From the NCBI GenBank assembly GCA_030693325.1, contig JAUYAV010000019.1, forward strand, positions 1,324 through 65,323: a stretch of 64,000 bases of DNA, written 5' to 3'. This document shows positions 1 through 64,000 of the stretch, in pieces. The translations under genes and the position numbers were made by a program. Source of the stretch: a bacterium. Lineage in GTDB: Bacteria; Patescibacteriota; Minisyncoccia; UBA6257; MFKM01. The notes under the pieces were generated by a model that worked only from the letters and a program-made list of their open reading frames with translations, was not told the origin of the DNA and ran no database searches. Positions within the stretch are counted from its first letter, which is position 1, and each line of letters opens with the position of its first letter.

Positions 1-744
1 CAACATCGCCAAGGTCTTAACGGCCACCTCTTCGTCAATTTTCCCGTGAGAATAAACCTCGGTGAAATCCCGCGCTCTTTTCAAAAGCCGGTTAGCCACC
101 CGGGGCGTGAAACGCGAAGCCCGCGCCAAAATTTTCAAAGCCGGCGTATCTAATTCCACTCCCAGTAACCGCGCCGAACGCTGGAGGATTTTTTCAACGT
201 TTTCTAAATTATAATAGTCCAGCTTAAAAGTCGCTCCGAAACGGGAACGAAAAGGATTGGAAAGCAAACTGACTCTGACAGTTGCTCCCACTAAAGTGAA
301 GGGCGGCAAATCCAGGGAAAAACTCCGGGCCGATGGGCCTTTGCCGATAATTAAATGAATCTTCCGGCTTTCCATCGCCGGATAAAAAATTTCTTCAATT
401 AATTTATTAACGCGGTGAATTTCGTCAATAAAAAGAATATCGTTTGGCTCCAAATTGGTTAAAATCGCCACCAAGTCGCCGGCTTTTTCCAAAGCCGGAC
501 CGGTGGTGGTTTTGATATTCGTGCCCATTTCTTTAGCCAGTAAATTAGCCAAAGTGGTTTTACCCAAACCCGCCTGGCCGTAAAAAAGCAGGTGGTCGCA
601 GACCTCGCCCCGCTTTCTGGCCGCATCCATAATCATTTTCAAATTCTTTTTGACATTTTCCTGACCGACATAATCAGACCAGCTTGTCGGCCGCAGAATC
701 AAATCAATATTTTTATCCTCGTGATTATTTTTTTCTTTAGTCAT
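1..744 (-). CDS. ruvB: Holliday junction branch-migration helicase RuvB (C-terminus cut by window edge)
   Basis: Minus-strand translation from ATG at 744: MTKEKNNHEDKNIDLILRPTSWSDYVGQENVKK...; Walker A GQAGLGKTTLA; FIDEIHRV motif. ORF runs off the window start. Confidence 0.9.
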   Translation of the reverse strand, partial: MTKEKNNHEDKNIDLILRPTSWSDYVGQENVKKNLKMIMDAARKRGEVCDHLLFYGQAGLGKTTLANLLAKEMGTNIKTTTGPALEKAGDLVAILTNLEPNDILFIDEIHRVNKLIEEIFYPAMESRKIHLIIGKGPSARSFSLDLPPFTLVGATVRVSLLSNPFRSRFGATFKLDYYNLENVEKILQRSARLLGVELDTPALKILARASRFTPRVANRLLKRARDFTEVYSHGKIDEEVAVKTLAML

Positions 745-747
745 GAT

Positions 748-815
748 ATTTTTGGTAATTAAGTAATTATTGTAATTACGGCAATTGTTTAATTACTTAT
801 TTACCTGATTACTCA
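748..815. repeat. Degenerate array of GTAATTAC-type palindromic 9-mers (intergenic ruvB/pilB)
   Basis: ggtaattaagtaattattgtaattacggcaattgtttaattacttatt... read directly. Confidence 0.6.
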
Positions 816-823
816 ATTACTTT

Positions 824-2524
824 TTAAAAAACCAACGGCCCGGTCAATTTTTCCACCTCTTCAAAAGTGGTCAAGCCGGAAAGAACTTTAATAATGCCGT
901 CCTGCTGCATGTTCACCATATCTTGTTCTTTGGTCAATTTTTGAAGGTCTAAATCCGTGACTTTTTCTGAAATCGCTCTCATCACTTCCGGGGTCATCAA
1001 GAACAATTCAAAAATACCAAGCCGCCCCTGATAACCCAAACCACCGCACCACTGACAGCCCTCGGCTTCAAAAATTTTTCCGCCAGAGGCGGATCCGCCT
1101 TGGGCGGAGAAATTATCAAAACTGCTTTTATCCACCCTTGCCGGCAATTGGCTGATAAATTTTTTAATTTTCTTGGCCAATAAATCATCAATTTTTGCCT
1201 CTTTTCTGCAAACCGGACAAAGTTTTCTGACCAAACGCTGAGCGATAATCAGATTAATGGAAGGCGAAATCACCGAGGGCTGAACGCCCAAGTCAATCAA
1301 GCGGGGAATAGCGCCCACTGCTTCGTTGGTGTGAAGCGTGGAGAAAACCAAATGACCGGTCAAAGCCGCGTGCATGGCGATCTGGGCGGTTTCCAAGTCG
1401 CGAATTTCGCCGACTAAAATAACATCCGGGTCCTGCCGCAAAATTGAACGCAGACCGTTGGAAAAATCATAACCGGCTTTAGGGTTAACCTGCGTCTGTT
1501 CAATTCCTTCAATATGATATTCTATCGGGTCTTCAATGGTAATAATTTTTATTTCCGGCTGATAAATTTTTTTGAGGAAAGCATAAAGAGTGGTAGTTTT
1601 ACCCGAGCCGGTCGGGCCGGTATTGAGAATCATTCCATTGGGACGCTTTAATTCTTTTCCGATAATTTCCAAATCGTCTTTTCGCAAACCCAGTTTTGCA
1701 AAATCAACTTTTATAATAGCGGGGTCTAAAATCCTCAAAACAATGGTTTCGCCGAACTCCGAGGGAATAATTGAAGTCCTGATTTCAATATCCACATTTT
1801 CCAAACCGATGGTGAAACGGCCGTCCTGCGGCTGGTCATGAATATTTAATTTCATTTTTGAAAGAAGTTTTATCCGGGAAACCAGCGCCAAATAAACAGA
1901 GGAAGATAAATCATATAAATCATAAAGCAAACCGTCTATCCGCAGCCGCAGTTTGGCGTTGGCCCGGGCCGGTTCAAAATGAATATCCGAAGCCCGGCTG
2001 ACGAAAGCGCCGGCTAAAATAATTTCCAAAATCTGGGAAATCTGCGGCTCTTTGAATTCCTGAAGCTGAATTTTAAATTTTTCAAGGTCGCTTATTTTTT
2101 TTGTTAATTCCTTTATTCTGTCGGAGGCAATTTCCACCTTGCCGGTGATTTCTTTAGCATCCGGAGTGACAAATTGATAAAAAGTCCAGGCGTAATTCAA
2201 ACTTTCCTGGGAAACAATAAATATTTCCGGTTCATAGCCGTCAATTTTTAATTTGGCAATTATTTTTTTGGCTTCGGAAGTATTCGGGTCAAAAACCGCC
2301 AAACTTAATTGTTTTTTCTTTAAAAGAAACGCGGCCAATTTGGCTTCCTCCGCTTCTTTGTTGTTTATCAAACGCAGGGCTTTGGTCTGAACCGGCACGG
2401 TCGCCAAACTGATATAAGAATAATTTAATTTAGTCGCCCGGCGCTGGGCTTCCCGCTCCTGGGCTTCGTGGCGCTCTTTGGCCAATATTTCCCCTAAATT
2501 AGAATTTTTTTGTTCCCCGATCAT
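824..2524 (-). CDS. pilB: Type IV pilus assembly / type II secretion ATPase (PilB/GspE family)
   Basis: 566 aa; Walker A GPTGSGKTTTLYA; N-terminal GspII-like region; C-terminal CPVC...CQWC tetracysteine zinc motif typical of GspE/PilB. Confidence 0.85.
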   Translation of the reverse strand: MIGEQKNSNLGEILAKERHEAQEREAQRRATKLNYSYISLATVPVQTKALRLINNKEAEEAKLAAFLLKKKQLSLAVFDPNTSEAKKIIAKLKIDGYEPEIFIVSQESLNYAWTFYQFVTPDAKEITGKVEIASDRIKELTKKISDLEKFKIQLQEFKEPQISQILEIILAGAFVSRASDIHFEPARANAKLRLRIDGLLYDLYDLSSSVYLALVSRIKLLSKMKLNIHDQPQDGRFTIGLENVDIEIRTSIIPSEFGETIVLRILDPAIIKVDFAKLGLRKDDLEIIGKELKRPNGMILNTGPTGSGKTTTLYAFLKKIYQPEIKIITIEDPIEYHIEGIEQTQVNPKAGYDFSNGLRSILRQDPDVILVGEIRDLETAQIAMHAALTGHLVFSTLHTNEAVGAIPRLIDLGVQPSVISPSINLIIAQRLVRKLCPVCRKEAKIDDLLAKKIKKFISQLPARVDKSSFDNFSAQGGSASGGKIFEAEGCQWCGGLGYQGRLGIFELFLMTPEVMRAISEKVTDLDLQKLTKEQDMVNMQQDGIIKVLSGLTTFEEVEKLTGPLVF

Positions 2525-2699
2525 TTTAATTATTATACTCCGACTCTTAATTAAATAAAAAGGGCAGAATTAACCTTGTTTTCTCGCCAATATATCTTAT
2601 TTCGCCCTTAATATTGACAAACTTCTAAAAATATGTATTATTATAGATAGGCTCTATATTAAGTTCATTTACATAAACCAATAAAAACGGAGGTGGAAA

Positions 2700-2954
2700 A
2701 TGAAAAAAACAGGTTTAATCCTTAGTTTCGTGTTTTTCGTATTAACGCTAAGCGGCTGCGCGATAACAATGGGGCGGCCTCAAAGTCCTTTAATAATAGA
2801 TTTCAAACAACCCGAGATAACGTTTTGGGGAAATCCTAATCCTTACCCTTACTGGTATGGATATTACCCAAATACTTATGTCGTGCAAAAAACATTAATT
2901 TACAGAAACTATGGAAACTATCGTCCCCGCCACTATCCGCGCCACAGGAGATGA
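2700..2954 (+). CDS. Small lipoprotein, Tyr/Pro-rich (hypothetical)
   Basis: Signal peptide with lipobox LTLSGC; NPNPYPYWYGYYP low-complexity core; followed by a hairpin terminator. Confidence 0.55.
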   Translation: MKKTGLILSFVFFVLTLSGCAITMGRPQSPLIIDFKQPEITFWGNPNPYPYWYGYYPNTYVVQKTLIYRNYGNYRPRHYPRHRR

Positions 2955-2976
2955 CATCTCCGACAAAATCAATTTA

Positions 2977-3010
2977 CCCCGACTCAATTTAACGAGTCGG
3001 GGTTTTTATT
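2977..3010 (+). terminator. Rho-independent terminator
   Basis: ccccgactc-aatttaac-gagtcgggg followed by tttttatttt. Confidence 0.7.
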
Positions 3011-3058
3011 TTGAATAGATATTTTTGCGCTTTCGCTTAAAATTTATATAATTATGGC

Positions 3059-3583
3059 ATGTCAGGACATTCTCACTCTAAAACCATAAAACACGAAAAA
3101 AATGCCACCGACCAAAACCGCGGCCGGTTGTTCTCAAAATTGCTTAATGCGGTGGCAATTGCCGCCCGAGAAGAACCCAATCCCCAATTCAATCCCCGGT
3201 TGCGGACCACTATTGAAAAAGCCCGCCAAAACAATGTTCCCCAGGAAAATATTGAACGGGCGGTCAAACGCGCTTCGGAAGATAAAACTCTGGAAGAATT
3301 GATTATCGGCGCCTATGGCCCGGAAGGAGTCGCGGTTTTAGTTGAGGCCATCACTGATAATAAAAACCGCACCATCCCTGAAATAAAAAAAATCCTCAGC
3401 GACCATGATGCTAAGTTTACCGAGCCGGAAAGCGTTCTTTGGGCTTTTGAAAACAAAGACGGTCAATGGCAAGCCAAATTCAAACAACCGGTTTCCGAGG
3501 AAAGTAAAAACAAAATAAACGAACTTATTGAGACGCTGGAAGAGCAAGATGATGTTCAAAAAATAATAACGAATAGTAATTGA
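3059..3583 (+). CDS. yebC: YebC/PmpR-family DNA-binding regulatory protein (short form)
   Basis: N-terminus MSGHSHSKTIKHEKNATDQNRGRLFSKL matches the YebC signature MAGHSKWANIKHRK...RGKIFTKL. Only 174 aa, shorter than the canonical ~240. Sits immediately upstream of ruvC as in many bacteria. Confidence 0.75.
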   Translation: MSGHSHSKTIKHEKNATDQNRGRLFSKLLNAVAIAAREEPNPQFNPRLRTTIEKARQNNVPQENIERAVKRASEDKTLEELIIGAYGPEGVAVLVEAITDNKNRTIPEIKKILSDHDAKFTEPESVLWAFENKDGQWQAKFKQPVSEESKNKINELIETLEEQDDVQKIITNSN

Positions 3584-3627
3584 GTAATTGGGTAATTACT
3601 GTAATTACGGTAATTACTTAATTACTA
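3577..3627. repeat. GTAATTAC palindromic 9-mer array (yebC/ruvC spacer)
   Basis: tagtaattgagtaattgggtaattactgtaattacggtaattacttaattact. Confidence 0.7.
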
Positions 3628-3636
3628 AAATTTTCT

Positions 3637-4137
3637 ATGAAAATTTTAGGTATTGACCCCGGCAGTACTCGCATCGGTTACGGCTTAATTGATAAAAAGG
3701 GAAGTGATTTAAAATTTCTTAAAGCCGGCCTTTTAAAAATTTCATCTACAAACAAAAACCAGCGATTACTGGACTTGGAAAATTCATTTACTCAACTGCT
3801 TAAAAAAGAAAAACCTGACTTAGTCGCCTTGGAAAAACTTTATTTTGCCAAAAATCTAAAGACCGCCCTGGAAGTCAGCCAGTCGCGGGGAGTTTTGATT
3901 TTGATAATTTTAAAAAATAAACTGCCGCTGATTGAAATCTCTCCTTCCGAAGCCAAGCTGATAGTCGCCGGCGACGGCCGGGCCTCAAAAGAAGCCGTCG
4001 CTAAAATGGTTGGCCATTGTTTAAAAATTAATACCGCCAAACAAATTGATGATATTACCGACGCGCTCGCTTTAGCGATCGCCGCCGTCAATATTTACCG
4101 CAATTCCCTGCGGGGGTTGACCCCGTTAGAAGTCTAA
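3637..4137 (+). CDS. ruvC: Holliday junction resolvase RuvC
   Basis: MKILGIDPGSTRIGYGLID... RuvC N-terminal catalytic-Asp motif; 166 aa. The last codons and the stop lie inside a repeat element. Confidence 0.85.
   Translation: MKILGIDPGSTRIGYGLIDKKGSDLKFLKAGLLKISSTNKNQRLLDLENSFTQLLKKEKPDLVALEKLYFAKNLKTALEVSQSRGVLILIILKNKLPLIEISPSEAKLIVAGDGRASKEAVAKMVGHCLKINTAKQIDDITDALALAIAAVNIYRNSLRGLTPLEV
4112..4136. repeat. Inverted-repeat element arm GGGGGTTGACCCCGTTAGAAGTCTA
   Basis: Identical 25-mer at 38042..38066; partners at 4219..4236 and 4290..4311 in opposite orientation. Confidence 0.8.
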
Positions 4138-4289
4138 CTTAATCTGATGTAGCATAAAATAAATATTTAGATATAATTTAAGATTAATCCTAATAAATGC
4201 CAAGTATAAAAATTTAATAAACCCCGTTAGAAAGAGTAAGAATTTAAGTCTATCCGTCCTTTCCGAAAACAGAGCTATAAACTGAAAAA

Positions 4290-4331
4290 CTTTCTAACGG
4301 GGGTTGACAGGCGCTAGTTTATTAATATAAT
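4290..4331 (+). promoter_or_regulatory. Repeat arm CTTTCTAACGGGGGTTGACAGG carrying a sigma70-like promoter (TTGACA-16-TATAAT)
   Basis: TTGACA at 4304..4309, 16-nt spacer, TATAAT at 4326..4331, about 38 nt upstream of the ATG at 4370. Confidence 0.6.
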
Positions 4332-4369
4332 GACCGCAAAGAATAAAGGTCGTTAAAATTTTAAAACAT

Positions 4370-4489
4370 ATGGCCGAAGATATTTGCCCGGAATGCGGCA
4401 ACACATTAGCAAACAACTCCTGCCCTGTTTGCGGCTTTGAAAAAGAAACAGAGAAAGAAGAGCCAGTAGAAACCCAGGAGGCAGAATAA
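4370..4489 (+). CDS. Small zinc-ribbon protein (39 aa, CxxC...CxxC)
   Basis: MAEDICPECGNTLANNSCPVCGFEKETEKEEPVETQEAE. Not in the ORF track because it is short. Preceded by a consensus promoter and followed by a hairpin. Confidence 0.5.
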   Translation: MAEDICPECGNTLANNSCPVCGFEKETEKEEPVETQEAE

Positions 4490-4511
4490 TAAAAAAGAAT
4501 CAGGGACCAAG

Positions 4512-4560
4512 CCCCGTAGGTACCTTCCAAGCAGGACTACGGGGTAAGTTTTATAAAATG
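4512..4560. terminator. Hairpin between convergent small ORF and tyrS
   Basis: ccccgtag ... ctacgggg stem followed by taagtttt; overlaps the tyrS stop. Confidence 0.4.
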
Positions 4561-5709
4561 ATGCTTCCCTGCTTTTAAGATACTGGGTTTGTTGATAGAA
4601 ATTTTTTGACGCCAATCTTTAACGGTTTGGCCGTCTAAAGAAACCGCCCCCTGCTCAATTAATCGCTGGGCATCGGAAAGAGATTTAGCTAAATCGCATT
4701 TAACTAACAACTCTTTGGCCCCGATTGAGCAAGGGGTTATTTTTATGGTTTTGATTTGACTTGGGGGTTCTCCCTCTCTAAAAACTTTGATAAATTCTTC
4801 CTGGGCTTGGCCGGCTGTTTTATCTCCGTGATAAAATTTAACGATTTCCCGGGCTAATCTCAATTTTTGGTCTCGGGGGTTAAGACTGGCAATCTCTTCT
4901 TGCGACACATCGGTAAGTAATTCAAAATATCTGCTCATAATCTTATCCGGGATAGACATAATTTTTCCAAACATTTTAAACGGATCTTCGGTCAAGCCAA
5001 TATAATTATCGGAACTTTTACTCATTTTTTTTATCCCATCAATTCCCTCCAGTAAAGGCACCGTAATAATATCTTGCTCCGGCTGATTAAATTTCTGCTG
5101 GACTTTGCGGCCCATCAGCAGATTAAATTTTTGGTCTGTTCCTCCAATTTCCACGTCTGCCTTGAGTTCAACAGAGTCATAGCCCTGCAAAAGGGGATAA
5201 ATCAACTCTAAAAGGCTTATATCGGCTTTCGCTTCTATTCGGCGCTGGAATTCTTCTCTTTCAATTAATTGGGCGTAAGTAAAACGGGAAGTAATTTTAA
5301 CAACGAAATCCATTCCTTTTTTGGCATACCATTCGCTGTTGTAACGGATTTCAACTTTTTTTATATCTAAAATTTTAGCGGCCTGTTGGATATAATCCGC
5401 CATATTTTTTTGAACCTCGGCTTTCGTTAATGGTTTCCGGGCGTTGGCTCTGCCAGACGGATCGCCGATCATCGCCGTGAAATCGCCCACCAAAAGAATA
5501 ACCTGGTGGCCTAAATCCTGAAATTGTTTTAATTTCAAAAGAGAAACACTATGGCCCAAATGAAAATCTGGTGAAGTCGGGTCAATGCCGAATTTTACTC
5601 TCAATTTCGCTCCGGATTTTAATTTCTCTTCTAAGTGTTTTTTTAGAATCACCTCTTCCACTCCTTTGGTCAGTAAATTTTTAACTTTGTCCTCTAATTT
5701 ATCTTTCAT
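4537..5709 (-). CDS. tyrS: Tyrosyl-tRNA synthetase
   Basis: HIGH-type motif DFHLGH and KMSKS motif (KMSKSS); C-terminal S4-like region. Confidence 0.9.
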   Translation of the reverse strand: MKDKLEDKVKNLLTKGVEEVILKKHLEEKLKSGAKLRVKFGIDPTSPDFHLGHSVSLLKLKQFQDLGHQVILLVGDFTAMIGDPSGRANARKPLTKAEVQKNMADYIQQAAKILDIKKVEIRYNSEWYAKKGMDFVVKITSRFTYAQLIEREEFQRRIEAKADISLLELIYPLLQGYDSVELKADVEIGGTDQKFNLLMGRKVQQKFNQPEQDIITVPLLEGIDGIKKMSKSSDNYIGLTEDPFKMFGKIMSIPDKIMSRYFELLTDVSQEEIASLNPRDQKLRLAREIVKFYHGDKTAGQAQEEFIKVFREGEPPSQIKTIKITPCSIGAKELLVKCDLAKSLSDAQRLIEQGAVSLDGQTVKDWRQKISINKPSILKAGKHHFIKLTP

Positions 5710-5746
5710 TTTATTATTGTTATTATTAACAATAATAACACAACAA

Positions 5747-8212
5747 ATGAAGCCAAAAAAGAAAAAAATTATAAAAATATTCGGTTTGACAACGCTGGTT
5801 GTTTTAGTTTTAGCGGCAACCGGTTTAATATACCTGTCTTCGCTGATAAAAAATTTACCAGTTTTAGACCAAATCAGCGACTACCAACTGGCCCAGTCAA
5901 CTCAAATTTACGACCGGACAGGCAAAGTCCTGCTCTACGAAATCCACGGTCAGGAGAAAAGGACGGTCATTCCTTTTGAAGAAATCCCTGATTATGTCAA
6001 AAAAGCGACTATCGCTATTGAAGACCACGGTTTTTACAACCATCCTGCTTTTGACCTTAAAGCCATTGTCCGGGCCCTTTTTAATAATTTAATTCATGGC
6101 CAATCCAAGGGCGCATCCACTATTACCCAGCAATTAGCCAAAAATGCTTTCCTTTCGCCGGAAAAAACAATTCAAAGAAAAATAAAAGAACTCGCCTTGG
6201 CCATTGAGTTGGAGCGTTATTACGCCAAAGACGAAATTTTAACTTTTTATCTTAACCAAATCCCTTACGGCTCAAATATTTACGGCATTGAAGCCGCCGC
6301 CCAGGCCTATTTCGGCAAACCAGCCAAAGAACTTGACTTAGCCGAAGCCGCCGTTTTGGCCGCCGCGATCCAGGCGCCCAGTTATTATTCTCCCTGGGGT
6401 TCTCGTTTGGACGAACTTAAAAAACGCCAAGAACTTGTTTTGGACGAAATGTTAAAACAGGGTTTTATTGATGCCGGGCAAAAAGAACAAGCCATAAAAA
6501 CCAAACTGGTTTTCGCCTCTCCGTCTCTTAGCGGCATTAAAGCCCCGCATTTTGTTATGGAAGTGAAAGAATATCTGGTCAACCGCTACGGAGAAGAAAT
6601 GGTCCAAAAAGGCGGTTTAAAAGTTATCACGACACTTAATTACGAACTGCAGAAATCAGCGGAAACAGCGGTGACTGAAGGCGCCCAACGCAATGATACT
6701 CTCTATAAGGGAAAGAACGCCGCCTTGGTGGCTCAAGACGCTAAAACAGGCCAAATTTTAGCGCTGGTTGGCTCTCGCAACTATTATGATATTGAGAACG
6801 AGGGCAACTTTAATGTCGCTACCCAGGGCCTGCGCCAGCCCGGTTCCGCGCTCAAGCCCTTCGTTTATCTGACCGCTTTTGAAAGGGGGTATACTCCGGA
6901 CACGATATTATTTGATGTGCCTACTGAATTTACCGCCAACAATCCACTCTGTCCCGCGATAGTTGATTTCAACAATGAGAATCCGGTTTGTTTTCATCCT
7001 CGTAATTTCGATAAACAATTCCGTGGTCCGGTTGATTTAAAAAATGCCCTAGCTCAATCAATCAACATACCTGCGGTCAAGATGCTTTACCTGTCCGGTT
7101 TGGATAATGTTGTAAAAACTCTTCACAATTTCGGCATCACCACCTTGACCGATCCCCGGCGTTACGGCTTATCGCTGGTTTTAGGCGGCGGCGAAGTCAA
7201 GCTTATAGATTTAGTTGAGGCCTATTCCGTTTTAAGCCAGGAAGGGATCAAACATCCCCAGACCATAATTTTGGAAGTTAAAGACAGTAATGGAAAAATT
7301 CTGGAAGAATATCAAGACCGAAGTACAAAAATCGTTGATCCGCTTTATCCGCAATTAATAAACAATATTCTTTCCGACAAGGATTTGCGCCAGCCGCTTT
7401 TTTCTTCCAGTTTGAATCTCACGGTTTTCCCAGACCAGGAAGTCGCCTTGAAAACGGGAACCAGCAACAACTTCCACGATGCCTGGGCTTTGGGCTACAC
7501 CCCCTCTTTTGTGGTCGGGGTTTGGGCCGGAAATAATAATAATGCCCCGATGCAACAGCAAGCCGGCAGTATTCTGGCTGCCGTTCCTATCTGGCACGCT
7601 TTTATGGAAGAGATTTTAAAAAATGCGACCACTACCGAAACCTTCACCCGGCCGTATTCGATTTCAGCCGAAAAACCCATTCTCCGCGGCGAAGCCGTTA
7701 TTAACTATCAAGTCAATGGCGTGGAATATCCTCAAATTCATGACATTCTTTATTATATAGACAAAAACAACCCCCAAGGGCCAATCCCTCAAAACCCCCA
7801 AGACGATCCGCAATTTCAAAACTGGGAAGAAGAATTAATGGAATGGTTGAAACAGAATCTTCCGGATTTCAGCCGTTATAATCAAACGCCGCCGGGGTTA
7901 ACCCAGAATTCCAATACCGGACAAAATTCCAAACTGGAAATTGCCGCCTTTTCGCCTAATAATGGGGATTTCGTGAAAGACGCGATAAATATTAAGGCCA
8001 CAATAAAATCAGATGTTAATCTGGATAAAATTGAACTCTATTTTAATAATCAATTAATTGACCGCAAAAGTCCGGGGTCTCTTGGAGTATATGAATACCA
8101 ATACCAAATTGCCAATCAAAAATTTGATCTCCAAAATTCTCTTAAAATAAAAGTCAGTGATGTTTACGGAAATTCCGCCGAAAAAGAAGTAATAGTTTTT
8201 CAATTACTGTAA
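5747..8212 (+). CDS. Class A penicillin-binding protein (glycosyltransferase + transpeptidase) with C-terminal Ig-like extension
   Basis: Start moved to the in-frame ATG at 5747 (MKPKKKKIIKIFGLTTLVVL... TM anchor); the upstream part of the track ORF overlaps divergent tyrS. GT51 motifs (EDHGFYNH, QQLAKN); transpeptidase motif SALKP (Ser-x-x-Lys). Confidence 0.85.
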   Translation: MKPKKKKIIKIFGLTTLVVLVLAATGLIYLSSLIKNLPVLDQISDYQLAQSTQIYDRTGKVLLYEIHGQEKRTVIPFEEIPDYVKKATIAIEDHGFYNHPAFDLKAIVRALFNNLIHGQSKGASTITQQLAKNAFLSPEKTIQRKIKELALAIELERYYAKDEILTFYLNQIPYGSNIYGIEAAAQAYFGKPAKELDLAEAAVLAAAIQAPSYYSPWGSRLDELKKRQELVLDEMLKQGFIDAGQKEQAIKTKLVFASPSLSGIKAPHFVMEVKEYLVNRYGEEMVQKGGLKVITTLNYELQKSAETAVTEGAQRNDTLYKGKNAALVAQDAKTGQILALVGSRNYYDIENEGNFNVATQGLRQPGSALKPFVYLTAFERGYTPDTILFDVPTEFTANNPLCPAIVDFNNENPVCFHPRNFDKQFRGPVDLKNALAQSINIPAVKMLYLSGLDNVVKTLHNFGITTLTDPRRYGLSLVLGGGEVKLIDLVEAYSVLSQEGIKHPQTIILEVKDSNGKILEEYQDRSTKIVDPLYPQLINNILSDKDLRQPLFSSSLNLTVFPDQEVALKTGTSNNFHDAWALGYTPSFVVGVWAGNNNNAPMQQQAGSILAAVPIWHAFMEEILKNATTTETFTRPYSISAEKPILRGEAVINYQVNGVEYPQIHDILYYIDKNNPQGPIPQNPQDDPQFQNWEEELMEWLKQNLPDFSRYNQTPPGLTQNSNTGQNSKLEIAAFSPNNGDFVKDAINIKATIKSDVNLDKIELYFNNQLIDRKSPGSLGVYEYQYQIANQKFDLQNSLKIKVSDVYGNSAEKEVIVFQLL

Positions 8213-8240
8213 TTACGGTAATTACGGTAATTACGGTAAT
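8202..8240. repeat. GTAATTAC palindromic 9-mer array (PBP/dnaN spacer; includes PBP stop codon)
   Basis: caattactgtaattacggtaattacggtaattacggtaatt. Confidence 0.8.
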
Positions 8241-8241
8241 T

Positions 8242-9351
8242 TTAAGCCCTGATCGGCATCAGAATATAAAACCAATTTTTGTCAGCCGGAGACTTAACCA
8301 CCGCCGGTTGATTGTCATTATTGAATCCCAGGATAATTTCTTTGTCCTCCAATGATTTCAGCCCGTCAAGCAAATACCGGCCATTAAATGAAATATCCAG
8401 ATTATGCCCGTTAATTTTAGCCGGCAATAAATAATGGTTTTCCCCCACGGCGCTATCGGCGGAATAAATTTCCAAAAATTTTTTATTTTCTCCGATTTTT
8501 AATTTTATCTCGTTGACCCTGCCGGAAAAAATACTGGTCAATTTTAAAGCATTCACTAATTCGCTTTTATTAATCACTAATTCGCTTTTAAGCTCCTGAG
8601 GGATAATGCTTTGATAATCGGGAAATTTTCCTTCTATCAACCGCGAAATAATTTCCAATTCCCCTGTTTTGAAAAGTATCTGGTTTTGGTTTATAGAAAT
8701 ATCCAATTCGCTGTCATTAGGGACTGTTTTTAAAATCTCTTGAAGAGTTTTTAGGGGAATTATAATTTCAAACCCTTCTTCAAAATTACTTTTAAATTGG
8801 TCGGCGGAAATAATTTTCTCCGATAATCTAAAACTATCCGTGCCGGTCAATTTTAGATAATCAAGCTGATAACTAAATAAACACCCGTTGATTTCCGGCC
8901 GAATTTCAGAATACTGAATACTATTAATAATTTTTAATAAGGCTGATTTAAAAATCCCTGAATTTATTTTTATAAATTTATCAGTGTGGTTGATCTTTGG
9001 AATAATCGGAAAATCCTCGGGATTCAACCCTTGAATAGTCGCTTCGTAATTATCGGTTTTTATTAATAAATTAAAATCTTTATTTTCTAAGGTAATTCTC
9101 TCAGTTGTTAAATTATTGACGATATTGGAAAAAATATTTAAAGGGACCGTTATTAAGCCGCCTTCTATGATTTTCCCGGGCGCCCGATAATTAACCGCTA
9201 ATTCCAAATTAGTGCCCGAAAAATTAATTTTATTATCCTCGCTCTTAATGAGAATATTTTTTAAAATCGGCAAATTTAAGTTATCCCCAATTGCGCCCTC
9301 AATAGAACGCAATGCTTCTTTTAAATTATTATTTAATATAATTAATCTCAT
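8242..9351 (-). CDS. dnaN: DNA polymerase III beta sliding clamp
   Basis: 369 aa with three-domain length; MRLIILNNNLKEALRSIEGAIG...; directly downstream of dnaA. Confidence 0.85.
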   Translation of the reverse strand: MRLIILNNNLKEALRSIEGAIGDNLNLPILKNILIKSEDNKINFSGTNLELAVNYRAPGKIIEGGLITVPLNIFSNIVNNLTTERITLENKDFNLLIKTDNYEATIQGLNPEDFPIIPKINHTDKFIKINSGIFKSALLKIINSIQYSEIRPEINGCLFSYQLDYLKLTGTDSFRLSEKIISADQFKSNFEEGFEIIIPLKTLQEILKTVPNDSELDISINQNQILFKTGELEIISRLIEGKFPDYQSIIPQELKSELVINKSELVNALKLTSIFSGRVNEIKLKIGENKKFLEIYSADSAVGENHYLLPAKINGHNLDISFNGRYLLDGLKSLEDKEIILGFNNDNQPAVVKSPADKNWFYILMPIRA

Positions 9352-9554
9352 AATAGTAGTAGTGTTGGTTTAATTTGTGGAAATATTATTTTTTTTGTTT
9401 CTAAATATAGATTTTTACTTAAAATAACTTGTGGAAATTTATTGGAAAACCGGGGATAAAATAAATTATTTTTTTCCGCCCGCCGGCGGATATATTTTTT
9501 TATCCTCTTTTTATTAAGTTAATATTAACAATAAATTCACAACTTATCCAGATA
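9352..9554. promoter_or_regulatory. AT-rich dnaA-dnaN spacer with DnaA-box-like motifs (candidate oriC part)
   Basis: tttgtggaaat (x2; reverse complement ATTTCCACA), cacaacTTATCCAGA, ggggataaaat; strongly AT-rich. Confidence 0.5.
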
Positions 9555-10952
9555 TTAAACAGATTTATTTATTAATTCTTTTATTAAAATTATCTTTTGG
9601 TTTAAAACCGGATTTTGGTTAATTTCTTTGGAAATTTTTTCGCAGGCGTGAATAACAGTGGTGTGGTCTCTTTTCCCGAGTTTTTCTCCGATAAAAGGAT
9701 AGGAGGCGTTAAGCATTTCCCGAAGCAGGTACATGGCAATCTGGCGCGGTTCAACTACCTCTTTCTTTTTACATTTGGCGATTAAATCGGGTAGTGAGAT
9801 TTCAAAAAATTCAGCTACGGTTTTAACTACGTCATTGGGGTTGATGTTCTTTGTATTAACCCGCACCACTTCATTAATAATTTCTTCCAGTTTCTGGCCG
9901 TCAATTTTCTCTTTCCTGACATCCTCTAAAAAAACAACCTTATTTAAAACTCCTTCTAATTCCCGAATGTTCTTTTTAACCTTACTGGCTATTAATTCCA
10001 GGGTTTTGTCGTCTATTTGCCATCCATTTTCCTGGGATTTTGCCCTTAAAATGGCTAATCTGGTCTCATAATCGGGATAGCTGATATCAGCTATCATTCC
10101 GCCCTCAAAACGCGAGCGCAATCGTTCTTCAATAGTGGGGATGGCGGCCGGCGGGCGGTCTGAGGACATTATTATCTGTTTGTTGTTCTCATATAAAGCA
10201 TTAAACGTATGGAAAAATTCTTCTTCGGTTCTTTCTTTGCCGCCGATAAATTGAATATCGTCAATTATTAAAACATCAACATCCCGATATTTTCTTTTAA
10301 TATCGTCCATTTTTTTATTGCGAATCGCCCAAATAACATCATTGACGAATTTTTCCGAAGTGACATAAAAAACTTTTACTTTATTTTTATAAATACTTTT
10401 AATTTCATTGCCGACTGCCTGGAGAAGGTGGGTTTTGCCCAAGCCAACGCCGCCGTAAATAAAAAGAGGATTGTATTTTTTGCCAACATCTTTCATCACC
10501 GCCATCATCGCGGCATAAGCCAATTCATTGGAAGAGCCGACAATAAAAGATTTCAAGGTATAGCGGGGGTTGAGATTTGATTCCGGGTCAATTTTTAATT
10601 CAATCAGTGGTCTTTGATTGTCGGTTTCAATAATAGCTTCCGAATCAATCCCCTTCTTGATTTTTATCAAATTTTTTTGAGGCTGGCTTTCAACAGTGTA
10701 TTCAACAACCCTGATAGAACTGTCTAAATTTCTTAATGACCCTAAAATTAATTTATGATAACGGTTTTTTACCCACTCTTTCGCAAAATTATTCGGCAGT
10801 CCGACTAATACCGTGCCGTCGCCTTCTTTTTTATCAATAAGACGACTGTTCTTTAGCCAAGTGAGAAAATCCGGCCGCGAAAGTTGGATTTCGATTTCTC
10901 CTAAAACGCCTTGCCAGAGATCGTTAAGGTTTATGTCAGTCATTGTTTTCAT
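9555..10952 (-). CDS. dnaA: Chromosomal replication initiator DnaA
   Basis: Walker A GGVGLGKTHLLQAVG; Walker B VLIIDDIQF; C-terminal DNA-binding domain; divergent from rpmH. Confidence 0.93.
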   Translation of the reverse strand: MKTMTDINLNDLWQGVLGEIEIQLSRPDFLTWLKNSRLIDKKEGDGTVLVGLPNNFAKEWVKNRYHKLILGSLRNLDSSIRVVEYTVESQPQKNLIKIKKGIDSEAIIETDNQRPLIELKIDPESNLNPRYTLKSFIVGSSNELAYAAMMAVMKDVGKKYNPLFIYGGVGLGKTHLLQAVGNEIKSIYKNKVKVFYVTSEKFVNDVIWAIRNKKMDDIKRKYRDVDVLIIDDIQFIGGKERTEEEFFHTFNALYENNKQIIMSSDRPPAAIPTIEERLRSRFEGGMIADISYPDYETRLAILRAKSQENGWQIDDKTLELIASKVKKNIRELEGVLNKVVFLEDVRKEKIDGQKLEEIINEVVRVNTKNINPNDVVKTVAEFFEISLPDLIAKCKKKEVVEPRQIAMYLLREMLNASYPFIGEKLGKRDHTTVIHACEKISKEINQNPVLNQKIILIKELINKSV

Positions 10953-11047
10953 TTTAAACTATAAAATCCACAAAGCAAGATTGCAAAAAAATACCTTTTG
11001 TGATTTACTTGTTGATAAGTTGGGGATAAGTGTTAAAATTAAACAAA
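10953..11047. promoter_or_regulatory. dnaA-rpmH divergent spacer with DnaA-box-like motifs (candidate oriC / dnaA promoter)
   Basis: aaATCCACAaa; ttgttgataag (reverse complement TTATCAACA); ggggataagtg (reverse complement TTATCCCCA). Confidence 0.5.
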
Positions 11048-11182
11048 ATGTCAGTTACCTATCAGCCAAAAAAGAAAAAAAGAAGCAGATCTCACGGGTT
11101 TCTGAAAAGAAAGCGAACTGTTGGAGGCCGACGAACGATAACCAGGCGCCGACAAAAAAATCGGAAAAAATTAACGGTTTAA
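11048..11182 (+). CDS. rpmH: 50S ribosomal protein L34
   Basis: [44 protein letters not shown] (44 aa). Not in the ORF track because it is short; classic position next to dnaA. Confidence 0.9.
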
Positions 11183-11188
11183 TTCATT

Positions 11189-11875
11189 ATGTTTAATAAG
11201 CTGCTCTACCAGCCGATTCTTGAGTTTTTGATATTTATTTATAAATTTATCGCTTTTCATGATTTGGGCTTGGCTATTATTTTATTGACAATCTTCATAA
11301 GATTGTTGCTTTTGCCGTTTTTTTATCACGGGGCGAAGGAACAGACAAAAATTCAAAGATTGCAGCCCTTGGTTAAGAAAATCCAGGAAGACCACAAACA
11401 CGACAAAGAAAAACAAACTCAGGCCTTAATGGCGCTTTATAAAGAACACAGTATCAATCCCTTCTCCAGTATTTTGCTTTTGATTATTCAATTGCCGATT
11501 TTAATCGCTCTTTATCGGGTTTTTCTAACCGGACTTTCCAATACCATTTTTGATAGTCATAATTTTTTGGGGTTAATTAATTTAAACCAAAAAAGTTTAT
11601 TGATAACGGTTTTGGCGGTTTTGGCGCAATATCTGCAGGGACGAATGATGTTGCCGAAAAATACCGGTCAGGCCACAGGTGCTGACAAAACCAGCCAGGC
11701 AATGCTATTATATATCGGACCGGCGCTGACTCTTATTATCTTGACCAATCTTCCGTCTGCTCTCGGTCTTTATTGGTTGGTTTCTTCTGTTTTTTCTTTG
11801 GGTCAGCAAATTTTTATTAATAAAAATTTAGAAAAACATGGAACAATTATCGGAGAAAATAAAAAAACTGCTTGA
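11189..11875 (+). CDS. yidC: Membrane protein insertase YidC (short form)
   Basis: 228 aa polytopic protein; follows rpmH; conserved YidC/Oxa1 C-terminal helices. Confidence 0.8.
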   Translation: MFNKLLYQPILEFLIFIYKFIAFHDLGLAIILLTIFIRLLLLPFFYHGAKEQTKIQRLQPLVKKIQEDHKHDKEKQTQALMALYKEHSINPFSSILLLIIQLPILIALYRVFLTGLSNTIFDSHNFLGLINLNQKSLLITVLAVLAQYLQGRMMLPKNTGQATGADKTSQAMLLYIGPALTLIILTNLPSALGLYWLVSSVFSLGQQIFINKNLEKHGTIIGENKKTA

Positions 11876-12290
11876 GTTGATGGGAGCGGAGGATTTTGAA
11901 ATCAATTTTAATGAACCGTCTAAAAGATTTTCAATCACCACCAATGACCAGTTAATCGCTGAGAATTTGCAGGGTTTTCTGGAGGATTTTGAATATATGA
12001 TTAATCTGATCTCCCAGAAAGAAAACCAGCAAAAAGTGTGGCTGGATGTGAATAATTACCGCCGGGAGCGTGAACGATTAATCGCTGAATTAGCCAAAGC
12101 CGCCGCCCACAAAGCGATTATTAATAAGGAAGAAATTCAATTGCCGCCGATGAACGCTTATGAGCGCCGGCTGGTCCATTTAGAGATTGTCAATCATCCC
12201 GATTTAAAAACCGAGAGTGTCGGTGAGGGAAAAGAGAGGCACGTAATAATTAAACCGATAGAATTACAGCAATTACAGCAATTACAGTAA
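11838..12290 (+). CDS. jag: Jag/KhpB-like KH+R3H RNA-binding protein
   Basis: yidC-jag synteny; R3H-like C-terminal motif (YERRLVHLEIVNHPDLKTESVGEG). Start could instead be the in-frame ATG at 11880. Confidence 0.7.
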   Translation: MEQLSEKIKKLLELMGAEDFEINFNEPSKRFSITTNDQLIAENLQGFLEDFEYMINLISQKENQQKVWLDVNNYRRERERLIAELAKAAAHKAIINKEEIQLPPMNAYERRLVHLEIVNHPDLKTESVGEGKERHVIIKPIELQQLQQLQ

Positions 12291-12315
12291 TTACGGTAAT
12301 TGCTGTAATTACTCA
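12262..12315. repeat. GTAATTAC palindromic 9-mer array (jag end / convergent gene)
   Basis: gaattacagcaattacagcaattacagtaattacggtaattgctgtaattact; also encodes a QQL repeat at the jag C-terminus. Confidence 0.8.
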
Positions 12316-13421
12316 ACTTCCAAAGAATATAATTGATTATCGTAGCGATTGATGAAAAGAATTTGATCGCCGAGAATTTTTAAATCAGAGGCATCGATTA
12401 TTTTCCCTTCGGTAGGGGCGAAAATCAGTTCCGGGGCGACTAAGTTATTTAAGTTAAATTTATAAAGCGCGTCTATAGTGTAAATTGATTTTTGAAGATA
12501 ATCATCCGGCCAGTTTATTTTGGGATTAGCTGAGGTGAAAAGAAAGCAATAAAGAGAATCTGATTTTAAAACGCATTTATCCGGCAGAACCATTATTGAA
12601 AAATTATTTATTGTTTGCCCGGTCCAATTTATTAAACTGCTTTTTTGGTTTTGGAATTTCAGGCCCGAATCTTCTTTCAGCCATTTAATCATCAAACCGG
12701 TTCCCGGCGGGACAATTTCGGTAAAAGTTGTCTTAGTCGGCTTGGCAAAATTAAGACGCCAAGCCGAACCCATTACTGAATTAGACGGTTTGCCGGTAAA
12801 AATTATCTCATCCGGTATCAGCCAATTCATTTTTAAATCTTGAAGAGAAAAGTTTTTGACAATTGTTGTTGAGGACTTCGCTTTTTGCTTGGGATCGCTT
12901 GATAAATACTTGGCCAAATCAAGAATAATTAAATCGGTCTGGTTATTTTGGTTTATGATAGCGGCTAATCTTTTTCCTTCAGGCGACCAGGCCACAGATT
13001 TAATCTCCAAAGGCAGAGGCGACCAGGTACTGCTCGCTAAATCAAAAATACTGAATTGCGGTTGGCGAGAATCGCCGAAAGCGGCAATGACTTTTTGGCT
13101 GTCAGGCGACGGCAAGGCGAAATTGAGATTAGTAATTGTTTGTTCCGAGAGATAAGTATTTTGAGGAGCGCCGATTTTGGCGATTTTCCCTTCAGGAGTA
13201 ATATAAAAAATTTCTTGGCTCGTGGAGGCCGTCCAATAGTCAAAAACCGGTTCCTGGGAAACAATTTTTAGTTGGCTTGCCGCTTGTTGCGCGCTTGTTG
13301 ATTCTGTTTCCGGTTTAGCGGTGATAATCGGTGAAGCTGCTCGGCTTATAAAATAGTAAATAACCCAGCCAAGCGCTAGAACTCCGACTACCCCTATGAT
13401 GATTGCTAAAATTTTGCGCAT
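12309..13421 (-). CDS. Membrane-anchored protein with TolB-like beta-propeller repeats (hypothetical)
   Basis: N-terminal TM helix; WSPEGKRLAAII-type propeller repeat; last gene of the minus-strand block that follows the T4SS-like genes. Confidence 0.45.
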   Translation of the reverse strand: MRKILAIIIGVVGVLALGWVIYYFISRAASPIITAKPETESTSAQQAASQLKIVSQEPVFDYWTASTSQEIFYITPEGKIAKIGAPQNTYLSEQTITNLNFALPSPDSQKVIAAFGDSRQPQFSIFDLASSTWSPLPLEIKSVAWSPEGKRLAAIINQNNQTDLIILDLAKYLSSDPKQKAKSSTTIVKNFSLQDLKMNWLIPDEIIFTGKPSNSVMGSAWRLNFAKPTKTTFTEIVPPGTGLMIKWLKEDSGLKFQNQKSSLINWTGQTINNFSIMVLPDKCVLKSDSLYCFLFTSANPKINWPDDYLQKSIYTIDALYKFNLNNLVAPELIFAPTEGKIIDASDLKILGDQILFINRYDNQLYSLEVE

Positions 13422-13464
13422 ATTATCTTAAAGATTAAGAATTAAAAGCTCAGATAATAATTAT

Positions 13465-14178
13465 TTATTTAGGTGTTTTAGAAATACAAATTTTTCCTGA
13501 TCCTTTTGCAGAATTTCCTTGGCAAGCATCCGTCTCGATACTAGGACCATACATAAGTTCCCATCCCTCTTTTTTCAATTCGTTAAATTCTTTTTCAGTA
13601 ACCCAAGTATATTGAATTTCGCCTACTCTTGTTACTTCTGTTTCGCCTATTTTGTTTCCCAAAGAATCTCTAAGGGGTATCTTTTCGGTTCCTCCCACTG
13701 TTTCAAGAACCCCTGGTTTGACCTCTTTTAAATATTCCGGTAATTTATATTCCGGCAGTTTTATAATTTCAATATTAGGGTCGGTTAAACTGACTAATTT
13801 GGGGTCAATGGTGTAAAGAATCAGATAAGCGCCAAAAAGCAGGGCAATGCCCCAAAGCGCTTGGAAAATGCGGTCAGCGGCATCTTTCTGGGTAGTAGCG
13901 TTGCCGGCTGAAACAATGTATTGAATAGCGCCGAAAATTATCATTCCAAAGGCCAGCGCCCCGGAGATCATCAAAGCGAATTGGTAAAAACGGGCGATGT
14001 AGGCCGCCGGACTTTGGGCTGTCTGCTCGGCGGTCGGGCAGGTTCCGCCGGCTATCGGCGAACAAGGAAATTGATATTTTAATTCAGCCGCAAAAACAGG
14101 CGTAGAAAGTAGAAAATAGAAAGTAGAAAATAGAAAAATAGAAGCGAAAATTATAGATTTGTATTTATTGCTGGACAT
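13465..14178 (-). CDS. TrbC/VirB2-like pilin-type protein with C-terminal extension
   Basis: Signal peptide ...STPVFA/AEL followed by two hydrophobic helices (IARFYQFALMISGALAFGMIIFGAIQYIVSAGN ... IFQALWGIALLFGAYLIL), as in VirB2/TrbC pilins. Confidence 0.5.
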   Translation of the reverse strand: MSSNKYKSIIFASIFLFSTFYFLLSTPVFAAELKYQFPCSPIAGGTCPTAEQTAQSPAAYIARFYQFALMISGALAFGMIIFGAIQYIVSAGNATTQKDAADRIFQALWGIALLFGAYLILYTIDPKLVSLTDPNIEIIKLPEYKLPEYLKEVKPGVLETVGGTEKIPLRDSLGNKIGETEVTRVGEIQYTWVTEKEFNELKKEGWELMYGPSIETDACQGNSAKGSGKICISKTPK

Positions 14179-14854
14179 TTAAATTAATTTCTTTAGACCC
14201 TAATTCCAAATCATTTTTCAAATTTTGAGCGGTAATCTTGATATTGATGTTTTGGTTTGAAGGAATAGGCGGAGTTAGCGTCAGTCCTAAGAGATTATCT
14301 CCTTTGTTTGCGAATGTCTGGCCGTTTACCAGCCAAGTAAATAGTAGTTCTCCTAAATTATTTATATTAAAGAAATAAGGAATGGCTTGGAAATCATTTT
14401 TTTTACCCAAGGGAATGGAATTATTTGCCGGAGAAGGGGTTTGAATAACGATTTTGGGATTGGCGATCGGAATATCAGCCGTGCCGTCATATTCTTGCTG
14501 ATTATAATTGACCGCGGCCCGGACAAAATGAGAATTAGTCGCGCCTTTAGTCGCGGTAAAATTTATTTGTTTTAAACCCTGACCTCGCCCCAATAATTTT
14601 CCGTCAAGATACCAGAAAATGTCGGCTTTTGATAAATCTTGGATTTTATTTGTTATTACCAATTCCAAACCGAGTTTAATATTGGTGCCGGACGCGGGCA
14701 AAATTTTTCCTTGATATTCCGCCGGAACAAAACTTTGAGCCTGCCAGGTGATTAAAACTTGGGAAGCGGTTTGAGCGGTTGCGGACAAGACAGAAAGTAA
14801 AAAGCAAAAACTTGAAAGTATAAAAAGAAATAAAATTTTATTTTTTAAATTCAT
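14165..14854 (-). CDS. Secreted beta-rich protein (T4SS-like cluster, unknown function)
   Basis: Signal peptide; 14-nt overlap with the downstream gene, consistent with an operon. Confidence 0.4.
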   Translation of the reverse strand: MNLKNKILFLFILSSFCFLLSVLSATAQTASQVLITWQAQSFVPAEYQGKILPASGTNIKLGLELVITNKIQDLSKADIFWYLDGKLLGRGQGLKQINFTATKGATNSHFVRAAVNYNQQEYDGTADIPIANPKIVIQTPSPANNSIPLGKKNDFQAIPYFFNINNLGELLFTWLVNGQTFANKGDNLLGLTLTPPIPSNQNINIKITAQNLKNDLELGSKEINLNVQQ

Positions 14855-14865
14855 AATTTGAGTTT

Positions 14866-14910
14866 CAATTACTTAATTACCCAATTACTTAATTACTGTT
14901 TAGTAATTTT
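14866..14910. repeat. TAATTAC-type repeat array
   Basis: caattacttaattacccaattacttaattactgtttagtaatt. Confidence 0.6.
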
Positions 14911-15282
14911 TTCGGTAGCGGCCCCTATTTTACCACTAGCAACTGCCGCTACTTGTGTTATTTTGGGGTGGTTAGCTAAATAAATTGTCACATTCAAACT
15001 GACGGTTTTCCCGAAAGGAAGGTCAAGCCCTAAGAAATTAGCCGCCCCATCCAACAAACTGCCGCTTAAATACCACAACCCCTTTATTCCTTTCATTATA
15101 AGCCAAAACTGAATAATTAGCCAAGTGAACCCGGCCACAATCCATTTTACTACTAAAAGAATTTGTCCGAGCACCGGTATGGCTACCAAAAGAGTTGCCG
15201 CTAATTCAAACAAATCCGCCGGGATCACAATCATATTCATCAGAATTATTTCCACTAAACCAATTTTTGGGCTTTCCTCCAT
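14893..15282 (-). CDS. Small polytopic membrane protein (T4SS-like cluster)
   Basis: 129 aa with 3 predicted TM helices. Confidence 0.4.
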   Translation of the reverse strand: MEESPKIGLVEIILMNMIVIPADLFELAATLLVAIPVLGQILLVVKWIVAGFTWLIIQFWLIMKGIKGLWYLSGSLLDGAANFLGLDLPFGKTVSLNVTIYLANHPKITQVAAVASGKIGAATEKITKQ

Positions 15283-15304
15283 TTTTCTTAATTACTAATT
15301 ACTT

Positions 15305-17056
15305 TTATCCCTCAGCTTCTTTCTTTTCTAAAATTTGCTCCGGGTTGGTGGTAATCATTTGGTCTTCGGTGTAAGAAGCGACCACTTTTAAGGCGGCGTG
15401 TTTTTGGCCGGCGAAAAACAAACCTTCGCCTACCGCCGCTTCCAGAAGAAAAGTTTTTTCCACGTCTGTCAGACCGAAAGTTTTAGCGACCAAATCAATA
15501 GTGGCTGGCGCTTGTTTCATCAAAAATTGAAGCGAAGAGTTGTTGATAATCGGCCGGCCGTAAGGAGAGCCCAGAAAATCTTCCACATCTTGGGTGATAG
15601 TCGTCACGCCCAAATAATATTTTCTCGCTCTTTTGGCTAAGCCGAAAAGGAAAGAAGCGCTGTCGGCGTATTTCATCATCCACCAGGCCTCGTCAATGAC
15701 CACGATTCTCTTTTTAAGTTCGGTTCGGATGAGATTCCAGAGAAAATTAAGAATGATGTACATTGCAATCGGCCGCAGTTCGTCTTCCAGATCGCGGATG
15801 GAAAAAACTACCAGGCGGTTTTTGATATTGACGTTGGTCGGCTGATTGGTGAAGCCGGCGTAAGAACCGCGGGTGAATTTTTCCAGACGTTTTGCCAAGC
15901 CGGACCCGCCCTCGGTATTTTCCAGAATCGTCTGGAGATCTTCCATTAAAGGCGGCTGGGCTTGGGAAAAATCTTTTTCCGGAGTGATGTCGCGGGAAGC
16001 GTAGGTTTCCAAAATCGTCCGGTCCAATATCGCGTCTTCTTCCGGGCTGACTTCGCCAAGCATTAATTTAACCAAACCAACGAGATTAAGAACGTGCGAC
16101 TTGAATACTTCCGCCGGTTCTTCGTCCTGAGGAATAACAGGGATATCAAAAGGGTTGATATGACTGGCTGAGGTTAGGGAAATTTTGAAATAACTGCCGC
16201 CGATGGTATCCGCCAGGTTTTGGTATTCGTTTTCCGGGTCAATAATAATAACGTCCGTTCCCATCATCATTGAACGCAGGACTTCCAGTTTGGCAAAATA
16301 ACTTTTTCCGGCGCCGGCTTTGGCAAAAACGGTGAAATTCGCGTTTTCCAAAGAAAACCGGTCAAAAATCACCAGACTGTTATTACTTAGATTGACGCCG
16401 TAAAGAATACCTTCATCTGAAGTCAGATCCGCCGAAATAAACGGAAAAATAGAAGAAGCGGGTCCGGAATTAAGCGGCGTGCGAATCGCTATTTTGTCCG
16501 CGCCTAAAGGCAAAACCGAAGAGAAGGCCTCCGGCTGCTGGAAAAGCGCGGGCTTGATATAAACCAGTTTGCTTTCCAAAAGTGAGACAATGAGATTTTC
16601 CAAACGCGCCAATTCTTTGGGGTCGCTTCCGTAGATAGTAATATAAATTCCAACTTCAAAAAGTTTTTCCTGGGCTTGCTGGAGCGCGTCCCGAAGATTT
16701 TCCACGTCTTGGTAAGCGGTTTCAAGCATCGGGTCGCGGACCAGTCCTTTTTCTTCCCGTACCATTATTTGAGCTTGAATTTGAGCGGTTTTTTTTCGGA
16801 GATTTCGCAAGGCCAAAGCCGTATCAATGGGATGGATATGAACGGCGATATCAAGAACTTCCGCTAAATTAATTATCGGCGAGAACCAGCCGCTGGTTAA
16901 ATAGCGGGGGTAAGTGAAAAGGAAAAAAGTTTTGACATATTTTTCTCCGAGCTTAAGATAGCCGGCGTTAACTTCCAAACCCGCCGGGGCGATGATGTCT
17001 TTGATGTCTTTCCCTGAAGCCGTATAACCTTTTGGAATTTCTATTTTTTTAGGCAT
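15305..17056 (-). CDS. VirB4/TrbE/CagE-family conjugative-type ATPase, C-terminal ATPase part
   Basis: Walker A FAKAGAGKSYFAK; Walker B with the VirB4 hallmark RIVVIDEAWWMM; 583 aa. Confidence 0.75.
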   Translation of the reverse strand: MPKKIEIPKGYTASGKDIKDIIAPAGLEVNAGYLKLGEKYVKTFFLFTYPRYLTSGWFSPIINLAEVLDIAVHIHPIDTALALRNLRKKTAQIQAQIMVREEKGLVRDPMLETAYQDVENLRDALQQAQEKLFEVGIYITIYGSDPKELARLENLIVSLLESKLVYIKPALFQQPEAFSSVLPLGADKIAIRTPLNSGPASSIFPFISADLTSDEGILYGVNLSNNSLVIFDRFSLENANFTVFAKAGAGKSYFAKLEVLRSMMMGTDVIIIDPENEYQNLADTIGGSYFKISLTSASHINPFDIPVIPQDEEPAEVFKSHVLNLVGLVKLMLGEVSPEEDAILDRTILETYASRDITPEKDFSQAQPPLMEDLQTILENTEGGSGLAKRLEKFTRGSYAGFTNQPTNVNIKNRLVVFSIRDLEDELRPIAMYIILNFLWNLIRTELKKRIVVIDEAWWMMKYADSASFLFGLAKRARKYYLGVTTITQDVEDFLGSPYGRPIINNSSLQFLMKQAPATIDLVAKTFGLTDVEKTFLLEAAVGEGLFFAGQKHAALKVVASYTEDQMITTNPEQILEKKEAEG

Positions 17057-17726
17057 TTTCTTTGGTTATTTTCAATTCTCCCCTTTCAACTAATTGGGGG
17101 TTATAAAGATTGTAAACAAGCTCAATGGATTCTTCGGTGCCGAGCGGAATCGCCCGCAAACCGATTTGCTGAAGGCCGGCAACCACTTGGTCAGTTCTCT
17201 GGCTAAGTTGCTGGAGATTTTGCTGGAGATTTTCGGTTTGAGCGGCCTGGTTTTGGGAAGCCGAAGTTTTTTCCTGCCTGTCGGCAGGCAGGGCTTTTTT
17301 AATAAAACTAATTACGCCTTTGGCGGCTTTCGGCAAATAAACCGGGTCATAAGGGACTACCACAAAAAAAGTTTTATCCATAATGGCGTTATTCGCCACA
17401 AATGATTTTATAAATTCCAGGTATTCGGCAATCTGGGTTTTCAATAATTCATTGGATTCCTGCGAATGGCGTTCCTGGAGTTTTGAAAGATAGGATTCAA
17501 TATTCAGGCGGCGGGAATGAATGAAAATCTGGATTGAAAAGTCCAGGGCATTCAAGAGATTTTGATAACCGTAAGTCATCAAGTCCTGTTCTTGTTCTGA
17601 TTTTAAATCAAAATTCACTCCGCTTACCATTAACAACTGGCGCAAAGCGCCGTTTTTAAGAAAAATTACGCCGTCGCGGATTTCCTGAAGTTCCACGAAT
17701 TCCTGGGTTGATAATGTTTTGGGCAT
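17049..17726 (-). CDS. VirB4-family N-terminal domain protein (split from ATPase part, 8-nt ATGCCTAA overlap)
   Basis: IRDGVIFLKNGALRQLLMVSGVNFDLKSEQEQ resembles Gram-positive VirB4 (PrgJ/TcpF/Orf16-type) N-termini. Its stop overlaps the downstream start. Confidence 0.55.
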   Translation of the reverse strand: MPKTLSTQEFVELQEIRDGVIFLKNGALRQLLMVSGVNFDLKSEQEQDLMTYGYQNLLNALDFSIQIFIHSRRLNIESYLSKLQERHSQESNELLKTQIAEYLEFIKSFVANNAIMDKTFFVVVPYDPVYLPKAAKGVISFIKKALPADRQEKTSASQNQAAQTENLQQNLQQLSQRTDQVVAGLQQIGLRAIPLGTEESIELVYNLYNPQLVERGELKITKENA

Positions 17727-17748
17727 TTATTTAATTATAAATTTTTAA

Positions 17749-18252
17749 TTATCTATAGTCCACTCTTTTCGCCGCTTGTTTTTCACCGGTGGATTTTCGG
17801 AAAATTTGATAGCGTTCTTGAACGTTTCGCATGGCGGATTTTTCTCCGGGCAGAGGCAAACGGCTGGTTAAAATTTTTTGGCCGAGGGATTTGATTTTTT
17901 GCTGGAAGCTCAGTTCTTTTTTAATTTCTTCAATTTGCTTCGCTTCTTCTGGCAAAATTATTTCTTCTTTTTCAATTTCTCTTTTCCAAAAATAAACTCG
18001 CGGCCGCCAGTAATAAAATAGAGCGGAAAAAAGGATTTTGGTCAGTGATTGGCCGTTGATTTCTATCAAAGCCAGCGCGCTGGCCGCTCCGAGTAAAATA
18101 ATACTGGCCATAAACCAAAGCCAAAATTGAAAAATAAAAAACATAAGAAAACTCAACCCGCATGCTGCGGCGATATAAAAAAATTGCTGGAGGGTTAAAG
18201 GTCCGACAATTCTTTCTTTAACTTCGTAATATTGAGGAACTTGAAACTGCAT
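17749..18252 (-). CDS. PrgI/VirB3-like two-TM protein
   Basis: Two adjacent TM helices (FFYIAAACGLSFLMFFIFQFWLWFMASIILLGAASALALI) and a charged C-terminus; directly upstream of VirB4 as in Gram-positive T4SS. Confidence 0.5.
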   Translation of the reverse strand: MQFQVPQYYEVKERIVGPLTLQQFFYIAAACGLSFLMFFIFQFWLWFMASIILLGAASALALIEINGQSLTKILFSALFYYWRPRVYFWKREIEKEEIILPEEAKQIEEIKKELSFQQKIKSLGQKILTSRLPLPGEKSAMRNVQERYQIFRKSTGEKQAAKRVDYR

Positions 18253-18253
18253 A

Positions 18254-18287
18254 AATTACAGTAATTACAGTAATTACTGTAATTGTT
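18254..18287. repeat. GTAATTAC palindromic 9-mer array
   Basis: aaattacagtaattacagtaattactgtaattg. Confidence 0.8.
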
Positions 18288-19290
18288 TATTATTCTTTAG
18301 ATTAATAGTGTTTCCTTCCAGTTTCACTTCGTTTGGATTTTTGTTTTCTCTTGCCACGCTAAAAGAATCAAGATTAATGACCGGCGGCGCCGATGGCGTT
18401 ATTGGTTTTGGCAGTTCCGGTTTTATAATAGGCGTCTCAATTTTCTGAGGCGCGATTTCTTTTTGGGGTTGTTCTCTTTGTTTTCCAAAAGGATCGCCTT
18501 GAGTTTTACCGAAGGGAGTGGGGATATCCACTTCTCGGTAATGAATTATTCTCTGTTTCGGGGCTTCGGTTTTGGCAACGACTGGTTCTTTTTTCTCTTC
18601 GATTTTTTGGCCGAAAGTTTCCAATTCCACTTTAATCGGCGATTCCGGCGTTTTAGAGCTTTCTTTTTTAAACCAACCCATAGTCGGCATCGTTGTTTTC
18701 TTTTTTTCGGTAAACGCTTTGGTTTCGGTTTCCTGATGGATGATAAACGGCTGTTCGGCGGAAATTGGCTTCGGAGAAATAACCGGTTCAATTTTCGGCG
18801 GCTGGATTTCGGTTTTGGGCAATTGCGCGGCTTTCGGCAGGTCGGTTATCTCAATGGGTTTGGTTGTAGCTTCTGGTCTGAGGCCTGACGGTTTAAACTC
18901 AATTTCTTTTTCAACTTTCGTTTCCGGTTCGGATTTGATTGTTGGTTTTATTTCCGTCATCGCGCTAGCCGGGCTATAAACTTTTTCTAAATCTGTTCTA
19001 AGCGGGGCAAAAATTTTTCTATTAATTTCATGGCTGATAGGATTAACAATTTGAGGATTCAAATTGAGGGCTTCCTGGATTTCCCGAGCCAGGTCATCGG
19101 GATGAAGAAACCCGAAAATTACATCGCCGACTATCATCGCCATAGTAGAAATTTTTTCCTCAGACAGATGATTAAGGGTGCCGATTTGCCAAACAATATT
19201 GGCATTAATTTCAGAGAACAAAGCCTCTCTCAGGTTATCCGGTAAAGTATCCCATCTTTCTAAAACTTGTTGTCGTGAGATTTGAAGCAT
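18274..19290 (-). CDS. Pro/Lys/Glu-rich disordered protein with structured N-terminal domain (hypothetical)
   Basis: C-terminal half is low-complexity PKxE repeats. Confidence 0.4.
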   Translation of the reverse strand: MLQISRQQVLERWDTLPDNLREALFSEINANIVWQIGTLNHLSEEKISTMAMIVGDVIFGFLHPDDLAREIQEALNLNPQIVNPISHEINRKIFAPLRTDLEKVYSPASAMTEIKPTIKSEPETKVEKEIEFKPSGLRPEATTKPIEITDLPKAAQLPKTEIQPPKIEPVISPKPISAEQPFIIHQETETKAFTEKKKTTMPTMGWFKKESSKTPESPIKVELETFGQKIEEKKEPVVAKTEAPKQRIIHYREVDIPTPFGKTQGDPFGKQREQPQKEIAPQKIETPIIKPELPKPITPSAPPVINLDSFSVARENKNPNEVKLEGNTINLKNNKQLQ

Positions 19291-19309
19291 AAATACAAAT
19301 TATTAGTTA

Positions 19310-21250
19310 TTAAGTTGTAGGTGGCGGAGTCGCTGACCCCGAAGGTGTTATTTCTTCGGCGAATAATCGCTTCCCTAATGTTTTTTTATAAACCGCTCTT
19401 GCTTGCGCGCCTAATTTCCTCATTGCCTCGTCTTTGTTTTTTTCCATAAATGATATTTCTTTTTCGATAAGCGACTTATAATTATCAACAGTTCCTTCTT
19501 TAATGTGCGGCATAACCCTGCCAAACGCTCCGGGGGTCTTTCGGGCGAAAGCGCCAATTAACTGTTTTTGAATATTTTGAAGCTTAGAATCGGTTGTCGT
19601 TTTAAAAATTTCATTCCATTGCCCTTTCGCGTAATCTTTGGGATCAAGCGATTTAAGAAATTCGTCCGTAGCAGCCACTAATTCGTCGTTTGTTTTCGCG
19701 GACACCATTCCCACGCTACGCCCGATAGCTTTTGTTATATTTCCAAAATTAAGCCCTGTGGTTTTGAAATCTTTTTCAACATTAGCCATAGTTGCTCCAT
19801 TGGAGAAGTATTTTGATATTGTTTCCGTGCTTAAATCTTTTTTCTTGGCTAATTCTTCAAGAATAACAGCTCGTTTTATGCCGGTCGCAGCTTGAGCTTC
19901 AATGTTTAACCTCTGAGGTGACAGCCCCGCGACTTGTTTCCTATATTGTTCGGCGGGCACCCGTTCCGCTTGAGCGCCCAAACGATTAATGCCTTGGCCA
20001 ACCCATTTCGCCGGAGCGAATTTTGAATTGGCTAAATTCCTGGTCCAGCCTTTGACTTTCTCGGATCCGGTTACTTTCCCAACACCTTCCCAAGCTTTTC
20101 TGCCGGCGAATCCTTTGATCCCCTTGCCAGCCGCCGACGCCACATTCAAAAAGGTTTTTGCCCCGCCGATTCCCATTTTGTCGGAGATTATCAATCCGAA
20201 CATCAAAAATCCGCCCACTATAACTAAATTAATAACACTGCCGGCAAAATCTTTCATCGGAGTGCCGCCAAATCCCATAAGGTCGTTTAGCTTTCCAACG
20301 CCTTGAGCGTCAAGAGATATTCCGCCGGTGAATGTTTTGTAGTTGTTGGCGAGATAAACCGCCAGATAAAAGAAAAATGAAGCAACGGGAGCGAATATGA
20401 TCCATTTTATGAAATTTTTCCACCACTCTTTCCACATAGATTCGGTTGAAGGTAAAATCATGGAAAGGCAAGCTAAAGGGACCAAAACCAAAAGCACGCT
20501 CAAATTAAGATATCTTAATATAAACATCGCCGCCACCGCTATCAGGCACAATGCTACCAAAAGAGTGAAAACAACCGCGAAAACAAGGCCGGCAATTATT
20601 TTTACCGCTCCGCTGAAAGTGAGGATATTTGCTGCAAAATCGGCGGCGTCTTTCACGCCCAGAAATTGTCCGACATTAAAAGCCGCGGCAAGAGACGTTC
20701 CTAACCCCCCCACTCCCGCGCCGGTAATGTTTGAAATAAAATACTTGGTCAGCATATTGGAAAAATCAATAAAAACGCCGGCGAACATTAAACTGAAGTT
20801 GACCAAAAGCGCCACCGCGATTAATTTCCCCAAAGTGCTTTTGGCTTCGTATTGCTGCATCCGGAGAATGGTAGCGATGGCGATGATAATAATGAATAAA
20901 ACAAAACCTAGATTCGCCAGGTCCCTCGTGATTTTCCAGCCGACGTCAATAATGGGGTTTTGGATAACCGCGAAATTCAAACTGAGAGCAAAATTACTCA
21001 AAAATCCGCCTATCTGAACGGCAATACTGGCTATACTGCCGGCAATAAGACTGATTCCTATAATTGTTAAAGACAATGGCACTGCCGCAATGCCACCGAC
21101 CACATCTAATCCTGTTAAAACAGGGTTAGAAGAAGAATTAGAAGTTGCCGCTGGCGAATCGGCCGCGTAAATTTTCCCCGTATTTCCAATCAATAAAAAC
21201 ATAATCAGGCCTAAAGTGACAATCGCCAATATTTTTTGTTTTTTGTTCAT
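19310..21250 (-). CDS. VirB6/TrbL-like polytopic membrane protein with C-terminal soluble domain
   Basis: Signal peptide, then at least 6 TM helices over ~350 aa, then a ~250-aa hydrophilic C-terminus. Position and topology match VirB6-like T4SS channel proteins. Confidence 0.5.
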   Translation of the reverse strand: MNKKQKILAIVTLGLIMFLLIGNTGKIYAADSPAATSNSSSNPVLTGLDVVGGIAAVPLSLTIIGISLIAGSIASIAVQIGGFLSNFALSLNFAVIQNPIIDVGWKITRDLANLGFVLFIIIIAIATILRMQQYEAKSTLGKLIAVALLVNFSLMFAGVFIDFSNMLTKYFISNITGAGVGGLGTSLAAAFNVGQFLGVKDAADFAANILTFSGAVKIIAGLVFAVVFTLLVALCLIAVAAMFILRYLNLSVLLVLVPLACLSMILPSTESMWKEWWKNFIKWIIFAPVASFFFYLAVYLANNYKTFTGGISLDAQGVGKLNDLMGFGGTPMKDFAGSVINLVIVGGFLMFGLIISDKMGIGGAKTFLNVASAAGKGIKGFAGRKAWEGVGKVTGSEKVKGWTRNLANSKFAPAKWVGQGINRLGAQAERVPAEQYRKQVAGLSPQRLNIEAQAATGIKRAVILEELAKKKDLSTETISKYFSNGATMANVEKDFKTTGLNFGNITKAIGRSVGMVSAKTNDELVAATDEFLKSLDPKDYAKGQWNEIFKTTTDSKLQNIQKQLIGAFARKTPGAFGRVMPHIKEGTVDNYKSLIEKEISFMEKNKDEAMRKLGAQARAVYKKTLGKRLFAEEITPSGSATPPPTT

Positions 21251-21251
21251 T

Positions 21252-22811
21252 TTATGGAGTCGTGACTATACAGAGAGATAAGCGGGATTGAATTGATGAA
21301 AGCTCGGCTTGCTTGTTTTTGGATTCGTCTTCGCTGGCTTTTTTGGTTGTTTCCGGGCCCGGGGCAATTTCTAAAATAAGGGACTGATATTTTGTCAGAA
21401 AATCATTATAGTGCTGGGTCAAAAGAGCCATTTCCCGGTCTCGGAAATCAGCGGAAATATTAACAGCTTCAGTTATGCCGGCTTGATTTTCATTAACAAT
21501 GATTTGATAATTAGCAACTTCATTTGTCAAACGAGTAATTTCGTTTTGAGCGCTGGTTATGTCGCTGTCAGAAACCGGCGGCTGGCAGTTACGCGTTTTT
21601 AACGCATTTAAGTTCGTAACTATTTGCTGTTCGGAAGAAAGAGAGGATTTTTTATTGGCTAAAATTGCATTGAAATAAGCAAGGAATGCCTGATAATCAC
21701 TTTTTATCCGGTCTCTTTCTTGCCTTTTCGCCAAAAGAGCGGGGTCATAATTTCCATAAGGATTATAATTGCCGGAGGCGGAACTCTGGGGCGTGGTGCT
21801 CGGTTTCATTAAACTTAAACCCTCTGTAAAAAGACGATTGATGGTGGCGTTGACCAGGGCCGCTACCCAAGATTGGATATTCTGAGCCCATTGATAATCA
21901 GATGTAACGGCTTGAGCGGCTAACGCGCCGACAGTATCGCCTGGAGTAACAATTTCTTCTTTAATACACTTTATTGTCCCATCGGGTAACTGGGTTGAAG
22001 CTAAACATCTTTTAACCGATAAAAATCCCTTACCGGCTATGGCTTCGTTTTGAGCCGCTTCTTTGGCTTTGGCGCCCTGGATCATTGCTTCATCCATCGT
22101 CATATACAAAGAACCGTAATAATTATTTTCCGGCCACCAGGATTGTTCGTAAGCTATCCAACTGCCATTTCGGAAGTCGTCGTAGAAATTTTGAATATTG
22201 GCGACAATATCGTCAAGGGTGCAGGAAATCCGGTTTTGAAATCTTTGCACCGGCAACAAACTTATTCTGACTTGCAAGCCGAAGGGCTTACAGAGAAAAT
22301 TCAAATTGCTGTTATTGATAACTTCGCCCACCCCCGTGTTAAAAGCGTCGCCTAAAAATGTGTCCCAATTGGTGACGTATCTTGGCTGGCCGCCGCCCTG
22401 AATCCAGTTCACGGTTTCGTCAACAAGCCAGTCCAAGATCATTTTAGCAACGACATCGCGGACGCAATTTTTGGATTTCATAAGAGCGTCGGAGGTTTGT
22501 TGTTTGGAAATTTCGCTCGGCAGATTCACTACCGTTGTGGGCACGGTGAGCATTAAGACGCTTGTTGCCAATTCTGTGACATCCTCCACTTTATGAATAA
22601 TTTTAGATGCCAGTCCGGCGACGAAGTTTTCCAGTTGAATTCCCAAAAAACAGCTTACCCCCGCGCCTATGGCTTGGCCAACGGCTTCTCCTGGCGTGCT
22701 TGCTCCCGCTTGAGCCGCCGCTTTAGGCGTAAAAACATTGCCCAAGCCGCCGAAAATAAGCGAAGAAATGGTTATTGTTAGAATAATTTTTTTAAAAAAT
22801 AAAGATTTCAT
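21252..22811 (-). CDS. Secreted protein, coiled-coil C-terminus (T4SS-like cluster, unknown)
   Basis: Signal peptide MKSLFFKKIILTITISSLIFGGLG...AAAQA; 519 aa. Confidence 0.4.
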   Translation of the reverse strand: MKSLFFKKIILTITISSLIFGGLGNVFTPKAAAQAGASTPGEAVGQAIGAGVSCFLGIQLENFVAGLASKIIHKVEDVTELATSVLMLTVPTTVVNLPSEISKQQTSDALMKSKNCVRDVVAKMILDWLVDETVNWIQGGGQPRYVTNWDTFLGDAFNTGVGEVINNSNLNFLCKPFGLQVRISLLPVQRFQNRISCTLDDIVANIQNFYDDFRNGSWIAYEQSWWPENNYYGSLYMTMDEAMIQGAKAKEAAQNEAIAGKGFLSVKRCLASTQLPDGTIKCIKEEIVTPGDTVGALAAQAVTSDYQWAQNIQSWVAALVNATINRLFTEGLSLMKPSTTPQSSASGNYNPYGNYDPALLAKRQERDRIKSDYQAFLAYFNAILANKKSSLSSEQQIVTNLNALKTRNCQPPVSDSDITSAQNEITRLTNEVANYQIIVNENQAGITEAVNISADFRDREMALLTQHYNDFLTKYQSLILEIAPGPETTKKASEDESKNKQAELSSIQSRLSLCIVTTP

Positions 22812-23630
22812 TTAAGATCCGATTTCTTTTATTTTTTCTCCTAAAATGGTTTGAATTTTTTCACCGCTACTAACCAAGCTATCCATGGCTTCTAAAGCCA
22901 AACCTCCCTTAGGTGGGTCAGTGGGATAATAAGCCATTGCCCGATAGACAACCGCCGAGTTTTTGGCGTAAACAATCATCATTTTATGGATATCAACCCA
23001 ATCCGCCGGGACCGTCAGATTCAAGTATTGGTCAGCCAAGTTTTTATAAATACCGGCTAAACGATTAGCTGAAGAAGGATCGATTTTTTGGTAAGTATCA
23101 ACTATTACTTGTAAATAATTTTCGTTAAAGTCGCCAAAAGTTATTTTATTGATTTCTCCGATGGCTTTTAAGTATCGGGTTTTGGCTTCTTTTGAAATCT
23201 CCGATGAAATTTTTAAGTCAGCATTATTTACGGTTGATACTAATTTGAAATCTGATAAGCTGTCATTAATAACTTTATTTACTAAATTTTCCGATGCCGT
23301 GTTTATATCAGGAGACAGGGTTCTTTTTTCCTGGTTTACGAGATTATTATTTTGGATTTCCTCAAAAAGATTTTCCCCTAAGGCTTTTACGGTGTTATTT
23401 TTTTCGTCAAAATTATAAGGAGTTCTTGGTTCTGGCGTTGGAAGAGAAGTTAATTTAATTTCTGGCGAATTTTCGTTAGGAATAGATTGTTTTTTTGGAG
23501 TGGTAACGAAATAAGCCCCGGTTAAAAATGCGATTACTACCAAAATTATAAGCCCTGATTTTAGGGTTTTCATTAATTTAATTATAACAAATTCTATGAT
23601 ATTATTGTACCATAGAATATGGTTAAACAA
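22812..23630 (-). CDS. Membrane-anchored protein, first gene of T4SS-like operon (unknown)
   Basis: Single N-terminal TM; 272 aa. Confidence 0.4.
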   Translation of the reverse strand: MFNHILWYNNIIEFVIIKLMKTLKSGLIILVVIAFLTGAYFVTTPKKQSIPNENSPEIKLTSLPTPEPRTPYNFDEKNNTVKALGENLFEEIQNNNLVNQEKRTLSPDINTASENLVNKVINDSLSDFKLVSTVNNADLKISSEISKEAKTRYLKAIGEINKITFGDFNENYLQVIVDTYQKIDPSSANRLAGIYKNLADQYLNLTVPADWVDIHKMMIVYAKNSAVVYRAMAYYPTDPPKGGLALEAMDSLVSSGEKIQTILGEKIKEIGS

Positions 23631-23948
23631 TCTTTCACCTGCTTATTTTTAGGGATTGTTTTTTTATCTTTTGTTTTTTGGGCTAAACCAGCCGAAGCTA
23701 TTTTGGGTTTCGGGGGGAGGATATTGGAGATTACGCTTTGCGATGAAGGAGAATTAATCACTATTGGGCCTCCGCGACCAGGATTGTTTTTATTGACGCC
23801 CGGCAGTCTGATTTTTTCTTGGTATCAAATAAGAAAGGGGCCTTGGGCTTTTGGCGCTTATGTTCCGGGCGGGATTTGCACTATTTTGGGCTTCCCCGTC
23901 GCCTTTCCTTTGGGCACGATAACCATTATCGGGACCTCACTTTTTTAA
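23619..23948 (+). CDS. Small secreted/membrane protein (hypothetical), divergent from T4SS-like operon
   Basis: Signal peptide ...AKPAEA; 109 aa with a hydrophobic C-terminus. Confidence 0.35.
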   Translation: MVKQSFTCLFLGIVFLSFVFWAKPAEAILGFGGRILEITLCDEGELITIGPPRPGLFLLTPGSLIFSWYQIRKGPWAFGAYVPGGICTILGFPVAFPLGTITIIGTSLF

Positions 23949-23956
23949 TCTTATTG

Positions 23957-24826
23957 TTATAGCGCAAGCCACTGTCTTGTGTTTGCCAATCTTTTTATCT
24001 GCTCAATCGTTAAATCCTGCGGCCGGTCGCCGGGATTAATTCTTAATTTCTCCAAGATTTTTATAATTTCATTTTTTGATTTTCCCGTTCCTTCTAAATT
24101 ATTAACAATCGTTTTTCTCGGTTGCTTGAAAAGAATTTTTATTAATTTATAGTAGTCTTCGGCACTATCACGCGTGATAGTGCCGAAGGGTGTTAATTTT
24201 ATGACCGCGCTATCCACTTCCGGCCGGGGCTTAAAATCAGTTTTGGGAATATAATCAATAATTTTCGGTTCGGCCCAGAACTGGACGCTGGCCGCCAGGA
24301 GATTCATTTGCGGTGGCAGAGCGCAAATCCTTTCCGCCACTTCTTTTTGGACAGTCAAAACGACAAGCGAGGGTTTATTTTCCAACTCGCCGATGATTCG
24401 CAATAGATGGCCGGTGATATAATAAGGAATATTGCCGGCAATCTTATAATTCTCATTTTTTAGTTTATTATTTTCAGCAAGTTTTGGGATGATTTTTAAG
24501 GCATCGCCTTCAATAATCTCAATGTTTTTATCTAATTTGAATTTTTTTTGGAGAAATCGGACAAGTTCTCCGTCTTTTTCAATCGCAATTATTTGAAATT
24601 TGTCTCCCTTCGGGAGATGTCCCGCAGGGACAGAAATTATAACTTCTCTCCCCTCAGGGGGTCTCCTGCAGATAGAGAAGTTATCTGACAAAAGCAGAGT
24701 CAATTCTCCGCGCCCCGGTCCGATTTCAATAATCGTCTCGCCGGAGTTTGGGCTTAAAACCTCAATAATTTCCTCTAGTTTCTTTTTATTGATTAAAAAA
24801 TGTTGCCCTAATCTCTGTTTGCTCAT
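23957..24826 (-). CDS. rsmA: 16S rRNA (adenine1518/1519-N6) dimethyltransferase RsmA/KsgA, carrying a ~25-aa in-frame insertion
   Basis: QHFL...EIGPGRGELT SAM-binding motif; NIPYYIT motif. An extra segment, SICRRPPEGREVIISVPAGHLPKGD, sits between the SAM motif and IIAIEKD and is encoded by palindromic repeat DNA. Confidence 0.85.
   Translation of the reverse strand: MSKQRLGQHFLINKKKLEEIIEVLSPNSGETIIEIGPGRGELTLLLSDNFSICRRPPEGREVIISVPAGHLPKGDKFQIIAIEKDGELVRFLQKKFKLDKNIEIIEGDALKIIPKLAENNKLKNENYKIAGNIPYYITGHLLRIIGELENKPSLVVLTVQKEVAERICALPPQMNLLAASVQFWAEPKIIDYIPKTDFKPRPEVDSAVIKLTPFGTITRDSAEDYYKLIKILFKQPRKTIVNNLEGTGKSKNEIIKILEKLRINPGDRPQDLTIEQIKRLANTRQWLAL
24600..24690. repeat. In-frame palindromic double/triple-hairpin repeat insertion inside ksgA
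   Basis: tgtctcccttcgggagatgtcccgcagggaca + ataacttctct...agagaagttat hairpin. Shares its core with copies at 28146..28182 and 51463..51495. Confidence 0.7.
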
Positions 24827-24851
24827 ATTTTGTTTATTAGTTGCTCGTTTT

Positions 24852-24888
24852 TGCTATAACAATTTTTAGACGACCGCATTGTTTTTGT
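24852..24888. promoter_or_regulatory. Inverted-repeat operator-like site TATAACAA-N-TTGTTATA
   Basis: tataacaatttttagacgaccgcattgtttttgttata; a near-identical copy sits upstream of the regulator gene at 25491..25530. Confidence 0.5.
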
Positions 24889-25481
24889 TATAGAAGTTCT
24901 TTTTCGTCGTCTATTTCACCTACCGTAATCAATTTGATGTTTTGATACAAATTGCGATTTATAAGTTCTTCAAAAAGATCCTCTGCGAGGGGCTGCTTGC
25001 CTATAAAAACACTTTTTTGTAAAAGTTTATACTCAAGATTGGCAAGCCGGCTCCGGAGCCAGTTGCGGTCTTTGCGTCTTTTTTCGGGAATATCAAACAT
25101 TATTATCCGCCATTTATTGTCCCAGGGGATTTTTTTGTTTTCTTCTTGGTATCTTTTAATAAAATTCAGGCCTTTTAATGTTGGGAGATAACTACCTTTT
25201 TTATTTTCCACTAGCCCTTTCTTCTGAAGGCGCCATAAAATAGTTCGCGCGCTATTTTCTTTCAGTTCTTTCATTTCTCTGTAATAATCCCAAAAAGATT
25301 TTCCTTTTAATCCTTTTTCCATTGCTCCGGCCATTCCCATTCTTGGATGTTTAAGCTCCAATAAGTCAATTAAAGTTGAAGCGCCGCGTTCAGCCAGGCC
25401 TAAAAGCAGCGCCATACCGGCTGAACTTATTTTTGTCGGCAAACCTAATCTTTTTTCTGTTGGCATTTTTTGTTTTAGCAC
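24888..25481 (-). CDS. PaaX-like regulator (winged HTH + Cas2/VapD-like C-terminal domain)
   Basis: C-terminus WRIIMFDIPEKRRKDRNWLRSRLANLEYKLLQKSVFIG matches the Cas2-like fold signature in PaaX-family proteins. Flanked on both sides by the same palindrome. Confidence 0.5.
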   Translation of the reverse strand: MLKQKMPTEKRLGLPTKISSAGMALLLGLAERGASTLIDLLELKHPRMGMAGAMEKGLKGKSFWDYYREMKELKENSARTILWRLQKKGLVENKKGSYLPTLKGLNFIKRYQEENKKIPWDNKWRIIMFDIPEKRRKDRNWLRSRLANLEYKLLQKSVFIGKQPLAEDLFEELINRNLYQNIKLITVGEIDDEKELL

Positions 25482-25490
25482 ATGTCAATT

Positions 25491-25530
25491 ATATAACAAT
25501 TTTCAGACGACCGCACGAAAATTGTTATAT
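25491..25530. promoter_or_regulatory. Perfect 12-bp inverted repeat TATAACAATTTT-N14-AAAATTGTTATA (candidate autoregulatory operator)
   Basis: tataacaattttcagacgaccgcacgaaaattgttata, 10-50 nt upstream of the PaaX-like gene. Confidence 0.55.
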
Positions 25531-25562
25531 TTTAGGTTTAATATTTAGCACAAGAAATTTTT

Positions 25563-27080
25563 TTAAGAGATTATTTTTAAAACGCAATTATTAAATTGTT
25601 CGCCGCGGTCAAATTCGTTTTGAAAAAGATTGAAACTAGCCGCTCCCGGAGAAAGTAAAATTATATCCCCTGTTTGGGAAGTTTGGTAGGCTTTTTTAAC
25701 CGCTTCCTCCATGTTTTTGGCTTCGGAAAAATTTACCCCGTTAGAAGTTTTAGACAGAAAAAATTTCTTAAAAATTTTTTCTGTTCCTGAACGTTGAATT
25801 GAATTCCTATTTTGGATAAAACTCGGTAAGTTGTTGTTCGATTTAATGTTCGCCAGACTTCTAACGGGGTTTATCTTCAAATATTTTTTCAGTTTTTCCG
25901 TGGCGCTGCCTGGCAAAAGAATTAATTTTTTGACTTGGCGATTGATTTTTTCCGCCAAATTTTTATAATCAAGATTTTTATTCTCGCCTCCGGCAATCAA
26001 AATAATCGGCCGCTGATATTTTTTAGCCAAAAACTCAAGGCCTGTCAAAACCGCCGTGGGGTTAGTGGCGGTTGTGTCATTGATAAAAATTATATTTTTT
26101 AATGTTCTGATTATTTCCTGGCGTCCGGCCAACCCGCGAAAATTTTTGACCACTTTGGTAATTTCTTTTTTCGGCACCCCCAAAATTTTTGCCGCCTCGG
26201 CCGCCAAAGCGATATTAATTTCCAAGGGCAATAAATTTTTATTTTTAATAAAGTGTTTTTTAGCTTTAGCCCCGTTTAGCGGGACTTTGGCATTTTTTAT
26301 CAGTTTAACCAAAAATTTATCATTGCCGTTGATAATCAAATGGTCTTTCGGTTTTTGGTATAAAAATATGTTGGTTTTAGCTTTGGCATAATTTTTTAGC
26401 GAGGCATAACGGTTAAGATGATCGGGGAAAATATTGGTAATGATGGCAATTGGCGGACTCTTTTCTATCAAAGCCAAGTCTTCCAGTTGAAAACTGGAAA
26501 GCTCGGCTACCACGGCATCTTCAGGTTTGATTTTCGAAAGTTTTCCCAAAAATGATTCCCGGATATTTCCTAAAAGCCAAACTTTGGGGTATTTTTTCTT
26601 TAAAATCTCCGCCAAAAGAGCGGCGGTGGTTGATTTTCCCTTGGTTCCGGTGATGCCGACAATTAAAGCCGGTGCATGGCTGAAAAAAATAATAGTATCG
26701 GTGGTAATCGGTATGCCCTTGGCCCGGGCTTTTTCCAAAAAGGGGTCATCCCAGGGGATAGCCGGGTTTTTGACAATTAGATCGCTGGTTAAGAAGTTAA
26801 CCAAGCGGTGTTTGCCGAGTACATATTTAATATTGGGGAAACGAGCAAGCTCATTTAGTGAAGCAGAAAGGGCTTCTTTGGTTTTTAAGTCGGTTACTGT
26901 CACTTTAGCCCCCTGACGGCTGAAAAACTTGGCGATACCTATCCCGCCGCCGTTTAAACCCAGGCCGAAAATAAGGACTTTTTGAGGGCTACCTGCTCTG
27001 TTTACCGGACAGACAGGCGATAGGCGGGGAATATTGTCTTTCTGTTTAGTTTTGCTATAATAAAAGTTATTGGTACTCAT
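25563..27080 (-). CDS. murD: UDP-N-acetylmuramoylalanine--D-glutamate ligase MurD
   Basis: Mur ligase P-loop GITGTKGKSTTAALL; N-terminal Rossmann GLGLNGGG. The N-terminal ~35 aa may be over-called. Confidence 0.8.
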   Translation of the reverse strand: MSTNNFYYSKTKQKDNIPRLSPVCPVNRAGSPQKVLIFGLGLNGGGIGIAKFFSRQGAKVTVTDLKTKEALSASLNELARFPNIKYVLGKHRLVNFLTSDLIVKNPAIPWDDPFLEKARAKGIPITTDTIIFFSHAPALIVGITGTKGKSTTAALLAEILKKKYPKVWLLGNIRESFLGKLSKIKPEDAVVAELSSFQLEDLALIEKSPPIAIITNIFPDHLNRYASLKNYAKAKTNIFLYQKPKDHLIINGNDKFLVKLIKNAKVPLNGAKAKKHFIKNKNLLPLEINIALAAEAAKILGVPKKEITKVVKNFRGLAGRQEIIRTLKNIIFINDTTATNPTAVLTGLEFLAKKYQRPIILIAGGENKNLDYKNLAEKINRQVKKLILLPGSATEKLKKYLKINPVRSLANIKSNNNLPSFIQNRNSIQRSGTEKIFKKFFLSKTSNGVNFSEAKNMEEAVKKAYQTSQTGDIILLSPGAASFNLFQNEFDRGEQFNNCVLKIIS

Positions 27081-27098
27081 TTTAAAATTTTAACTCTT

Positions 27099-28130
27099 TT
27101 GAGGAGATTTTTGAAGCAAACCGCCTCCTGGTCGGTTATTTTGGTTTTAGTGAGCGTTTTGGCGGTTAATTTCGTTATTCATCTGGCAAAAGCCGACCAG
27201 AAACCGGTTTTGACTGCCGACGGTATTCTTGGGGGTCCTGAAAATCAATCGGAGCCAGTTTTGGCTGATTCTCTGAGTTTAAACGTCAATGGCGAATCGA
27301 GCTTTAATGGCTTTGCCGGATTTATATTATTAGATAGTTCAGTCATTTTAGACCCGGGCAATCCACTGAACAGTGTTTTACCTACCCGCGATAATTTGAT
27401 GATTTATCAGATCCAGTCCGGCGATACTGTTTCCAAAATCGCGGCCAAATTTGATATTTCAAAAAATTCCATTTTTTGGAACAACCCCGGCCTTATTTCT
27501 TCCTTTATCAAACCTGGCCAGGAAATAATCATTCTACCGGTTGAGGGAGTATTGCACGAAATTAAAACAGGCGACTCTTTAGATTCCATTGCCGGTTTAT
27601 ACGGAGTCAGTTCTGAAGACATTAAAAAATATAATCCAAATTTTCAAAAACTTCTTCAAGAGCCGGGTGATAAATTGATTATTCCACAGGGCCAGCCTTT
27701 AACAAAAAATAATGCTAATACTCAGGGTACCAGCTGGGCCGGCAATTTTTTGGTAGATTTAGGCAATAATTATTTTATCAGCCCCACCAAAGGTTGGAAT
27801 TGGGGTCGGCTTCATAATTATAATGCCGTTGATATTGCTAATAGTTGCGGAACGCCGGTTTACGCCGCGGCTGACGGCGTGGTTGTTGAGGTCGCTAACG
27901 ATAATGGATGGAACAGCGGCTATGGCAATTATATTAAAATTGAGCATGTGATGGATAAAATTTATACTCGCTATGCTCACTTGGATAAAGTTCTGGTAGA
28001 TAACGGCAAATATGTTTTACAAGGCGCCGAAATTGGTTTGATGGGCAAAACCGGAAATACTGATGGTCCTACTGGCTGTCATTTGCACTTTGAGGTCTAT
28101 GGCGCCAAAAATTCTTTCGGGAAATATTAA
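27099..28130 (+). CDS. Secreted LysM-LysM-M23 peptidoglycan endopeptidase
   Basis: Two LysM motifs (YQIQSGDTVSKIAAKF; HEIKTGDSLDSIAGLYGV); C-terminal M23/LytM motifs (GYGNYIKIEH; HLHFEV). Confidence 0.85.
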   Translation: MRRFLKQTASWSVILVLVSVLAVNFVIHLAKADQKPVLTADGILGGPENQSEPVLADSLSLNVNGESSFNGFAGFILLDSSVILDPGNPLNSVLPTRDNLMIYQIQSGDTVSKIAAKFDISKNSIFWNNPGLISSFIKPGQEIIILPVEGVLHEIKTGDSLDSIAGLYGVSSEDIKKYNPNFQKLLQEPGDKLIIPQGQPLTKNNANTQGTSWAGNFLVDLGNNYFISPTKGWNWGRLHNYNAVDIANSCGTPVYAAADGVVVEVANDNGWNSGYGNYIKIEHVMDKIYTRYAHLDKVLVDNGKYVLQGAEIGLMGKTGNTDGPTGCHLHFEVYGAKNSFGKY

Positions 28131-28145
28131 AGTAAGAAATTCGCG

Positions 28146-28182
28146 AAATTTTGTCCCTTTGGGACATCTCCCGCAGTGAGAC
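28146..28182. repeat. Intergenic copy of the double-hairpin element (GTCCCnnnGGGAC + TCTCCC...GAGACA)
   Basis: tttgtccctttgggacatctcccgcagtgagacaataa shares gggacatctcccg with the ksgA insertion. Confidence 0.65.
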
Positions 28183-28193
28183 AATAATTAAAA

Positions 28194-28225
28194 AGGCCGG
28201 AATTAATTCCGGTTTTTTATTTTTT
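28194..28225. terminator. Bidirectional rho-independent terminator
   Basis: ggccggaatt/aattccgg palindrome + tttttt on the plus side and aaaaa upstream; lies between convergent genes. Confidence 0.7.
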
Positions 28226-28245
28226 AAAGTCGGACTTATAAGTTA

Positions 28246-29790
28246 TTATCTGGTTTCTTCTCTGACTCGGTATTGATAGGCCTCGGCTAAATGGTCGGCG
28301 GTGATTTTTTCCGAATTTTCAAAATCGGCGATGGTCCGGCTGATTTTTAAAATCCGGTAATAACTGCGGCCGGAAAGAAAAGTTTTTTCCAAAACATTTT
28401 TCAAAAAGTTTTCCGCTGAAGCGTCAAAATTAGCCGCGGCTTCCACTTGCTTGGAAGTCATTTCGCTGTTGGTGTAAATTTTCGGCTGGAAATTTTGGAA
28501 ACGCCGGGCTTGGATTTCTCTGGCGGCCGCGATTTTCTCTTTTAAAGTTTTATTGGCTTCGCCGGCTGAGGAATTTTTATTTCTTAATTCGCTGATTTCC
28601 ACCCGCGGCACTTCAATCTGGATATCAATGCGGTCCAGGAGCGGTCCGGAGATTTTTTTTTGATAACGGAAAACATCATAAGCGCTGCAGCGGCATTCTT
28701 TTTGCGGGTCGCCGAAATAACCGCAGGGACAGGGATTCATCGCCGCTATCAGAGAAAAATTTGCCGGAAAAGTCAAAGATTTTTTGGCGCGGCTGATATT
28801 AATAAATCCGTTTTCAAGCGGCTGGCGCAGGCTTTCCAAAAGGTCGCGGTGGAATTCCGGAAATTCATCTAAAAATAACAGGCCGCGGTGGGCCAAACTG
28901 ATTTCTCCGGGTCTGGGATTGGTTCCGCCGCCGACAAGAGAAACCAAAGAAGAACTGTGATGCGGCGACCGGAAAGGCCGATAATTAATAAAAGAATTTT
29001 TTAAAGATAATCCCGCGGCGGAATAAATTTGATTGATTTCAATGGCTTCGCTTAAAGAAAGCGGCGGCAGAAGAGAAATTAAGGCCTGGGCCATCATGGT
29101 TTTGCCGGTGCCGGGCGGACCGATCATTAAAAGATTGTGGCCGCCTGCCGCGGCGATAGCCATGGCCCGTTTGGCGTTTTCCTGGCCCTTGATATCGCCA
29201 AAATCCGTCAGAGAAAATTGGTTGTCGGGAATAAAATCAGTGGCGGGTTGAGTCGGAATAATCGCCCGGTTTTCCAGATGATTGATTAAGTCGCAAAGAT
29301 TTTTTACGGGAATAACGGAAATTTCTTTAACAATCGCCGCTTCGGCGGCGTTGGCTTCTGGCGCAAAAACATATTTGAAACCCAATTTTTTTGCCAATTG
29401 GGCAATATTCAAACCGCCGTTGATGGGCCGCAGGCCGCCGTCTAACGAAAGTTCGCCCACAAAAATTTTGTCTTTGGTCTCAAACTCTTTGACTTGCTCG
29501 CTGGCTAAAAGATAAGCCAAGGCGATGGCCAAATCAAATTGCGAGCCGGTTTTTTTGATGTCCGCCGGCGCCAGATTAACGGTGATGCGCCGGTTTTCTT
29601 TAGTTGGCGGGTTAATGCCGCTGTTTTTCAAAGCCGAATTAACCCGCTCTTTAGCTTCGGAAACCGCTTTATCCGCCAAACCGACAATATTAAAAGCGTG
29701 GAGACCGACATTGATATCGGTCTCCACTTCAATTAATTCCGCGTTAATACCGTCAAGTTCGGCTGAAAATATTCTGGCCGGGCCTTTCAT
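28246..29790 (-). CDS. comM: YifB/ComM-family Mg-chelatase-like AAA+ ATPase
   Basis: Lon-like N-terminal domain; Walker A GPPGTGKT; 514 aa as typical for ComM. Confidence 0.85.
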   Translation of the reverse strand: MKGPARIFSAELDGINAELIEVETDINVGLHAFNIVGLADKAVSEAKERVNSALKNSGINPPTKENRRITVNLAPADIKKTGSQFDLAIALAYLLASEQVKEFETKDKIFVGELSLDGGLRPINGGLNIAQLAKKLGFKYVFAPEANAAEAAIVKEISVIPVKNLCDLINHLENRAIIPTQPATDFIPDNQFSLTDFGDIKGQENAKRAMAIAAAGGHNLLMIGPPGTGKTMMAQALISLLPPLSLSEAIEINQIYSAAGLSLKNSFINYRPFRSPHHSSSLVSLVGGGTNPRPGEISLAHRGLLFLDEFPEFHRDLLESLRQPLENGFINISRAKKSLTFPANFSLIAAMNPCPCGYFGDPQKECRCSAYDVFRYQKKISGPLLDRIDIQIEVPRVEISELRNKNSSAGEANKTLKEKIAAAREIQARRFQNFQPKIYTNSEMTSKQVEAAANFDASAENFLKNVLEKTFLSGRSYYRILKISRTIADFENSEKITADHLAEAYQYRVREETR

Positions 29791-30123
29791 TTATTTTTTT
29801 ACTAATTTTTTGCATTTTTGGCAAAGCCGGGATGCCGGATAGATTCTTAAAATAATCCAGGAAATTTTTTTGCCGCAACTTTCGCAGATTCCGTATTTGC
29901 CCATTTCTATTTTCTGCAGTGTTTCGTTGATGCCTTCCAGTTTGTTTCTTAAAACCTGCTGGATGCCGAGATGCGTTCCGAATTCTTCAGCTTCGTCGGT
30001 TTCTTCAGCGCCGCGGTCTATCTCATCGCCGAATTCCGGAGGCATAGCCAGGGATTTAATCTCGGTTTCAATCGCTTTCTTTTCTTTCTCCAATTTTGCT
30101 TTTATTGAATTTAATGAAAACAT
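29791..30123 (-). CDS. DksA/TraR-family C4 zinc-finger protein
   Basis: C-terminal CESCGKKI...CQKCKK; coiled-coil N-terminus. Confidence 0.7.
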   Translation of the reverse strand: MFSLNSIKAKLEKEKKAIETEIKSLAMPPEFGDEIDRGAEETDEAEEFGTHLGIQQVLRNKLEGINETLQKIEMGKYGICESCGKKISWIILRIYPASRLCQKCKKLVKK

Positions 30124-30124
30124 T

Positions 30125-31177
30125 TTATTGAAGTTTTTTTAGAATTTCTACAAGACCGGCGTAAGAGGTGCTGATAACAAGTTTATCGTTAACCCAGCCG
30201 TAATTTATAGCCGCTCCGGTTTTGGGAAAAACCAAATAGCGGGTATTAATTGTCGGGTTGCCGGCTTTGCCGTCTTTAAAAACCGCGACAATTGGGCTGG
30301 TGTTTTCAAGAAAGATATTTTGTAAGCTGGCTGATGCTTCTAGGTTTTGTTTCATTGAGGTCTGGGACTGGAATAAAGTGGAACTTGAAGTTAATTGGGC
30401 GACATAGCCGGGCCAGACTCCGTTTTGGTCAACAAAAACCATGGCGGTGAAATTTTCCTGGAAAATCGCGGCGATATCTTCGCTTTTTATTTCTGGCAAA
30501 AGAACGGGAATGAATTTATAGAAAGCGACCAATGATTGGTCCGGGTTCCGTAAAATTACTTCCTTGAGATTATTTGCCTGGGTGGTACTGGCCGCGTCGG
30601 TTAAGGCATTTTTAATATTATCCAAGGTTAGGATGGAAACAATTTTTTCTTCCTGGAGAGTGCTTGTTGTTTTTAACAAAGAAACATATTGGGGCGCGGG
30701 CGTTAGGGCCGGAGCTACTGCTACCGGAGGAATAACGGGAGGCGTTAGGGCCGGAGCCGCGATTTGTTTTTTGTTGATAAAATAATAAATTGCTCCCGCG
30801 GTAATCGCCGCCAAAATCAAAATTATTGAAGTTATTAAAACTTTTGATGTTTTTTTCTTGGGTTTATTTCCTATTTCTGCTTGAGCCGGTTTTTGTTTCG
30901 GCGGAAGAGGGCTGATAATAGCGCCGGGCTGAAAAATCGGTTCTTCGGGTCCGGTATATCCTGAAATATTTGACTCCAGTTCAGCCGGCTGAAAAGAAAT
31001 TTCTTCCGGCGCCGAGGTTTCTTTCTTTTGTCCTTGGCCCAGTTCAGTCGTGTAGGGCTGTGGAGCTTGGCCGCCGCTTTCTTGGATGGAGTTAATATCC
31101 GACTGCATGGTTCGCACACTTACTTTAGAAGGAGGAGGGCCTGGAATTTCTTTTTTTTCTTCAAATTGATTTTCCAT
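30125..31177 (-). CDS. Membrane-anchored Pro-rich hypothetical protein
   Basis: Central TM helix; a PALTPPV repeat encoded by a direct DNA repeat at ~30690..30760. Confidence 0.4.
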   Translation of the reverse strand: MENQFEEKKEIPGPPPSKVSVRTMQSDINSIQESGGQAPQPYTTELGQGQKKETSAPEEISFQPAELESNISGYTGPEEPIFQPGAIISPLPPKQKPAQAEIGNKPKKKTSKVLITSIILILAAITAGAIYYFINKKQIAAPALTPPVIPPVAVAPALTPAPQYVSLLKTTSTLQEEKIVSILTLDNIKNALTDAASTTQANNLKEVILRNPDQSLVAFYKFIPVLLPEIKSEDIAAIFQENFTAMVFVDQNGVWPGYVAQLTSSSTLFQSQTSMKQNLEASASLQNIFLENTSPIVAVFKDGKAGNPTINTRYLVFPKTGAAINYGWVNDKLVISTSYAGLVEILKKLQ

Positions 31178-31208
31178 AAAATTTAAAAGTAATTTTTAGT
31201 AATTTCGA

Positions 31209-33251
31209 CTACTTTAATGATAAACCAATTTTGCCTTCAGGGTCAACGCGGATAACTTTTGCCTTCACCCGGTCGCCGAGCTTGACTACGTCTTCAACTT
31301 TATTCACATATCCTTCTTTCAATTCCGAAACATGAATCATTCCGTCTCTTCCAGCGCCCAAATCCACAATCGCTCCGAAATCCAAAACTCTTATCACTTC
31401 GCCTTCAACAATTTCGCCGACTTTATATTCTTTGACAATAGCTTTTATCTGGTCTAACGCCATTTGAGCCTGTTCTTTATTGGGAGCGGAGATGAAAATT
31501 TTTCCGTCTTGTTCCACGTCAATAGTGGTTTCGCCGCCGGTTGCCTGAACGATGCCCTGAATAACCCGGCCTCCGGGGCCGATCACCGCTCCGATTTTTT
31601 TCGGTTCAATTTCAAAAGTTAAAACTGCCGGAGCGAAAGGAGAGAGTTCCGGCCGGGCCTGGGATAAAGTTTGTTCTATTAGTCCAAGAATTTCGCCGTG
31701 AGCTTTTTGGGCTTGCGCTAAAGTTTTTCCAAAAATTTCTTGATTGATGCCGTCAATTTTGACGTCCATTTGAATGGCGGTTAAACCGTTCCGGGTGCCG
31801 GCCACTTTCAAATCCATATCGCCGTAATGATCTTCCGGTCCTTGAATATCGGTCAAAATTTTATATTGGTTTTCGCCGATTATTAAACCCATGGCGATGC
31901 CAGCCGCAGGTTTTTTTATTGGCACGCCGGCGTCCATCAAAGAAAGCGAACCGGCGCAAACCGAAGCCATGGAGGAAGAGCCGTTGGAAGATAAAATTTC
32001 CGAAACCAACCTAATTGTGTAAGGGAATTCTTCAACCGGCGGAATCAAATAACGAAGAGCTTTTTCCGCCAAAAGTCCGTGTCCGATTTCTCGGCGGCCG
32101 GGACCGCGGGAAGAGCCGGTTTCACCGACCGAGTACGCCGGGAAATTATAATGAAGCATAAAACGTTTTTTTCCGGAAAATTCCATTGATTCCACTAATT
32201 GCTCCGCTCCGGGCGCCGCTAGAGTTGTGATAGCGAGGGATTGAGTGTCGCCTCGGACAAAAAGCGCTGAACCGTGAGTTCTTTTGAAAAGACCGGTTTC
32301 CGCGTAAAGCGGCCGCACTTCGTCCAGTTTTCGGCCATCCGGTCTTTGATCATTTTCTAAAATTTTTTGATGGACGATTTTGTCCACTTCTTCTTCAAGA
32401 ATTTTATCAGCCCAGTCTTTGGCGCCGATTTCTTCTTTTAAATAATCCAAAAGCTCGGCTTTAAGTTCGTCCGAAAGATTATTTCTTTGACTTTTTGAAT
32501 TTTGATAAACGGCTTTTTCCAAACGGTCGCTAAGAAAATCAAGAATTTTCTTTTTGAGTTCTTCCGGCGCTTCCGCTAATTTTAATTCGGCTTTTTCCTG
32601 CCCCAAAGTTTTGATTACTCCTTTTTGAAAAGTGATTAACTCTTTAATTTTTTTCTGGCTGGATTCAAAAAATTCAATAGCGGTGTCGGCGGAAATTTCT
32701 TCGGCGCCGAGTTCAATCATATTGATTTTATCTTCGGTGCCCGCGAAAAAAGCGTCCACCTTGGGCTGGTCTTTAACGATTTTTATGCCGGCTACCGGTC
32801 CGCTCCAGGGAATATTGGAAATCGCCAAAGCCGTTGAAGCGGTTAAAAGCGCGATAAAATCAGGGTCATTTTCTCCGTCATAAGACAAAACCGTGGCTAC
32901 TACCTGAATCGCCCGGCGGATTCTTTGATCAAAAAGCGGCCGGATGGTCCGGTCAATCAAGCGACCGGAAAGAATGGCGCTATCCGAGGCCCTGCCTTCG
33001 CGGCGGATAAAACGGCTGCCGCCAATTTTTCCGGCGGCATAAAATTTTTCTTCGTAATCAACCACGAGCGGCAAATAATTTTTGAGTTCGTCATTTTTGC
33101 CCATCACTACGGTAACCAAAACCGCGGTGTCGCCGTATTTTCCCAAAACGGCGGCGTTGGCTTGGCATCCGAGGTCGGATACTTCCAAACTTAAGTTTTT
33201 GTTTTCAAATTCAGTTTGAAAAACTTGTTTTTTAAATTCTTTTATCGTCAT
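31209..33251 (-). CDS. pnp: Polyribonucleotide nucleotidyltransferase (PNPase)
   Basis: 680 aa; two RNase PH domains + KH + S1 (C-terminal EGEVIRVLDFGAIVDLGAGRDGMIHVSEL); rpsO-pnp synteny. Confidence 0.93.
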   Translation of the reverse strand: MTIKEFKKQVFQTEFENKNLSLEVSDLGCQANAAVLGKYGDTAVLVTVVMGKNDELKNYLPLVVDYEEKFYAAGKIGGSRFIRREGRASDSAILSGRLIDRTIRPLFDQRIRRAIQVVATVLSYDGENDPDFIALLTASTALAISNIPWSGPVAGIKIVKDQPKVDAFFAGTEDKINMIELGAEEISADTAIEFFESSQKKIKELITFQKGVIKTLGQEKAELKLAEAPEELKKKILDFLSDRLEKAVYQNSKSQRNNLSDELKAELLDYLKEEIGAKDWADKILEEEVDKIVHQKILENDQRPDGRKLDEVRPLYAETGLFKRTHGSALFVRGDTQSLAITTLAAPGAEQLVESMEFSGKKRFMLHYNFPAYSVGETGSSRGPGRREIGHGLLAEKALRYLIPPVEEFPYTIRLVSEILSSNGSSSMASVCAGSLSLMDAGVPIKKPAAGIAMGLIIGENQYKILTDIQGPEDHYGDMDLKVAGTRNGLTAIQMDVKIDGINQEIFGKTLAQAQKAHGEILGLIEQTLSQARPELSPFAPAVLTFEIEPKKIGAVIGPGGRVIQGIVQATGGETTIDVEQDGKIFISAPNKEQAQMALDQIKAIVKEYKVGEIVEGEVIRVLDFGAIVDLGAGRDGMIHVSELKEGYVNKVEDVVKLGDRVKAKVIRVDPEGKIGLSLK

Positions 33252-33763
33252 TAAACTTGTTTTTTGAGTAAAATTTTAGGAATGTCTTCCACCGCGGTGA
33301 AAGAATCAGCGTGTTCCTTAAGAGAGCCGGAAGTGGTTTTGCTGAAAGCGGCGACCTCAACTTGCTTTCCCAAACCCCATTTCAGATATTCAATCAAAGG
33401 CACAAAATCGCCGTCTCCCGTCACCAAAATCACCACATCCATGGAATCAGCCATTCTGATGGCGTCTACCGCCAAACCTACGTCCCAATCGGCTTTTTTT
33501 TGCCCTCCCGGATAAATCTGGAGGTCTTTAGTTCTTAATTCCAGGCCCATCTGGCTCAACGCTTCAAAAAATGATTTTTCGCCCAAAGCGGTCTCACTTT
33601 TGACCACGTAAGCCACCGCCCGGATAAGTTTGCGGTTGCCGACTAAGGTTCTAATTAGTTCTTTGAAATTAACCCGCGCCCGGTAAAGATTTTTAGCCGA
33701 ATGATAAAGATTTTGGATATCAATAAAAACACCTACTCGTTGGTCCTTATAAGCTATAGACAT
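33251..33763 (-). CDS. NYN-domain (LabA/YacP-like) protein
   Basis: VGVFIDIQNLY...VILVTGDGDFVPLI acidic-residue pattern of NYN ribonuclease-like domains. Confidence 0.6.
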   Translation of the reverse strand: MSIAYKDQRVGVFIDIQNLYHSAKNLYRARVNFKELIRTLVGNRKLIRAVAYVVKSETALGEKSFFEALSQMGLELRTKDLQIYPGGQKKADWDVGLAVDAIRMADSMDVVILVTGDGDFVPLIEYLKWGLGKQVEVAAFSKTTSGSLKEHADSFTAVEDIPKILLKKQV

Positions 33764-33765
33764 TA

Positions 33766-34029
33766 TTATTTAAGATTTAATTCTTTAAAAATTTGGCCGC
33801 AGGTTTCTTTTTTATTTTTTCGCAGATAATCCATGAATCTTTTTCTTTGGCCGACCATTCTCAAAAGTCCCCGGCGGGAATGATGATCCTTGGGGCTGGT
33901 TTTTAAATGACCGATTAACTCTTCAATTTTTTTGGTCAAAAGTCCGACCTGAACTTCCGCCGAACCCGTGTCCGTTTCTTTCAATTGAAGTTTTCTGATA
34001 ATATTAATTCTCACTTGTTTCTTTAACAT
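33766..34029 (-). CDS. rpsO: 30S ribosomal protein S15
   Basis: 87 aa; ...HLKTSPKDHHSRRGLLRMVGQRKRFMDYL. Confidence 0.9.
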   Translation of the reverse strand: MLKKQVRINIIRKLQLKETDTGSAEVQVGLLTKKIEELIGHLKTSPKDHHSRRGLLRMVGQRKRFMDYLRKNKKETCGQIFKELNLK

Positions 34030-34134
34030 TATAGGTATTATATAATAGAGTTGCTCAAAGTCAAATTTTCCGCTAAAATTCAGTATTGTTTTTATGTAAT
34101 TTAGTTTTTTAAAGTGTTTGAAAATTGTGGTAAT

Positions 34135-34207
34135 GGCCCCATCATCTAGTGGTTAGGATATTGGGTTTTCATCCCAAAAACACCGGTTCGACTCCGGTTG
34201 GGGCTAC
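34135..34207 (+). tRNA. tRNA-Glu (TTC)
   Basis: Cloverleaf: acceptor ggcccca/tggggct; anticodon stem ttggg/cccaa with loop ttTTCat; T-loop ttcgact. No encoded CCA. Confidence 0.8.
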
Positions 34208-34217
34208 TATAAAATTT

Positions 34218-34730
34218 ATGGACGATATAAAACTCAATAAAAATATCAGAAGAGAAACTAAGGCCGACAATGAAATCACCTGGCAAGCGCCGGCTTTCAA
34301 GTATTACCACAAAGATGTTTCCTGGTATTGGATGAGTTTTATTATTGCCATTTTATTAATGGCCTTTGCCATTCTTCAGAAAAATTTTCTTTTCGCCGTT
34401 TTCATTTTTCTGGCGGAAATTTCGGTTTTAATTTTAGCCCGTCGCCAGCCGGAATTGCTTAAATTTAAAATTGACGATAAAGGCGTTACCGTCATTGATA
34501 AAACTTATCAATTTAACGATTTGGAAAAATTTTGTCTCCGGCCCGATATGGAAGACAAGAATTTTGAGGAGCTAATCCTTAAAAGGAAAACTCATTTTAA
34601 TCCTTATTTAAAGATTTTTATTGATATTAAAGTTTCTTCTCAGGTCCGCGATATTCTCAGCCAAAAATTAACAGAAGAAGAATATGAGGATTCTTTAATT
34701 GAAAGTATTTTCAAGTGGCTGAGGTTTTAA
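34218..34730 (+). CDS. Two-TM hypothetical membrane protein
   Basis: Start set at the ATG at 34218 (MDDIKLNK...), because the longer track ORF overlaps tRNA-Glu. Confidence 0.45.
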   Translation: MDDIKLNKNIRRETKADNEITWQAPAFKYYHKDVSWYWMSFIIAILLMAFAILQKNFLFAVFIFLAEISVLILARRQPELLKFKIDDKGVTVIDKTYQFNDLEKFCLRPDMEDKNFEELILKRKTHFNPYLKIFIDIKVSSQVRDILSQKLTEEEYEDSLIESIFKWLRF

Positions 34731-34821
34731 GGCCGGATTTGACAACAATTTCGCAGTTGCTATCATAAAAGCATTATTAAAGGTCGCCTCGAAGGGCGAC
34801 TATTTTTATAAAAAAATAAAA

Positions 34822-36069
34822 ATGGATTTAAAAACTTTAGGTTCGGCTGTCAATCAGATTGCCGAGGAAAGAGGAATTGAGCCAAAAGAGGTCTTGTCTG
34901 GCATTGAAGAAGCAATCGCCGCGGCTTATAAAAAGCAATATCGGGAGCGCTCGGAAATCATCAAATCAAAATTTAGTTTGAAAACCGGAGCCCTGAATTT
35001 CTGGCAGGTAAAAATTGTTGTCGACGAGACCACAGTCAGAATAGAAGAAGCCGTGCCGGGAGAAGTTGCGCCCCGTTTTTTTGACCCGAGCCAGGAAGAA
35101 GAAAAGCCCAGATACAATCCCAGCCGGCATATTCTATTAGATGAAGCTAAAAAAATTAAGAAAGACGCGGTTATTGGCGAGGAATTGGAATTCCCCTTGG
35201 AAGAACACGAGGACTTCGGCCGTATTGCCGCTCAAACCGCCAAACAGGTGATTCTTCAAAAATTGAAAGAATCCGAACGGGAAGCGGTCCGCGTTGAGTT
35301 CCAGGGCAAAGAAGGTGAGGTTATGAGCGGCGTTGTCCAGCGTTTTGACCGCGGCAATGTTTACGTTGAGTTGGGCCGCGCTATCGGCATTATGTTTCCC
35401 AATGAATGTATCCCCGGCGAACATTATCGCATCAATGAGCGCTTGAGATTTCTTGTTTTGGCGGTTCAGGAAGACGCCAAACTGCCGGGCATCATTCTTT
35501 CAAGAAGCCATCCCAAATTCGTTGCTAAGCTTTTTGAGCTGGAAGTTCCGGAAATCGCCGAAGGAACAGTTGAAATAAAAGAAATGGCGCGGGAAGCAGG
35601 CCACCGCACTAAAGTCGCGGTTTATTCCAAAGAAGAAAAAGTTGACCCGGTGGGAAGCTTGGTGGGCCAGCGGGGCATGCGGGTGATGGCCGTGACTAAT
35701 GAACTGGGCAATGAAAAAATTGACATTATTGAATGGGCGCCGGAAACCGAAAAATTCATCGCCAATTCTTTTTCGCCGGCCAAAGTGATTTCGGTTGAAG
35801 TTTTGCCGCGGCGCGAAGCCCGGGTTTTCGTGGCCGAAGACCAATTGAGTTTGGCTTTGGGTAAAGGCGGCGAAAACGTGCGTCTGGCCGCCAAATTAAC
35901 TGGCTGGAGACTTGACGTTCGTTCCCAGTCCCGACCCGAAGAAATCCAGGCGGAAGGCGTGGCTGAAATTGAAGAAGCGATGGAAGAAGCTCCGGACGGA
36001 GAAGCCCCAAAAGAAACAAAAATTTCTGAACCGGTTGAAGAAACCGAAAAACTTGAGAAAACCGAATAA
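34822..36069 (+). CDS. nusA: Transcription termination/antitermination factor NusA
   Basis: N-terminal RNAP-binding domain, then S1 and two KH domains (GxxG), then an acidic tail; 415 aa. Confidence 0.88.
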   Translation: MDLKTLGSAVNQIAEERGIEPKEVLSGIEEAIAAAYKKQYRERSEIIKSKFSLKTGALNFWQVKIVVDETTVRIEEAVPGEVAPRFFDPSQEEEKPRYNPSRHILLDEAKKIKKDAVIGEELEFPLEEHEDFGRIAAQTAKQVILQKLKESEREAVRVEFQGKEGEVMSGVVQRFDRGNVYVELGRAIGIMFPNECIPGEHYRINERLRFLVLAVQEDAKLPGIILSRSHPKFVAKLFELEVPEIAEGTVEIKEMAREAGHRTKVAVYSKEEKVDPVGSLVGQRGMRVMAVTNELGNEKIDIIEWAPETEKFIANSFSPAKVISVEVLPRREARVFVAEDQLSLALGKGGENVRLAAKLTGWRLDVRSQSRPEEIQAEGVAEIEEAMEEAPDGEAPKETKISEPVEETEKLEKTE

Positions 36070-36109
36070 TTGCGTTAAGAATAAAAATTAACTAAAATAG
36101 ATTAATCAG

Positions 36110-36152
36110 AAATTACAGCAATTACTGTAATTACAGTAATTACGGAAATTAA
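36110..36152. repeat. GTAATTAC palindromic 9-mer array (nusA/clpP spacer)
   Basis: aaattacagcaattactgtaattacagtaattacggaaattaat, ending just before the clpP ATG. Confidence 0.8.
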
Positions 36153-36153
36153 T

Positions 36154-36780
36154 ATGAACAAAAAAACAATCAATCAACAAGAGGAAGAGGTTTTTAATCA
36201 GTATTTAATCCCGACCGTCATTGAAAAAGTTCCCGGCGGCGAGCGGGCTTATGATATTTATTCCCGTTTACTGAAAGAAAGAATTATTTTTTTGGCCGGG
36301 CCCATCAACGATGCCGTGGCTAATATAGTTATCGCCCAGCTTTTGTTTTTACAACATGAAGACCCCAAAAAAGACATCAGTCTCTATATAAACAGTCCGG
36401 GCGGTTCAGCCACCGCCGCTATGGCGATTTATGACACCATGCAGCACGTCAAGCCGGACGTTTCCACAATTTGTGTCGGGATGGCCGCCTCAGCCGCCGC
36501 GATTATTTTGGCTGCCGGCCAAAAAGGCAAAAGAATGGCCTTGCCTAATTCCGAAATTTTAATTCACCAGGTGATGGGCGGAGTCGAAGGTCAGGCCACC
36601 GAAGTTCAGATTGCCGCCAAACATATCCTTCTGGTCAAAAATCGTCTTAACCAAATTTTAGCCAAACACACCGGCCAGCCTATAGGCAAAATCGAAAAAG
36701 ACACCGACCGCGATTTTTTTCTTAATCCTCAGGAAGCGAGGGAATACGGTTTGATAGATCAAATTATCAAGACAAAATAA
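36154..36780 (+). CDS. clpP: ATP-dependent Clp protease proteolytic subunit
   Basis: Catalytic-Ser context [11 protein letters not shown]; His context LIHQVMGG; 208 aa. Confidence 0.92.
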
Positions 36781-36857
36781 AAAATCATAAATCATGAAGC
36801 ATGGAGCGTAAAGCATAAAGCGCTTTTTCATGTTCTATGCTTCATGTTCCATGTTTT

Positions 36858-37682
36858 ATGTTCTATTATCTCAACGGAAAAATTGTTGAAAAAGACAAGG
36901 CCGTCATTCCAGTCAACGACCTCGGCCTGCTACGGGCTTACGGTGTTTTTGATTATTTAAAAACTTACAACCGGAGACCTTTTCATTCAGAAGACCATAT
37001 TAATCGGTTTTTCCGTTCCGCTTCCCGCTTTAATCTGAAAATTCCGGTTTCCAAAAAAGAATTACAGCGGATTATTTTTGAATTGCTCGCCAGGAATAAA
37101 TCTTTGGAAGAATTGAGTTTCCGGATGGTTTTGACCGGCGGCCAAACCGAAGACACCAAGACCTCCAAAAAACCCACCTTTTTTATTCTTGTTAACGAAG
37201 CCCATTCGTATCCCGAAGAAGTTTTTGAAAAGGGAATAAAATTGGCGACTCTGGATTACGGCCGGGAATTTCCGGAAATAAAAACCATTAATTATCTTTT
37301 GGCGGTTTCGCAATGGAAAAATATTTTGAAGAAAAAGGCTTCTGAAATTCTTTATATTTCCAAAGGAAAAGTTCTGGAGGCCTCCACTTCCAATTTCTTT
37401 ATGGTGAAAAATAAAGTTTTATTCACGCCGAAAAACGAAATTTTAGAAGGAGTCACCAGAAAATTAGTCATCAAACTGGCCAAAGAAAACAAAATCAAAG
37501 TTATTGAAAAAGATATTTCTTTGAAAGAAGTTTTAAAAGCCGATGAATGTTTTCTTACCGCTACCGACAAAGAAGTTTTGCCGGCAGTTAAAATTGATAA
37601 TCAAATTATCGGTAACGGCCGGCCCGGCGAACAAACCAAAAAACTCCTAAACTTATATAGAGAACTTAGAGATAATTTTTGA
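36858..37682 (+). CDS. Class IV aminotransferase (branched-chain / D-amino-acid aminotransferase family)
   Basis: Fold-type IV PLP-enzyme pattern (RAYGVFDY...; EASTSNFF). Start set at the second ATG, after the hairpin at 36790..36850. Confidence 0.7.
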   Translation: MFYYLNGKIVEKDKAVIPVNDLGLLRAYGVFDYLKTYNRRPFHSEDHINRFFRSASRFNLKIPVSKKELQRIIFELLARNKSLEELSFRMVLTGGQTEDTKTSKKPTFFILVNEAHSYPEEVFEKGIKLATLDYGREFPEIKTINYLLAVSQWKNILKKKASEILYISKGKVLEASTSNFFMVKNKVLFTPKNEILEGVTRKLVIKLAKENKIKVIEKDISLKEVLKADECFLTATDKEVLPAVKIDNQIIGNGRPGEQTKKLLNLYRELRDNF

Positions 37683-37752
37683 GCGGGTAACGGGAGTCGA
37701 ACCCGTGTTGTCTGATTGGCAACCAGACGTAATACCGTTATACGATACCCGC
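37682..37752 (-). tRNA. tRNA-Gly (GCC)
   Basis: Minus-strand cloverleaf: acceptor gcgggta/tacccgc; anticodon loop ttGCCaa; T-arm acggg-ttcgact-cccgt. Confidence 0.8.
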
Positions 37753-37801
37753 GTTTTCTTCTAATTGTTTGGCGGCACGCTTAGCGCGCCGTTTGCCACG
37801 C

Positions 37802-37999
37802 TTAGCGTGGCGATTGCTCCGTTGGTCCCTTTACCGAAGGAGCTCCGTCCGGACCTTTAAAGCCAGACGTTTCATTTTGGTTTTCCGGCGCCGGGACAGA
37901 TTTCTCTGCGGCGGTTTTCAACGACTGCGGCGTAAAAAAGAAATACAGGCCCAGCAAAACTATCAGAATAATAATATAAATAATAATTCTTTTCCACAT
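37802..37999 (-). CDS. Small single-TM protein (65 aa, hypothetical)
   Basis: MWKRIIIYIIILIVLLGLYFFF... hydrophobic helix; weak support. Confidence 0.3.
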   Translation of the reverse strand: MWKRIIIYIIILIVLLGLYFFFTPQSLKTAAEKSVPAPENQNETSGFKGPDGAPSVKGPTEQSPR

Positions 38000-38041
38000 A
38001 GTAGTTGATTATACCAATTCCGGATTTTTCTGAAAAGGCGC

Positions 38042-38066
38042 GGGGGTTGACCCCGTTAGAAGTCTA
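38042..38066. repeat. Inverted-repeat element arm GGGGGTTGACCCCGTTAGAAGTCTA (identical to 4112..4136)
   Basis: Exact 25-mer repeat; the partner arm GACTTCTAACGGGGTTGACA at 38169..38188 gives a 14-bp inverted repeat flanking ~100 bp. Confidence 0.8.
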
Positions 38067-38168
38067 TCAAATTCTGAGTTCAGTAATAATTAGCTGAGTC
38101 TTGCCTGAAATGGAAATTTAATTCATTATTCAGGAATAGAAAAAATTTATTAAATTTTTTCTGTCCAA

Positions 38169-38215
38169 GACTTCTAACGGGGTTGACAAAAATTTTATTT
38201 TTACTATACTATAAA
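38169..38215 (+). promoter_or_regulatory. Repeat arm with TTGACA -35 and downstream TATACT -10-like box
   Basis: gacttctaacggggTTGACAaaaattttatttttacTATACTat. Confidence 0.45.
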
Positions 38216-38271
38216 AATTATATAGATCTTTAAAAATTTTAAACTATCCGTTTTAAACGAAAGGAGAAAAG

Positions 38272-38508
38272 ATGAAAAAGCCGAACCTTAATTTAAATGA
38301 GAGTGAAATTCATCAAATACTGGGAGGTGAAAAAATAGAAGAAATTTGCAACCGTCATTTACTTGCAGGCAATGAGAAAAAAACGATTAATCTTTTTTTT
38401 CAGGAAATCAGATTAAATAATTTAGAAAGGGCGAAGAGGGTCATTGCGGACATTTCTGATTTAATCAGTTTTCCGAAAAAAGAGAAAACCAAAATTAGCT
38501 GTTCTTAA
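38272..38508 (+). CDS. Small protein with double-glycine-type leader (candidate bacteriocin/pheromone precursor)
   Basis: Strong RBS aaaggagaaaagATG. N-terminus MKKPNLNLNESEIHQILGG matches the LSxxELxxIxGG leader consensus. Hairpin terminator follows. Confidence 0.5.
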   Translation: MKKPNLNLNESEIHQILGGEKIEEICNRHLLAGNEKKTINLFFQEIRLNNLERAKRVIADISDLISFPKKEKTKISCS

Positions 38509-38539
38509 AAGGCGCTTCAGTGTTTTAAAATGGAATTTC

Positions 38540-38572
38540 GCCCCGTCAATAAAATGACGGGGTTTATTTTTT
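38540..38572 (+). terminator. Rho-independent terminator
   Basis: ccccgtca-ataaaa-tgacgggg + tttatttttt. Confidence 0.75.
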
Positions 38573-38580
38573 AATAAAAT

Positions 38581-38665
38581 GAACCCCGTTAGAAATTCCA
38601 GAGATTTAATTTCAGGAAATTTTAATTTTCAAGATTAGCCCATTTGTGATTTCTAACGGGGTGAA
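38581..38665. repeat. Third inverted pair of CCCCGTTAGAA / TTCTAACGGGG arms flanking ~50 bp
   Basis: gaaccccgttagaaattcc ... gatttctaacggggtgaa. Confidence 0.7.
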
Positions 38666-38702
38666 TTAAAATTATCCCTATAACATCTATAACATATAGA
38701 CA

Positions 38703-38775
38703 GGGCGCTTAGCTCAGCTGGTAGAGCGTCGCATTTACACTGCGAAGGCCTGAGGTTCGAACCCTCAAGCGCCCA
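38703..38775 (+). tRNA. tRNA-Val (TAC)
   Basis: gggcgct...agcgccca; D-loop agctggta; anticodon stem tcgca/tgcga with loop ttTACac; T-loop ttcgaac. Confidence 0.85.
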
Positions 38776-38979
38776 CTAATTCCGAAATAAAAATCAACTC
38801 CTTTTAATAGGTGAAATATTTAGGTTAAGATCTGGCGTCTTTTTCTGTTTGGATTTAGTTTACTGGGAAATTACGATTTTTCCTTAAATAAACCCTATTT
38901 TAAAAACAACTTTAAAATCTGATAGAAAGCTTAGGTTTTATCCACTTACTGAGGAATGTAGATAAAACCTACGTTTTTA

Positions 38980-39165
38980 AAATGTTTCACATAAAAGTGT
39001 GAAACATTGGTTTTTTACAAATTTTCGCAGACAGGTCAGTAATGCGATGAAATCTACGCTTTTGGGATTTTGGGCAAAAAATGAAAAAGTGAGTGTTTGC
39101 GCAGAAACATTATTTTTTGGAAAAAGCTTCAAAAATACAAAAAAGCGATGTTTCTGCGCAAACAT
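38980..39165. repeat. Cluster of three related palindromes AATGTTTC...GAAACATT / TGTTTGCGCAGAAACA
   Basis: aatgtttcacataaaagtgtgaaacatt (38982..39009); gtttgcgcagaaacat (39092..39107) and its reverse complement atgtttctgcgcaaac (39147..39162) within a larger hairpin. Confidence 0.6.
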
Positions 39166-39199
39166 CGCTTTTTGAAAATCTTGGAAGAGATTTTTAATT

Positions 39200-39682
39200 T
39201 TAGGGAAACAAATGAATATTTTTATCAAAAATTCCCCATTTATAAAGCCGGTATAATGATTTATACCTATCAGAAACATCCGGGTCGCTTCCGATTTTCT
39301 CTAACCAATCAATAAATTGTATGGCCTTATATCCCTTTAATTTTTTATAGAAAAAGGGGATTATAATATCTTTCAACTGCTCAAAATCTCTTACTACCAA
39401 CGCCGCCATTCTTCCTCTTTTATAGCCATCGCCAGTCCATGCTTTATGATTATAAATTGGATTTTTTAAATCTAAAGAATCTCTCACCATTTTTAACAAA
39501 TTTTCGTCTCGCTCATGCATTCCTATATAAAAAGTAGGCATTTTACACTTTCTACCGTTCTTTTGGCGCCATCCAGTATGGAAACTAAAACAGCCTTCGC
39601 CAGTAACTAAGCCCCTGATATAATCATTGGTTAAAGTTTTTTTGTTCAGGATGGTTTGTTTGTTGACGAACACTTCGCTCAT
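39200..39682 (-). CDS. Free-standing LAGLIDADG-type homing-endonuclease-like protein (single-motif, 160 aa)
   Basis: IRGLVTGEGCFSF matches the LAGLIDADG_3 motif (lAGfiDGEGsF); second conserved block IGMHERDENLLKMVRDSL; size fits homodimeric single-motif enzymes. Confidence 0.55.
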   Translation of the reverse strand: MSEVFVNKQTILNKKTLTNDYIRGLVTGEGCFSFHTGWRQKNGRKCKMPTFYIGMHERDENLLKMVRDSLDLKNPIYNHKAWTGDGYKRGRMAALVVRDFEQLKDIIIPFFYKKLKGYKAIQFIDWLEKIGSDPDVSDRYKSLYRLYKWGIFDKNIHLFP

Positions 39683-39728
39683 TTGATTTATTGTAGCACG
39701 GTGCTACACTATAATAAATAATAACACA

Positions 39729-40181
39729 ATGACTCAAAAAGCAGAATTAGGAAAATCAGGCGAAGATTTGGCCTGTGGGTATCTTGTGGATAAGGGTTAT
39801 AAGATTATTGAACGCAATTTCCGCAAACCCTGGGGAGAATTGGATATTATTGCCAAAAGCCCGGACAAAACCTTGGTTTTCGTGGAAGTTAAGACAATGA
39901 GGAAATTCGGCAATGAATTCGGCGACCAATCCGGCAATGATTTTGGAAGAGGGGCAAAATTGTCTTCCTACGGGAGGTCTGTTGTAGGGAGACCGGATTC
40001 AGGCATTGAGCCGGAAATGCAAATGACCCAGGCTAAAATAAAAAAAACAAAAAGAGCCGCTTCTTTATACGCCGGCGCCTTTCCGGAAAAAATAGACGAA
40101 AAGGCCGGCTGGAGGATTGATTTGCTTGCTTTGACAATCAACACAAAAGATTGTATAATAAATCATTATGAAAATATCTGA
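39729..40181 (+). CDS. yraN: YraN/UPF0102-family endonuclease-like protein with internal insertion
   Basis: GEDLACGYLVDKGYKIIERNFR...GELDIIA...LVFVEVKT matches the UPF0102 N-terminus. A ~40-aa Gly/Ser-rich insert follows. Confidence 0.6.
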   Translation: MTQKAELGKSGEDLACGYLVDKGYKIIERNFRKPWGELDIIAKSPDKTLVFVEVKTMRKFGNEFGDQSGNDFGRGAKLSSYGRSVVGRPDSGIEPEMQMTQAKIKKTKRAASLYAGAFPEKIDEKAGWRIDLLALTINTKDCIINHYENI

Positions 40182-40275
40182 AACGCGCAAGAAAGGCAGA
40201 CTAAAATTTTAATCTGCCTTTTTATATTCTCCTTCTATTTGATTTTAAAAATTATTGAAATATAATAAAATTAAT

Positions 40276-40350
40276 GGTGACCATGGTGTAATGGCAGCAC
40301 AAGGGTTTGTGGAGCCCTTCGAGGGAGTTCAATTCTCCTTGGTCACCCCA
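40276..40350 (+). tRNA. tRNA-His (GTG) with encoded G-1 and 3' CCA
   Basis: Anticodon stem agggt/gccct with loop ttGTGga. The extra 5' G pairs with C73 (8-bp acceptor). ...ggtcacc + cca is encoded. Confidence 0.8.
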
Positions 40351-40355
40351 AAAAA

Positions 40356-40688
40356 ATGAAAATATATAAAAAAATAATTCTCGGTTTTATTGTTGTGATT
40401 ATCATTTTGGGCTTGGTGGCTTTTTATTCTCCCATTCAGAATGTTTCCCAACCGCAACCCGCGCCTGAACCCGAAGAAAATTCTTCAGCTTCGCTTGATG
40501 CGCTTCCCGCAAGTTCAACTACTCCGGATTCTAATTCTATCAATCAAGTATCAACTTCTTCAGCTTCCGAGAAATCAAATTTTGAAGATATGTCCGGCTT
40601 TTCTGATTTGGATCAGGAAAGTGATTCGCTGAAAGAAATGGGAACCAGTAGCGACACAAGTATTGTTGATGATTTTTTAACGAACTAA
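40356..40688 (+). CDS. Membrane-anchored acidic Ser/Thr-rich protein (hypothetical)
   Basis: N-terminal TM helix; low-complexity S/T/D/E-rich tail. Confidence 0.4.
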   Translation: MKIYKKIILGFIVVIIILGLVAFYSPIQNVSQPQPAPEPEENSSASLDALPASSTTPDSNSINQVSTSSASEKSNFEDMSGFSDLDQESDSLKEMGTSSDTSIVDDFLTN

Positions 40689-40692
40689 ACAA

Positions 40693-41661
40693 GTGAAGAA
40701 AAAAGAGAATAAAAAGATTGTGGTTATCGGCGGCGGAACGGGAATTTTTGCTATTCTCAATGGTCTAAAAAATTATTTTGATGATATCTCAGCTGTTGTC
40801 ACTATGGCTGATGACGGAGGCTCTACCGGAATTTTGCGCGAGGAATTCGGGATTTTGCCCCCGGGCGATGCCCGCCGGGCGATTATCGCTTTGTCGCATT
40901 CAGACAATAAAATTTTTTCCGAGCTTTTTAATTATCGGTTTAAAGAAGGCAAGGGGCTGGCCGGCCATAGCTTAGGCAACTTGATGATCACGGCCTTGGA
41001 GCGGATTACAGGAAGCTTTGACGAGGCCGTCAGAGAAGCCAGTAAGATTTTCGGCTTGAAAGGAAAGGTGATTCCGGTGACTCTCCAGCAAACCCGGCTT
41101 TACGCCGAGCTGGAAAATGGAAAAATCGTCAGCCGGGAAACTAATATTGATATTCCCCAGCATGACGGCCATTTGAAAATAAAAAAGGTTTGGTTGAAAC
41201 CGGCGGTTAAAATAAATCCTGAAGCCGAAAAAGAAATCAAAAACGCTGACTTGATTATTATCGGTCCCGGCGATCTTTATACCAGTTTAATCCCTAATCT
41301 TTTGGTGAAAGGATTAAAAAATTCTTTAAAAAATAGCAAGGCTAAAATTATTTATTTTGTTAATTTGATGACCAAATACGGGGAGACCGACGGCTTTCGG
41401 ACTTCGGATTTTTTGAAAGTTTTGGAAAATTATTTAGGGGAAGGGGTCTTGGATTATATAGTGGTCAATAATAAAAAACCCGCTCCGGCCAGATTGCGGC
41501 CTTACGCTTTGGAGAAAGCTTATTGGGTGGAAAATGATTTCAAAAAAATAAACCGAAAGCCGGTTTTAATAAAAGCTGATCTCTTGCGGCCGCGGGGTTT
41601 TGCCAGGCACGACCCCGAAAAAACCGCTGCGGTCGTGAAAAAACTTTTCGCTATGTTATAA
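40693..41661 (+). CDS. yvcK: YvcK/CofD-like (UPF0052) gluconeogenesis-factor-family protein
   Basis: KIVVIGGGTG...VVTMADDGGSTG glycine-rich nucleotide-binding signature of the family. Confidence 0.8.
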   Translation: MKKKENKKIVVIGGGTGIFAILNGLKNYFDDISAVVTMADDGGSTGILREEFGILPPGDARRAIIALSHSDNKIFSELFNYRFKEGKGLAGHSLGNLMITALERITGSFDEAVREASKIFGLKGKVIPVTLQQTRLYAELENGKIVSRETNIDIPQHDGHLKIKKVWLKPAVKINPEAEKEIKNADLIIIGPGDLYTSLIPNLLVKGLKNSLKNSKAKIIYFVNLMTKYGETDGFRTSDFLKVLENYLGEGVLDYIVVNNKKPAPARLRPYALEKAYWVENDFKKINRKPVLIKADLLRPRGFARHDPEKTAAVVKKLFAML

Positions 41662-41707
41662 TATTGTTATGAAACTATTTCACTTCTTCCAATCTTTGTC
41701 ACAGGTC

Positions 41708-41758
<51 letters not shown>

Positions 41759-41927
41759 AAAGCGGAGCCAGTAAACAGGTCCGCCGCTTAGCGATAATCA
41801 ACCTCCTCCTGATTCTCACCGTGGCCTTTTTGGTCAAGGTGGTTTTTGATTTGAACAGCAGTTTGGCCAACCCGCCCCATCAGAGCGGGGTTTTTGTTTC
41901 CCCTTCTCAGGCAGCTAACTGATAATA

Positions 41928-41990
41928 GAAATTTTCAATTTCTAATTTTCAATTTCTAATGAATTTTCAATGATTTAATTTTCAATGTTT
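41928..41990. repeat. Direct repeats AATTTTCAAT(TTCT) x5 in pilin upstream region
   Basis: aattttcaatttctaattttcaatttctaatgaattttcaatgatttaattttcaatg. Confidence 0.7.
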
Positions 41991-42059
41991 AAAAATTAAA
42001 AATTTAGTCATTGATTAAAAATTTTAAATTTAAAATTGTTTTATTGTAGAAAAAGTAAT

Positions 42060-45000
42060 ATGAATAAATCTAATACAGGATATACTCTCATCGAACTATT
42101 AATCTACACCGTTATCTTTGCCATCTCCGTCGGCGTCTTCTCCGGCGTCCTCATTACTTTCACCAGAGTTCAGACCCAGACTTCGGCTGATTCCGAGCTC
42201 ACCCAGCAGTTGTCGTTCGTCCAGTCAACTATCCAGCGGCTCGTCCGGGACAGCGCCAATATCCAAAATCCGGCCGGAGTCGCTTCTTCCAGTTTGGTCT
42301 TAAGAATGGCTTCTTCCTCTTTAGACCCCACCGTTATCTCCTCCGACGCCAACGGCATCTATCTCCAACAGGGCACAGGAGAAGTCATTCCTATCACCAA
42401 CAGCCAGGTCAAGGTTGCCCAGTTTGAGGCCATCAAATACGAAAACCCTAATGCCCACGCCATTGTCCAAGTCAATATTGCCTTAACCTACAACAGTCAG
42501 AATCCCTACCAGCAGATAACGAGAGCCCTTAAGATCGCCATCGGCAGAGTGTCCGCCGCCACCTTTGACGATAGTTTGATTCCCAATACCAACAATTCTT
42601 TTTCCCTGGGTGATGCCACTTACAAATGGAAAGACATCAACATTTCCAATCTCCTCAACGTGGGCCAGTTGATCACCGACCCCGTGGCCGGAGCCCAGAA
42701 CGGGTCTATCTATTACAATACTTCCTCCAGCGCTTTCCGGGGTTATGCCAACAGCGTTTGGTCTGTTCTTGGAGGCGTGGGCTGGGCCGCTTCCTCCACC
42801 AATATCTACAACACCAATGCCGGGAACGTGGGGATCGGCACCGCCAGCCCGGGTGATACCTTGGATGTAAACGGCTCTATTGTGACAACCGGAATCCAAG
42901 ACACCGGGAAAACTACCAAGATGTGGCTGTCAGGCGCTATAGCAGCCAAAACTCTTGATTATATGGAATACTCCTCCGACGCCAATGCACAGGTGGCGTA
43001 TGTGAGTAATGCTACTATAGCTAATCCAATATCTCATTGGAAGATGAATGATAATGCTGCTACTACAGTTGTGGTAGATTCAATGAGTGCTAACGCAGGA
43101 ACTGCTGATGCTAATACAGATACATTAGATACAACAGGAAAAATAAATGGTGCACTTTTGTGCAGTGTTTCACCAGTAAGAGCAGTAGCGATTGGTTCTA
43201 CGGGTTTTCCTGCTGTCAATACAGCGAGGTCTGTTAGTCATTGGGTATATCTTACATCAAGAAATGCTATTGGTGGAACATTCAGTTTTGGATATGGAAC
43301 AGGAGATACTAATAAGGGGTGGGCTATAGACGCAGGCGGAACATCTTCCACTACTCCATTACGAGTTGCTGGCTATTCAAATGATTGGTCTACTAATTAT
43401 ACTTTACCTTTAAATGAATGGCACCTTATTACTGTAACTTATGATGGAACGAATCTATTAAAATTATATGTGGATGGCACATTACAAGATTCTACTACAA
43501 GTTATACATTTGCTACTGTTCTTTCTACGGCGTATATTGGAGGAAATTGGGATGGCAGTGCTGCATATAGATTTAATGGTTCAATAGATGATGTTCGTAT
43601 CTATAATTTTGTTTTAACTGCAACAGAAGTCTTAGGACTCTATAATAATAATGCTGGAACTGAATTACAAAATCCTCAAGGAAATCTCCAATCCTACTCC
43701 GAAGCCACAATCAAAACTCAAGGAAGTTATGCGTTGAAGGCGGTGGCAGCGATAACGACTTCACTCAACAAAACCCTCACCCGCACCGTATCGCCTACGA
43801 TAGATTTATCTAACCAAACTCAGATCAAGTTTGATATTCGTGCCTCAAGACCTGGAAGCAATATCAAGATAGGCATCCATGATAGCGGCGGAACGACCAC
43901 TGAAACAACGCCTAATATTGCTTCAGCAGACACATATCAAACTATTACTTGGGATATATCGACGGTAACCAATGCCAATAAAGATGCGATAGACCAGATT
44001 ATAGTTACTATCATTAATGCGGACGCTGCCAATACTTTCTATATAGACAATTTGTATTCGCCTTCTGTCGGGTCGCTTGCCGATATCATATTCACGACAG
44101 CCAGTTCGGAAAGAATGAGGATTGATTCCTCCGGCAACGTCGGCATCGGGACGACGGTGCCGGGGGCGAAATTGCAAATAAGTAATGCTGACCAAACTTA
44201 TGCTCTTACGCTTGAAGATGCGAGAACTGGAAATGGACATTGGGTTAGATTTACAGAAGGCGGAACTGAAAAATGGGTTTTGGGACAAGTCGGCAGTGGA
44301 GTTGCTGGACGAGCAGATAATTTTGAAATTGTAAGTGGAAACGGCACTACTCGGTTGGCGATTGCTTCAACAACTGGCAACGTCGGCATCGGGACGACGG
44401 GGCCGGGGAGCCTTTTACACGTCAAGCATCCAAGTGGGAATCTGACGACCAGATTTGAGGGTTTGTCTAATTCGTATTCTTCAAAAATGTATTTAAGTTC
44501 CGTTTCCTCTGGCGATGGCGGCATGATGTATGATGCGGCTAGTAATCTCAGCAATATATTTTCCTACGGTGACCTCAGATTTAATGTAGGTACAGCAAAT
44601 ATATCGGGAGCAATTGGAAACGAGAGAATGGTTATACAACAAGGCGGCAACGTCGGCATCGGGACGACGGGACCGGGGTCACGTTTTACTGTTTATCAGA
44701 ATGTTTCCGGCGCTACAACGGCAGGAATGGAACTGAGATATGATGGTACTATCCACAGAAAGATGTATATGAATTACTCCGGTGATATGTATTTCTATAA
44801 TGGCACTAATGAGGGTTATCTTTCCTCAGCGGGCGTTTGGACAAACGCTTCTGACATCTCCTTAAAATCCAACATTCGGCCAATTGAGTATGGTTTGGCC
44901 GATCTATTAAAACTTCAACCGCGTTCTTACGAAATGAACGCTGACGGATTGCCTCAAATTGGGTTCGTGGCTCAAGAGGTTGAAGGGATAATTCCGGAAC

Positions 45001-45326
45001 TTGTTTCTATAGGTGGGCAAGGGTTAAAGGGTCTTTCTTATGGCAACCTGACTGCAATCAATACTAAAGGTATCCAAGAGCTTTACCAAAAGGTGCGTGG
45101 AGTTGATACGGCAGAAAATGGGGATGTAGCAATAACCGGCAACGTCGGCATCGGGACGGCGGATCCGGGAAGTTATAAATTAAAAGTCGTTGGAACTGTA
45201 AGTGTAAATAGCGGCACTAATATTATTTACAGATGCACAACCGCGGGAACGCTTCCAATCGGAGCATTAACAATAAATTCAGGAAATTGTGGCGCGAGTG
45301 CTGATACGGGGTTAAGTGTGAATTAG
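42060..45326 (+). CDS. Giant type IV pilin-like protein: class III signal + LamG-like lectin domain + GNVGIGTTxPG tail-fibre-like repeats + C-terminal S74 intramolecular chaperone domain
   Basis: Start at ATG 42060: MNKSNTG/YTLIELLIYTVIFAISVG prepilin signature with Glu at +5. LamG_3-like block (WHLITVTYDG...LYVDG...FNGSIDDVRIYN). Five GNVGIGT(A/T)xPG repeats. C-terminal SDISLKSNIRPIEYGLADLLKLQPRSYEMNADGLPQIGFVAQEVEGIIPELV matches the endosialidase-chaperone (Peptidase S74) consensus SDxRxK...GfIAQEVeevlPelV. Confidence 0.75.
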   Translation: MNKSNTGYTLIELLIYTVIFAISVGVFSGVLITFTRVQTQTSADSELTQQLSFVQSTIQRLVRDSANIQNPAGVASSSLVLRMASSSLDPTVISSDANGIYLQQGTGEVIPITNSQVKVAQFEAIKYENPNAHAIVQVNIALTYNSQNPYQQITRALKIAIGRVSAATFDDSLIPNTNNSFSLGDATYKWKDINISNLLNVGQLITDPVAGAQNGSIYYNTSSSAFRGYANSVWSVLGGVGWAASSTNIYNTNAGNVGIGTASPGDTLDVNGSIVTTGIQDTGKTTKMWLSGAIAAKTLDYMEYSSDANAQVAYVSNATIANPISHWKMNDNAATTVVVDSMSANAGTADANTDTLDTTGKINGALLCSVSPVRAVAIGSTGFPAVNTARSVSHWVYLTSRNAIGGTFSFGYGTGDTNKGWAIDAGGTSSTTPLRVAGYSNDWSTNYTLPLNEWHLITVTYDGTNLLKLYVDGTLQDSTTSYTFATVLSTAYIGGNWDGSAAYRFNGSIDDVRIYNFVLTATEVLGLYNNNAGTELQNPQGNLQSYSEATIKTQGSYALKAVAAITTSLNKTLTRTVSPTIDLSNQTQIKFDIRASRPGSNIKIGIHDSGGTTTETTPNIASADTYQTITWDISTVTNANKDAIDQIIVTIINADAANTFYIDNLYSPSVGSLADIIFTTASSERMRIDSSGNVGIGTTVPGAKLQISNADQTYALTLEDARTGNGHWVRFTEGGTEKWVLGQVGSGVAGRADNFEIVSGNGTTRLAIASTTGNVGIGTTGPGSLLHVKHPSGNLTTRFEGLSNSYSSKMYLSSVSSGDGGMMYDAASNLSNIFSYGDLRFNVGTANISGAIGNERMVIQQGGNVGIGTTGPGSRFTVYQNVSGATTAGMELRYDGTIHRKMYMNYSGDMYFYNGTNEGYLSSAGVWTNASDISLKSNIRPIEYGLADLLKLQPRSYEMNADGLPQIGFVAQEVEGIIPELVSIGGQGLKGLSYGNLTAINTKGIQELYQKVRGVDTAENGDVAITGNVGIGTADPGSYKLKVVGTVSVNSGTNIIYRCTTAGTLPIGALTINSGNCGASADTGLSVN

Positions 45327-45351
45327 GAGTCACGGGAAAAAACAATTCTTC

Positions 45352-45376
45352 TATCAAGGTTGAGCCTCAATAATTT
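45352..45376. repeat. Cassette-boundary imperfect palindrome TATCAAGGTTGA(A/G)CCTCAATAAT (copy 1 of 5)
   Basis: Further copies at 45727..45746 (inverted), 46227..46250, 46448..46473 and 47260..47282 (inverted). Confidence 0.7.
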
Positions 45377-45650
45377 AGAATTTATAGGTAGTCCTAAAAC
45401 TCATCGCAGTCTCCATCCGCAAACCTACCCCTCGAAGCCTTTCAACGGAGACAGCCTGCCGCCTATAATTTAATCTTGCTTTTTATCCCCCTCTCCCGTT
45501 CCCTTCAATTTCCTTATCTCCTCCCCGATCTCATCAAAAAATCCCTCATAGAATTTCTTGTCTTCTACGGTTATTTCCCCTTCTTTCAATCTCTCCGCGG
45601 CTTTCTTTTAATCTCTTGGTGTTTTCACCCCCGCCACCGGGTAATAAGTT

Positions 45651-45682
45651 CCTCACTGATATACTTAAGTATATCAGTGAGG
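45651..45682. repeat. Perfect 32-bp palindrome CCTCACTGATATACTTAAGTATATCAGTGAGG
   Basis: Read directly; a 22-bp core copy is at 46358..46379. Confidence 0.9.
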
Positions 45683-45787
45683 AAGAATATCTTTTTATTT
45701 TATAATTATCTAAGAAGTACATTATCGAGGTCGAACCTTGATAATTCAAATTGACAAAAAGTTTTAACACGCTAAAATAATAATTAT

Positions 45788-46009
45788 ATGTCTAGACAAT
45801 TTACGGCAATATACAAAAAAAGCGGAAAATGGTATCTTGGCTGGATTGAAGAAATCCCGGGAGTGAATACACAAGGGAAAACCCTCAAAGAAACCAAAGA
45901 AAACCTCAAAGAGGCGGTTTTGTTGATTCTTGAAACCAACCGCGCTCTCGCGAAAAAAGAAGCTCGCGCCGGCGGAATAACTCGTGAATCAATTTCAGTT
46001 TCTTTATAG
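45788..46009 (+). CDS. hicB: HicB-family antitoxin
   Basis: TAIYKKSGKWYLGWIEEIPGVNTQGKTLKETKENLKEAVLLILE matches the HicB/UPF0150 fold signature. Promoter TTGACA-16-TAAAAT lies upstream. Confidence 0.7.
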   Translation: MSRQFTAIYKKSGKWYLGWIEEIPGVNTQGKTLKETKENLKEAVLLILETNRALAKKEARAGGITRESISVSL

Positions 46010-46019
46010 ATTATTTATA

Positions 46020-46217
46020 ATGAAGCGGAAAACCTTAATCAGTTATATTGTTAAAAACGGATGCATATTCATCAGAGAAGGCGCGAAACACAGCGTCTTT
46101 TTTAATCCCTTGATCAAACGTTCTTCTACCGTGCCGCGGCATAATGAAATTGATGATTTTTTAGCCAGAAAAATTTGCCGCGATTTAGGAGTTAGCGAGT
46201 TCAAAAAACAAAAATAG
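46020..46217 (+). CDS. hicA: HicA-family mRNA interferase toxin
   Basis: Start moved to MKRKTLISYIVKNGC... REGAKHSVFFNP...VPRHNEID fits the HicA (YcfA-like) pattern around the catalytic His. Directly follows hicB. Confidence 0.65.
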   Translation: MKRKTLISYIVKNGCIFIREGAKHSVFFNPLIKRSSTVPRHNEIDDFLARKICRDLGVSEFKKQK

Positions 46218-46473
46218 ATTGTAATATATCAAGGTTGAACCTCAATAGTTTCTAGAAGCGATTCAAAATTGTCCCGATTTCATCGAGGTCCGATGACTCG
46301 CGACTCCTGTCGGAGACTCTCGACAAAGTCGGAGCAAATCCATCGTAATCTACGAAGCTGATATACTTAAGTATATCAGTACGAATTAATGCGAGATTTC
46401 AAAATCAACGGCTCAACGGGAATTCCCGTTGAGCCGTTGAAATATTTTATCAAGGTTGAACCTCAATAATTTT

Positions 46474-46560
46474 TTGAGATTTTTATTATACTTTAGCCGG
46501 TGTTTGGGCTATTACTAAGGTCTGTTTTTTTATTTCTTCCAAAAGTTTTTTGTCTTCAAT
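46474..46560. repeat. Partial duplicate of the recA 3' end and downstream sequence (direct repeat with 47296..47395)
   Basis: 38 + 33 identical nt blocks (gagatttttattatactttagccggtgtttgggc ... tttttttatttcttccaaaagttttttgtcttc). Its minus-strand reading frame ends ...[23 protein letters not shown], like RecA. Confidence 0.85.
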
Positions 46561-46596
46561 TGACTTTCGATTTTTGGGTATGATAAAATAAGACAT

Positions 46597-46827
46597 ATGG
46601 TCACTATCACTATTCCTAAAAAAGAATATCAAAACATCATTCAGAGACAATCGCTTCTTGAAAAGGAAATGGGGTTTTTGAGAAAGACCCTTTTCGAGCT
46701 GGATGAGATAAATATTAAGCCGTCTGTCTTGCGCCGATGGGAGCGTATTAGCCGTGAGCTTGATCGGGGACACGGCCGTTCTTTTTCTTCGTTTAGTGAG
46801 ATGAAAGGATGGTTAAGAAATCTCTGA
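46597..46827 (+). CDS. Putative antitoxin of RelE/ParE-type module
   Basis: 76 aa; immediately upstream of the toxin with 1-nt spacing. Confidence 0.5.
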   Translation: MVTITIPKKEYQNIIQRQSLLEKEMGFLRKTLFELDEINIKPSVLRRWERISRELDRGHGRSFSSFSEMKGWLRNL

Positions 46828-46828
46828 T

Positions 46829-47122
46829 ATGGCCGAGAATGTCTATAGAGATATTGTAAGAATTATATATTCCCGTGAGGTTGAAGACGCTCTCAAGAAA
46901 CTCAAAAAGAGAAATAAAGATATATTTGATAGAGTCGAAAAACAGATAATCAAAATTCTTCGCGAGCCGAATATCGGCAAGCCGCTCCGCTACACTTTAA
47001 GAAACCGCCGACGGGTGCATGTCGGCTCTTTTGTTTTAATCTACGAATTTCATCAGGGCGAGTTGCGCTTTATTGATTTTGATCACCATGATTTAATTTA
47101 TAAGAAGTCCAAGCAGCAATAA
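46829..47122 (+). CDS. RelE/ParE-family toxin
   Basis: ...EPNIGKPLRYTLRNRRRVHVGSFVLIYEF... fits the RelE/StbE fold pattern; 97 aa. Confidence 0.6.
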   Translation: MAENVYRDIVRIIYSREVEDALKKLKKRNKDIFDRVEKQIIKILREPNIGKPLRYTLRNRRRVHVGSFVLIYEFHQGELRFIDFDHHDLIYKKSKQQ

Positions 47123-47317
47123 TTAAATGAGAAAGCCCGAATTTGCAAGCAAGAAATCAATATCGTACACAGCATATTGGGAACATCCGCGAAAATTAGG
47201 CAAACGTGCGGCAAACAAAAGCGAACGGCAGGGCGCGAAACGGAAATTATGGGTTTCTCTTGAGGTTAAACCTTGATAATAGATAACATTAATAGATGTT
47301 TCTTTTTGAGATTTTTA

Positions 47318-48319
47318 TTATACTTTAGCCGGTGTTTGGGCCGCGGTGAGGGTCTGTTTTTTTATTTCTTCCAAAAGTTTTTTGTCTTCTTTTAATTTTA
47401 ATTTGGCGGCTTCAAGACCGACACCTAATTTTTCTTTATTGAAACTGTAAGTGTTGCCGGATTTGATGACACTGCCGTATTTAATAGCGGTATTCAAAAC
47501 ATCGGCTTCCGGGACGATTCCTTCGCCGAAAATAATTTCAAACTCGGCGATTTTAAAAGGCGCTGCCACTTTATTTTTGACTACCTTAGCATGCACCAGC
47601 TGGCCGATTATTTCTTCGCCTTTTTTCAGTTTGGCTTTGGCCCGGATATCAATTCTAATTGAAGAGAAAAATTTCAAAGCGCGGCCGCCGGGAGTCGTTT
47701 CGGGATTGCCGAACATAATTCCGATTTTCATCCGGATTTGGTTGATAAAAATAATGACGGTTTTTGATTTGGAAGTAATGGCAGTTAATTTTCGCAGGGC
47801 CTGGCCCATCATCCGGGCTTGCAAGCCCATAAATTGATCGCCCATTTCGCCTTCAATTTCCGCGCGGGGAGTAAGAGCCGCCACCGAGTCCACTACGATT
47901 AAGTCAATTATTCCTGACCTTACCAGACTTTCAACGATATTCAGGGCCTCTTCGCCGCTGTCCGGCTGAGAAAGTAAGAGGTCGTCGGTTTTTACCCCAA
48001 GTTTTCTTGCGTAATCAATATCAAAAGCGTGTTCGGCGTCAATATAAGCGGCTTTGCCGCCTTTTTTTTGAAGCTCGGCAATGGCATGAAGAGTTAAAGT
48101 GCTTTTGCCCGACATTTCCGGGCCGTAAATTTCCACCATCCGGCCGCAGGGCAGACCGCCTACTCCCAAAGCCAAATCCAGAGAAAAAGAGCCGGAAGGG
48201 ATGACCTCGGTTTTGCCGATTTTTTTATCTCCGAGCCGCATTATAGATCCTTCGCCGAATTTAGTTTTTAAACTTTCAATTAAATCGGAAAAATCTTTGT
48301 CTTTATTGGTTTTGTCCAT
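47318..48319 (-). CDS. recA: Recombinase RecA
   Basis: Walker [11 protein letters not shown]; L1/L2 loop regions; 333 aa. Confidence 0.95.
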
Positions 48320-48331
48320 AATAGTGTTCGC

Positions 48332-48376
48332 GAATTACTGTAATTACTGTAATTGCTGTAATTGCTGTAATTACTT
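48332..48376. repeat. GTAATTAC/GTAATTGC palindromic 9-mer array
   Basis: gaattactgtaattactgtaattgctgtaattgctgtaattact. Confidence 0.8.
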
Positions 48377-48979
48377 TGGTAAGTATAAAACTTGTTTAGT
48401 AATTGTTATTTCCCGACCGAGAAATCTTTTTATTTGAAATTGAATATTGTTTTGCCCCGGCTGAAGAGGAAAATCTTTTTGAAAATATCCGTTTTCATCA
48501 ATATAAGTGTTTTCTTTATTTATCATTAATTGGTCTCCGGATTTCACGCGGCCTTCTATTTTGAGATTAGGGTCGGTAATCGGACTGGTTGAACTGGCTA
48601 ATTGGCCGAGAAGCGATAAGGTCGGTTTTCCCAAAAAAAAGTTGTATTGAAAAGCCAGATAGCCGGCTAAAATTACGAAAATCAGCGCGAAAATAATTTT
48701 TTTGTTTAAGGGCTTGGGGCTGAAGCGATTAATTGGCAGATGATCGTTTGTTCCGGATTTTCTAAGTTGGGTATTTTTTTGGTATTCCTGCCAAAGTTTT
48801 TGCCCGTCAACGTTCAAGGCATCCGCGATTTTAAAAAGATAACTTCGGATGTAAGGCGCCGCCGGCAATTTTTCGTATTTTTCTTCAATAAGCGCTTTTA
48901 AAAATCTTTCCGAGATGCCGGTTGATTCCGAAAGTTTGGCTAAATTAATATTTTTATCCTGAAGAATTTCGGTTAACAT
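48371..48979 (-). CDS. RodZ-like HTH (XRE) + TM cytoskeleton-associated protein
   Basis: N-terminal HTH (LAKLSESTGISERFLKALIE); central TM; C-terminal periplasmic domain. Confidence 0.6.
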   Translation of the reverse strand: MLTEILQDKNINLAKLSESTGISERFLKALIEEKYEKLPAAPYIRSYLFKIADALNVDGQKLWQEYQKNTQLRKSGTNDHLPINRFSPKPLNKKIIFALIFVILAGYLAFQYNFFLGKPTLSLLGQLASSTSPITDPNLKIEGRVKSGDQLMINKENTYIDENGYFQKDFPLQPGQNNIQFQIKRFLGREITITKQVLYLPK

Positions 48980-48984
48980 AGTAA

Positions 48985-49028
48985 AAATTACAGTAATTAC
49001 TGTAATTACGTAATTACAGTAATTGTTG
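48985..49028. repeat. GTAATTAC palindromic 9-mer array
   Basis: aaattacagtaattactgtaattacgtaattacagtaattg. Confidence 0.8.
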
Positions 49029-49047
49029 ATTTTGAATTTTACATTTA

Positions 49048-51156
49048 TTATAACGGGTTGCTGTCGTCGCTGTCCACTTTATCAAAATAAACCTCTCTCG
49101 GTTTTGCGCCTTCGCCCGGACCGATCAACCCTCTATTCTCCATAATATCCAAGAGCCGGGCCGCCCGGGCATAACCGACTTTCAAGCGGCGCTGGAGTAG
49201 TGAAGCCGACGCTTTTTGAGCCGCTTTGACCACTTCCAGGGCTTCGTCAAAAAGTTCATCATCGTCGTCTTCATCGGACCTATTAAAAATAGAAAAAGGC
49301 GATTCGTTATTATTCTGGTCATTGTCCGGTAATTCCAATTCTTTTTCCGAATCGCTTGCCTCCGGTTTATTATTGGTTTTGATAAAGTTGATGACTTTTT
49401 TTATTTCTTCTTCAGTGACATAACAGCTTTGGATTCTTTTCGGCTTGGAAAATTCCGAGGATACAAAAAGCAAATCGCCTCGGCCCAGAAGTTTTTCCGC
49501 GCCGGCGGTATCAAGAATCGTTCGTGAATCTATCTGGCTTGCCACCTGTAAGGCGATACGGCAGGTGATGTTGGCTTTGATGAGGCCGGTGACCACTTCA
49601 ACCGACGGCCTTTGAGTGGAAACAACCAGGTGTAAACCCGTGGCGCGGGCCATTTGCGCCAGGCGGATGATTAACCCTTCCACTTCCCGGCCATAGGTCG
49701 CCATCAAATCTGCCAGTTCATCTATTACGATTAAAATATAAGGCAGCGGTTCTTCGGCTTTGGCCCCGCTGAGCGAGGCTTTGGCATTATATCCTTGAAT
49801 GTCGCGGTTGCCGGCTTCCAAAAGAATTTTATAGCGCCGATCCATCTCCTCTATGGCCCAGCGGAAAACATTGATGGCTAATTTGCTTTCGGTGATGACC
49901 GGAGCGATAAGGTGGGGAATGCCGTCATAATTTGAAAGTTCCACTCTTTTTGGGTCAATTAAAATAAGTTTAAGGGTGGAAGGAGAATTTTTATAAAGCA
50001 GGGAAATTAGAAGCGAATGAATGATTACCGATTTGCCGCTACCGGTCGCGCCGGCGATAAGCAAATGAGGCATTTTATCAATATTGGAGAAAATCGGTTT
50101 GCCGTCAATATCTCTTCCCAAAACAAAACCTAAAGGCCCGGAATTTTGGAATTCCGGCGAAGCTATTAAACTGCCCAATCTCACTAAGGCCGCGGCTTTG
50201 TTCGGGACTTCAACGCCGACCAATGATTTGCCCGGTATCGGGGCTTCAATTCTTATGGGGTGGCTGGCCAAGGCTAAAGACAGGTCCTGGTTTAAGCCGG
50301 TGATTCTTGAAAGTTTGACGCCTTCAGCCGGTTTTAAGGTATAACGGGTTACCGCCGGCCCGACGGTGATTTCACCCATTTCCACCGGAATACCGAATCC
50401 CTCTAAAGTTCTTTTAATGATATTGGCGTTGGCCCGCAGGTCGCCGATGCTGGGTTTTTCGCTGAAAGATTTTAACAAATCCAACGGCGGCGCCACATAA
50501 TTTTTAAAAACCAAAGGTTTTTTAGGGATGATAATTTCCTCAGCTTCTTCTTTCTCTTCTTTTCTTTCTTTCTTTTCTTGTCTAGATAAAGGAATTTCCG
50601 AAGTTTTTGCTATAGCGACATGGGTTTCCTCAGCCGGTTCTTTCATATCCGGTTCCTCGGGTTCTTCTTCTATGTCTTTTTCCTTAACTCGCCGCGGAAT
50701 TCTTAAAGGAACGTTAAAAGTGATGATTATTGAAGCAATTAATAAAGTTGCAGTGATAACCAAACTGGCGGTTTTTCCGAAAGGAATTTCCAAGGCGCCG
50801 ACAAATTTTCCTATAAAACCTCCGCCGTCGCTCGCCAATAAATCAATTATGCCCAAACCGGAAAGCACAAACAAAACAGCGCCCACTAAAGTGTTACCGA
50901 CTATTTTTTTTTGCCTTGCAGTGAGAATGGCCAAAGCGGTCAATAATAAAATCATGGGCAGAAGATAATATCCCCAGCCCAGAAGATAATCCAAGGCGCG
51001 GTAAAGAAAATTGCCGGCCGGGCCGGCTTGTCTGAAACTGGCCAAAAGCAGAATTGCCGCCAGGCCGATGAAGATTATCGCGAAAACGCTTTTTTTGGCT
51101 TCGGGATGAAGCGAAGAATTCATTTCTTTCATCTTTGCTCTTTTTTCTTTTGCCAT
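49048..51156 (-). CDS. ftsK: DNA translocase FtsK/SpoIIIE
   Basis: N-terminal TM segments; Walker A GATGSGKSV; Walker B LIVIDELAD; C-terminal winged-helix gamma domain. Confidence 0.92.
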   Translation of the reverse strand: MAKEKRAKMKEMNSSLHPEAKKSVFAIIFIGLAAILLLASFRQAGPAGNFLYRALDYLLGWGYYLLPMILLLTALAILTARQKKIVGNTLVGAVLFVLSGLGIIDLLASDGGGFIGKFVGALEIPFGKTASLVITATLLIASIIITFNVPLRIPRRVKEKDIEEEPEEPDMKEPAEETHVAIAKTSEIPLSRQEKKERKEEKEEAEEIIIPKKPLVFKNYVAPPLDLLKSFSEKPSIGDLRANANIIKRTLEGFGIPVEMGEITVGPAVTRYTLKPAEGVKLSRITGLNQDLSLALASHPIRIEAPIPGKSLVGVEVPNKAAALVRLGSLIASPEFQNSGPLGFVLGRDIDGKPIFSNIDKMPHLLIAGATGSGKSVIIHSLLISLLYKNSPSTLKLILIDPKRVELSNYDGIPHLIAPVITESKLAINVFRWAIEEMDRRYKILLEAGNRDIQGYNAKASLSGAKAEEPLPYILIVIDELADLMATYGREVEGLIIRLAQMARATGLHLVVSTQRPSVEVVTGLIKANITCRIALQVASQIDSRTILDTAGAEKLLGRGDLLFVSSEFSKPKRIQSCYVTEEEIKKVINFIKTNNKPEASDSEKELELPDNDQNNNESPFSIFNRSDEDDDDELFDEALEVVKAAQKASASLLQRRLKVGYARAARLLDIMENRGLIGPGEGAKPREVYFDKVDSDDSNPL

Positions 51157-51253
51157 TAATTTAATTCTAATTTAGAATTAACAAGATGACAACAGATAAT
51201 AATAGCGACTAGTAACAAGTAATCAGTAACTAGGGAATAGGGACTAATAACAA

Positions 51254-51682
51254 ATGATTAAAATTAATCCTAACATCTTCAAGGCCAATGATATCAGGGG
51301 AAAATATCCGTCCGAGATTAATGAAAGAGTAATTTCGGAAATCGTTGGTAAATTGGCTGATTTTTTTCCGGAAGGAAAAATCGTAGTCGCCCATGATGCC
51401 CGTTTGAGTTCCCCTGTTTTATACAAAGCGGTTATAACGGGATTCAAAAATAAAAATTTATCCCTACGGGATATCTCCCGAAGGGAGACAAAACTCAAAA
51501 CTATTGAAGTGGGTTTGGCCACCACGCCGATGTTTTATTTTTTGGTGAAAAAATTAAAAGCCGGCGGCGGAATAATGATTACCGCTTCCCATAACCCGAA
51601 AAATTATAACGGCTTGAAAATTGTCGATAAAAACGCTTTGCCGATCAGCGGCTTGGAAGTAAAAAAATTATTTAAATTCTAA
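51254..51682 (+). pseudogene. Phosphoglucomutase/phosphomannomutase domain-I fragment (truncated), with in-frame repeat insertion
   Basis: Active-site loop GGIMITASHNP is present, but the ORF stops after ~140 aa; full enzymes are ~450 aa. The internal segment LSLRDISRRETK is encoded by the double-hairpin repeat at 51463..51495. Confidence 0.65.
51463..51495. repeat. In-frame copy of the double-hairpin element inside the PMM fragment
   Basis: atccctacgggatatctcccgaagggagacaaaa; the reverse complement of the ksgA copy reads ...tgtccctgcgggacatctcccgaagggagacaaa. Confidence 0.75.
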
Positions 51683-51701
51683 GATTCCCGAGATTGATTT
51701 T

Positions 51702-52625
51702 TTATAGATATTTTTGAGATAAAGCTTTTATCAAATCTTTTTCTTCCTCAATTTTTTTAAATCTTTTATAATTCCACTTGAATATCCTATCGTCGAAATA
51801 AATATTTTCCGCGCAGGCCAACATAGCCATTTGGGGTAAAATTTCTATGTCTTTTTTTGACAATTTAATTTTTTGAGAATAGTTTTTCAAAAAAAGCTCA
51901 AATTCGCTTTTTAAAAAAAAAGGTTTTGATATTTTTTCCATTTTCATTCCAAGTTTAGGAAAATCAAAAGGAATAATATTGAACATAAAAGCAATCATTA
52001 TCCCAAGATCATAAACAATCGGGCCCCACGATATATCATCAAGGTCAATTAAAAAAAGTTTTTTTCTGCCTAAAACATTGAAATAACTAATATCGCCATG
52101 GACTAAGCCGGTTGTTGCGCCAAATATGGGCGGAAATGAATCACAAAAAGAGATTATTTCTTTTCTGATTTTGATTTCTATCTTCTTTTTCGAAAAGGTT
52201 GCTCTCAGTCTTTTAATTTTTCCTTTAACATCTACTTCAGGAATTTTACTGTTTCCAATTTTAATTTTGTGTAATTCGCCGACAATGCGACCAAGCTCCG
52301 AAAAAAAATATCGCGATGGACGATTTTCTTTTTGATTAATAAATTTTGACAAAAATAAGATATCACCTGATTGCAAAAAATATTTTTTGTTTGATTTCGT
52401 GCTAATAATAGCAGGAAGATTAACGCCTTGTTTCTTAATTTTAGATACAAATTCCAATCTCTCAATCAATTCTTTGTTATTTGGAACAGCTTTAATAACA
52501 TATTTATTTTTGTCGTTTCCGATTAAAAAAGCGCTCCGTTTTCCTCGTGTCTCAAGTTTTTTCAAAAAAACAGGATTTTTGAGATTATATTCTTTTTTAA
52601 TTTTTTCAATTATCAGAGAAATCAT
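51702..52625 (-). CDS. APH/choline-kinase-family phosphotransferase
   Basis: Brenner motif LVHGDISYFN and DFG-like LIDLDD; 307 aa; very AT-rich. Confidence 0.7.
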   Translation of the reverse strand: MISLIIEKIKKEYNLKNPVFLKKLETRGKRSAFLIGNDKNKYVIKAVPNNKELIERLEFVSKIKKQGVNLPAIISTKSNKKYFLQSGDILFLSKFINQKENRPSRYFFSELGRIVGELHKIKIGNSKIPEVDVKGKIKRLRATFSKKKIEIKIRKEIISFCDSFPPIFGATTGLVHGDISYFNVLGRKKLFLIDLDDISWGPIVYDLGIMIAFMFNIIPFDFPKLGMKMEKISKPFFLKSEFELFLKNYSQKIKLSKKDIEILPQMAMLACAENIYFDDRIFKWNYKRFKKIEEEKDLIKALSQKYL

Positions 52626-52658
52626 TATTTTTAAATAATAACATTCTGCTTACTAAAT

Positions 52659-52696
52659 AAAAAATCGGGAAAGTGAATGAGCCACTTTCCCGATTT
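52659..52696 (-). terminator. Rho-independent terminator after rSAM-peptide pair
   Basis: Minus strand: aaatcgggaaagtggctcattcactttcccgatt + tttttt. Confidence 0.7.
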
Positions 52697-52712
52697 GCTG
52701 TTAGCGTAATTA

Positions 52713-52808
52713 CTACTTTGAGATATTACGCGAACGACATCCTCCATGGGAAGATGCCTTAGTCGATGACCAAACCGTTTTTACCGATTTTTTCACTGAC
52801 TTTTTCAT
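52713..52808 (-). CDS. 31-aa peptide co-transcribed with radical SAM/SPASM enzyme (candidate RiPP precursor)
   Basis: Perfect SD GAAAGGAGGcaaaaaATG. MKKSVKKSVKTVWSSTKASSHGGCRSRNISK. Start is 13 nt after the rSAM stop. Not in the ORF track because it is short. Confidence 0.5.
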   Translation of the reverse strand: MKKSVKKSVKTVWSSTKASSHGGCRSRNISK

Positions 52809-52821
52809 TTTTTGCCTCCTT

Positions 52822-54009
52822 TCATTTTTTGCAAAAATGCATTATCGCATTCAGCATATACTTTGGTTGTATTAACATATTCCCCGTATCGGTATAATTG
52901 ATACCCGGACAAAAATTAAAAACTTTTTTTGCCGGAATATCTTTCCATTTTAACGACCCGATTTTTAGCATGCTTTTCCCGTAAACAATTTCTTTGATTT
53001 TATTTTTCAAAAAAATATTCCCAACTGGCAAAGGCAACTGACCACACGGAAAAACATCGCCATTTCCCGATATTGCAAATATGGCTTTTCCAGCTTCACA
53101 AACATGCTCATTGCGATTAGAATTTTGTGTCTCCGAAATAAAACCCGGATTCTTCATTACAAAATCTCTTAGGTTCTCACTGGAAATATTTAATTGGCTC
53201 TTTTTTGCCTGACCATAATATTCATTGGTTATCGGCCAAGAAAAATTTTGAGCAATTTTATTTTCCTCAAAGAAAAGTTTAGTACTTTCCCACGAGTCAA
53301 AATTTCTTTTCATTAGAGGTGTTGCCACTTCAACAAAATATCCCATTTTTACCAGTGAATGAAGATTCCCGAGAGTACGCTTTAGCGACCCCGAACTTTT
53401 TGTTATATCATCATGAATTTTTGGAACAGAAGAATAAACTGATGTCTGTATTCTGCCTATTCTAAAATTTCCGCATTCATTAGATAGAAACCATCCAGGC
53501 AAGTATTGCAAATTACTAAATATTTCTACCAAAAACCCTTTTTCTGTCGCTATTTGCAATAGACTCCGAAGACTTTTGCTAATAAACGGCTCGCCGCCAC
53601 TTATAACAATAAGAAAAACTCCCAAAGCTTTAAGTTCGTCAAAAAAATCGCCGATACCAGATTCGTTCATCCGCTCAAGAAAGCCCAGTTCAGAAGAACA
53701 CAAATTTTTATTCCCAACGTAGCAATGGATACATCTTAATGAGCATCTTCGGCTTAATTCAATGTTTACCGTTGTCGGGAAATCAAACGCAAGACCAAGC
53801 TTAATCAAATTTTTTCGGCACAACCTAGAATTATATTGGCCGCTTATATTTTTGAAAAAGTTTTTGGTGTCGCTGTCAAATTCATAATCATCCGGCTTAT
53901 TTGCAATCCTTTTCGCTTTGATATCGTCTGCTTTAATTGAAACAATCTGTCCGTTTTTGCAATTCAAAAAATGAGTATGACTTCCTATATTCCGCCATAT
54001 AATAGACAT
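52822..54009 (-). CDS. Radical SAM enzyme with C-terminal SPASM/twitch-like Cys cluster and ~85-aa N-terminal extension (possible RRE)
   Basis: CSLRCIHCY = Cx3Cx2C at residues ~89-96; GGEP motif (ISGGEPF); C-terminal Cys cluster CEAGKAIFAISGNGDVFPCGQL ... FNFCPG. Confidence 0.75.
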   Translation of the reverse strand: MSIIWRNIGSHTHFLNCKNGQIVSIKADDIKAKRIANKPDDYEFDSDTKNFFKNISGQYNSRLCRKNLIKLGLAFDFPTTVNIELSRRCSLRCIHCYVGNKNLCSSELGFLERMNESGIGDFFDELKALGVFLIVISGGEPFISKSLRSLLQIATEKGFLVEIFSNLQYLPGWFLSNECGNFRIGRIQTSVYSSVPKIHDDITKSSGSLKRTLGNLHSLVKMGYFVEVATPLMKRNFDSWESTKLFFEENKIAQNFSWPITNEYYGQAKKSQLNISSENLRDFVMKNPGFISETQNSNRNEHVCEAGKAIFAISGNGDVFPCGQLPLPVGNIFLKNKIKEIVYGKSMLKIGSLKWKDIPAKKVFNFCPGINYTDTGNMLIQPKYMLNAIMHFCKK

Positions 54010-54161
54010 AACAATCTCCTTTTTAATTTTTAATGTTCAATCAAATACTTATATACCTATTTTTTAGTATCTAACAAATTAATTGTTTTGTCAAATTTTG
54101 TGGCTAAAACACCCAAAATATAGCCAAAACAAGAAAATTTGAGTATAATAACAGTATTCTT

Positions 54162-55430
54162 ATGCGCTATATTGCCGATTTTCACATTCATTCTCCTTAC
54201 TCGCGGGCGGTTTCCAAGGAAATGACTTTGGAAAATTTGGATATCTGGGCGCAGAAAAAAGGCATCACTATTTTAGGCACGGGCGACTTTACTCATCCCG
54301 CCTGGTTTAAAGAAATTCAAAAAAAACTTGAGGAACGCGAGCCGGGACTTTTTGCTTTAAAATCCAACAAATCGGCGGACGCCACTCGATTTATTTTAAC
54401 TTCCGAGATTTCCAGTATTTATACCAAATATAATAAAGGACGGCGCGTTCATAATCTGATTTTTGCGCCGAATTTGGAAGCGGTTAAAAAAATAAATACT
54501 CAGCTCGGCTTTATAGGCAATATTAAATCTGACGGCCGGCCGATTTTGGGCCTTGACCCCAAAGAACTTTTGAAAATTATTTTAGAGGTTGACCCGAAAT
54601 GTTTTTTAATACCTTGCCATGCCTGGACGCCCTGGTTCTCCATTTTTGGTTCAATGTCCGGTTTTAATTCGGTTGAAGAATGTTTTGAGGAAATGTCCGG
54701 TGAAATTTTCGCCTTAGAGACTGGCCTTTCCAGCGACCCGGCCATGAACTGGCGTTTGTCTCAATTGGATAAATACACTTTGATTTCCAATTCAGACGCT
54801 CACAGCTTGCCTAATCTCGGCCGCGAGGCCTGCGTTTTTGAAATCAAGCCGGAAAAACTTTCTTTTGACGAAATTAAAAGAATTCTCAAAGAGAAAGACA
54901 AAGAAAAATTTTTATACACCATTGAATTTTTTCCCGAAGAAGGAAAATATCATTACGACGGCCATCGGCTTTGCCAGGTGAGATTGTCTCCTAAAGAAAC
55001 CAAAAAATGCCACGGCCTCTGCCCTGTTTGCGGCAAACGATTAACTATCGGCGTAATGTCGCGGGTGGAGGAATTGGCGGATCGCGAAGAAAATTTTAAG
55101 CCCAAAAACCCGATTCCTTTCAAAAGTTTGGTGCCTTTGCGGGAAATTATTGCCGAATCTTTGGGTCGTGGCAAAGCGACAAAATTAGTGGTGGAAGAAT
55201 ATGAAAATTTGGTTTTCAAAGGCGGCAATGAATTTAAAATCCTTTTGGATTTAGCCGAAGCCGAGCTGTCAAAAATAACTTTGCCGAAAATCGTTGAAGG
55301 AATTATGAAAGTCAGAAAAAAAGAATTATTTGTTTTGCCCGGCTATGACGGCGAATACGGCACTGTCAAAATTTTTTCCGAGGGAGAAAAAAATAAACCG
55401 CCTTTGGCTCAAAAAAATTTGTTTGGCTAA
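54162..55430 (+). CDS. PHP-domain nuclease of the TIGR00375 / endonuclease Q-like family
   Basis: N-terminal PHP signature ADFHIHSPYSRAVS; internal zinc-finger CHGLCPVCGKRL; 422 aa. Confidence 0.55.
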   Translation: MRYIADFHIHSPYSRAVSKEMTLENLDIWAQKKGITILGTGDFTHPAWFKEIQKKLEEREPGLFALKSNKSADATRFILTSEISSIYTKYNKGRRVHNLIFAPNLEAVKKINTQLGFIGNIKSDGRPILGLDPKELLKIILEVDPKCFLIPCHAWTPWFSIFGSMSGFNSVEECFEEMSGEIFALETGLSSDPAMNWRLSQLDKYTLISNSDAHSLPNLGREACVFEIKPEKLSFDEIKRILKEKDKEKFLYTIEFFPEEGKYHYDGHRLCQVRLSPKETKKCHGLCPVCGKRLTIGVMSRVEELADREENFKPKNPIPFKSLVPLREIIAESLGRGKATKLVVEEYENLVFKGGNEFKILLDLAEAELSKITLPKIVEGIMKVRKKELFVLPGYDGEYGTVKIFSEGEKNKPPLAQKNLFG

Positions 55431-55516
55431 AAATAAAAGCCCCGATTTAATCGGGGCTTTTTAAATTATTGTTCGTAGTTAAAATCTTTTTTTTTGAGGC
55501 CTGCCAGAATTTCCGG

Positions 55517-56767
55517 TCAGTTTGCTATTTTTTCCGCTATTTTATAAACATCACCCGCGCCCAAGGTTAGGATAATCAATTTTGAGTTAATTTTCTTTAA
55601 TTTCCTTACCTCATTAGCAAAAAATTTGGTTTCAAAAGGCGTGGATTTGGCCTGGGTATGGTGTTTTCTTACTTCTTTCAAAAGAAGCCCATCTATATTT
55701 TTTTTCGGTTTTTGTTCGCGGGCCGAAGCAAAAGTGGGCAAAAGATAAACAAAATCGGCTTTTTGGAAACATCGGCCGAATTCTTTAAGCAGAATTTTGG
55801 TGCGCGAAAAAGTGTGAGGCTGGAAAATCGCTAAAAGTTTGTAATCAGGATATTTTTCTTTAAGCGCGGCTAAAGTAGCCTTGATTTCTTCTGGATGATG
55901 GGCGTAATCATCAACAATTATTATTTTTTGTTTTTTGATATAAAATTCCAGCCGGCGTTTTACTCCTTTGAAAGTTTCAAAAGCGGTTTTGATTTTACGG
56001 TCAGGGATTTTCAATTCTTTGGCCAGCCGATAAACCAAGAAAGCGTTTTCTTTGTTTTTATCTCCCAATAAAGGAAAATCAATTTTCGTCAAGAATTTTT
56101 TGAAGGCCGGAGAAATTTTTTGACCGGCCAAAACTTTTTTCGCGGTTTGTTTTTTTAATTGTTCAAAAGCCAGCCGGTATTCCTTTCTATTTTTGAAAGA
56201 ATCCGGATGGTCAAAGTCAATATTGGTAATTAAAAGATAATCGGGTTTCAAGAAAAGAAATTTTTTCTGGTATTCATCGCCCTCGGCAACCAGCCATTTA
56301 TTTTCTCCTTTTTTAAAATTGCTTTGCCAATTATTACTTACGCCGCCCAGAAAAATAGTTGGTTTGAAGCCGGAAGCGCTTAAAAGATACCCTGCTAAAG
56401 CCGTGGTCGTGGTTTTGCCGTGAGAGCCGGCGATTAAAATTTTATTTTCTCCTTGATTAAAAATTTCCGCCAAGGTCTGGCCGTAGTTTTTTAAAGGAAT
56501 TCCCAGTTTAACGGCTTTTTTGATTTCGGGATGATTTTGATTATAAGCCGAAGAATAAACGACCAAATCAAGGCTTGGATTGATATTTTTGGGAGAAAAT
56601 GAATTTATCGGTATTTTCAGCCGTTTGAGAGCGGCGTCAGCCGGAAATTTTTCCTTGCTGTCTGAGCCGGTTATTTTAGCTCCGGCTTTCGCAAAAAACT
56701 GCGCTAAAGCCGAAATCCCGATTCCTTTGACTCCGATTATATGGATTTTTTCGCCTTTTGTTTGCAT
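55517..56767 (-). CDS. murC: UDP-N-acetylmuramate--L-alanine ligase MurC
   Basis: N-terminal IHIIGVKGIGISALAQFF; P-loop GSHGKTTTTAL. Confidence 0.85.
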   Translation of the reverse strand: MQTKGEKIHIIGVKGIGISALAQFFAKAGAKITGSDSKEKFPADAALKRLKIPINSFSPKNINPSLDLVVYSSAYNQNHPEIKKAVKLGIPLKNYGQTLAEIFNQGENKILIAGSHGKTTTTALAGYLLSASGFKPTIFLGGVSNNWQSNFKKGENKWLVAEGDEYQKKFLFLKPDYLLITNIDFDHPDSFKNRKEYRLAFEQLKKQTAKKVLAGQKISPAFKKFLTKIDFPLLGDKNKENAFLVYRLAKELKIPDRKIKTAFETFKGVKRRLEFYIKKQKIIIVDDYAHHPEEIKATLAALKEKYPDYKLLAIFQPHTFSRTKILLKEFGRCFQKADFVYLLPTFASAREQKPKKNIDGLLLKEVRKHHTQAKSTPFETKFFANEVRKLKKINSKLIILTLGAGDVYKIAEKIAN

Positions 56768-56850
56768 TTCTCTTTATTCTACTTTATAATTTTTAAAAGT
56801 CGAAACTTTTTATTTTTTATTAATGAATTTTTTAATTAACAATCATATTT

Positions 56851-58374
56851 ATGACTCTAACCCCTTTGTTAGCGGGAGGTTTGGTAGTGGTGGGGTTGAT
56901 TTTGGGTTATCTTATCAGGCAATTCTTCGCGCTTCGCCAGCTGGATTCAACCGAAGTCAAACTCCGGGAGCAGGTCAAAACCGCCAAATCTCAGGCTGAA
57001 GAAATAATTTCAGCCGCCAAAGATAGGGCGATAAATCTCTTAGAAGAAGCCCAGCAGGAAGACAAAAATCACAAGGTTCAACTTGACCGAGTTGAAGAAA
57101 GATTACTAAAAAAAGAAGACCTTTTAGACCAACGAGGCTTGGATGTTGACGGCCGGGAAAAAAATCTGGGAATAGGATTGGAGGAATTGAAGGTCGCGAA
57201 AACCAAGATTGAAGAACTGGAAAAAGACGCCGTTGGAAAATTGGAAAAAATTTCCGGGCTCAGCCATCAGGAAGCCCGCGAGCAACTTCTTAAAAATTTG
57301 GAAAATTTTCATCACGATGAATTGGTTTCTGTGCTACAGAAATTTGAAAAAGAAAAAAGGGATGTAGTTGAAAAGAAGTCCCTGGAGGTAATCACGACGG
57401 CGCTCCAGCGTTATAGCCGTTCTCATGTGGCTGACCTGACAACCAGCACGGTAACTATCCCCAATGAAGAACTTAAGGGTAAAATTATCGGCCGGGAAGG
57501 CAGAAATATCAGGGCTTTGGAGCGTTTAACCGGAGTTGAAGTGATTATTGACGAAACTCCCGAAAGCATCACCATCTCTTCTTTTGATCCATTGCGGCGT
57601 GAAATCGCCAAAATGGCTTTAGAGAAATTGATTCGCGACGGCCGCATTCAGCCGGTGAAAATTGAAGAAAAAGTTGAAGAAGCCAAACAGGAGCTTGACC
57701 AGCGCATCAAAGAAATCGGAGAAGCCGCGGCTTATGAGGTTGGCATTCTTGATTTGCCCAAAGAAATTATTTTCCTTTTGGGAAAACTTAATTATCGCAC
57801 CAGTTACGGCCAGAATGTCTTGCTTCATTCCATTGAAATGACTTATTTGTCCGGAATGATGGCTTCGGAACTGGGCGTTAACGTAGAAGTAGCGAAGAAA
57901 GGAGCCCTGCTTCATGACATCGGCAAGGCCATTGACCACGAAGTTGAAGGCAGTCACGTGGAATTAGGCAGGAAAATTTTGAAAAAATACGGCATCAGCG
58001 AGGATGTAATCAAGGCGATGGAATCTCATCATGAGGATTATCCTTTCGCAACATCTGAATCTTACATCGTGGCCGCGGCCGATGTTCTTTCTACCGCGCG
58101 TCCGGGCGCCCGGCGCGACACTCTGGAAAATTATCTGCGGCGTCTTGAAGAATTGGAAAAATTAGTTTTAGGTTTTGAAGGCGTGAAAATGGCTTACGCG
58201 GTTTCCGGCGGCCGGGAAGTCAGGGTTTTCGTGGTTCCGGAAAAAATTGACGACTTCGGAGCTTTGCGTTTGGCGAAAGACATCGCCACCAAGATTCAAT
58301 CAGAATTGCAATATCCCGGCGAGATTAAGATTAATGTTATCAGAGAAATCAGGGCGGTGGAGTACGCCAGATAG
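56851..58374 (+). CDS. rny: Ribonuclease Y
   Basis: N-terminal TM, coiled coil, KH domain (IIGREGRNIRALE), HD domain (LLHDIGKAID). Confidence 0.9.
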   Translation: MTLTPLLAGGLVVVGLILGYLIRQFFALRQLDSTEVKLREQVKTAKSQAEEIISAAKDRAINLLEEAQQEDKNHKVQLDRVEERLLKKEDLLDQRGLDVDGREKNLGIGLEELKVAKTKIEELEKDAVGKLEKISGLSHQEAREQLLKNLENFHHDELVSVLQKFEKEKRDVVEKKSLEVITTALQRYSRSHVADLTTSTVTIPNEELKGKIIGREGRNIRALERLTGVEVIIDETPESITISSFDPLRREIAKMALEKLIRDGRIQPVKIEEKVEEAKQELDQRIKEIGEAAAYEVGILDLPKEIIFLLGKLNYRTSYGQNVLLHSIEMTYLSGMMASELGVNVEVAKKGALLHDIGKAIDHEVEGSHVELGRKILKKYGISEDVIKAMESHHEDYPFATSESYIVAAADVLSTARPGARRDTLENYLRRLEELEKLVLGFEGVKMAYAVSGGREVRVFVVPEKIDDFGALRLAKDIATKIQSELQYPGEIKINVIREIRAVEYAR

Positions 58375-58602
58375 GATTCGGGCGATTTTTCCCAAAACCT
58401 TTTCCGCCAGCCATTTCCGTTCAGATAAATTATCCTCGCTCGTCCTTAGAAGTCAACGAAAAATATCGAACTCAACCTCATCCGCCAACTGGCGGATTCG
58501 GGATTCAAACAGCGATATTTTTCTACTTCTTTCGTCCTCGCTCAGTAATTTATGGCTTCACTTCAACAGGCTGGCTAAGAAAAGATTTTGTGGAAAAAAT
58601 AA

Positions 58603-58749
58603 CAGCAAACCAAACTTGTCTGAGAAAATATCCCGCAGGCGCTGAAAGCTTGGTTTCGCCGCAGGCGAATTTCAGCGCCGAGGGAAAAGAAATTCCGACC
58701 GCTGGAGTCGGAATATTCTGGTTTTCGAAGGCAAGTTTGGTTTGCTGGA
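58603..58749 (+). ncRNA. Candidate structured RNA (three-stem junction) in rny-hup spacer
   Basis: Closing stem cagcaaaccaaacttg / caagtttggtttgctg (16 bp), enclosing hairpin ggcgctgaaa...tttcagcgcc (with inner ttcgcc-gcag-gcgaa) and hairpin attccgac-cgctggag-tcggaat. Function unknown. Confidence 0.35.
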
Positions 58750-58771
58750 ATCCAAGGAGACCTTACTAAAA

Positions 58772-58800
58772 CTTTGCAAACTTGTGTTTTTCTAGTATTA
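58772..58800 (+). promoter_or_regulatory. sigma70-like promoter for hup (TTGCAA-16-TATTAT)
   Basis: ttgcaaacttgtgtttttctagtattat, ~60 nt upstream of the hup ATG. Confidence 0.5.
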
Positions 58801-58859
58801 TGCTATGCTTTTAAGGCCAAAGGTCGATAAGCATTACTAAAAAGCGAATAAATTCTATT

Positions 58860-59135
58860 ATGAAAAAAGACGGATTAGTAGAAGCAGTAATGAGCGCGGC
58901 CGGCCTTGAGACCAAAAAACAATCCCAAGAGGTGGTTGATGCTCTTTTTGATACTATTGTTAAAACTTTAGCCAAAGGGGAAGAGGTGGCTATCACGGGA
59001 TTTGGCGCTTTTCGCGTAGTCAAAAGAGCGGCTCGAATGGGAGTCAATCCTAAAACTGGCGAAAAAATTCAAATTGCCGCCTCAATTAAACCAAAATTCA
59101 AAGCTGGAAAAGTTTTTAAAGAAGCGGTTAAATAA
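58860..59135 (+). CDS. hup: DNA-binding protein HU
   Basis: 91 aa; ...GFGAFRVVKRAARMGVNPKTGEKIQIAASIKPKFKAGK HU/IHF arm signature. Confidence 0.93.
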   Translation: MKKDGLVEAVMSAAGLETKKQSQEVVDALFDTIVKTLAKGEEVAITGFGAFRVVKRAARMGVNPKTGEKIQIAASIKPKFKAGKVFKEAVK

Positions 59136-59152
59136 ATCCGTGAAATAACTAA

Positions 59153-59186
59153 AAACCCCTCCGATATAATGTCGGAAGGGTTTTTA
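59153..59186. terminator. Rho-independent terminator after hup
   Basis: aaaacccctccgat-ataat-gtcggaaggg + ttttt. Confidence 0.7.
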
Positions 59187-59244
59187 GTTTTGTTTGAGTA
59201 GCTTCCTCACAAAGCTACTTATTATCAAAGGACGCTGAGCGTCC

Positions 59245-60234
59245 TCAAATGAGCAACTTTTTGACAAGATTACTCATTTCAATAAAAATCTGATAAGTTT
59301 CTTTAATTTTACTTAAAGAATTTCCTACCAGACCTTTGATTGACAAAAATTGGTCCTCAATTGAAATTGAGGGGGTGGAAGTGCTGTTAGTCGAGCTGGT
59401 ATTCTCAATTGAAACGGATATTTCCGGAACAATTATTTTTTCGGTGGAAGAAGTGGTAATCGGAGTTGAAGCGCCGGTGAGCGTTGAGCTGGCGACGGAA
59501 AGTTTTTCTTCAATCAGCCAAAATCCGTCTTTAGCTTTTTGATAAAAATCCTTGGCTTCTTTGAGGGAATCGGCGGCCAAGTTTAATAGTTTTTCTAATC
59601 CGTCAACGCCTTCAAGGTTGGCTTTTTTAAGTTTTTTCACATCTGAAGATATTTTAGCGAATCTGTTTCCTGCCATTTCTAAGGTGGCTTTTTGCCGGTT
59701 TATCAAAAGAAAAGCGGTGGCGGCGGCTAATTCGGAATTATAATTCGTCTCCCGCCAATCCTTGAAAGATTGAGCCATTTCTTTTATTTTTGCCAGATTG
59801 ATTTCTTCGGGTTTTCCCAAAATATCTTTTTGTTCATTATAAAACTTGAGGAATCCTTCAAATTCTCCGAGGAATTGTTCTCTCAAAGAAATGGCTCTTT
59901 CTTCCAGATTATTCAAGGCCTTGAGTTGGCTGATAGTGTCTTCGGCTTCCTTGATTGAAAGGTCTAAAATTTTTGCGAAAATATCCAATCGCTGGTTCAA
60001 TTCCTGCTGCGCTTTTTCTTCGGGACTTAAGGCATTTGAATCTTTGGTGGTTATTAAATTTGTTGTGCTGTCCTTAACTCCCTGAACGCTTTCTTTGATG
60101 GTGTCAAAAGATTGTTGGAGATTGGCGGAAGCGAAATTTACCGTTATTAAACTAGCGGCGGAAACCAGGATAAAATATGTCAGGACGCTTAGCGTCCTTT
60201 TGGCAACGCTTAGCGTTTGCAGGATTTTCTTCAT
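59245..60234 (-). CDS. Secreted coiled-coil protein with Ser/Thr-rich C-terminus (hypothetical)
   Basis: Signal/TM N-terminus, encoded partly by ACGCTTAGCGT palindromes (TLSVAKRTLSVL). Confidence 0.4.
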   Translation of the reverse strand: MKKILQTLSVAKRTLSVLTYFILVSAASLITVNFASANLQQSFDTIKESVQGVKDSTTNLITTKDSNALSPEEKAQQELNQRLDIFAKILDLSIKEAEDTISQLKALNNLEERAISLREQFLGEFEGFLKFYNEQKDILGKPEEINLAKIKEMAQSFKDWRETNYNSELAAATAFLLINRQKATLEMAGNRFAKISSDVKKLKKANLEGVDGLEKLLNLAADSLKEAKDFYQKAKDGFWLIEEKLSVASSTLTGASTPITTSSTEKIIVPEISVSIENTSSTNSTSTPSISIEDQFLSIKGLVGNSLSKIKETYQIFIEMSNLVKKLLI

Positions 60235-60818
60235 AATAAAATTTGGTCTAAAAGATTATCTATATCTTTATTATTTGAGGTATCGCTGTTTAATTGAGTT
60301 TGTTCTGACTCCAAAATAATCGGATTAAGGTGGCTGGTTTGTTTTGATGTTATCTCTTTAAGAGCCAGCGAAACCGTTTCACTGGTTTTCTGCGAATAAT
60401 CAATTTTAGCCAGTTGAATGTCAATATTTAAATTTTTAAATTCGGTTTCCAGGGCTTGAGCGTTAAGATTGGGAGCCGTGGGTTTCAAATTTGAATTATG
60501 CATCAGATTGCCGGAAATCAGGACCAAAAGCAGTCCGGCCACGGTAAAAACCAGCTGTCTATTAAACAATGGAAGTTTTCGATAAACAACCGGAGCGGCC
60601 AAAATAGCCGCTTTTGAAATTCGGCTGTATCCGGGGTCCGGTTGTATTTGCCTGAATTTTTTTAGGCTCTCAATGATATTTTCTAAGAATTTGAACCTCG
60701 CCCCGGGTTCATCTGAGGAAAAGGACGTAGCCAAAATAACCAGTTTGGAGCGCTGGCTGTATTCCGCGTCTGGCAGAATTTTTTTAAACTTCTTTAATTT
60801 TTCTATTATATTTTTCAT
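60231..60818 (-). CDS. Putative anti-sigma factor (single-TM) downstream of ECF sigma
   Basis: Start moved to MKNIIEKLKK..., giving a ~35-nt overlap with the sigma-factor stop. Central TM LVFTVAGLLLVLISG. Confidence 0.45.
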   Translation of the reverse strand: MKNIIEKLKKFKKILPDAEYSQRSKLVILATSFSSDEPGARFKFLENIIESLKKFRQIQPDPGYSRISKAAILAAPVVYRKLPLFNRQLVFTVAGLLLVLISGNLMHNSNLKPTAPNLNAQALETEFKNLNIDIQLAKIDYSQKTSETVSLALKEITSKQTSHLNPIILESEQTQLNSDTSNNKDIDNLLDQILL

Positions 60819-61335
60819 TGACGATTTTTCTAATGTTTTCAAGAGATCGGTGTTGGGCAGTCCTAATCGCTCCTTCATTTTTTCCAAGAGCTACGGCGAT
60901 TTCTTCGTTAGTCATATCTTCCACAAATCTCATGATGATAATTGATTGCTGTTCTTCCGGAAGTTCCTTAAGGGCAGCCTTTATAATGTTCAATTCAAAT
61001 TCCTGATCTATTTTTTCTTCTAAATTATTAACAGCCGCGGTTTCTGCAATACTCTCCAGATTAAGATTCTTTTTATCGGTCCGGTAATAATCAATTACGG
61101 CGTTATGGGCGATCCGGTAAAGCCAGCTTGAGAAAGGGAAACCCTGGATTTTATATTTTTCAATATTTTGCCAGGCGCTCAGGAAAACTTGATGGGCCAG
61201 GTCTTCGGTCGTGACTTTATCCCCGATTTTTAATAGAATAAACCGATAAATAGCCGGCAAGTATTGGTCATAAAGCAAACCAAAAGCTTCCGGATCTCGG
61301 GTTTGGGCCTTTTTGATTAATTCTTCTTCTTTCAT
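60784..61335 (-). CDS. ECF-type RNA polymerase sigma factor
   Basis: Region 2 (YRFILLKIGDKVTTEDLAHQVFLSAWQ; FSSWLYRIAHNAVIDYYR) and region 4 HTH (EEQQSIIIMRFVEDMTNEEIAVALG). Confidence 0.85.
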   Translation of the reverse strand: MKEEELIKKAQTRDPEAFGLLYDQYLPAIYRFILLKIGDKVTTEDLAHQVFLSAWQNIEKYKIQGFPFSSWLYRIAHNAVIDYYRTDKKNLNLESIAETAAVNNLEEKIDQEFELNIIKAALKELPEEQQSIIIMRFVEDMTNEEIAVALGKNEGAIRTAQHRSLENIRKIVNEKYNRKIKEV

Positions 61336-61370
61336 AGGTTAAAACGATAGAGCTGGGGATAAGTTACCGG

Positions 61371-61441
61371 AGCGGGTAGGGGGAATCGAACCCCCGGCAT
61401 CAGCTTGGAAAGCTGAGGTATTGCCACTATACGATACCCGC
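61371..61441 (-). tRNA. tRNA-Gly (TCC)
   Basis: Minus-strand cloverleaf: gcgggta/tacccgc; anticodon stem tcagc/gctga with loop ttTCCaa; T-arm ccggggg-ttcgatt-ccccc. Confidence 0.8.
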
Positions 61442-61563
61442 AAGTATAATCTTATTATCTTTATTGTAGTGCGGGATTTTTTCCCTCTTTATTATGACAC
61501 GATTATTGGATATAATCTATAAATACTATAAATAATAGTTTAGAAGTCAACCCCCATACTAAA

Positions 61564-62181
61564 ATGAACAAAAAATTTTTAAGAAAAACATCGAACTGGG
61601 TTATATCAATTATCATTTTGGTTTTATTGGCCGTCATTGGCTGTGGAATTTGGTTTTTGGTGAGCAGAACTCCGGCTAAGCCGCCGGTTGAATTTTTGAC
61701 TGCCCGCGAACGGGGAGCGGAAATCAGCCAAAAAATTGCCGAATTGTCTTCAGCTACCGCCGAAAAAATCGCAGAGATTAATTCTTTGGATTTAAGCAAC
61801 GATTACGATAAAGCATTGAGCTTAAGTGAGGATGCTCAAACTAAAAACCGGGAGGTGCGGAATCAAGCCGTCAAATTGGGCAATGAAGTGCAGAAAATGG
61901 CGGAATTTTTGGATAAAGTTCCTTCTTCTAAAAGTCAGGAATTGGCGATGAAAGCCATCACTACGGAAATGTCCTTGTTAACCAATCTTATGCAATACAG
62001 CTCAATTCTTGACCAGTTTTTGGGCAATCTTAATTTGGCCTTTGCCACCTCCAAATCCGAGTATCGGCAAGCCGCCGCAAATAATCTTTCCGACCTTAAT
62101 CTTAAAACCAATACTATCAACAATCTTAACCGGCAATTCAGCGACCAGATGCGGGAATTTGATGAATCTTTTTCCCGTTAA
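61564..62181 (+). CDS. Membrane-anchored coiled-coil protein (hypothetical)
   Basis: N-terminal TM; helical remainder. Confidence 0.4.
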   Translation: MNKKFLRKTSNWVISIIILVLLAVIGCGIWFLVSRTPAKPPVEFLTARERGAEISQKIAELSSATAEKIAEINSLDLSNDYDKALSLSEDAQTKNREVRNQAVKLGNEVQKMAEFLDKVPSSKSQELAMKAITTEMSLLTNLMQYSSILDQFLGNLNLAFATSKSEYRQAAANNLSDLNLKTNTINNLNRQFSDQMREFDESFSR

Positions 62182-63618
62182 CTAGAAAAGTTGATTGAGA
62201 CGAATCTGATTTCCTTGAGGCGCGTCATTAACCACAATCCCTTTCCCCATTAATTGGTTTCTGATTTTATCGGCTTCCGAATATTTTTTTTCTTTTCTCA
62301 ATTTATCCCTTTTCTCCAATAAAGATTGGATATTTTTGTTTTTGAGCAATTCAGTTTTCTTGGCTTGATATTCTTTATAAGAAGGCTCAATAAAGCCCAA
62401 AACCGAGTCAATCTCAAAAATAAACTTTTTGATTTCTTTTGTCTGGCCGGCATTAAGATTGCCCATTAAATTATTAATTCCATTCATAAAATTAAATAAT
62501 TCCGCCAGCGCCGCGCTGATGTTCAAATCGTCATCAAACGCTTCTTCAAATTTTGTCCGGCAGTCGGTTATCAGTGGTTTTATTTTCAGATTGTTTTTTT
62601 CTTTATTTTTTACGAAATCCAACTCAATGAGAAAATTCAAAAATTTTGAAGCAATGGCTTTGGCTTCGTCAAAATTTTTGAAAGAAAAATCCAAAGTTTG
62701 CCGATAATGGGTTTTTAACAAAATTAATCTTAATAATAAAGGATTTATTTTTTTCGCTTCAATATCCTGGAGCGTGTAAAAATTGCCGAGCGACTTGGAC
62801 ATTTTTTGCCCTTCCACGATTAAATGGGCGTTATGAAGCCAATAATTCACGAATTTTTTGCCGGTGGCCGCTTCGGATTGGGCGATTTCATTGGTGTGGT
62901 GGGGGAAAATCAAATCAATGCCGCCGCCATGAATATCAAAATGCGGACTCAGATATTTCATAGACATTGCCGAACATTCAATGTGCCAGCCCGGCCGGCC
63001 TTTGCCCAAATCGGTCTGCCAAAAAACTTTGCCGTCGCTCGGCTTCCATGCCTTCCATAAAACAAAATCATTGATATTTTCTTTATTGTATTCATCTTGG
63101 GCGTTCAATCTATTTTCAATGTTCGGCTTTAAATCTTGTTTTTCAATTTGGGCCAGTTCTCCGTATTGCGGAAATTTTGATATTTTAAAATAAACCGACC
63201 CGTCTTCAGCTTTATAAGCGAATCCTTTTTTGAGCAATATTTTTATAAGATTAATCATTTCTCGGACATGCTCGGTGGCTTTCGGCATAACATCGGGCAG
63301 TTTGATATTTAAGGATTTTAAATCGCCGATAAAACCCCGCAAATAAAAATCAGTGAACGCTTTGAGAGTTTTTTTCTGATTTTGGCTTTCGCGGATTGTT
63401 TTATCGTCAACATCGGTGATATTCATCACGTATTTGATTTTCAAATTGCGATATTCAAAAAAGCGTCTTAAAAGGTCGGCAAAAATATAAGCGCGGAGAT
63501 TACCGATGGTGGCATAGTTGTAAACCGTGGGGCCGCAGACATAAAGTTTAACCAAGCCGGCTTTGATGGGTTTAAATTTTTCTATTTTATGGGTTAGGGT
63601 ATTAAATAGACGCAGCAT
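62182..63618 (-). CDS. cysS: Cysteinyl-tRNA synthetase
   Basis: CGPTVYNYATIGNLRAY (HIGH region); KMSKSLGN; zinc-ligand Cys/His pattern; 478 aa. Confidence 0.9.
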   Translation of the reverse strand: MLRLFNTLTHKIEKFKPIKAGLVKLYVCGPTVYNYATIGNLRAYIFADLLRRFFEYRNLKIKYVMNITDVDDKTIRESQNQKKTLKAFTDFYLRGFIGDLKSLNIKLPDVMPKATEHVREMINLIKILLKKGFAYKAEDGSVYFKISKFPQYGELAQIEKQDLKPNIENRLNAQDEYNKENINDFVLWKAWKPSDGKVFWQTDLGKGRPGWHIECSAMSMKYLSPHFDIHGGGIDLIFPHHTNEIAQSEAATGKKFVNYWLHNAHLIVEGQKMSKSLGNFYTLQDIEAKKINPLLLRLILLKTHYRQTLDFSFKNFDEAKAIASKFLNFLIELDFVKNKEKNNLKIKPLITDCRTKFEEAFDDDLNISAALAELFNFMNGINNLMGNLNAGQTKEIKKFIFEIDSVLGFIEPSYKEYQAKKTELLKNKNIQSLLEKRDKLRKEKKYSEADKIRNQLMGKGIVVNDAPQGNQIRLNQLF

Positions 63619-63728
63619 ACTTAGTATTGGTATTTCAAATGTGATTATTAATTCTTATTTTTATTTACTATTGTGATTCCACGATCGCGGAATTACAATA
63701 GTAATCTGAAAATTTGGTTTGTTTCAAT

Positions 63729-63802
63729 TGGTCGGGGCGCCGAGATTCGAACTCGGACTAAATCTTCCCAAAAGACTCGTGCGGCCACTACACTACGCCC
63801 CG
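63729..63802 (-). tRNA. tRNA-Pro (TGG) with encoded CCA
   Basis: Minus strand: cggggcg...cgccccg; anticodon stem agtct/agatt with loop ttTGGga; T-arm ccgag-ttcgaat-ctcgg; then a-cca. Confidence 0.8.
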
Positions 63803-63931
63803 TTTCTGATGAGTGAAATCAAACCACCTATTGAAATTTTAGGTTAAAAATTTTAAACTGTAAAATGAATTCTTGTGTTTCCCTCGTAGCTTAGCGGGCC
63901 AAGAAGTGTTTTTTCCTGTTTGCTAAAATAT

Positions 63932-64000
63932 CTCCCCGTAGTTCAACGGATAGAACGGAGGACTTCTAATCCTTCGATCGAGGTTCGATTCCTCGCGGGG
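63932..64000 (+). tRNA. tRNA-Arg (TCT), 3' end cut by window edge
   Basis: ctccccg; D-arm gttc-aacggata-gaac; anticodon stem gagga/tcctt with loop ctTCTaa; T-arm cgagg-ttcgatt-cctcg. Confidence 0.75.

Follow-up and report, generated by a model that had tools for sequence, protein, structure and literature searches.

A toxin-antitoxin module between two copies of the recA 3' end at the edge of a cassette island in a Patescibacteria genome

The locus described here was analyzed in one 64,000-nt stretch (hereafter, the window) of one metagenome-assembled genome (MAG) of the Patescibacteria (CPR), bacteria with small genomes in which the gain and loss of accessory genes are little characterised. 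Within the window, an intact recA gene is followed by a 2-kb island of four cassettes that are delimited by a 21-bp palindrome (TATCRAGGTTGAACCTCRATA) present in five copies, and the end of recA is found a second time inside this island (Table 1). The origin region, with dnaN and the GC-skew minimum, is ~35 kb away from the island.

Table 1 Features of the recA-proximal cassette island, in window positions.
Feature	Position	Strand	Description
Palindromic site 1	45352..45372		25 nt past the stop of the gene for a 1096-aa surface protein; distal island end
Cassette A	45373..45722		Terminator-like palindrome at 45649-45684
Palindromic site 2	45723..45743		5' boundary of HicBA cassette, 7 nt upstream of HicBA -35
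HicB-like gene	45788-46009	+	PF21748
HicA gene	46020-46217	+	PF07927
Palindromic site 3	46227..46247		3' boundary of HicBA cassette
Cassette C	46248..46447		No ORF; palindrome at 46358-46380 (GATATACTTAAGTATATC type); terminator-like perfect palindrome at 46405-46440
Palindromic site 4 (TATCAAGGTTGAACCTCAATA)	46448..46468		Directly adjoins pseudo-tail
Displaced recA pseudo-tail (repeat copy 2)	46471..46557	-	Ends ...QTLVIAQTPAKV*; nhmmer E=4.9e-18
Fused 95-aa ORF out of pseudo-tail	46486..46773	-	Most likely spurious
Divergent 9-nt patch	46510..46518		8 mismatches against 47342-47350; RecA residues between KKQT and AQTPAKV
Mobile TA module	46558..47249	+	AAT and promoter, antitoxin, toxin, ORF49 region; 88-94% identical in at least 7 other contexts
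Antitoxin candidate, 76 aa	46597..46827	+	No Pfam or NCBIfam family
RelE/ParE-superfamily toxin, 97 aa	46829..47122	+	PF05016 ParE_toxin, E=1.6e-8; identical to NCBI MDP3052758.1
ORF49, small basic ORF, putatively coding	47127..47276	+	Conserved in L094 and L098
Palindromic site 5 (TCTTGAGGTTAAACCTTGATA)	47258..47278		Sole site inverted relative to TA strand; followed by spacer 47279-47302 and recA 3' UTR
Resident recA tail (repeat copy 1)	47303..47389	-	15 nt of 3' UTR, stop codon and last 23 codons
recA, intact, 333 aa	47318..48319	-	Stop codon 47318-47320; Pfam RecA, E=5.6e-125; TIGR02012, E=6e-142

Alignment of the two recA ends gave a direct repeat of 87 bp at a spacing of 832 bp, with 79 of the 87 positions identical (90.8%), which bears out the duplication of ~95 bp at ~88% identity reported by the initial annotation. 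All eight mismatches (46510-46516 and 46518) fall into one 9-nt patch, TATTACTAA in the displaced copy and CGCGGTGAG in the resident one, on either side of which the copies match over perfect 39-nt blocks. Leaving aside a (GA)n microsatellite, no exact repeat in the window is longer than the two 39-mers, and in shuffled versions of it (n=10) the longest measured merely 14-18 nt. The RecA residues that correspond to the patch are hypervariable across the alleles of the genus (TAA, AAA, AVA, ATA, IAA, VAA and others), and the differences between the two window tails are confined to it. Outside the patch, all 78 nt agree between the tails (100% identity), lineage-variable positions included, which would be odd for independent alleles unless both came from a single population or had been homogenised by gene conversion. 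A diversity-generating retroelement (DGR) was considered for this arrangement (a TR/VR pair at a gene 3' end); its hallmarks are a nearby reverse transcriptase and mismatches confined to template adenines, and it was rejected as no RT is present and the eight mismatches hit all bases. A terminator hairpin formed by the patch in the resident tail was also discarded, its folding being no better than that of shuffled sequence. The pseudo-tail abuts site 4 just as the native recA 3' UTR abuts a site in the relative L100, so that pseudo-tail, 3' UTR and site 4 repeat the native L100 order of recA, 3' UTR (TCTCAAAAA) and site.

Between the copies lie the antitoxin and toxin genes, where the initial annotation had placed its toxin-antitoxin (TA) cassette (46597..47122). 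The two ORFs are separated by 1 nt and preceded by a promoter-like site at 46560-46589 (-35 TTGACT at 46560, -10 TAAAAT ending at 46589). With a PF05016 toxin, a small upstream antitoxin gene and this promoter-like site, the module fits a type II TA system of the RelE/ParE superfamily, as judged from sequence; the toxin also gave weak NCBIfam matches to YafQ and RelE/StbE. Exact-protein look-ups of the window RecA and toxin returned no match, though both occur in NCBI. The fused minus-strand ORF described by the initial annotation is present as well, but is most likely spurious and not a gene, since it runs antisense to the antitoxin gene and belongs to no Pfam family. An integrase is absent in cis: none was found in the 744-bp insert (antitoxin, toxin and ORF49 alone) or in the 2-kb island (HicBA and non-coding cassettes), and none was detected among 20 mid-size window ORFs or by motif scan.

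The palindromic sites share a 10-1-10 architecture and, save for site 5, a uniform orientation, and the palindrome occurs only in such islands and in TA arrays. Their hairpins are weak (-3 to -7.6 kcal/mol for palindromes of 21-25 bp), no U-tract follows them and their sequence is conserved rather than their structure alone, which led us to reject a role as intrinsic terminators. Matches to the site pattern in viral sequences (L081, L082) lie inside a phage structural gene and were ascribed to chance, and Rfam gave no credible match in the island. Both the inversion of site 5 and the spacer at 47279-47302 count against the explanation favored below. The site-to-site HicBA unit (45722-46248) is 88% identical to positions 1709-2225 of L099, and a stretch of cassette A (45603-45746) is 79% identical to L100 7557-7702, which leads into a pseudo-tail in that genome. 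A third, older pseudo-tail within cassette A itself is not claimed, as nhmmer detected no recA tail there. Island cassettes may be bounded and reshuffled at the 21-bp palindrome by a recombinase encoded outside the island. We found no description in the literature of recA-adjacent TA islands or of the 21-bp palindrome in Patescibacteria.

The TA module is horizontally mobile. Copies at 88-94% identity lie beside unrelated genes (L084-93, L094-96, L098, L108, L109/110), and the L097 module matches that of the window at 94.4% identity (46558-47110), as against 78.3% for the adjacent recA and RodZ-like genes. In L097 the same module adjoins recA, with the toxin stop 5 nt from the recA stop, through a different junction and without duplication; at non-recA loci (L084, L094, L098, L108, L109) it is found without recA sequence. 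In the window, the module boundaries coincide exactly with the inner edges of the repeat. Homology to other module copies starts at 46558 or 46560 and thus 1-3 nt past the end of the pseudo-tail, with L109/L110 (46546) as the exception. This left end is identical in three contexts, whereas the right ends differ from one context to the next (47110, 47119, 47124, 47145, 47239 and 47249). The left joint, GTCTTC/AATTGACT, coincides to the nucleotide with the boundary between canonical palindromic site and promoter in L097 and L100, and L108 has the same left end in common with the window; this coincidence hints that a site-specific cut defined the end of the incoming module.

Comparison with relatives indicated that the cassette is an insertion, as the initial annotation had supposed, because in three of them (L001, L083 and L102) recA is followed by neither a TA island nor a repeat and because L097 and L001, two strains that are 98.0% identical, differ by the presence of the module, their homology ending at the recA stop. 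Only 82 bp separate recA from the convergent surface-protein gene in L001 and 49 bp in L083, and L102 has neither a TA cassette nor a palindromic site after recA; a single unoccupied copy of the target is carried by L001, L083 and L102-107. The accompanying proposal that recA was regenerated intact is supported as well, and the second copy is read as its displaced 3' end. Cassettes are gained and lost between strains at a fixed place, 9-38 nt past the recA stop. L100, a relative with 92% RecA identity, has a recA pseudo-tail of its own at 7673-7761 (nhmmer E=2.3e-11), located behind another ParE cassette than that of the window, a structure seen in two independent assemblies (L100, JGI; L101, ENA). 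It is 72% identical to the L100 tail and resembles the alleles of L099 and the window, starts further upstream in recA than the window pseudo-tail and is not placed at a site/promoter junction; it is independent of the window pseudo-tail. The view of recA-proximal DNA as an insertion hotspot is supported for TA cassettes by their position after recA in the window, L097, L099 and L100, together with the L100 pseudo-tail. Among 80 recA loci from genome contigs, none has a duplicated tail, a palindromic site or TA genes of this kind near recA, so the phenomenon is confined to the close clade.

Our best explanation, to which we would give an even chance of being correct, is an insertion-duplication that was driven by homology, took place at the edge of a flexible cassette island and regenerated recA. 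The distal 87-bp copy would be the former recA 3' end. Incoming DNA, consisting of a ~0.75-kb RelE/ParE-type TA module linked to another recA 3' end, would have recombined with the resident recA 3' end, and possible donors within the genus carry such modules directly after recA. The incoming tail would then complete recA, while the old tail would be pushed to the far side of the module together with its native 3' UTR and palindromic site. Crossover may have proceeded by ordinary homology, with the recA 3' end serving as the conserved anchor at the island edge, and two topologies come into question: a circular intermediate may have entered by a Campbell-type insertion-duplication, or the exchange may have been homologous on one side and illegitimate on the other. 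Only circular or tandem DNA would contain GATGTTTC, the 87-nt tail and AATTGACT in this order. The repeat, the insertion polymorphism, the mobility of the module, the match of its boundaries to the inner repeat edges, the recurrence of pseudo-tails and the lack of an integrase in cis are all seen directly in the sequences; we infer the identity of the old tail, the form of the intermediate and the enzyme.

The window and L001 recA genes, ~80% identical overall, share no identical stretch longer than a 38-nt run (47355-47392), which would be long enough to act as the homology anchor; in the five further tails that were aligned, no more than 1 nt of its 35-nt core is changed. Homologous recombination is active at the recA locus, where SNPs between L097 and L001 cluster in tracts (210-405, 797-815 and 951 onward, with none elsewhere). 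The joint between pseudo-tail and module has no clear microhomology, and a candidate match of CTTCAAT to the L097 site arm GCTTCAATAAT was unconvincing as it needs an extra 3-nt deletion. RecA-dependent and integrase-mediated recombination cannot be told apart by sequence alone, and the two independent pseudo-tails could reflect a systematic, enzyme-driven mechanism.

Site-specific integration, the mechanism put forward by the initial annotation, would read the 87-bp repeats as attL and attR, left behind when a non-autonomous TA element with a recA-end attP entered attB in the recA tail through a tyrosine or serine integrase encoded elsewhere. It would account for direct repeats flanking an insert, a regenerated target gene, the existence of island-free relatives and a module left end that is identical in three contexts, and the fact that L100 also has a pseudo-tail, there with a different TA cassette, suggests that the process is repeatable. 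The conserved 35-38-nt tail block could likewise be its core; however, AAA/GAA codon bias in a stretch encoding a conserved peptide largely accounts for the conservation of this block. The absence of an integrase from the insert, the island and the window ORFs checked, the repeat-free junction beside recA in L097 and the module copies at loci without recA sequence all count against this mechanism, as do the different recA positions at which the window and L100 pseudo-tails begin. Moreover, the sequence that bounds the cassettes is the 21-bp palindrome and not the recA tail. We do not think that a dedicated integrase acted on an att core, and we regard integration of this kind, and with it the reading of the repeat as an att-site duplication, as unlikely.

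The interrupted site/promoter junction invites a local explanation, in which an array of site 4, TA module, site 5, 3' UTR and recA existed beforehand and an 87-nt copy of the recA end was later placed at the boundary of site 4 and promoter, as might happen if a break at the edge of the site underwent templated repair. Canonical cassettes in L097 and L100 fuse the site to the promoter (...ATAAT/TGACT), and it is this junction that exactly 87 nt with AAT on both sides interrupt in the window. Nevertheless, such an event is very unlikely in our judgment: a fresh copy should equal its template, yet eight of the nine patch bases differ, the L100 pseudo-tail is away from any such junction and only 72% identical to its resident tail, and no mechanism of this type is documented for these organisms. 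Still harder to credit is the idea that the recA end was duplicated in tandem long ago and received the cassette later. Nothing specific speaks for it, the inner repeat edges match the mobile-module ends to within 1-3 nt, flanks of near-perfect identity point to a recent event, and no examined locus, in relatives or otherwise, has the copies without an intervening cassette, the arrangement by which the initial annotation would have recognized this origin. An assembly chimera between strain haplotypes sharing the recA tail is just as improbable, even though the locus varies between strains, the source is a MAG and several assemblies of one relative (L104-L107) break just after recA. Joined through the shared 39-mers, a chimera would run into the recA body and not into AATTGACT, so the novel junction at 46557/46558 needs real reads, and the analogous structure recurs in the independent L100 and L101 assemblies.

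Beyond insertion-duplication at this one locus, a broader scenario can be drawn, which we consider decidedly speculative and rather unlikely. It posits a genus-wide family of integrase-less Patescibacteria TA cassettes, each with the 21-bp boundary site fused to a common promoter, that accumulate at the recA 3' UTR; some would have captured the recA 3' end by aberrant excision at the site edge and would use the near-invariant 38-nt block as a portable homology 'landing pad'. If true, RecA itself would insert landing-pad cassettes and regenerate its own gene, and their mobility would be intermediate between site-specific integration and plain homologous replacement. Should the palindrome serve as a recombination site, it would define a new cassette system without a linked integrase, and should the recA tail be a portable homology arm, selfish cassettes would be exploiting a universally conserved gene. 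Independently of this scenario, phylogenetic and MLST work commonly uses recA as a marker, and its mosaic 3' ends and pseudo-tails can lead typing astray and interrupt assemblies.

Islands and integrative elements in the 3' ends of genes, with att duplication, are known classically from tRNA and tmRNA genes and also from protein-coding genes. The window locus resembles them in the target 3'-end repeats flanking the insert, the intact gene and the island-free relatives, but its insert spans only 744 bp (a TA operon) without an integrase in cis, its junctions are not reproduced between lineages and its 87-bp repeat contains an internal divergent patch. A mobile element is also known to target recA in Vibrio cholerae, where the 32.8-kb RME (recA mobile element) interrupts the gene internally; RME brings along a complete second recA as well as a phage integrase and XerS, its inverted repeats are 9 bp long, and it excises in circular form (PMC4405046). 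The window locus and RME have in common that a mobile element has targeted recA and that the function of recA is preserved. Unlike RME, the window insertion has duplicated the last 23 recA codons alone and comes without a recombinase.

Integron cassette arrays and CALINs likewise consist of small cassettes in the same orientation, each ending in an imperfect palindrome, and TA cassettes of chromosomal superintegrons carry their own promoters, as those of the window do. Further parallels are the single site kept by island-free L001 compared with five sites for four cassettes in the window, and a site center, GTTGAAC, that fits GTTRRRY. In contrast to integrons, the window array has no IntI, attI or Pc and is bounded by a surface-protein gene and recA, and module homology often ends within the flanks rather than at the sites. 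Whereas attC sites measure 57-141 bp, with R''/L''/L'/R' boxes and extrahelical bases, the window sites are simple palindromes of 21-25 bp without attC architecture. The pdif modules of Acinetobacter plasmids and Xer-dependent IMEX are similar in being small, often TA-encoding, bounded by short palindromic sites and devoid of their own recombinase. The pdif sites, however, are 28 bp long with an XerC-6-XerD arrangement (11-6-11) and alternate in orientation, while the window sites have 10-bp arms around a single central base and all but one point the same way. Chromosomal dif is located at the terminus, and a dif site or IMEX was rejected for the island, which lies near the origin region.

Comparable to the explanation favored here are processes in which a circle with a short homologous segment integrates by a single crossover that duplicates the segment, or in which foreign DNA enters beside a homologous anchor. 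De Vries and Wackernagel (2002) and Prudhomme et al. (2002) are said to have described such insertion-duplication and homology-facilitated illegitimate recombination (HFIR) in naturally transformable bacteria. Unlike the window locus, these are laboratory phenomena. The window has a homologous anchor, a duplicated segment and mosaic tracts of recA SNPs, but an illegitimate joint of the HFIR type would be expected at microhomology, and its joint shows none that is clear.

The 3′ end of recA is present twice in the window as direct repeats of 87 bp (46471-46557 and 47303-47389), 832 bp apart. Both copies are identical at 79/87 positions, with two perfect blocks of 39 nt enclosing a 9-nt patch that contains all eight mismatches. 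Nothing in the 64-kb window except the (GA)n microsatellite repeats exactly over a longer stretch than these 39-mers; the longest exact repeat in shuffled controls (n=10) reached only 14-18 nt, and the similarity is far above chance expectation. The initial annotation had reported this duplication, the toxin-antitoxin (TA) cassette between its copies (module D) and a fused minus-strand ORF emerging from the duplicated copy; all were recovered, though the ORF is regarded as spurious because it runs opposite to the antitoxin gene and matches no Pfam family. The RecA encoded here is identical to MDP3052759.1 (203.8-kb contig, uncultured Patescibacteria MAG). The basic 49-aa ORF behind the toxin gene, apparently without NCBI annotation, is kept in two comparison loci (L094 and L098), with only 1/15 nucleotide differences falling on codon position 2, and may encode a third component of the TA module.

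Coordinates of features in the window and in comparison loci
Feature	Location	Position	Strand	Remark
dnaN	window	8242-9351
yidC-like gene	window	11189-11875
21-bp palindrome (sites 1-5)	window	45352-45372, 45723-45743, 46227-46247, 46448-46468, 47258-47278
Cassette A	window			non-coding; terminator-like palindrome inside
Cassette C	window			non-coding
Fused ORF	window	46486-46773	-	out of distal repeat copy
Promoter-like site, module D	window	46560-46589		TTGACT-18-TAAAAT
Antitoxin candidate	window	between repeat copies		76 aa
Toxin, RelE/ParE superfamily	window	between repeat copies		97 aa; PF05016, E=1.6e-8
Basic ORF	window	47127-47276		49 codons; directly after toxin gene
Resident recA tail	window	47303-47389	-	15 nt 3′ UTR, stop codon, last 23 recA codons
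recA	window	47318-48319	-	RecA Pfam E=5.6e-125
21-bp palindrome	comparison loci	L097 39, 134; L098 474; L099 1710, 2204; L100 7020, 7560; L084 1892; L001 4193
Module, 94% to window	L097			adjoins recA
Module, 89%	L084-93			upstream of aminoacyl-tRNA-synthetase-like gene (by eye); HicBA cassette near
Module, 89%	L094-96			behind YafQ-like cassette
Module, 94%	L098			ahead of transporter and T4SS-pilin genes; site at module 3′ end
Module, 93%	L108			4 nt ahead of leuS-like gene
Module, 88%	L109/110			other flanking genes
Repeat near recA	L035 (Yanofskybacteria)	8998-9047 / 12800-12849
Repeat near recA	L058 (Yanofskybacteria)	9013-9053 / 7390-7430

Toxin homologues with identities of 87-94% served to locate further contigs carrying the module. 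The module shares 94.4% identity between the window and L097, compared with 78.3% for the adjacent recA and RodZ-like genes, which shows that it was horizontally transferred. Homology to other copies starts at 46558 or 46560, 1-3 nt past the displaced recA end (46546 in L109 and L110), and the right ends differ between all contexts (47110, 47119, 47124, 47145, 47239 and 47249). The L084-93 module is flanked by a 75-nt direct repeat (long palindrome plus site) with a spacing of 838 bp. In L084, a hairpin element of ~75 bp (1133-1208) with flanking TTGAC direct repeats splits the -35 region of the TA promoter and looks like a MITE-type insertion.

The repeat leads to a cassette island that is specific to this clade, has no integrase of its own, and combines a conserved boundary site with recA pseudo-tails that recur. 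recA converges with the gene of a 1096-aa surface protein (end 45326), and the gap is filled by ~2 kb of four units (cassette A, HicB/HicA, cassette C and module D) delimited by five copies of a 21-bp imperfect palindrome (consensus TATCRAGGTTGAACCTCRATA). Its pattern matched five times in the window against 0.02 expected, 5/5 within the island. Across ~1.2 Mb of fetched loci, leaving out two viral loci themselves fetched by the same pattern, matches with ≤4 mismatches fell only in the clade's recA-proximal islands, TA arrays with the same module and, presumably by chance, one Mur-ligase gene of L100. The window and L099, its closest relative, have HicBA units that are homologous exactly from site to site (45722-46248 vs 1709-2225, 88% identity), and window 45603-45746 matches L100 7557-7702 as far as a site of the same kind. 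The palindrome of L097 and L100 joins straight onto a shared promoter (...ATAAT/TGACTTTTGATTTTTG...; TTGACTTTYGATTTTTGG) before two different TA families. One degenerate site is retained in island-free L001 and, by eye only, apparently a weaker one in L083. Ordinary terminators were rejected because the hairpins are weak and lack U-tracts. We infer that the palindrome is a candidate recombination site, of no known family, where cassettes would join and swap; no recombinase for these sites was found. A perfect 18-bp palindrome, GATATACTTAAGTATATC, is also common to the island (45656-45678, 46358-46380) and L100 7627-8668 (six copies), where copies surround a Trp_repressor-like HTH gene (7878-8267, PF01371, E=1.9e-11) and are probably its operators.

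That recA-proximal DNA is an insertion hotspot, as proposed initially, holds for this clade, since both presence and kind of cassette after recA vary among relatives. L097 and L001 belong to the same species (98.0% over 1649 bp), yet their homology breaks at the recA stop, with the module present in the former and absent from the latter. HicBA follows recA in L099 (RecA 93%) and another ParE cassette does so in L100/L101 (RecA 92%). In L001 and L083, recA is followed after 82 bp and 49 bp, respectively, by a convergent surface-protein gene; L102-107 have neither TA cassette nor palindrome site after recA, and none of these features was found in the remaining 80 recA loci from Patescibacteria. 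For one relative, several independent assemblies (L104-L107; also L102 and L103) stop 260-510 bp past recA, which would fit strains that differ at the same hotspot. Just downstream of recA, two Yanofskybacteria loci have a stretch of 40-50 bp with a second copy a few kb off (88-90% identity).

A profile of seven recA tails recovered two extra copies, in the window (E=4.9e-18) and at L100 7673-7761 (E=2.3e-11). The L100 pseudo-tail, which comes after the ParE cassette, one site and one palindrome, starts further upstream in recA than its window counterpart and has a 21-nt internal deletion with the 3′ UTR motif retained; its identity to the tail of L100's own recA is only 72%, but it is close to the L099 and window alleles. 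Because window cassette A shares the segment that precedes this pseudo-tail, the L100 copy is older than and independent of the window copy. The window pseudo-tail and its 3′ UTR (TCTCAAAAA, also conserved in island-free L102) abut site 4 in the order of native L100 (recA, 3′ UTR, site), which suggests that the distal copy was once the resident recA 3′ end. After the tail now on recA come an additional spacer and then site 5, the one site in inverted orientation.

The 9-nt patch corresponds to the RecA residues between KKQT and AQTPAKV. Among RecA proteins P0121-P0150, the two or three residues there are different in nearly every allele of the genus, with clustered nucleotide differences, and recA 3′ ends of the genus appear mosaic, which matters where recA serves as a marker. 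Just upstream, the block GAAGACAAAAAACTTTTGGAAGAAATAAAAAAACA is almost invariant and lies within the longest identical run (38 nt) of window and L001 recA; a conserved peptide encoded with AAA/GAA codon bias accounts for much of this conservation. L097 and L001 recA differ by strongly clustered SNPs, one cluster beginning in the GAAGACAAAAAACTTTTGGAAGAAATAAAAAAACA block and extending into the island, the signature of homologous recombination tracts ending in the recA 3′ end.

DNA carrying AATTGACT, the module, site 5, the spacer and a 3′ UTR-tail would have recombined with the resident recA tail, formally a Campbell-type insertion-duplication; equivalently, a single homologous crossover in recA would be combined with a non-homologous joint located 87 bp into the resident tail. 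Such homology-driven recombination is favoured, with roughly even confidence, because no integrase was found in the 744-bp insert or the island or detected among the window ORFs checked, L097 has this module next to recA with another joint and without duplication, the pseudo-tail limits are unequal between the window and L100 events, the module's right ends vary, and the clade has donors with a module directly beside a recA tail. Conversely, a site-specific enzyme may have made the end of the incoming DNA, for instance if an aberrant excision at the edge of a site took the adjacent recA end along, since the left joint is, to the nucleotide, the site/promoter boundary of canonical cassettes, the module's left end is identical in three contexts, and recA pseudo-tails arose twice.

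That a dedicated integrase used an att core within the recA tail seems unlikely; of the initial reading as site-specific integration with att duplication, the insertion and the regeneration of recA stand, but the site-specific att mechanism is unsupported and partly contradicted. Local templated duplication of the recA end is improbable, and we give very little credence to either an ancient tandem duplication or misassembly.

Elsewhere in the window, dnaN, a yidC-like gene and a cumulative GC-skew minimum at ~10-12 kb indicate the replication origin region (8242-11875), and a 465-aa ORF (9555-10952) is presumably dnaA. A (GA)23 microsatellite (41710-41756), whose slippage could conceivably cause phase variation, lies between a CofD-like gene and that of the 1096-aa surface protein, which has a prepilin-like N-terminus (by eye). 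Short intergenic tandem arrays of 9-nt period (GTAATTACN) occur at 3594-3617, 8202-8241, 18263-18284, 48333-48375 and 48986-49007, one of them directly upstream of the recA start codon. The 27-nt sequence GCGGGGGTTGACCCCGTTAGAAGTCTA is found without mismatch at both 4110-4136 and 38040-38066, and a similar motif, CCCCGTTAGAA, follows the recA stop in L099.

A literature search found no description of this recA-end/TA-cassette arrangement, and a diversity-generating retroelement (DGR) was ruled out: no reverse transcriptase is present, and the mismatches of the 87-bp repeats involve all bases. The footprint resembles that of integrative elements in gene 3′ ends, but their defining integrase and reproducible junctions were tested here and both were absent. 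The Vibrio RME, a 32.8-kb integrase-bearing island, is inserted within recA and carries a second, complete recA (PMC4405046); recA is targeted in both cases, but here recA is uninterrupted and no integrase was detected in the island or among the window ORFs checked. The island is not at the terminus, with dnaN and the GC-skew minimum ~35 kb away. Although the array has neither the attC architecture with IntI/attI that defines integron/CALIN arrays nor the 28-bp Xer sites in alternating orientation that define pdif modules, it shares with both a logic in which short palindromes bound small, often TA cassettes without a recombinase.

Follow-up and report, generated by a model that had tools for sequence, protein, structure and literature searches.

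A probable radical SAM peptide-maturation cassette with an APH-fold kinase in Candidate Phyla Radiation bacteria

We find that a 64-kb stretch of bacterial DNA, called the window, contains a real gene cassette, probably for RiPP-type radical-SAM peptide maturation, kept across Candidate Phyla Radiation (CPR) bacteria. Its radical SAM (rSAM) enzyme almost certainly modifies a tiny Cys/Ser peptide encoded directly downstream. The best explanation, which as a single joint reading we regard as likely, is that an RRE-rSAM-Twitch enzyme works on a closely coupled precursor of 22-35 aa and, in this lineage, with a dedicated APH-fold kinase, the peptide acquiring first a thioether and then a phosphate. 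Neither the enzyme nor the peptide belongs to a curated family in our scans, and our literature search found no paper covering either one; the cassette points concretely to a new modified peptide rather than to a chance ORF. A preliminary description of this DNA had proposed a sactipeptide- or ranthipeptide-type locus. The ORFs lie where it placed them and its core idea holds, with its observations partly confirmed and its interpretation partly supported; judged from the sequence, the class label 'sactipeptide/ranthipeptide' is best used as a presumptive one.

The locus and its radical SAM enzyme

The features of the locus are as follows.

51254..51682, plus strand: phosphohexomutase (PMM) domain I remnant, 142 aa, outside the cassette (PF02878, PGM_PMM domain I, 1.8e-30)
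51702..52625, minus strand: cassette-specific APH-fold kinase, 307 aa (PF01636 at 42.4 bits, cut-off 23.2, 9.4e-11)
52652..52696, minus strand: intrinsic terminator right after the peptide stop, with a 14/15-bp G+C-containing stem, a 5-7 nt loop and a T-run
52713..52808, minus strand: precursor peptide MKKSVKKSVKTVWSSTKASSHGGCRSRNISK, 31 aa, divergent within the C-x-x-C-[AP]-S-R-S-S-x-[HKY] family
52815..52820, minus strand: Shine-Dalgarno (SD) AGGAGG of the peptide, read from the sequence, 1 nt after the rSAM stop codon
52822..54009, minus strand: radical SAM peptide maturase, 395 aa (Pfam and NCBIfam scans, AF2 model, Foldseek)
52825..53127, minus strand: Twitch-type auxiliary-cluster domain with C304/C322/C367 and a CX12GX4C hairpin motif (Cys conservation, Pfam SPASM)
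53722..53745, minus strand: CX3CX2C motif C89/C93/C96, predicted ligands of the SAM-cleaving [4Fe-4S] cluster, invariant in 30 of 30 aligned homologues
53785..54009, minus strand: N-terminal RiPP recognition element (RRE), from DSSP of the AF2 model and structural alignments
54066..54094, minus strand: candidate sigma-70-like promoter TTGACA-17-GATACT upstream of the rSAM gene, a consensus match only (scan 10/12) inside an AT-rich spacer

The enzyme consists of the RRE (aa 1-75), the domain with which RiPP maturases bind their peptides, an rSAM core (aa ~80-290) and the Twitch domain (aa ~295-395). It matches Pfam Radical_SAM at 32.2 bits (cut-off 29.5) and has the motif CSLRCIHCY at residues 89-97, as the preliminary description had recognized. 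Its suggestion that the N-terminal extension might be a peptide-recognition element is borne out by the AF2 model (pLDDT 91), where the first 75 residues adopt an RRE fold, and by structural alignments with SuiB, SkfB and CteB. DSSP of the model assigns E3-8, E11-16, E22-25, H29-37, H46-53 and H62-75; this beta3-alpha3 order is the topology of three strands and three helices described for SkfB (PMC6231123).

Exactly six Cys are invariant in the enzyme family, the three of CX3CX2C together with C304, C322 and C367. Because only three C-terminal Cys are conserved, laid out as CX12GX4C...C, we assign the C-terminal domain as a Twitch-type half-SPASM; the Pfam SPASM match is borderline (22.2 bits against 21.5). 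The description 'SPASM or twitch-like' stands in its second half and not for a full SPASM domain. In the alignment C322 corresponds to Cys351, an Aux I ligand of SkfB, once a +2 offset deduced from chain length is applied between the index in the chain and the residue number.

The closest relatives of the enzyme with solved structures are RiPP maturases. In Foldseek searches of the PDB the top matches are SuiB, SkfB and CteB, all RRE-bearing, above anSME, MoaA and viperin; in a PDB profile search SkfB is best at 1.6e-15 over residues 81-356, with the next match at 4.8e-8. All curated NCBIfam models score below 20% of their own cut-offs, and the enzyme groups neither with anSME nor with cofactor enzymes, a grouping that the preliminary description had raised as an alternative. 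There are 77 full-length homologues in CPR, and the family is set apart from other proteins: among 1.84 billion searched, 15 representatives score 280-620 bits and the next at most 230 bits. The window enzyme deviates at no strongly conserved column, and its gene is under purifying selection (dN/dS = 0.15-0.23).

It had also been proposed that the block is an AT-rich islet inserted into PMM. The PMM ORF does hold domain I alone, ending at 51682, and signatures of domains II-IV (DxDxDR, GExSG, SxTEP) were found nowhere in the window. The base-composition argument holds for the kinase gene (GC 28.7%, z=-3.0), which ranks last among the 50 window genes in both GC and GC3, and not for the rSAM gene (35.2%, z=-1.3), which is inside the window spread (40.5% overall). 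Recent acquisition of a foreign islet that truncated PMM would fit the composition of the kinase gene, the single-domain PMM ORF and the fact that the genomic surroundings of the cassette differ between genera. We disfavour this history and consider it very unlikely. In the relative L002, whose rSAM enzyme is 87% identical, PMM ends at the same residue 142 beside the same kinase, so the truncation predates the split between the window species and L002. Beyond the block we found no PMM 3' remnant; the flanks contain no tRNA, no integrase and, apart from chance matches in AT-rich sequence, no direct or inverted repeats. The rSAM tree, moreover, broadly tracks CPR lineages.

The peptide encoded downstream

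The 31-aa ORF starts 13 nt past the rSAM stop behind AGGAGG, as originally reported, and is real and conserved. An orthologous ORF of 22-35 aa is found in 50 of the 50 related loci with downstream sequence, at rSAM identities of 38-87%; the preliminary description had allowed that the peptide might be spurious, and the small ORF's constant place beside the homologues of the enzyme speaks for it. AAAGGAGG, the SD, is kept in nearly all related loci, where many homologues of the enzyme read through it to end in ...KKGG, and an equivalent hairpin lies 3' of the peptide in these loci. The 50 loci yield 38 unique peptides. Cys(0), Arg(+3) and a stop after position +7 are present in 38/38, and Cys(-3) in 37/38. 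An example of a canonical family peptide is MKKSAKKPIKTVWSSARKSKASSCVGCPSRSSQK.

Short ORFs are common in AT-rich DNA and gene callers left this one unannotated, as would be expected if it arose by chance and the enzyme acted on a non-peptide substrate. This reading is effectively refuted by the occurrence of the ORF in every locus, its amino-acid-level conservation over deep divergence, the kept SD, the fixed stop and the RRE of the enzyme.

None of the 38 variants diverges further than the window peptide. It deviates at four otherwise conserved positions, with His for Cys(-3), Arg(+1), Asn(+4) and Ile(+5), and has a 3-aa deletion; Cys(0), Ser(+2), Arg(+3) and the constant length are retained. 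The Gly-Gly that had been taken for a leader feature falls within the CxxC position (HGGC) and is absent from the other 37 variants; the conserved core is instead the C-terminal C-x-x-C-x-S-R-S-S-x-H/K. With Cys(-3) and the serines at +4 and +5 gone, the window peptide counts as a variant substrate, perhaps a weakening one, of an enzyme that is itself fully intact.

This divergence might mean that the cassette is decaying in the window genome, the peptide having drifted off the substrate motif so that no mature product is made, within a family that is otherwise functional. Such decay is consistent with the loss of Cys(-3) in this peptide only, with its other changes, and with its dN against close relatives of 0.19-0.21, about three times the enzyme's 0.06-0.08. 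In addition, L002 has a second, canonical peptide copy, and we found none within the 64-kb window, on a contig that has another 140 kb. Several observations lead us to regard decay as unlikely: the enzyme is intact at every strongly conserved column; enzyme and kinase are both under purifying selection on the window lineage; and no damage is seen in the ORF, the SD, Cys(0), Arg(+3), the terminator or the exact length. The rSAM-adjacent copy in L002 (CPNRNTSK) is similarly divergent, which suggests a tolerated variant class.

Proposed chemistry and accessory enzymes

The chemistry that we infer to be most likely is a leader-guided thioether cross-link of the C-terminal core followed by Ser O-phosphorylation; docking and the radical and cluster steps follow from structure and sequence, and the thioether and phosphate are extrapolated from related systems. 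The N-terminal half of the peptide, which is rich in Lys and carries an [IV]-W/R-[KS]-S motif, would dock as a strand on the RRE, and the SAM cluster at C89/C93/C96 would generate a 5'-deoxyadenosyl radical. For the one auxiliary Fe-S cluster, C304, C322 and C367 are the only predicted protein ligands; because only three Cys hold it, one iron would be free to bind the thiolate of core Cys(0). The radical would then take an H atom from a carbon within the seven C-terminal residues (A/P-S-R-S-S-x-H/K), and a Cys-S-to-carbon thioether ring would form, much as SkfB uses the second Cys of the SKF-core CxxC. Finally, the kinase may O-phosphorylate Ser/Thr of the Ser-rich tail, a role in which an ANT/Lnu-like nucleotidyltransferase may stand in elsewhere.

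Some observations run against this explanation. Identity to SkfB is only ~16%, and in structure the enzyme matches SuiB, whose product has a C-C cross-link, just as well. Comparison of the neighbourhoods of related loci revealed no conserved protease or exporter near the cassette, which is unlike classical sactipeptide clusters. The terminator in front of the kinase gene, the small-molecule kinase that is its product's nearest solved relative, the independence of Ser conservation from the accessory enzymes, the clade-bound adjacency of accessory genes and the divergence of the window peptide also weigh on this side.

The same architecture could serve other radical chemistry, such as a C-C cross-link (SuiB/WgkB), epimerisation, or remodelling of the fixed-length C-terminus into a small redox cofactor or metal-binding unit (PqqE/PqqA, MftC/MftA). 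The residues of CxxC...H would then act in metal binding or recognition and would not donate thioethers. In favour of this, SuiB heads the structural matches, and the WgkB, MftC and PqqE models give partial matches at 32-58 bits. The absolute end of the peptide at Cys(0)+7 resembles C-terminus-dependent systems, of which mycofactocin is one. A housekeeping-like spread in tiny genomes, with no conserved protease or exporter, would fit a cofactor or intracellular role, and cofactor assembly often includes a kinase or nucleotidyltransferase step. We nonetheless judge other chemistry to be unlikely. Besides Arg(+3), only Cys is invariant in the peptide; a Lys-Trp type link is not universal, since the leader Trp is replaced by Arg, Lys or other residues in many members. 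SkfB is clearly the best sequence match, the cofactor-enzyme models are all far under their cut-offs, and a three-Cys auxiliary site with an open iron is the arrangement tied to substrate-Cys binding in sactisynthases.

The second proposed step depends on the accessory enzymes. As the preliminary description had it, an APH-fold kinase is encoded beyond a terminator; the hairpin and T-run, placed at 52662..52696, come right after the peptide stop, and the kinase gene has a transcription unit of its own. The invariant residues K41/K45, H176-x-D178-x4-N183 and D194-x-D196 of the kinase are present, its catalytic motifs are intact, and its gene is under purifying selection (dN/dS = 0.16-0.29). In 16 loci, one of them distant (rSAM 45%, kinase 31% identical), the kinase gene follows the cassette in the same orientation. 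In 17 other loci the neighbour is a 155-aa nucleotidyltransferase with a G-S...D-x-D motif and a fold like TM1012, ANT(2'')-Ia and LnuA, never found alongside the kinase; in a third group it is a UPF0020/AviRa-like RNA methyltransferase. These adjacencies largely follow clades, and the locus counts are therefore not independent events. The kinase family (27 homologues, each with 60% identity or more) and the nucleotidyltransferase family (36) are small, as counted in searches that rely on shared words and may miss distant free-standing relatives, and many members of both are on contigs equal in size to those bearing the cassette. Neither the window ORFs nor the neighbourhoods of related loci include a HopA1-like lyase or cyclase to partner the kinase, so lanthionine-type dehydration is not indicated. 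By analogy with other RiPP systems, the kinase could add phosphate to the peptide.

Alternatively, the kinase and nucleotidyltransferase might not tailor the peptide, and would instead provide self-protection, from the cell's own product or a competitor's antibiotic, or be merely linked small-molecule enzymes. The nearest solved relatives do modify antibiotics: the amicoumacin kinase, a small-molecule kinase matched only at E=0.004, for the cassette kinase, and ANT(2'')-Ia and LnuA for the 155-aa protein. With the AviRa-like methyltransferase, the neighbours would make up the classical trio of resistance mechanisms. The separate transcription unit of the kinase is consistent with this role, and where a lineage has neither the kinase nor the nucleotidyltransferase, the Ser-rich tail is conserved just as well, so Ser conservation is independent of either enzyme. 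We rate a non-tailoring role as fairly unlikely, because the accessory families are tiny and often sit on cassette-sized contigs, pointing to a cassette-specific substrate, and because APH-like and ANT-like enzymes are proven Ser-acting RiPP tailors.

Relation to known systems

The closest parallel is SkfB/SkfA, the sactisynthase and precursor of the Bacillus subtilis sporulation killing factor (PDB 6EFN), which shares the RRE, the rSAM core and a Twitch domain with one auxiliary cluster. The SkfB Twitch has three visible Cys ligands (PMC6231123). SKF contains Cys1 and Cys4 and a Cys4-Met12 thioether (PMC8172795); its core begins Cys1-x-x-Cys4, with Cys4 as the thioether donor, paralleling the cassette CxxC and its invariant second Cys. 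The differences are substantial. Beyond the low identity, the cassette enzyme scores 33 bits against a TIGR04403 cut-off of 300, and its third ligand is a single Cys (N-F-C-x-G) where SkfB has C-x-C. SkfA is a 55-mer with a 26-aa head-to-tail cyclised core, whereas the cassette precursor has only 22-35 aa with its core at the extreme C-terminus. Protease, exporter and thioredoxin genes of the SkfC/E/F/H type are absent from the cassette, and the hosts are CPR bacteria rather than Bacillus.

CteB (thioether; PDB 5WGG/5WHY) and SuiB (Lys-Trp; PDB 5V1Q) align with the cassette enzyme over its full length, RRE included (Foldseek 1e-13 to 1e-15), at 14-17% identity. Both have a complete SPASM domain with two auxiliary clusters, of which the cassette family keeps the first half only. 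In the CteB structure the substrate Cys binds the open Aux I iron (PMC6231123), the mechanism proposed here for the cassette enzyme.

Cassettes for SCIFF-type ranthipeptides are minimal pairs of an rSAM enzyme and a short Cys-rich peptide, widespread in Clostridia. They resemble the present cassette as two-gene units without a dedicated protease or exporter that are broadly distributed in one bacterial group. They differ in having six Cys in ~45 aa, compared to two Cys and a Ser/Arg tail, and the cassette enzyme has a Twitch rather than a SPASM domain and reaches the cut-off of no curated rSAM family.

For the accessory step, the models are CaoK/LxmK of class V lanthipeptides and PsmK/PsmN of lasso peptides. 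CaoK, an APH-like kinase, phosphorylates Ser/Thr of a RiPP precursor (PMC9486802), and in lasso peptides the C-terminal Ser is decorated by a kinase and by an enzyme resembling ANT(2'') (PMC6993621). The primary modifying enzyme of the cassette is a radical SAM protein, unlike those systems, and its kinase and nucleotidyltransferase are alternatives rather than partners. As in the cassette, an APH-fold kinase is found beside a Ser-rich precursor; PsmN was compared to the ANT(2'') structures 5CFS and 4XJE, which the 155-aa protein also matches, and the C-terminal Ser region targeted in both systems is the proposed target here.

Layout and history of the locus

A 142-aa ORF resembling phosphomannomutase (PMM) lies on the plus strand, and convergent with it are three minus-strand ORFs encoding a radical SAM (rSAM) enzyme, a short peptide and a kinase. 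All four were recovered, by ORF listing and direct reading, at the positions assigned to them in the preliminary description.

Features of the cassette and its border (window coordinates, with the basis of each call)
51254..51682, plus strand: PMM-like ORF, 142 aa (ORF listing and direct reading; Pfam)
51702..52625, minus strand: kinase ORF, 307 aa (ORF listing and direct reading; Pfam)
52662..52696, minus strand: 14/15-bp hairpin with a T-run, directly 3' of the peptide ORF
52713..52808, minus strand: precursor peptide ORF, 31 aa (ORF listing and direct reading)
52815..52820, minus strand: AGGAGG ahead of the peptide ORF (direct reading)
52822..54009, minus strand: rSAM ORF, 395 aa (ORF listing and direct reading; Pfam)

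The TGA of the rSAM gene and the start of the peptide ORF are separated by 13 nt. The block is a portion of a 203,842-bp MAG contig at NCBI, and an identical block is present in an independent Logan assembly. An Rfam scan of 51000-54400 returned no credible regulatory RNA. The idea of an AT-rich islet holds for the kinase gene and fails for the rSAM gene: in a window of 40.5% GC, the kinase gene (28.7%, z=-3.0; GC3 z=-3.1) is the most AT-rich of 50 genes, while the rSAM gene (35.2%, z=-1.3) is no outlier among them. Elsewhere in the window, GC peaks locally at 47600-48200 (0.48-0.51 vs ~0.40), inside a minus-strand ORF at 47318-48319.

The kinase start codon lacks a Shine-Dalgarno sequence (window 52626-52661). 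It is preceded by the motif AATGTTATTATT(T/A)AAAAATAATG, which is repeated in L002, the locus of the closest rSAM relative, and in L003, with a variant in L004; this motif may act as a -10 element near the ATG, in which case the kinase transcript would have a short leader or none. On the other side of the block, divergent from the rSAM gene, a 422-aa ORF at 54162-55430 scores 190 bits against TIGR00375 (cut-off 326.6) and carries the MJ0043_C Pfam annotation; L002 has it in the same position.

The 142-aa ORF matches only domain I of PGM_PMM in Pfam (1.8e-30), including TASHNP. It does not have the four-domain plan of the alpha-D-phosphohexomutases (Ser loop, DxDxDR, sugar loop, phosphate loop), and no signature of domains II-IV occurs in any of the six frames of the 64-kb window. 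The ORF is a truncated PMM remnant, as first described. The accompanying proposal, that the cassette recently inserted into PMM and cut it, is disfavoured. Across the block from the remnant lies a gene of the TIGR00375/MJ0043_C type and not a PMM; the flanks carry no repeats other than low-complexity AT-rich ones, no nearby tRNA and no integrase. In addition, the L002 contig ends inside an ORF that matches remnant residues 116-142 and has the same stop next to the same kinase, so the truncation predates the split between the two species. In Jorgensenbacteria the same cassette sits between an acyltransferase and an aminotransferase. These observations agree with a long history of movement or rearrangement of the cassette.

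A Twitch-type radical SAM enzyme related to SkfB

The 395-aa ORF belongs to the radical SAM superfamily (Pfam PF04055, 32.2 bits vs a cut-off of 29.5). In an alignment of 30 family members exactly six Cys are invariant. Three of these form the CX3CX2C motif (C89, C93 and C96; 30/30 members) and the others are C304, C322 and C367, of which the first two lie in C304-x12-G317-x4-C322, the beta-hairpin motif that opens SPASM and Twitch domains. The Pfam SPASM match is borderline (22.2 vs 21.5 bits) and covers profile positions 1-52 of 67. The second half of SPASM, CX2CX5CX3C, is absent from the 30-member alignment, and the enzyme thus departs from the full seven-Cys layout of PF13186/TIGR04085-type SPASM enzymes, which bind two auxiliary clusters (CX9-15GX4C - CX2CX5CX3C - C). 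Its sequence pattern is that of a Twitch domain, a half-SPASM with one auxiliary cluster (a CX9-15GX4C hairpin plus a later Cys), and a PDB-sequence profile search matched the Twitch domain of BtrN at profile positions 302-372. Of the SPASM or twitch-like Cys cluster proposed at the outset, the Twitch version (C304, C322, C367) therefore survives and the full SPASM does not; the C-terminal domain is, on this pattern, a Twitch-type half-domain. The window enzyme deviates at no strongly conserved column of the alignment, and its dN/dS is 0.15-0.23.

AlphaFold2 models the enzyme with a pLDDT of 91 and a pTM of 0.91. Residues 3-75 are predicted with pLDDT >90 as three strands and three helices (E3-8, E11-16, E22-25, H29-37, H46-53, H62-75), the topology of the PqqD-like winged helix-turn-helix of a RiPP-recognition element (RRE). 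Consistent with this, Foldseek against the PDB places SuiB, SkfB and CteB first, with full-length alignments (E-values 1e-13 to 1e-15). Among the structures, these three are the RiPP maturases that possess an RRE; BlsE, MoaA, viperin and anSME rank lower. The model agrees with the earlier suggestion that the N-terminal extension could recognize a peptide.

SkfB is also the best match in the PDB-sequence profile search (1.6e-15 over residues 81-356; next match 4.8e-8). C322 aligns with SkfB Cys351, provided that chain index and residue number differ by +2, as inferred from chain length; Cys351 is a ligand of the auxiliary cluster of SkfB, whose plan is RRE, rSAM and Twitch with three visible Cys ligands (PMC6231123). 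In MoaA and CteB, the open iron of the auxiliary cluster binds substrate, and in CteB the ligand is a substrate Cys (PMC6231123). With 33 bits against the SkfB equivalog model TIGR04403 (cut-off 300), the enzyme is a distant relative of SkfB and not a member of that equivalog.

It also lies outside every other curated family. No curated NCBIfam model exceeds 20% of its cut-off, the best being GeoRSP (71 bits vs 400). Grouping with anaerobic sulfatase-maturing or cofactor-biosynthesis enzymes, the alternative that would have made the peptide probably spurious, finds no support in the HMM comparisons: AhbD, NirJ, PqqE, MftC and MoaA / anSME models reach 27-60 bits against cut-offs of 265-650, and in the fold search anSME and cofactor enzymes come after the RiPP maturases. 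An HMM search of 1.84 billion cluster representatives returned 15 family representatives at 280-620 bits, followed by a clean gap to proteins at <=230 bits; those just below the gap are themselves unassigned rSAM/SPASM proteins. This makes it a small family with sharp limits and no curated model.

A conserved Cys peptide downstream of the enzyme

We collected 77 full-length relatives of the rSAM enzyme (>=38% identity); those that carry names all come from CPR/Patescibacteria MAGs. Loci were fetched from species-representative genomes (12) and metagenomes (41), and the genome labels include Paceibacterota, Jorgensenbacteria, Wolfebacteria, Parcubacteria, 'Saccharibacteria' and Dojkabacteria. 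In 50/50 loci having downstream sequence, an ORF of 22-35 aa follows the enzyme, as the preliminary description would lead one to expect of a genuine precursor. AAAGGAGG stands ahead of the short ORF in nearly all 50 loci and a hairpin commonly follows it; in many homologues the enzyme ends in ...KKGG(K), residues encoded by the peptide's ribosome-binding site when it is read in frame.

The loci yield 38 distinct peptides, which we aligned by anchoring on the last Cys, Cys(0), with minus positions N-terminal and plus positions C-terminal of it. Cys(0) and Arg(+3) are present in 38/38, and in all 38 the stop codon directly follows +7. Cys(-3) and Ser/Thr(+2) each occur in 37/38, Ser(+5) in 35/38 and Ser(+4) in 34/38, and position +7 is His (28), Lys (8) or Tyr (2). 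The consensus core is thus C-x-x-C-[AP]-S-R-S-S-x-[HKY], behind an N-terminal half that is Lys/Arg-rich and has a recurrent [IV]-W/R-[KS]-S element. Conservation of this sort, held over enzyme identities from 38 to 87%, excludes chance and marks the small ORF as a genuine gene. The arrangement matches that of sactipeptide systems, with the precursor beside the enzyme and the putative Cys donor(s) N-terminal to the seven following residues. Neither Pfam nor NCBIfam has a curated model for the peptide; eight variants scanned at E up to 10 gave only sub-threshold, zinc-ribbon-like noise.

The peptide in the window, MKKSVKKSVKTVWSSTKASSHGGCRSRNISK, is the sole variant of the 38 with His in place of Cys(-3). 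To this it adds Arg(+1), Asn(+4), Ile(+5) and a 3-residue deletion relative to its closest relatives. Its Gly-Gly, pointed out at the outset, corresponds to the x-x of a degenerated CxxC, and since no other peptide variant has Gly-Gly, we reject cleavage at such a motif. That this peptide keeps Cys(0) while lacking Cys(-3) fits the second Cys being the essential donor. Its dN relative to relatives is 0.19-0.21, about three times that of the enzyme (0.06-0.08), a difference that is only indicative with 31 codons.

L002 has 87% enzyme identity and the same flanking genes as the window, and it carries two peptide genes. The first (7202-7306, ..CVGCPNRNTSK) follows the enzyme and the second (8111-8215, the canonical ..CVNCPSRSSSK) lies just before the kinase; between them are a putative GNAT gene and a kinase 3'-end fragment. 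The former is a minus-strand 160-aa ORF (7416-7898) for a candidate GNAT-like acetyltransferase, and the fragment, roughly 75 nt at ~7960-8035, duplicates the kinase 3' region. The layout of L002:7150-9332 suggests that the peptide-kinase unit was once duplicated in tandem. The window has the peptide as a single copy, similar in its 3' flank to the second L002 copy; no second, canonical copy occurs within the 64-kb window.

Accessory enzymes, proposed pathway and relation to known systems

The 307-aa ORF is an APH-family kinase, as first proposed: it matches PF01636 (42.4 vs 23.2 bits) and has the APH/eukaryotic-like kinase fold, keeping the beta3 Lys, the H-x-D-x4-N catalytic loop and the D-x-D metal site, with K41/K45, H176, D178, N183, D194 and D196 invariant. 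Its dN/dS is 0.16-0.29. A search of 5.8 billion proteins found only 27 relatives, all >=60% identical, though this search relies on shared words and may miss remote relatives; many of the 27 sit on contigs matching rSAM-bearing contigs in size. Sixteen of the fetched loci have the kinase downstream in the same orientation; they comprise the whole clade with >=65% enzyme identity and a distant pair, L006/L035 (enzyme 45% and kinase 31% identical).

In 17 other loci the kinase is absent and a protein of 150-170 aa takes its place beside the cassette; its gene is either upstream in the same orientation or convergent from the downstream side.

Loci with the 150-170-aa accessory protein
L007, L008, L023-L034, L037-L039 and L052
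Examples: L008:5469-5924 and L027:6334-6840

The 155-aa representative has a G-S…D-x-D motif in which G26-S27 and D42 are invariant and D44 nearly so. It has no Pfam hit, although two homologues carry precomputed PF14907/PF09970 annotations, and a PDB profile search gave only TM1012 (E=0.14). Its AlphaFold2 model (pLDDT 94) matches 5UVD, TM1012, ANT(2'')-Ia and LnuA in Foldseek (TM ~0.65, E 1e-4 to 1e-2) and also resembles the MenT nucleotidyltransferases. The minimal Pol-beta-like nucleotidyltransferase pattern, G-[GS]-x9-13-D-x-[DE], is present in this protein, which the window does not encode. The protein has only 36 relatives, many on contigs matching cassette contigs in size. Kinase and nucleotidyltransferase-like protein never co-occur in the fetched loci. 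In a neighbour-joining tree of the enzyme, the distant kinase-bearing pair falls beside one nucleotidyltransferase clade, implying at least one accessory swap; this tree has no support values, and the accessory counts are phylogenetically correlated.

Seven further loci, from two clades (L010-L013 and L046-L048; e.g. L010:5201-6046 and L048:4235-4996), have a UPF0020-type RNA methyltransferase gene (RlmKL-like, with a weak AviRa match) directly upstream of the rSAM gene. The two genes point away from each other in one clade and run in the same direction in the other, and their adjacency could mean a functional link or synteny by descent. All three accessory genes are missing from about eight loci whose flanks are long enough to tell. 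No protease or exporter is conserved in the fetched neighbourhoods, and ABC transporters lie upstream in a few loci only: ABC-transporter-like ORFs of 600-640 aa, directly upstream of nucleotidyltransferase or rSAM genes in L008/L039 and L031/L032, are possible exporters that are not family-wide. Extra radical SAM genes occur within a few kb of the cassette in L005, L026 and L030 (a second paralogue from the same cluster), and a different rSAM protein of 480-556 aa (PF04055 + Fer4_12) is encoded near it in L019 (2972-4642), L020, L021 and L027; these could represent further peptide-modifying systems.

Published cases show serines of RiPPs being tailored by both types of enzyme, kinases and nucleotidyltransferases. 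CaoK, an APH-like kinase, phosphorylates Ser/Thr in a precursor (PMC9486802). In lasso peptides, the C-terminal Ser receives a phosphate from PadeK or PsmK and is further decorated by PsmN, which was modelled on the ANT(2'') structures 5CFS and 4XJE (PMC6993621). A kinase could also serve the dehydration chemistry of class V lanthipeptides or thioamitides. Here it comes without a HopA1/OspF-like phospho-lyase: the block has no further ORF and no phospho-lyase-like gene is conserved in the 50 neighbourhoods. We therefore reject lanthionine-type dehydration.

The enzyme architecture, its cluster-ligand pattern, the peptide family with its invariant positions and the accessory-enzyme linkage come directly from these comparisons, and a pathway built on them would run as follows. 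The leader of the peptide would dock on the RRE, Cys(0) would ligate the open iron of the single auxiliary cluster, and the 5'-dA radical would remove hydrogen from one of the last seven residues. The next step would be closure of a thioether ring, as in SKF, which starts with Cys1-x-x-Cys4 and in which SkfB makes the thioether from Cys4 (published residues include Met12; PMC8172795). Finally, the kinase would phosphorylate the Ser-rich tail. That the rSAM enzyme modifies the short Cys peptide is highly probable, and we lean towards thioether chemistry for the package; whether the kinase acts on the peptide itself is close to an even call, tilting slightly against. The broadest reading is speculative and rather less likely than not: that CPR bacteria share an ancient, lineage-wide and chemically new RiPP class with a very short precursor whose last eleven residues (C-x-x-C-x-S-R-S-S-x-H/K) are cross-linked by a Twitch rSAM enzyme and then O-phosphorylated or O-nucleotidylylated by interchangeable enzymes.

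With their minimal genomes, CPR bacteria presumably carry few dispensable pathways. The cassette is nonetheless retained in Paceibacteria (Wolfe-/Jorgensenbacteria), Saccharibacteria-labelled MAGs and Dojkabacteria. On the broadest reading above, this persistence in ~1-Mb genomes and the lack of a conserved exporter or protease mean that the modified peptide may be an intracellular cofactor, a metal-binding unit or a host-interaction/signalling factor of episymbionts rather than a conventional bacteriocin. The literature that we found on radical SAM enzymes, RiPPs, ranthipeptides and sactipeptides in CPR/Patescibacteria/Parcubacteria consists of generic BGC surveys and does not describe the cassette, whose key gene is overlooked by small-ORF-blind annotation in all of the public records that were inspected. 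A peptide that proved to be produced would be the first defined rSAM natural product or modified peptide family specific to the large, uncultured CPR radiation. With 22-35 aa, the substrate is unusually compact and accessible by synthesis; paired with a three-Cys Twitch maturase, it offers a system for studying the role of the auxiliary cluster, and the same core accompanied by a kinase, a nucleotidyltransferase or neither amounts to a natural experiment.

Among known systems, sactisynthase/precursor pairs are the nearest functional parallel, SkfB/SkfA above all. The cassette differs from such pairs in its very short substrate, in the fixed C-terminal register of that substrate, in the gene order from enzyme to peptide, and in the absence of processing and export genes. 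Unlike those pairs, it also has interchangeable accessory enzymes that would modify hydroxyl groups and is restricted to CPR bacteria.
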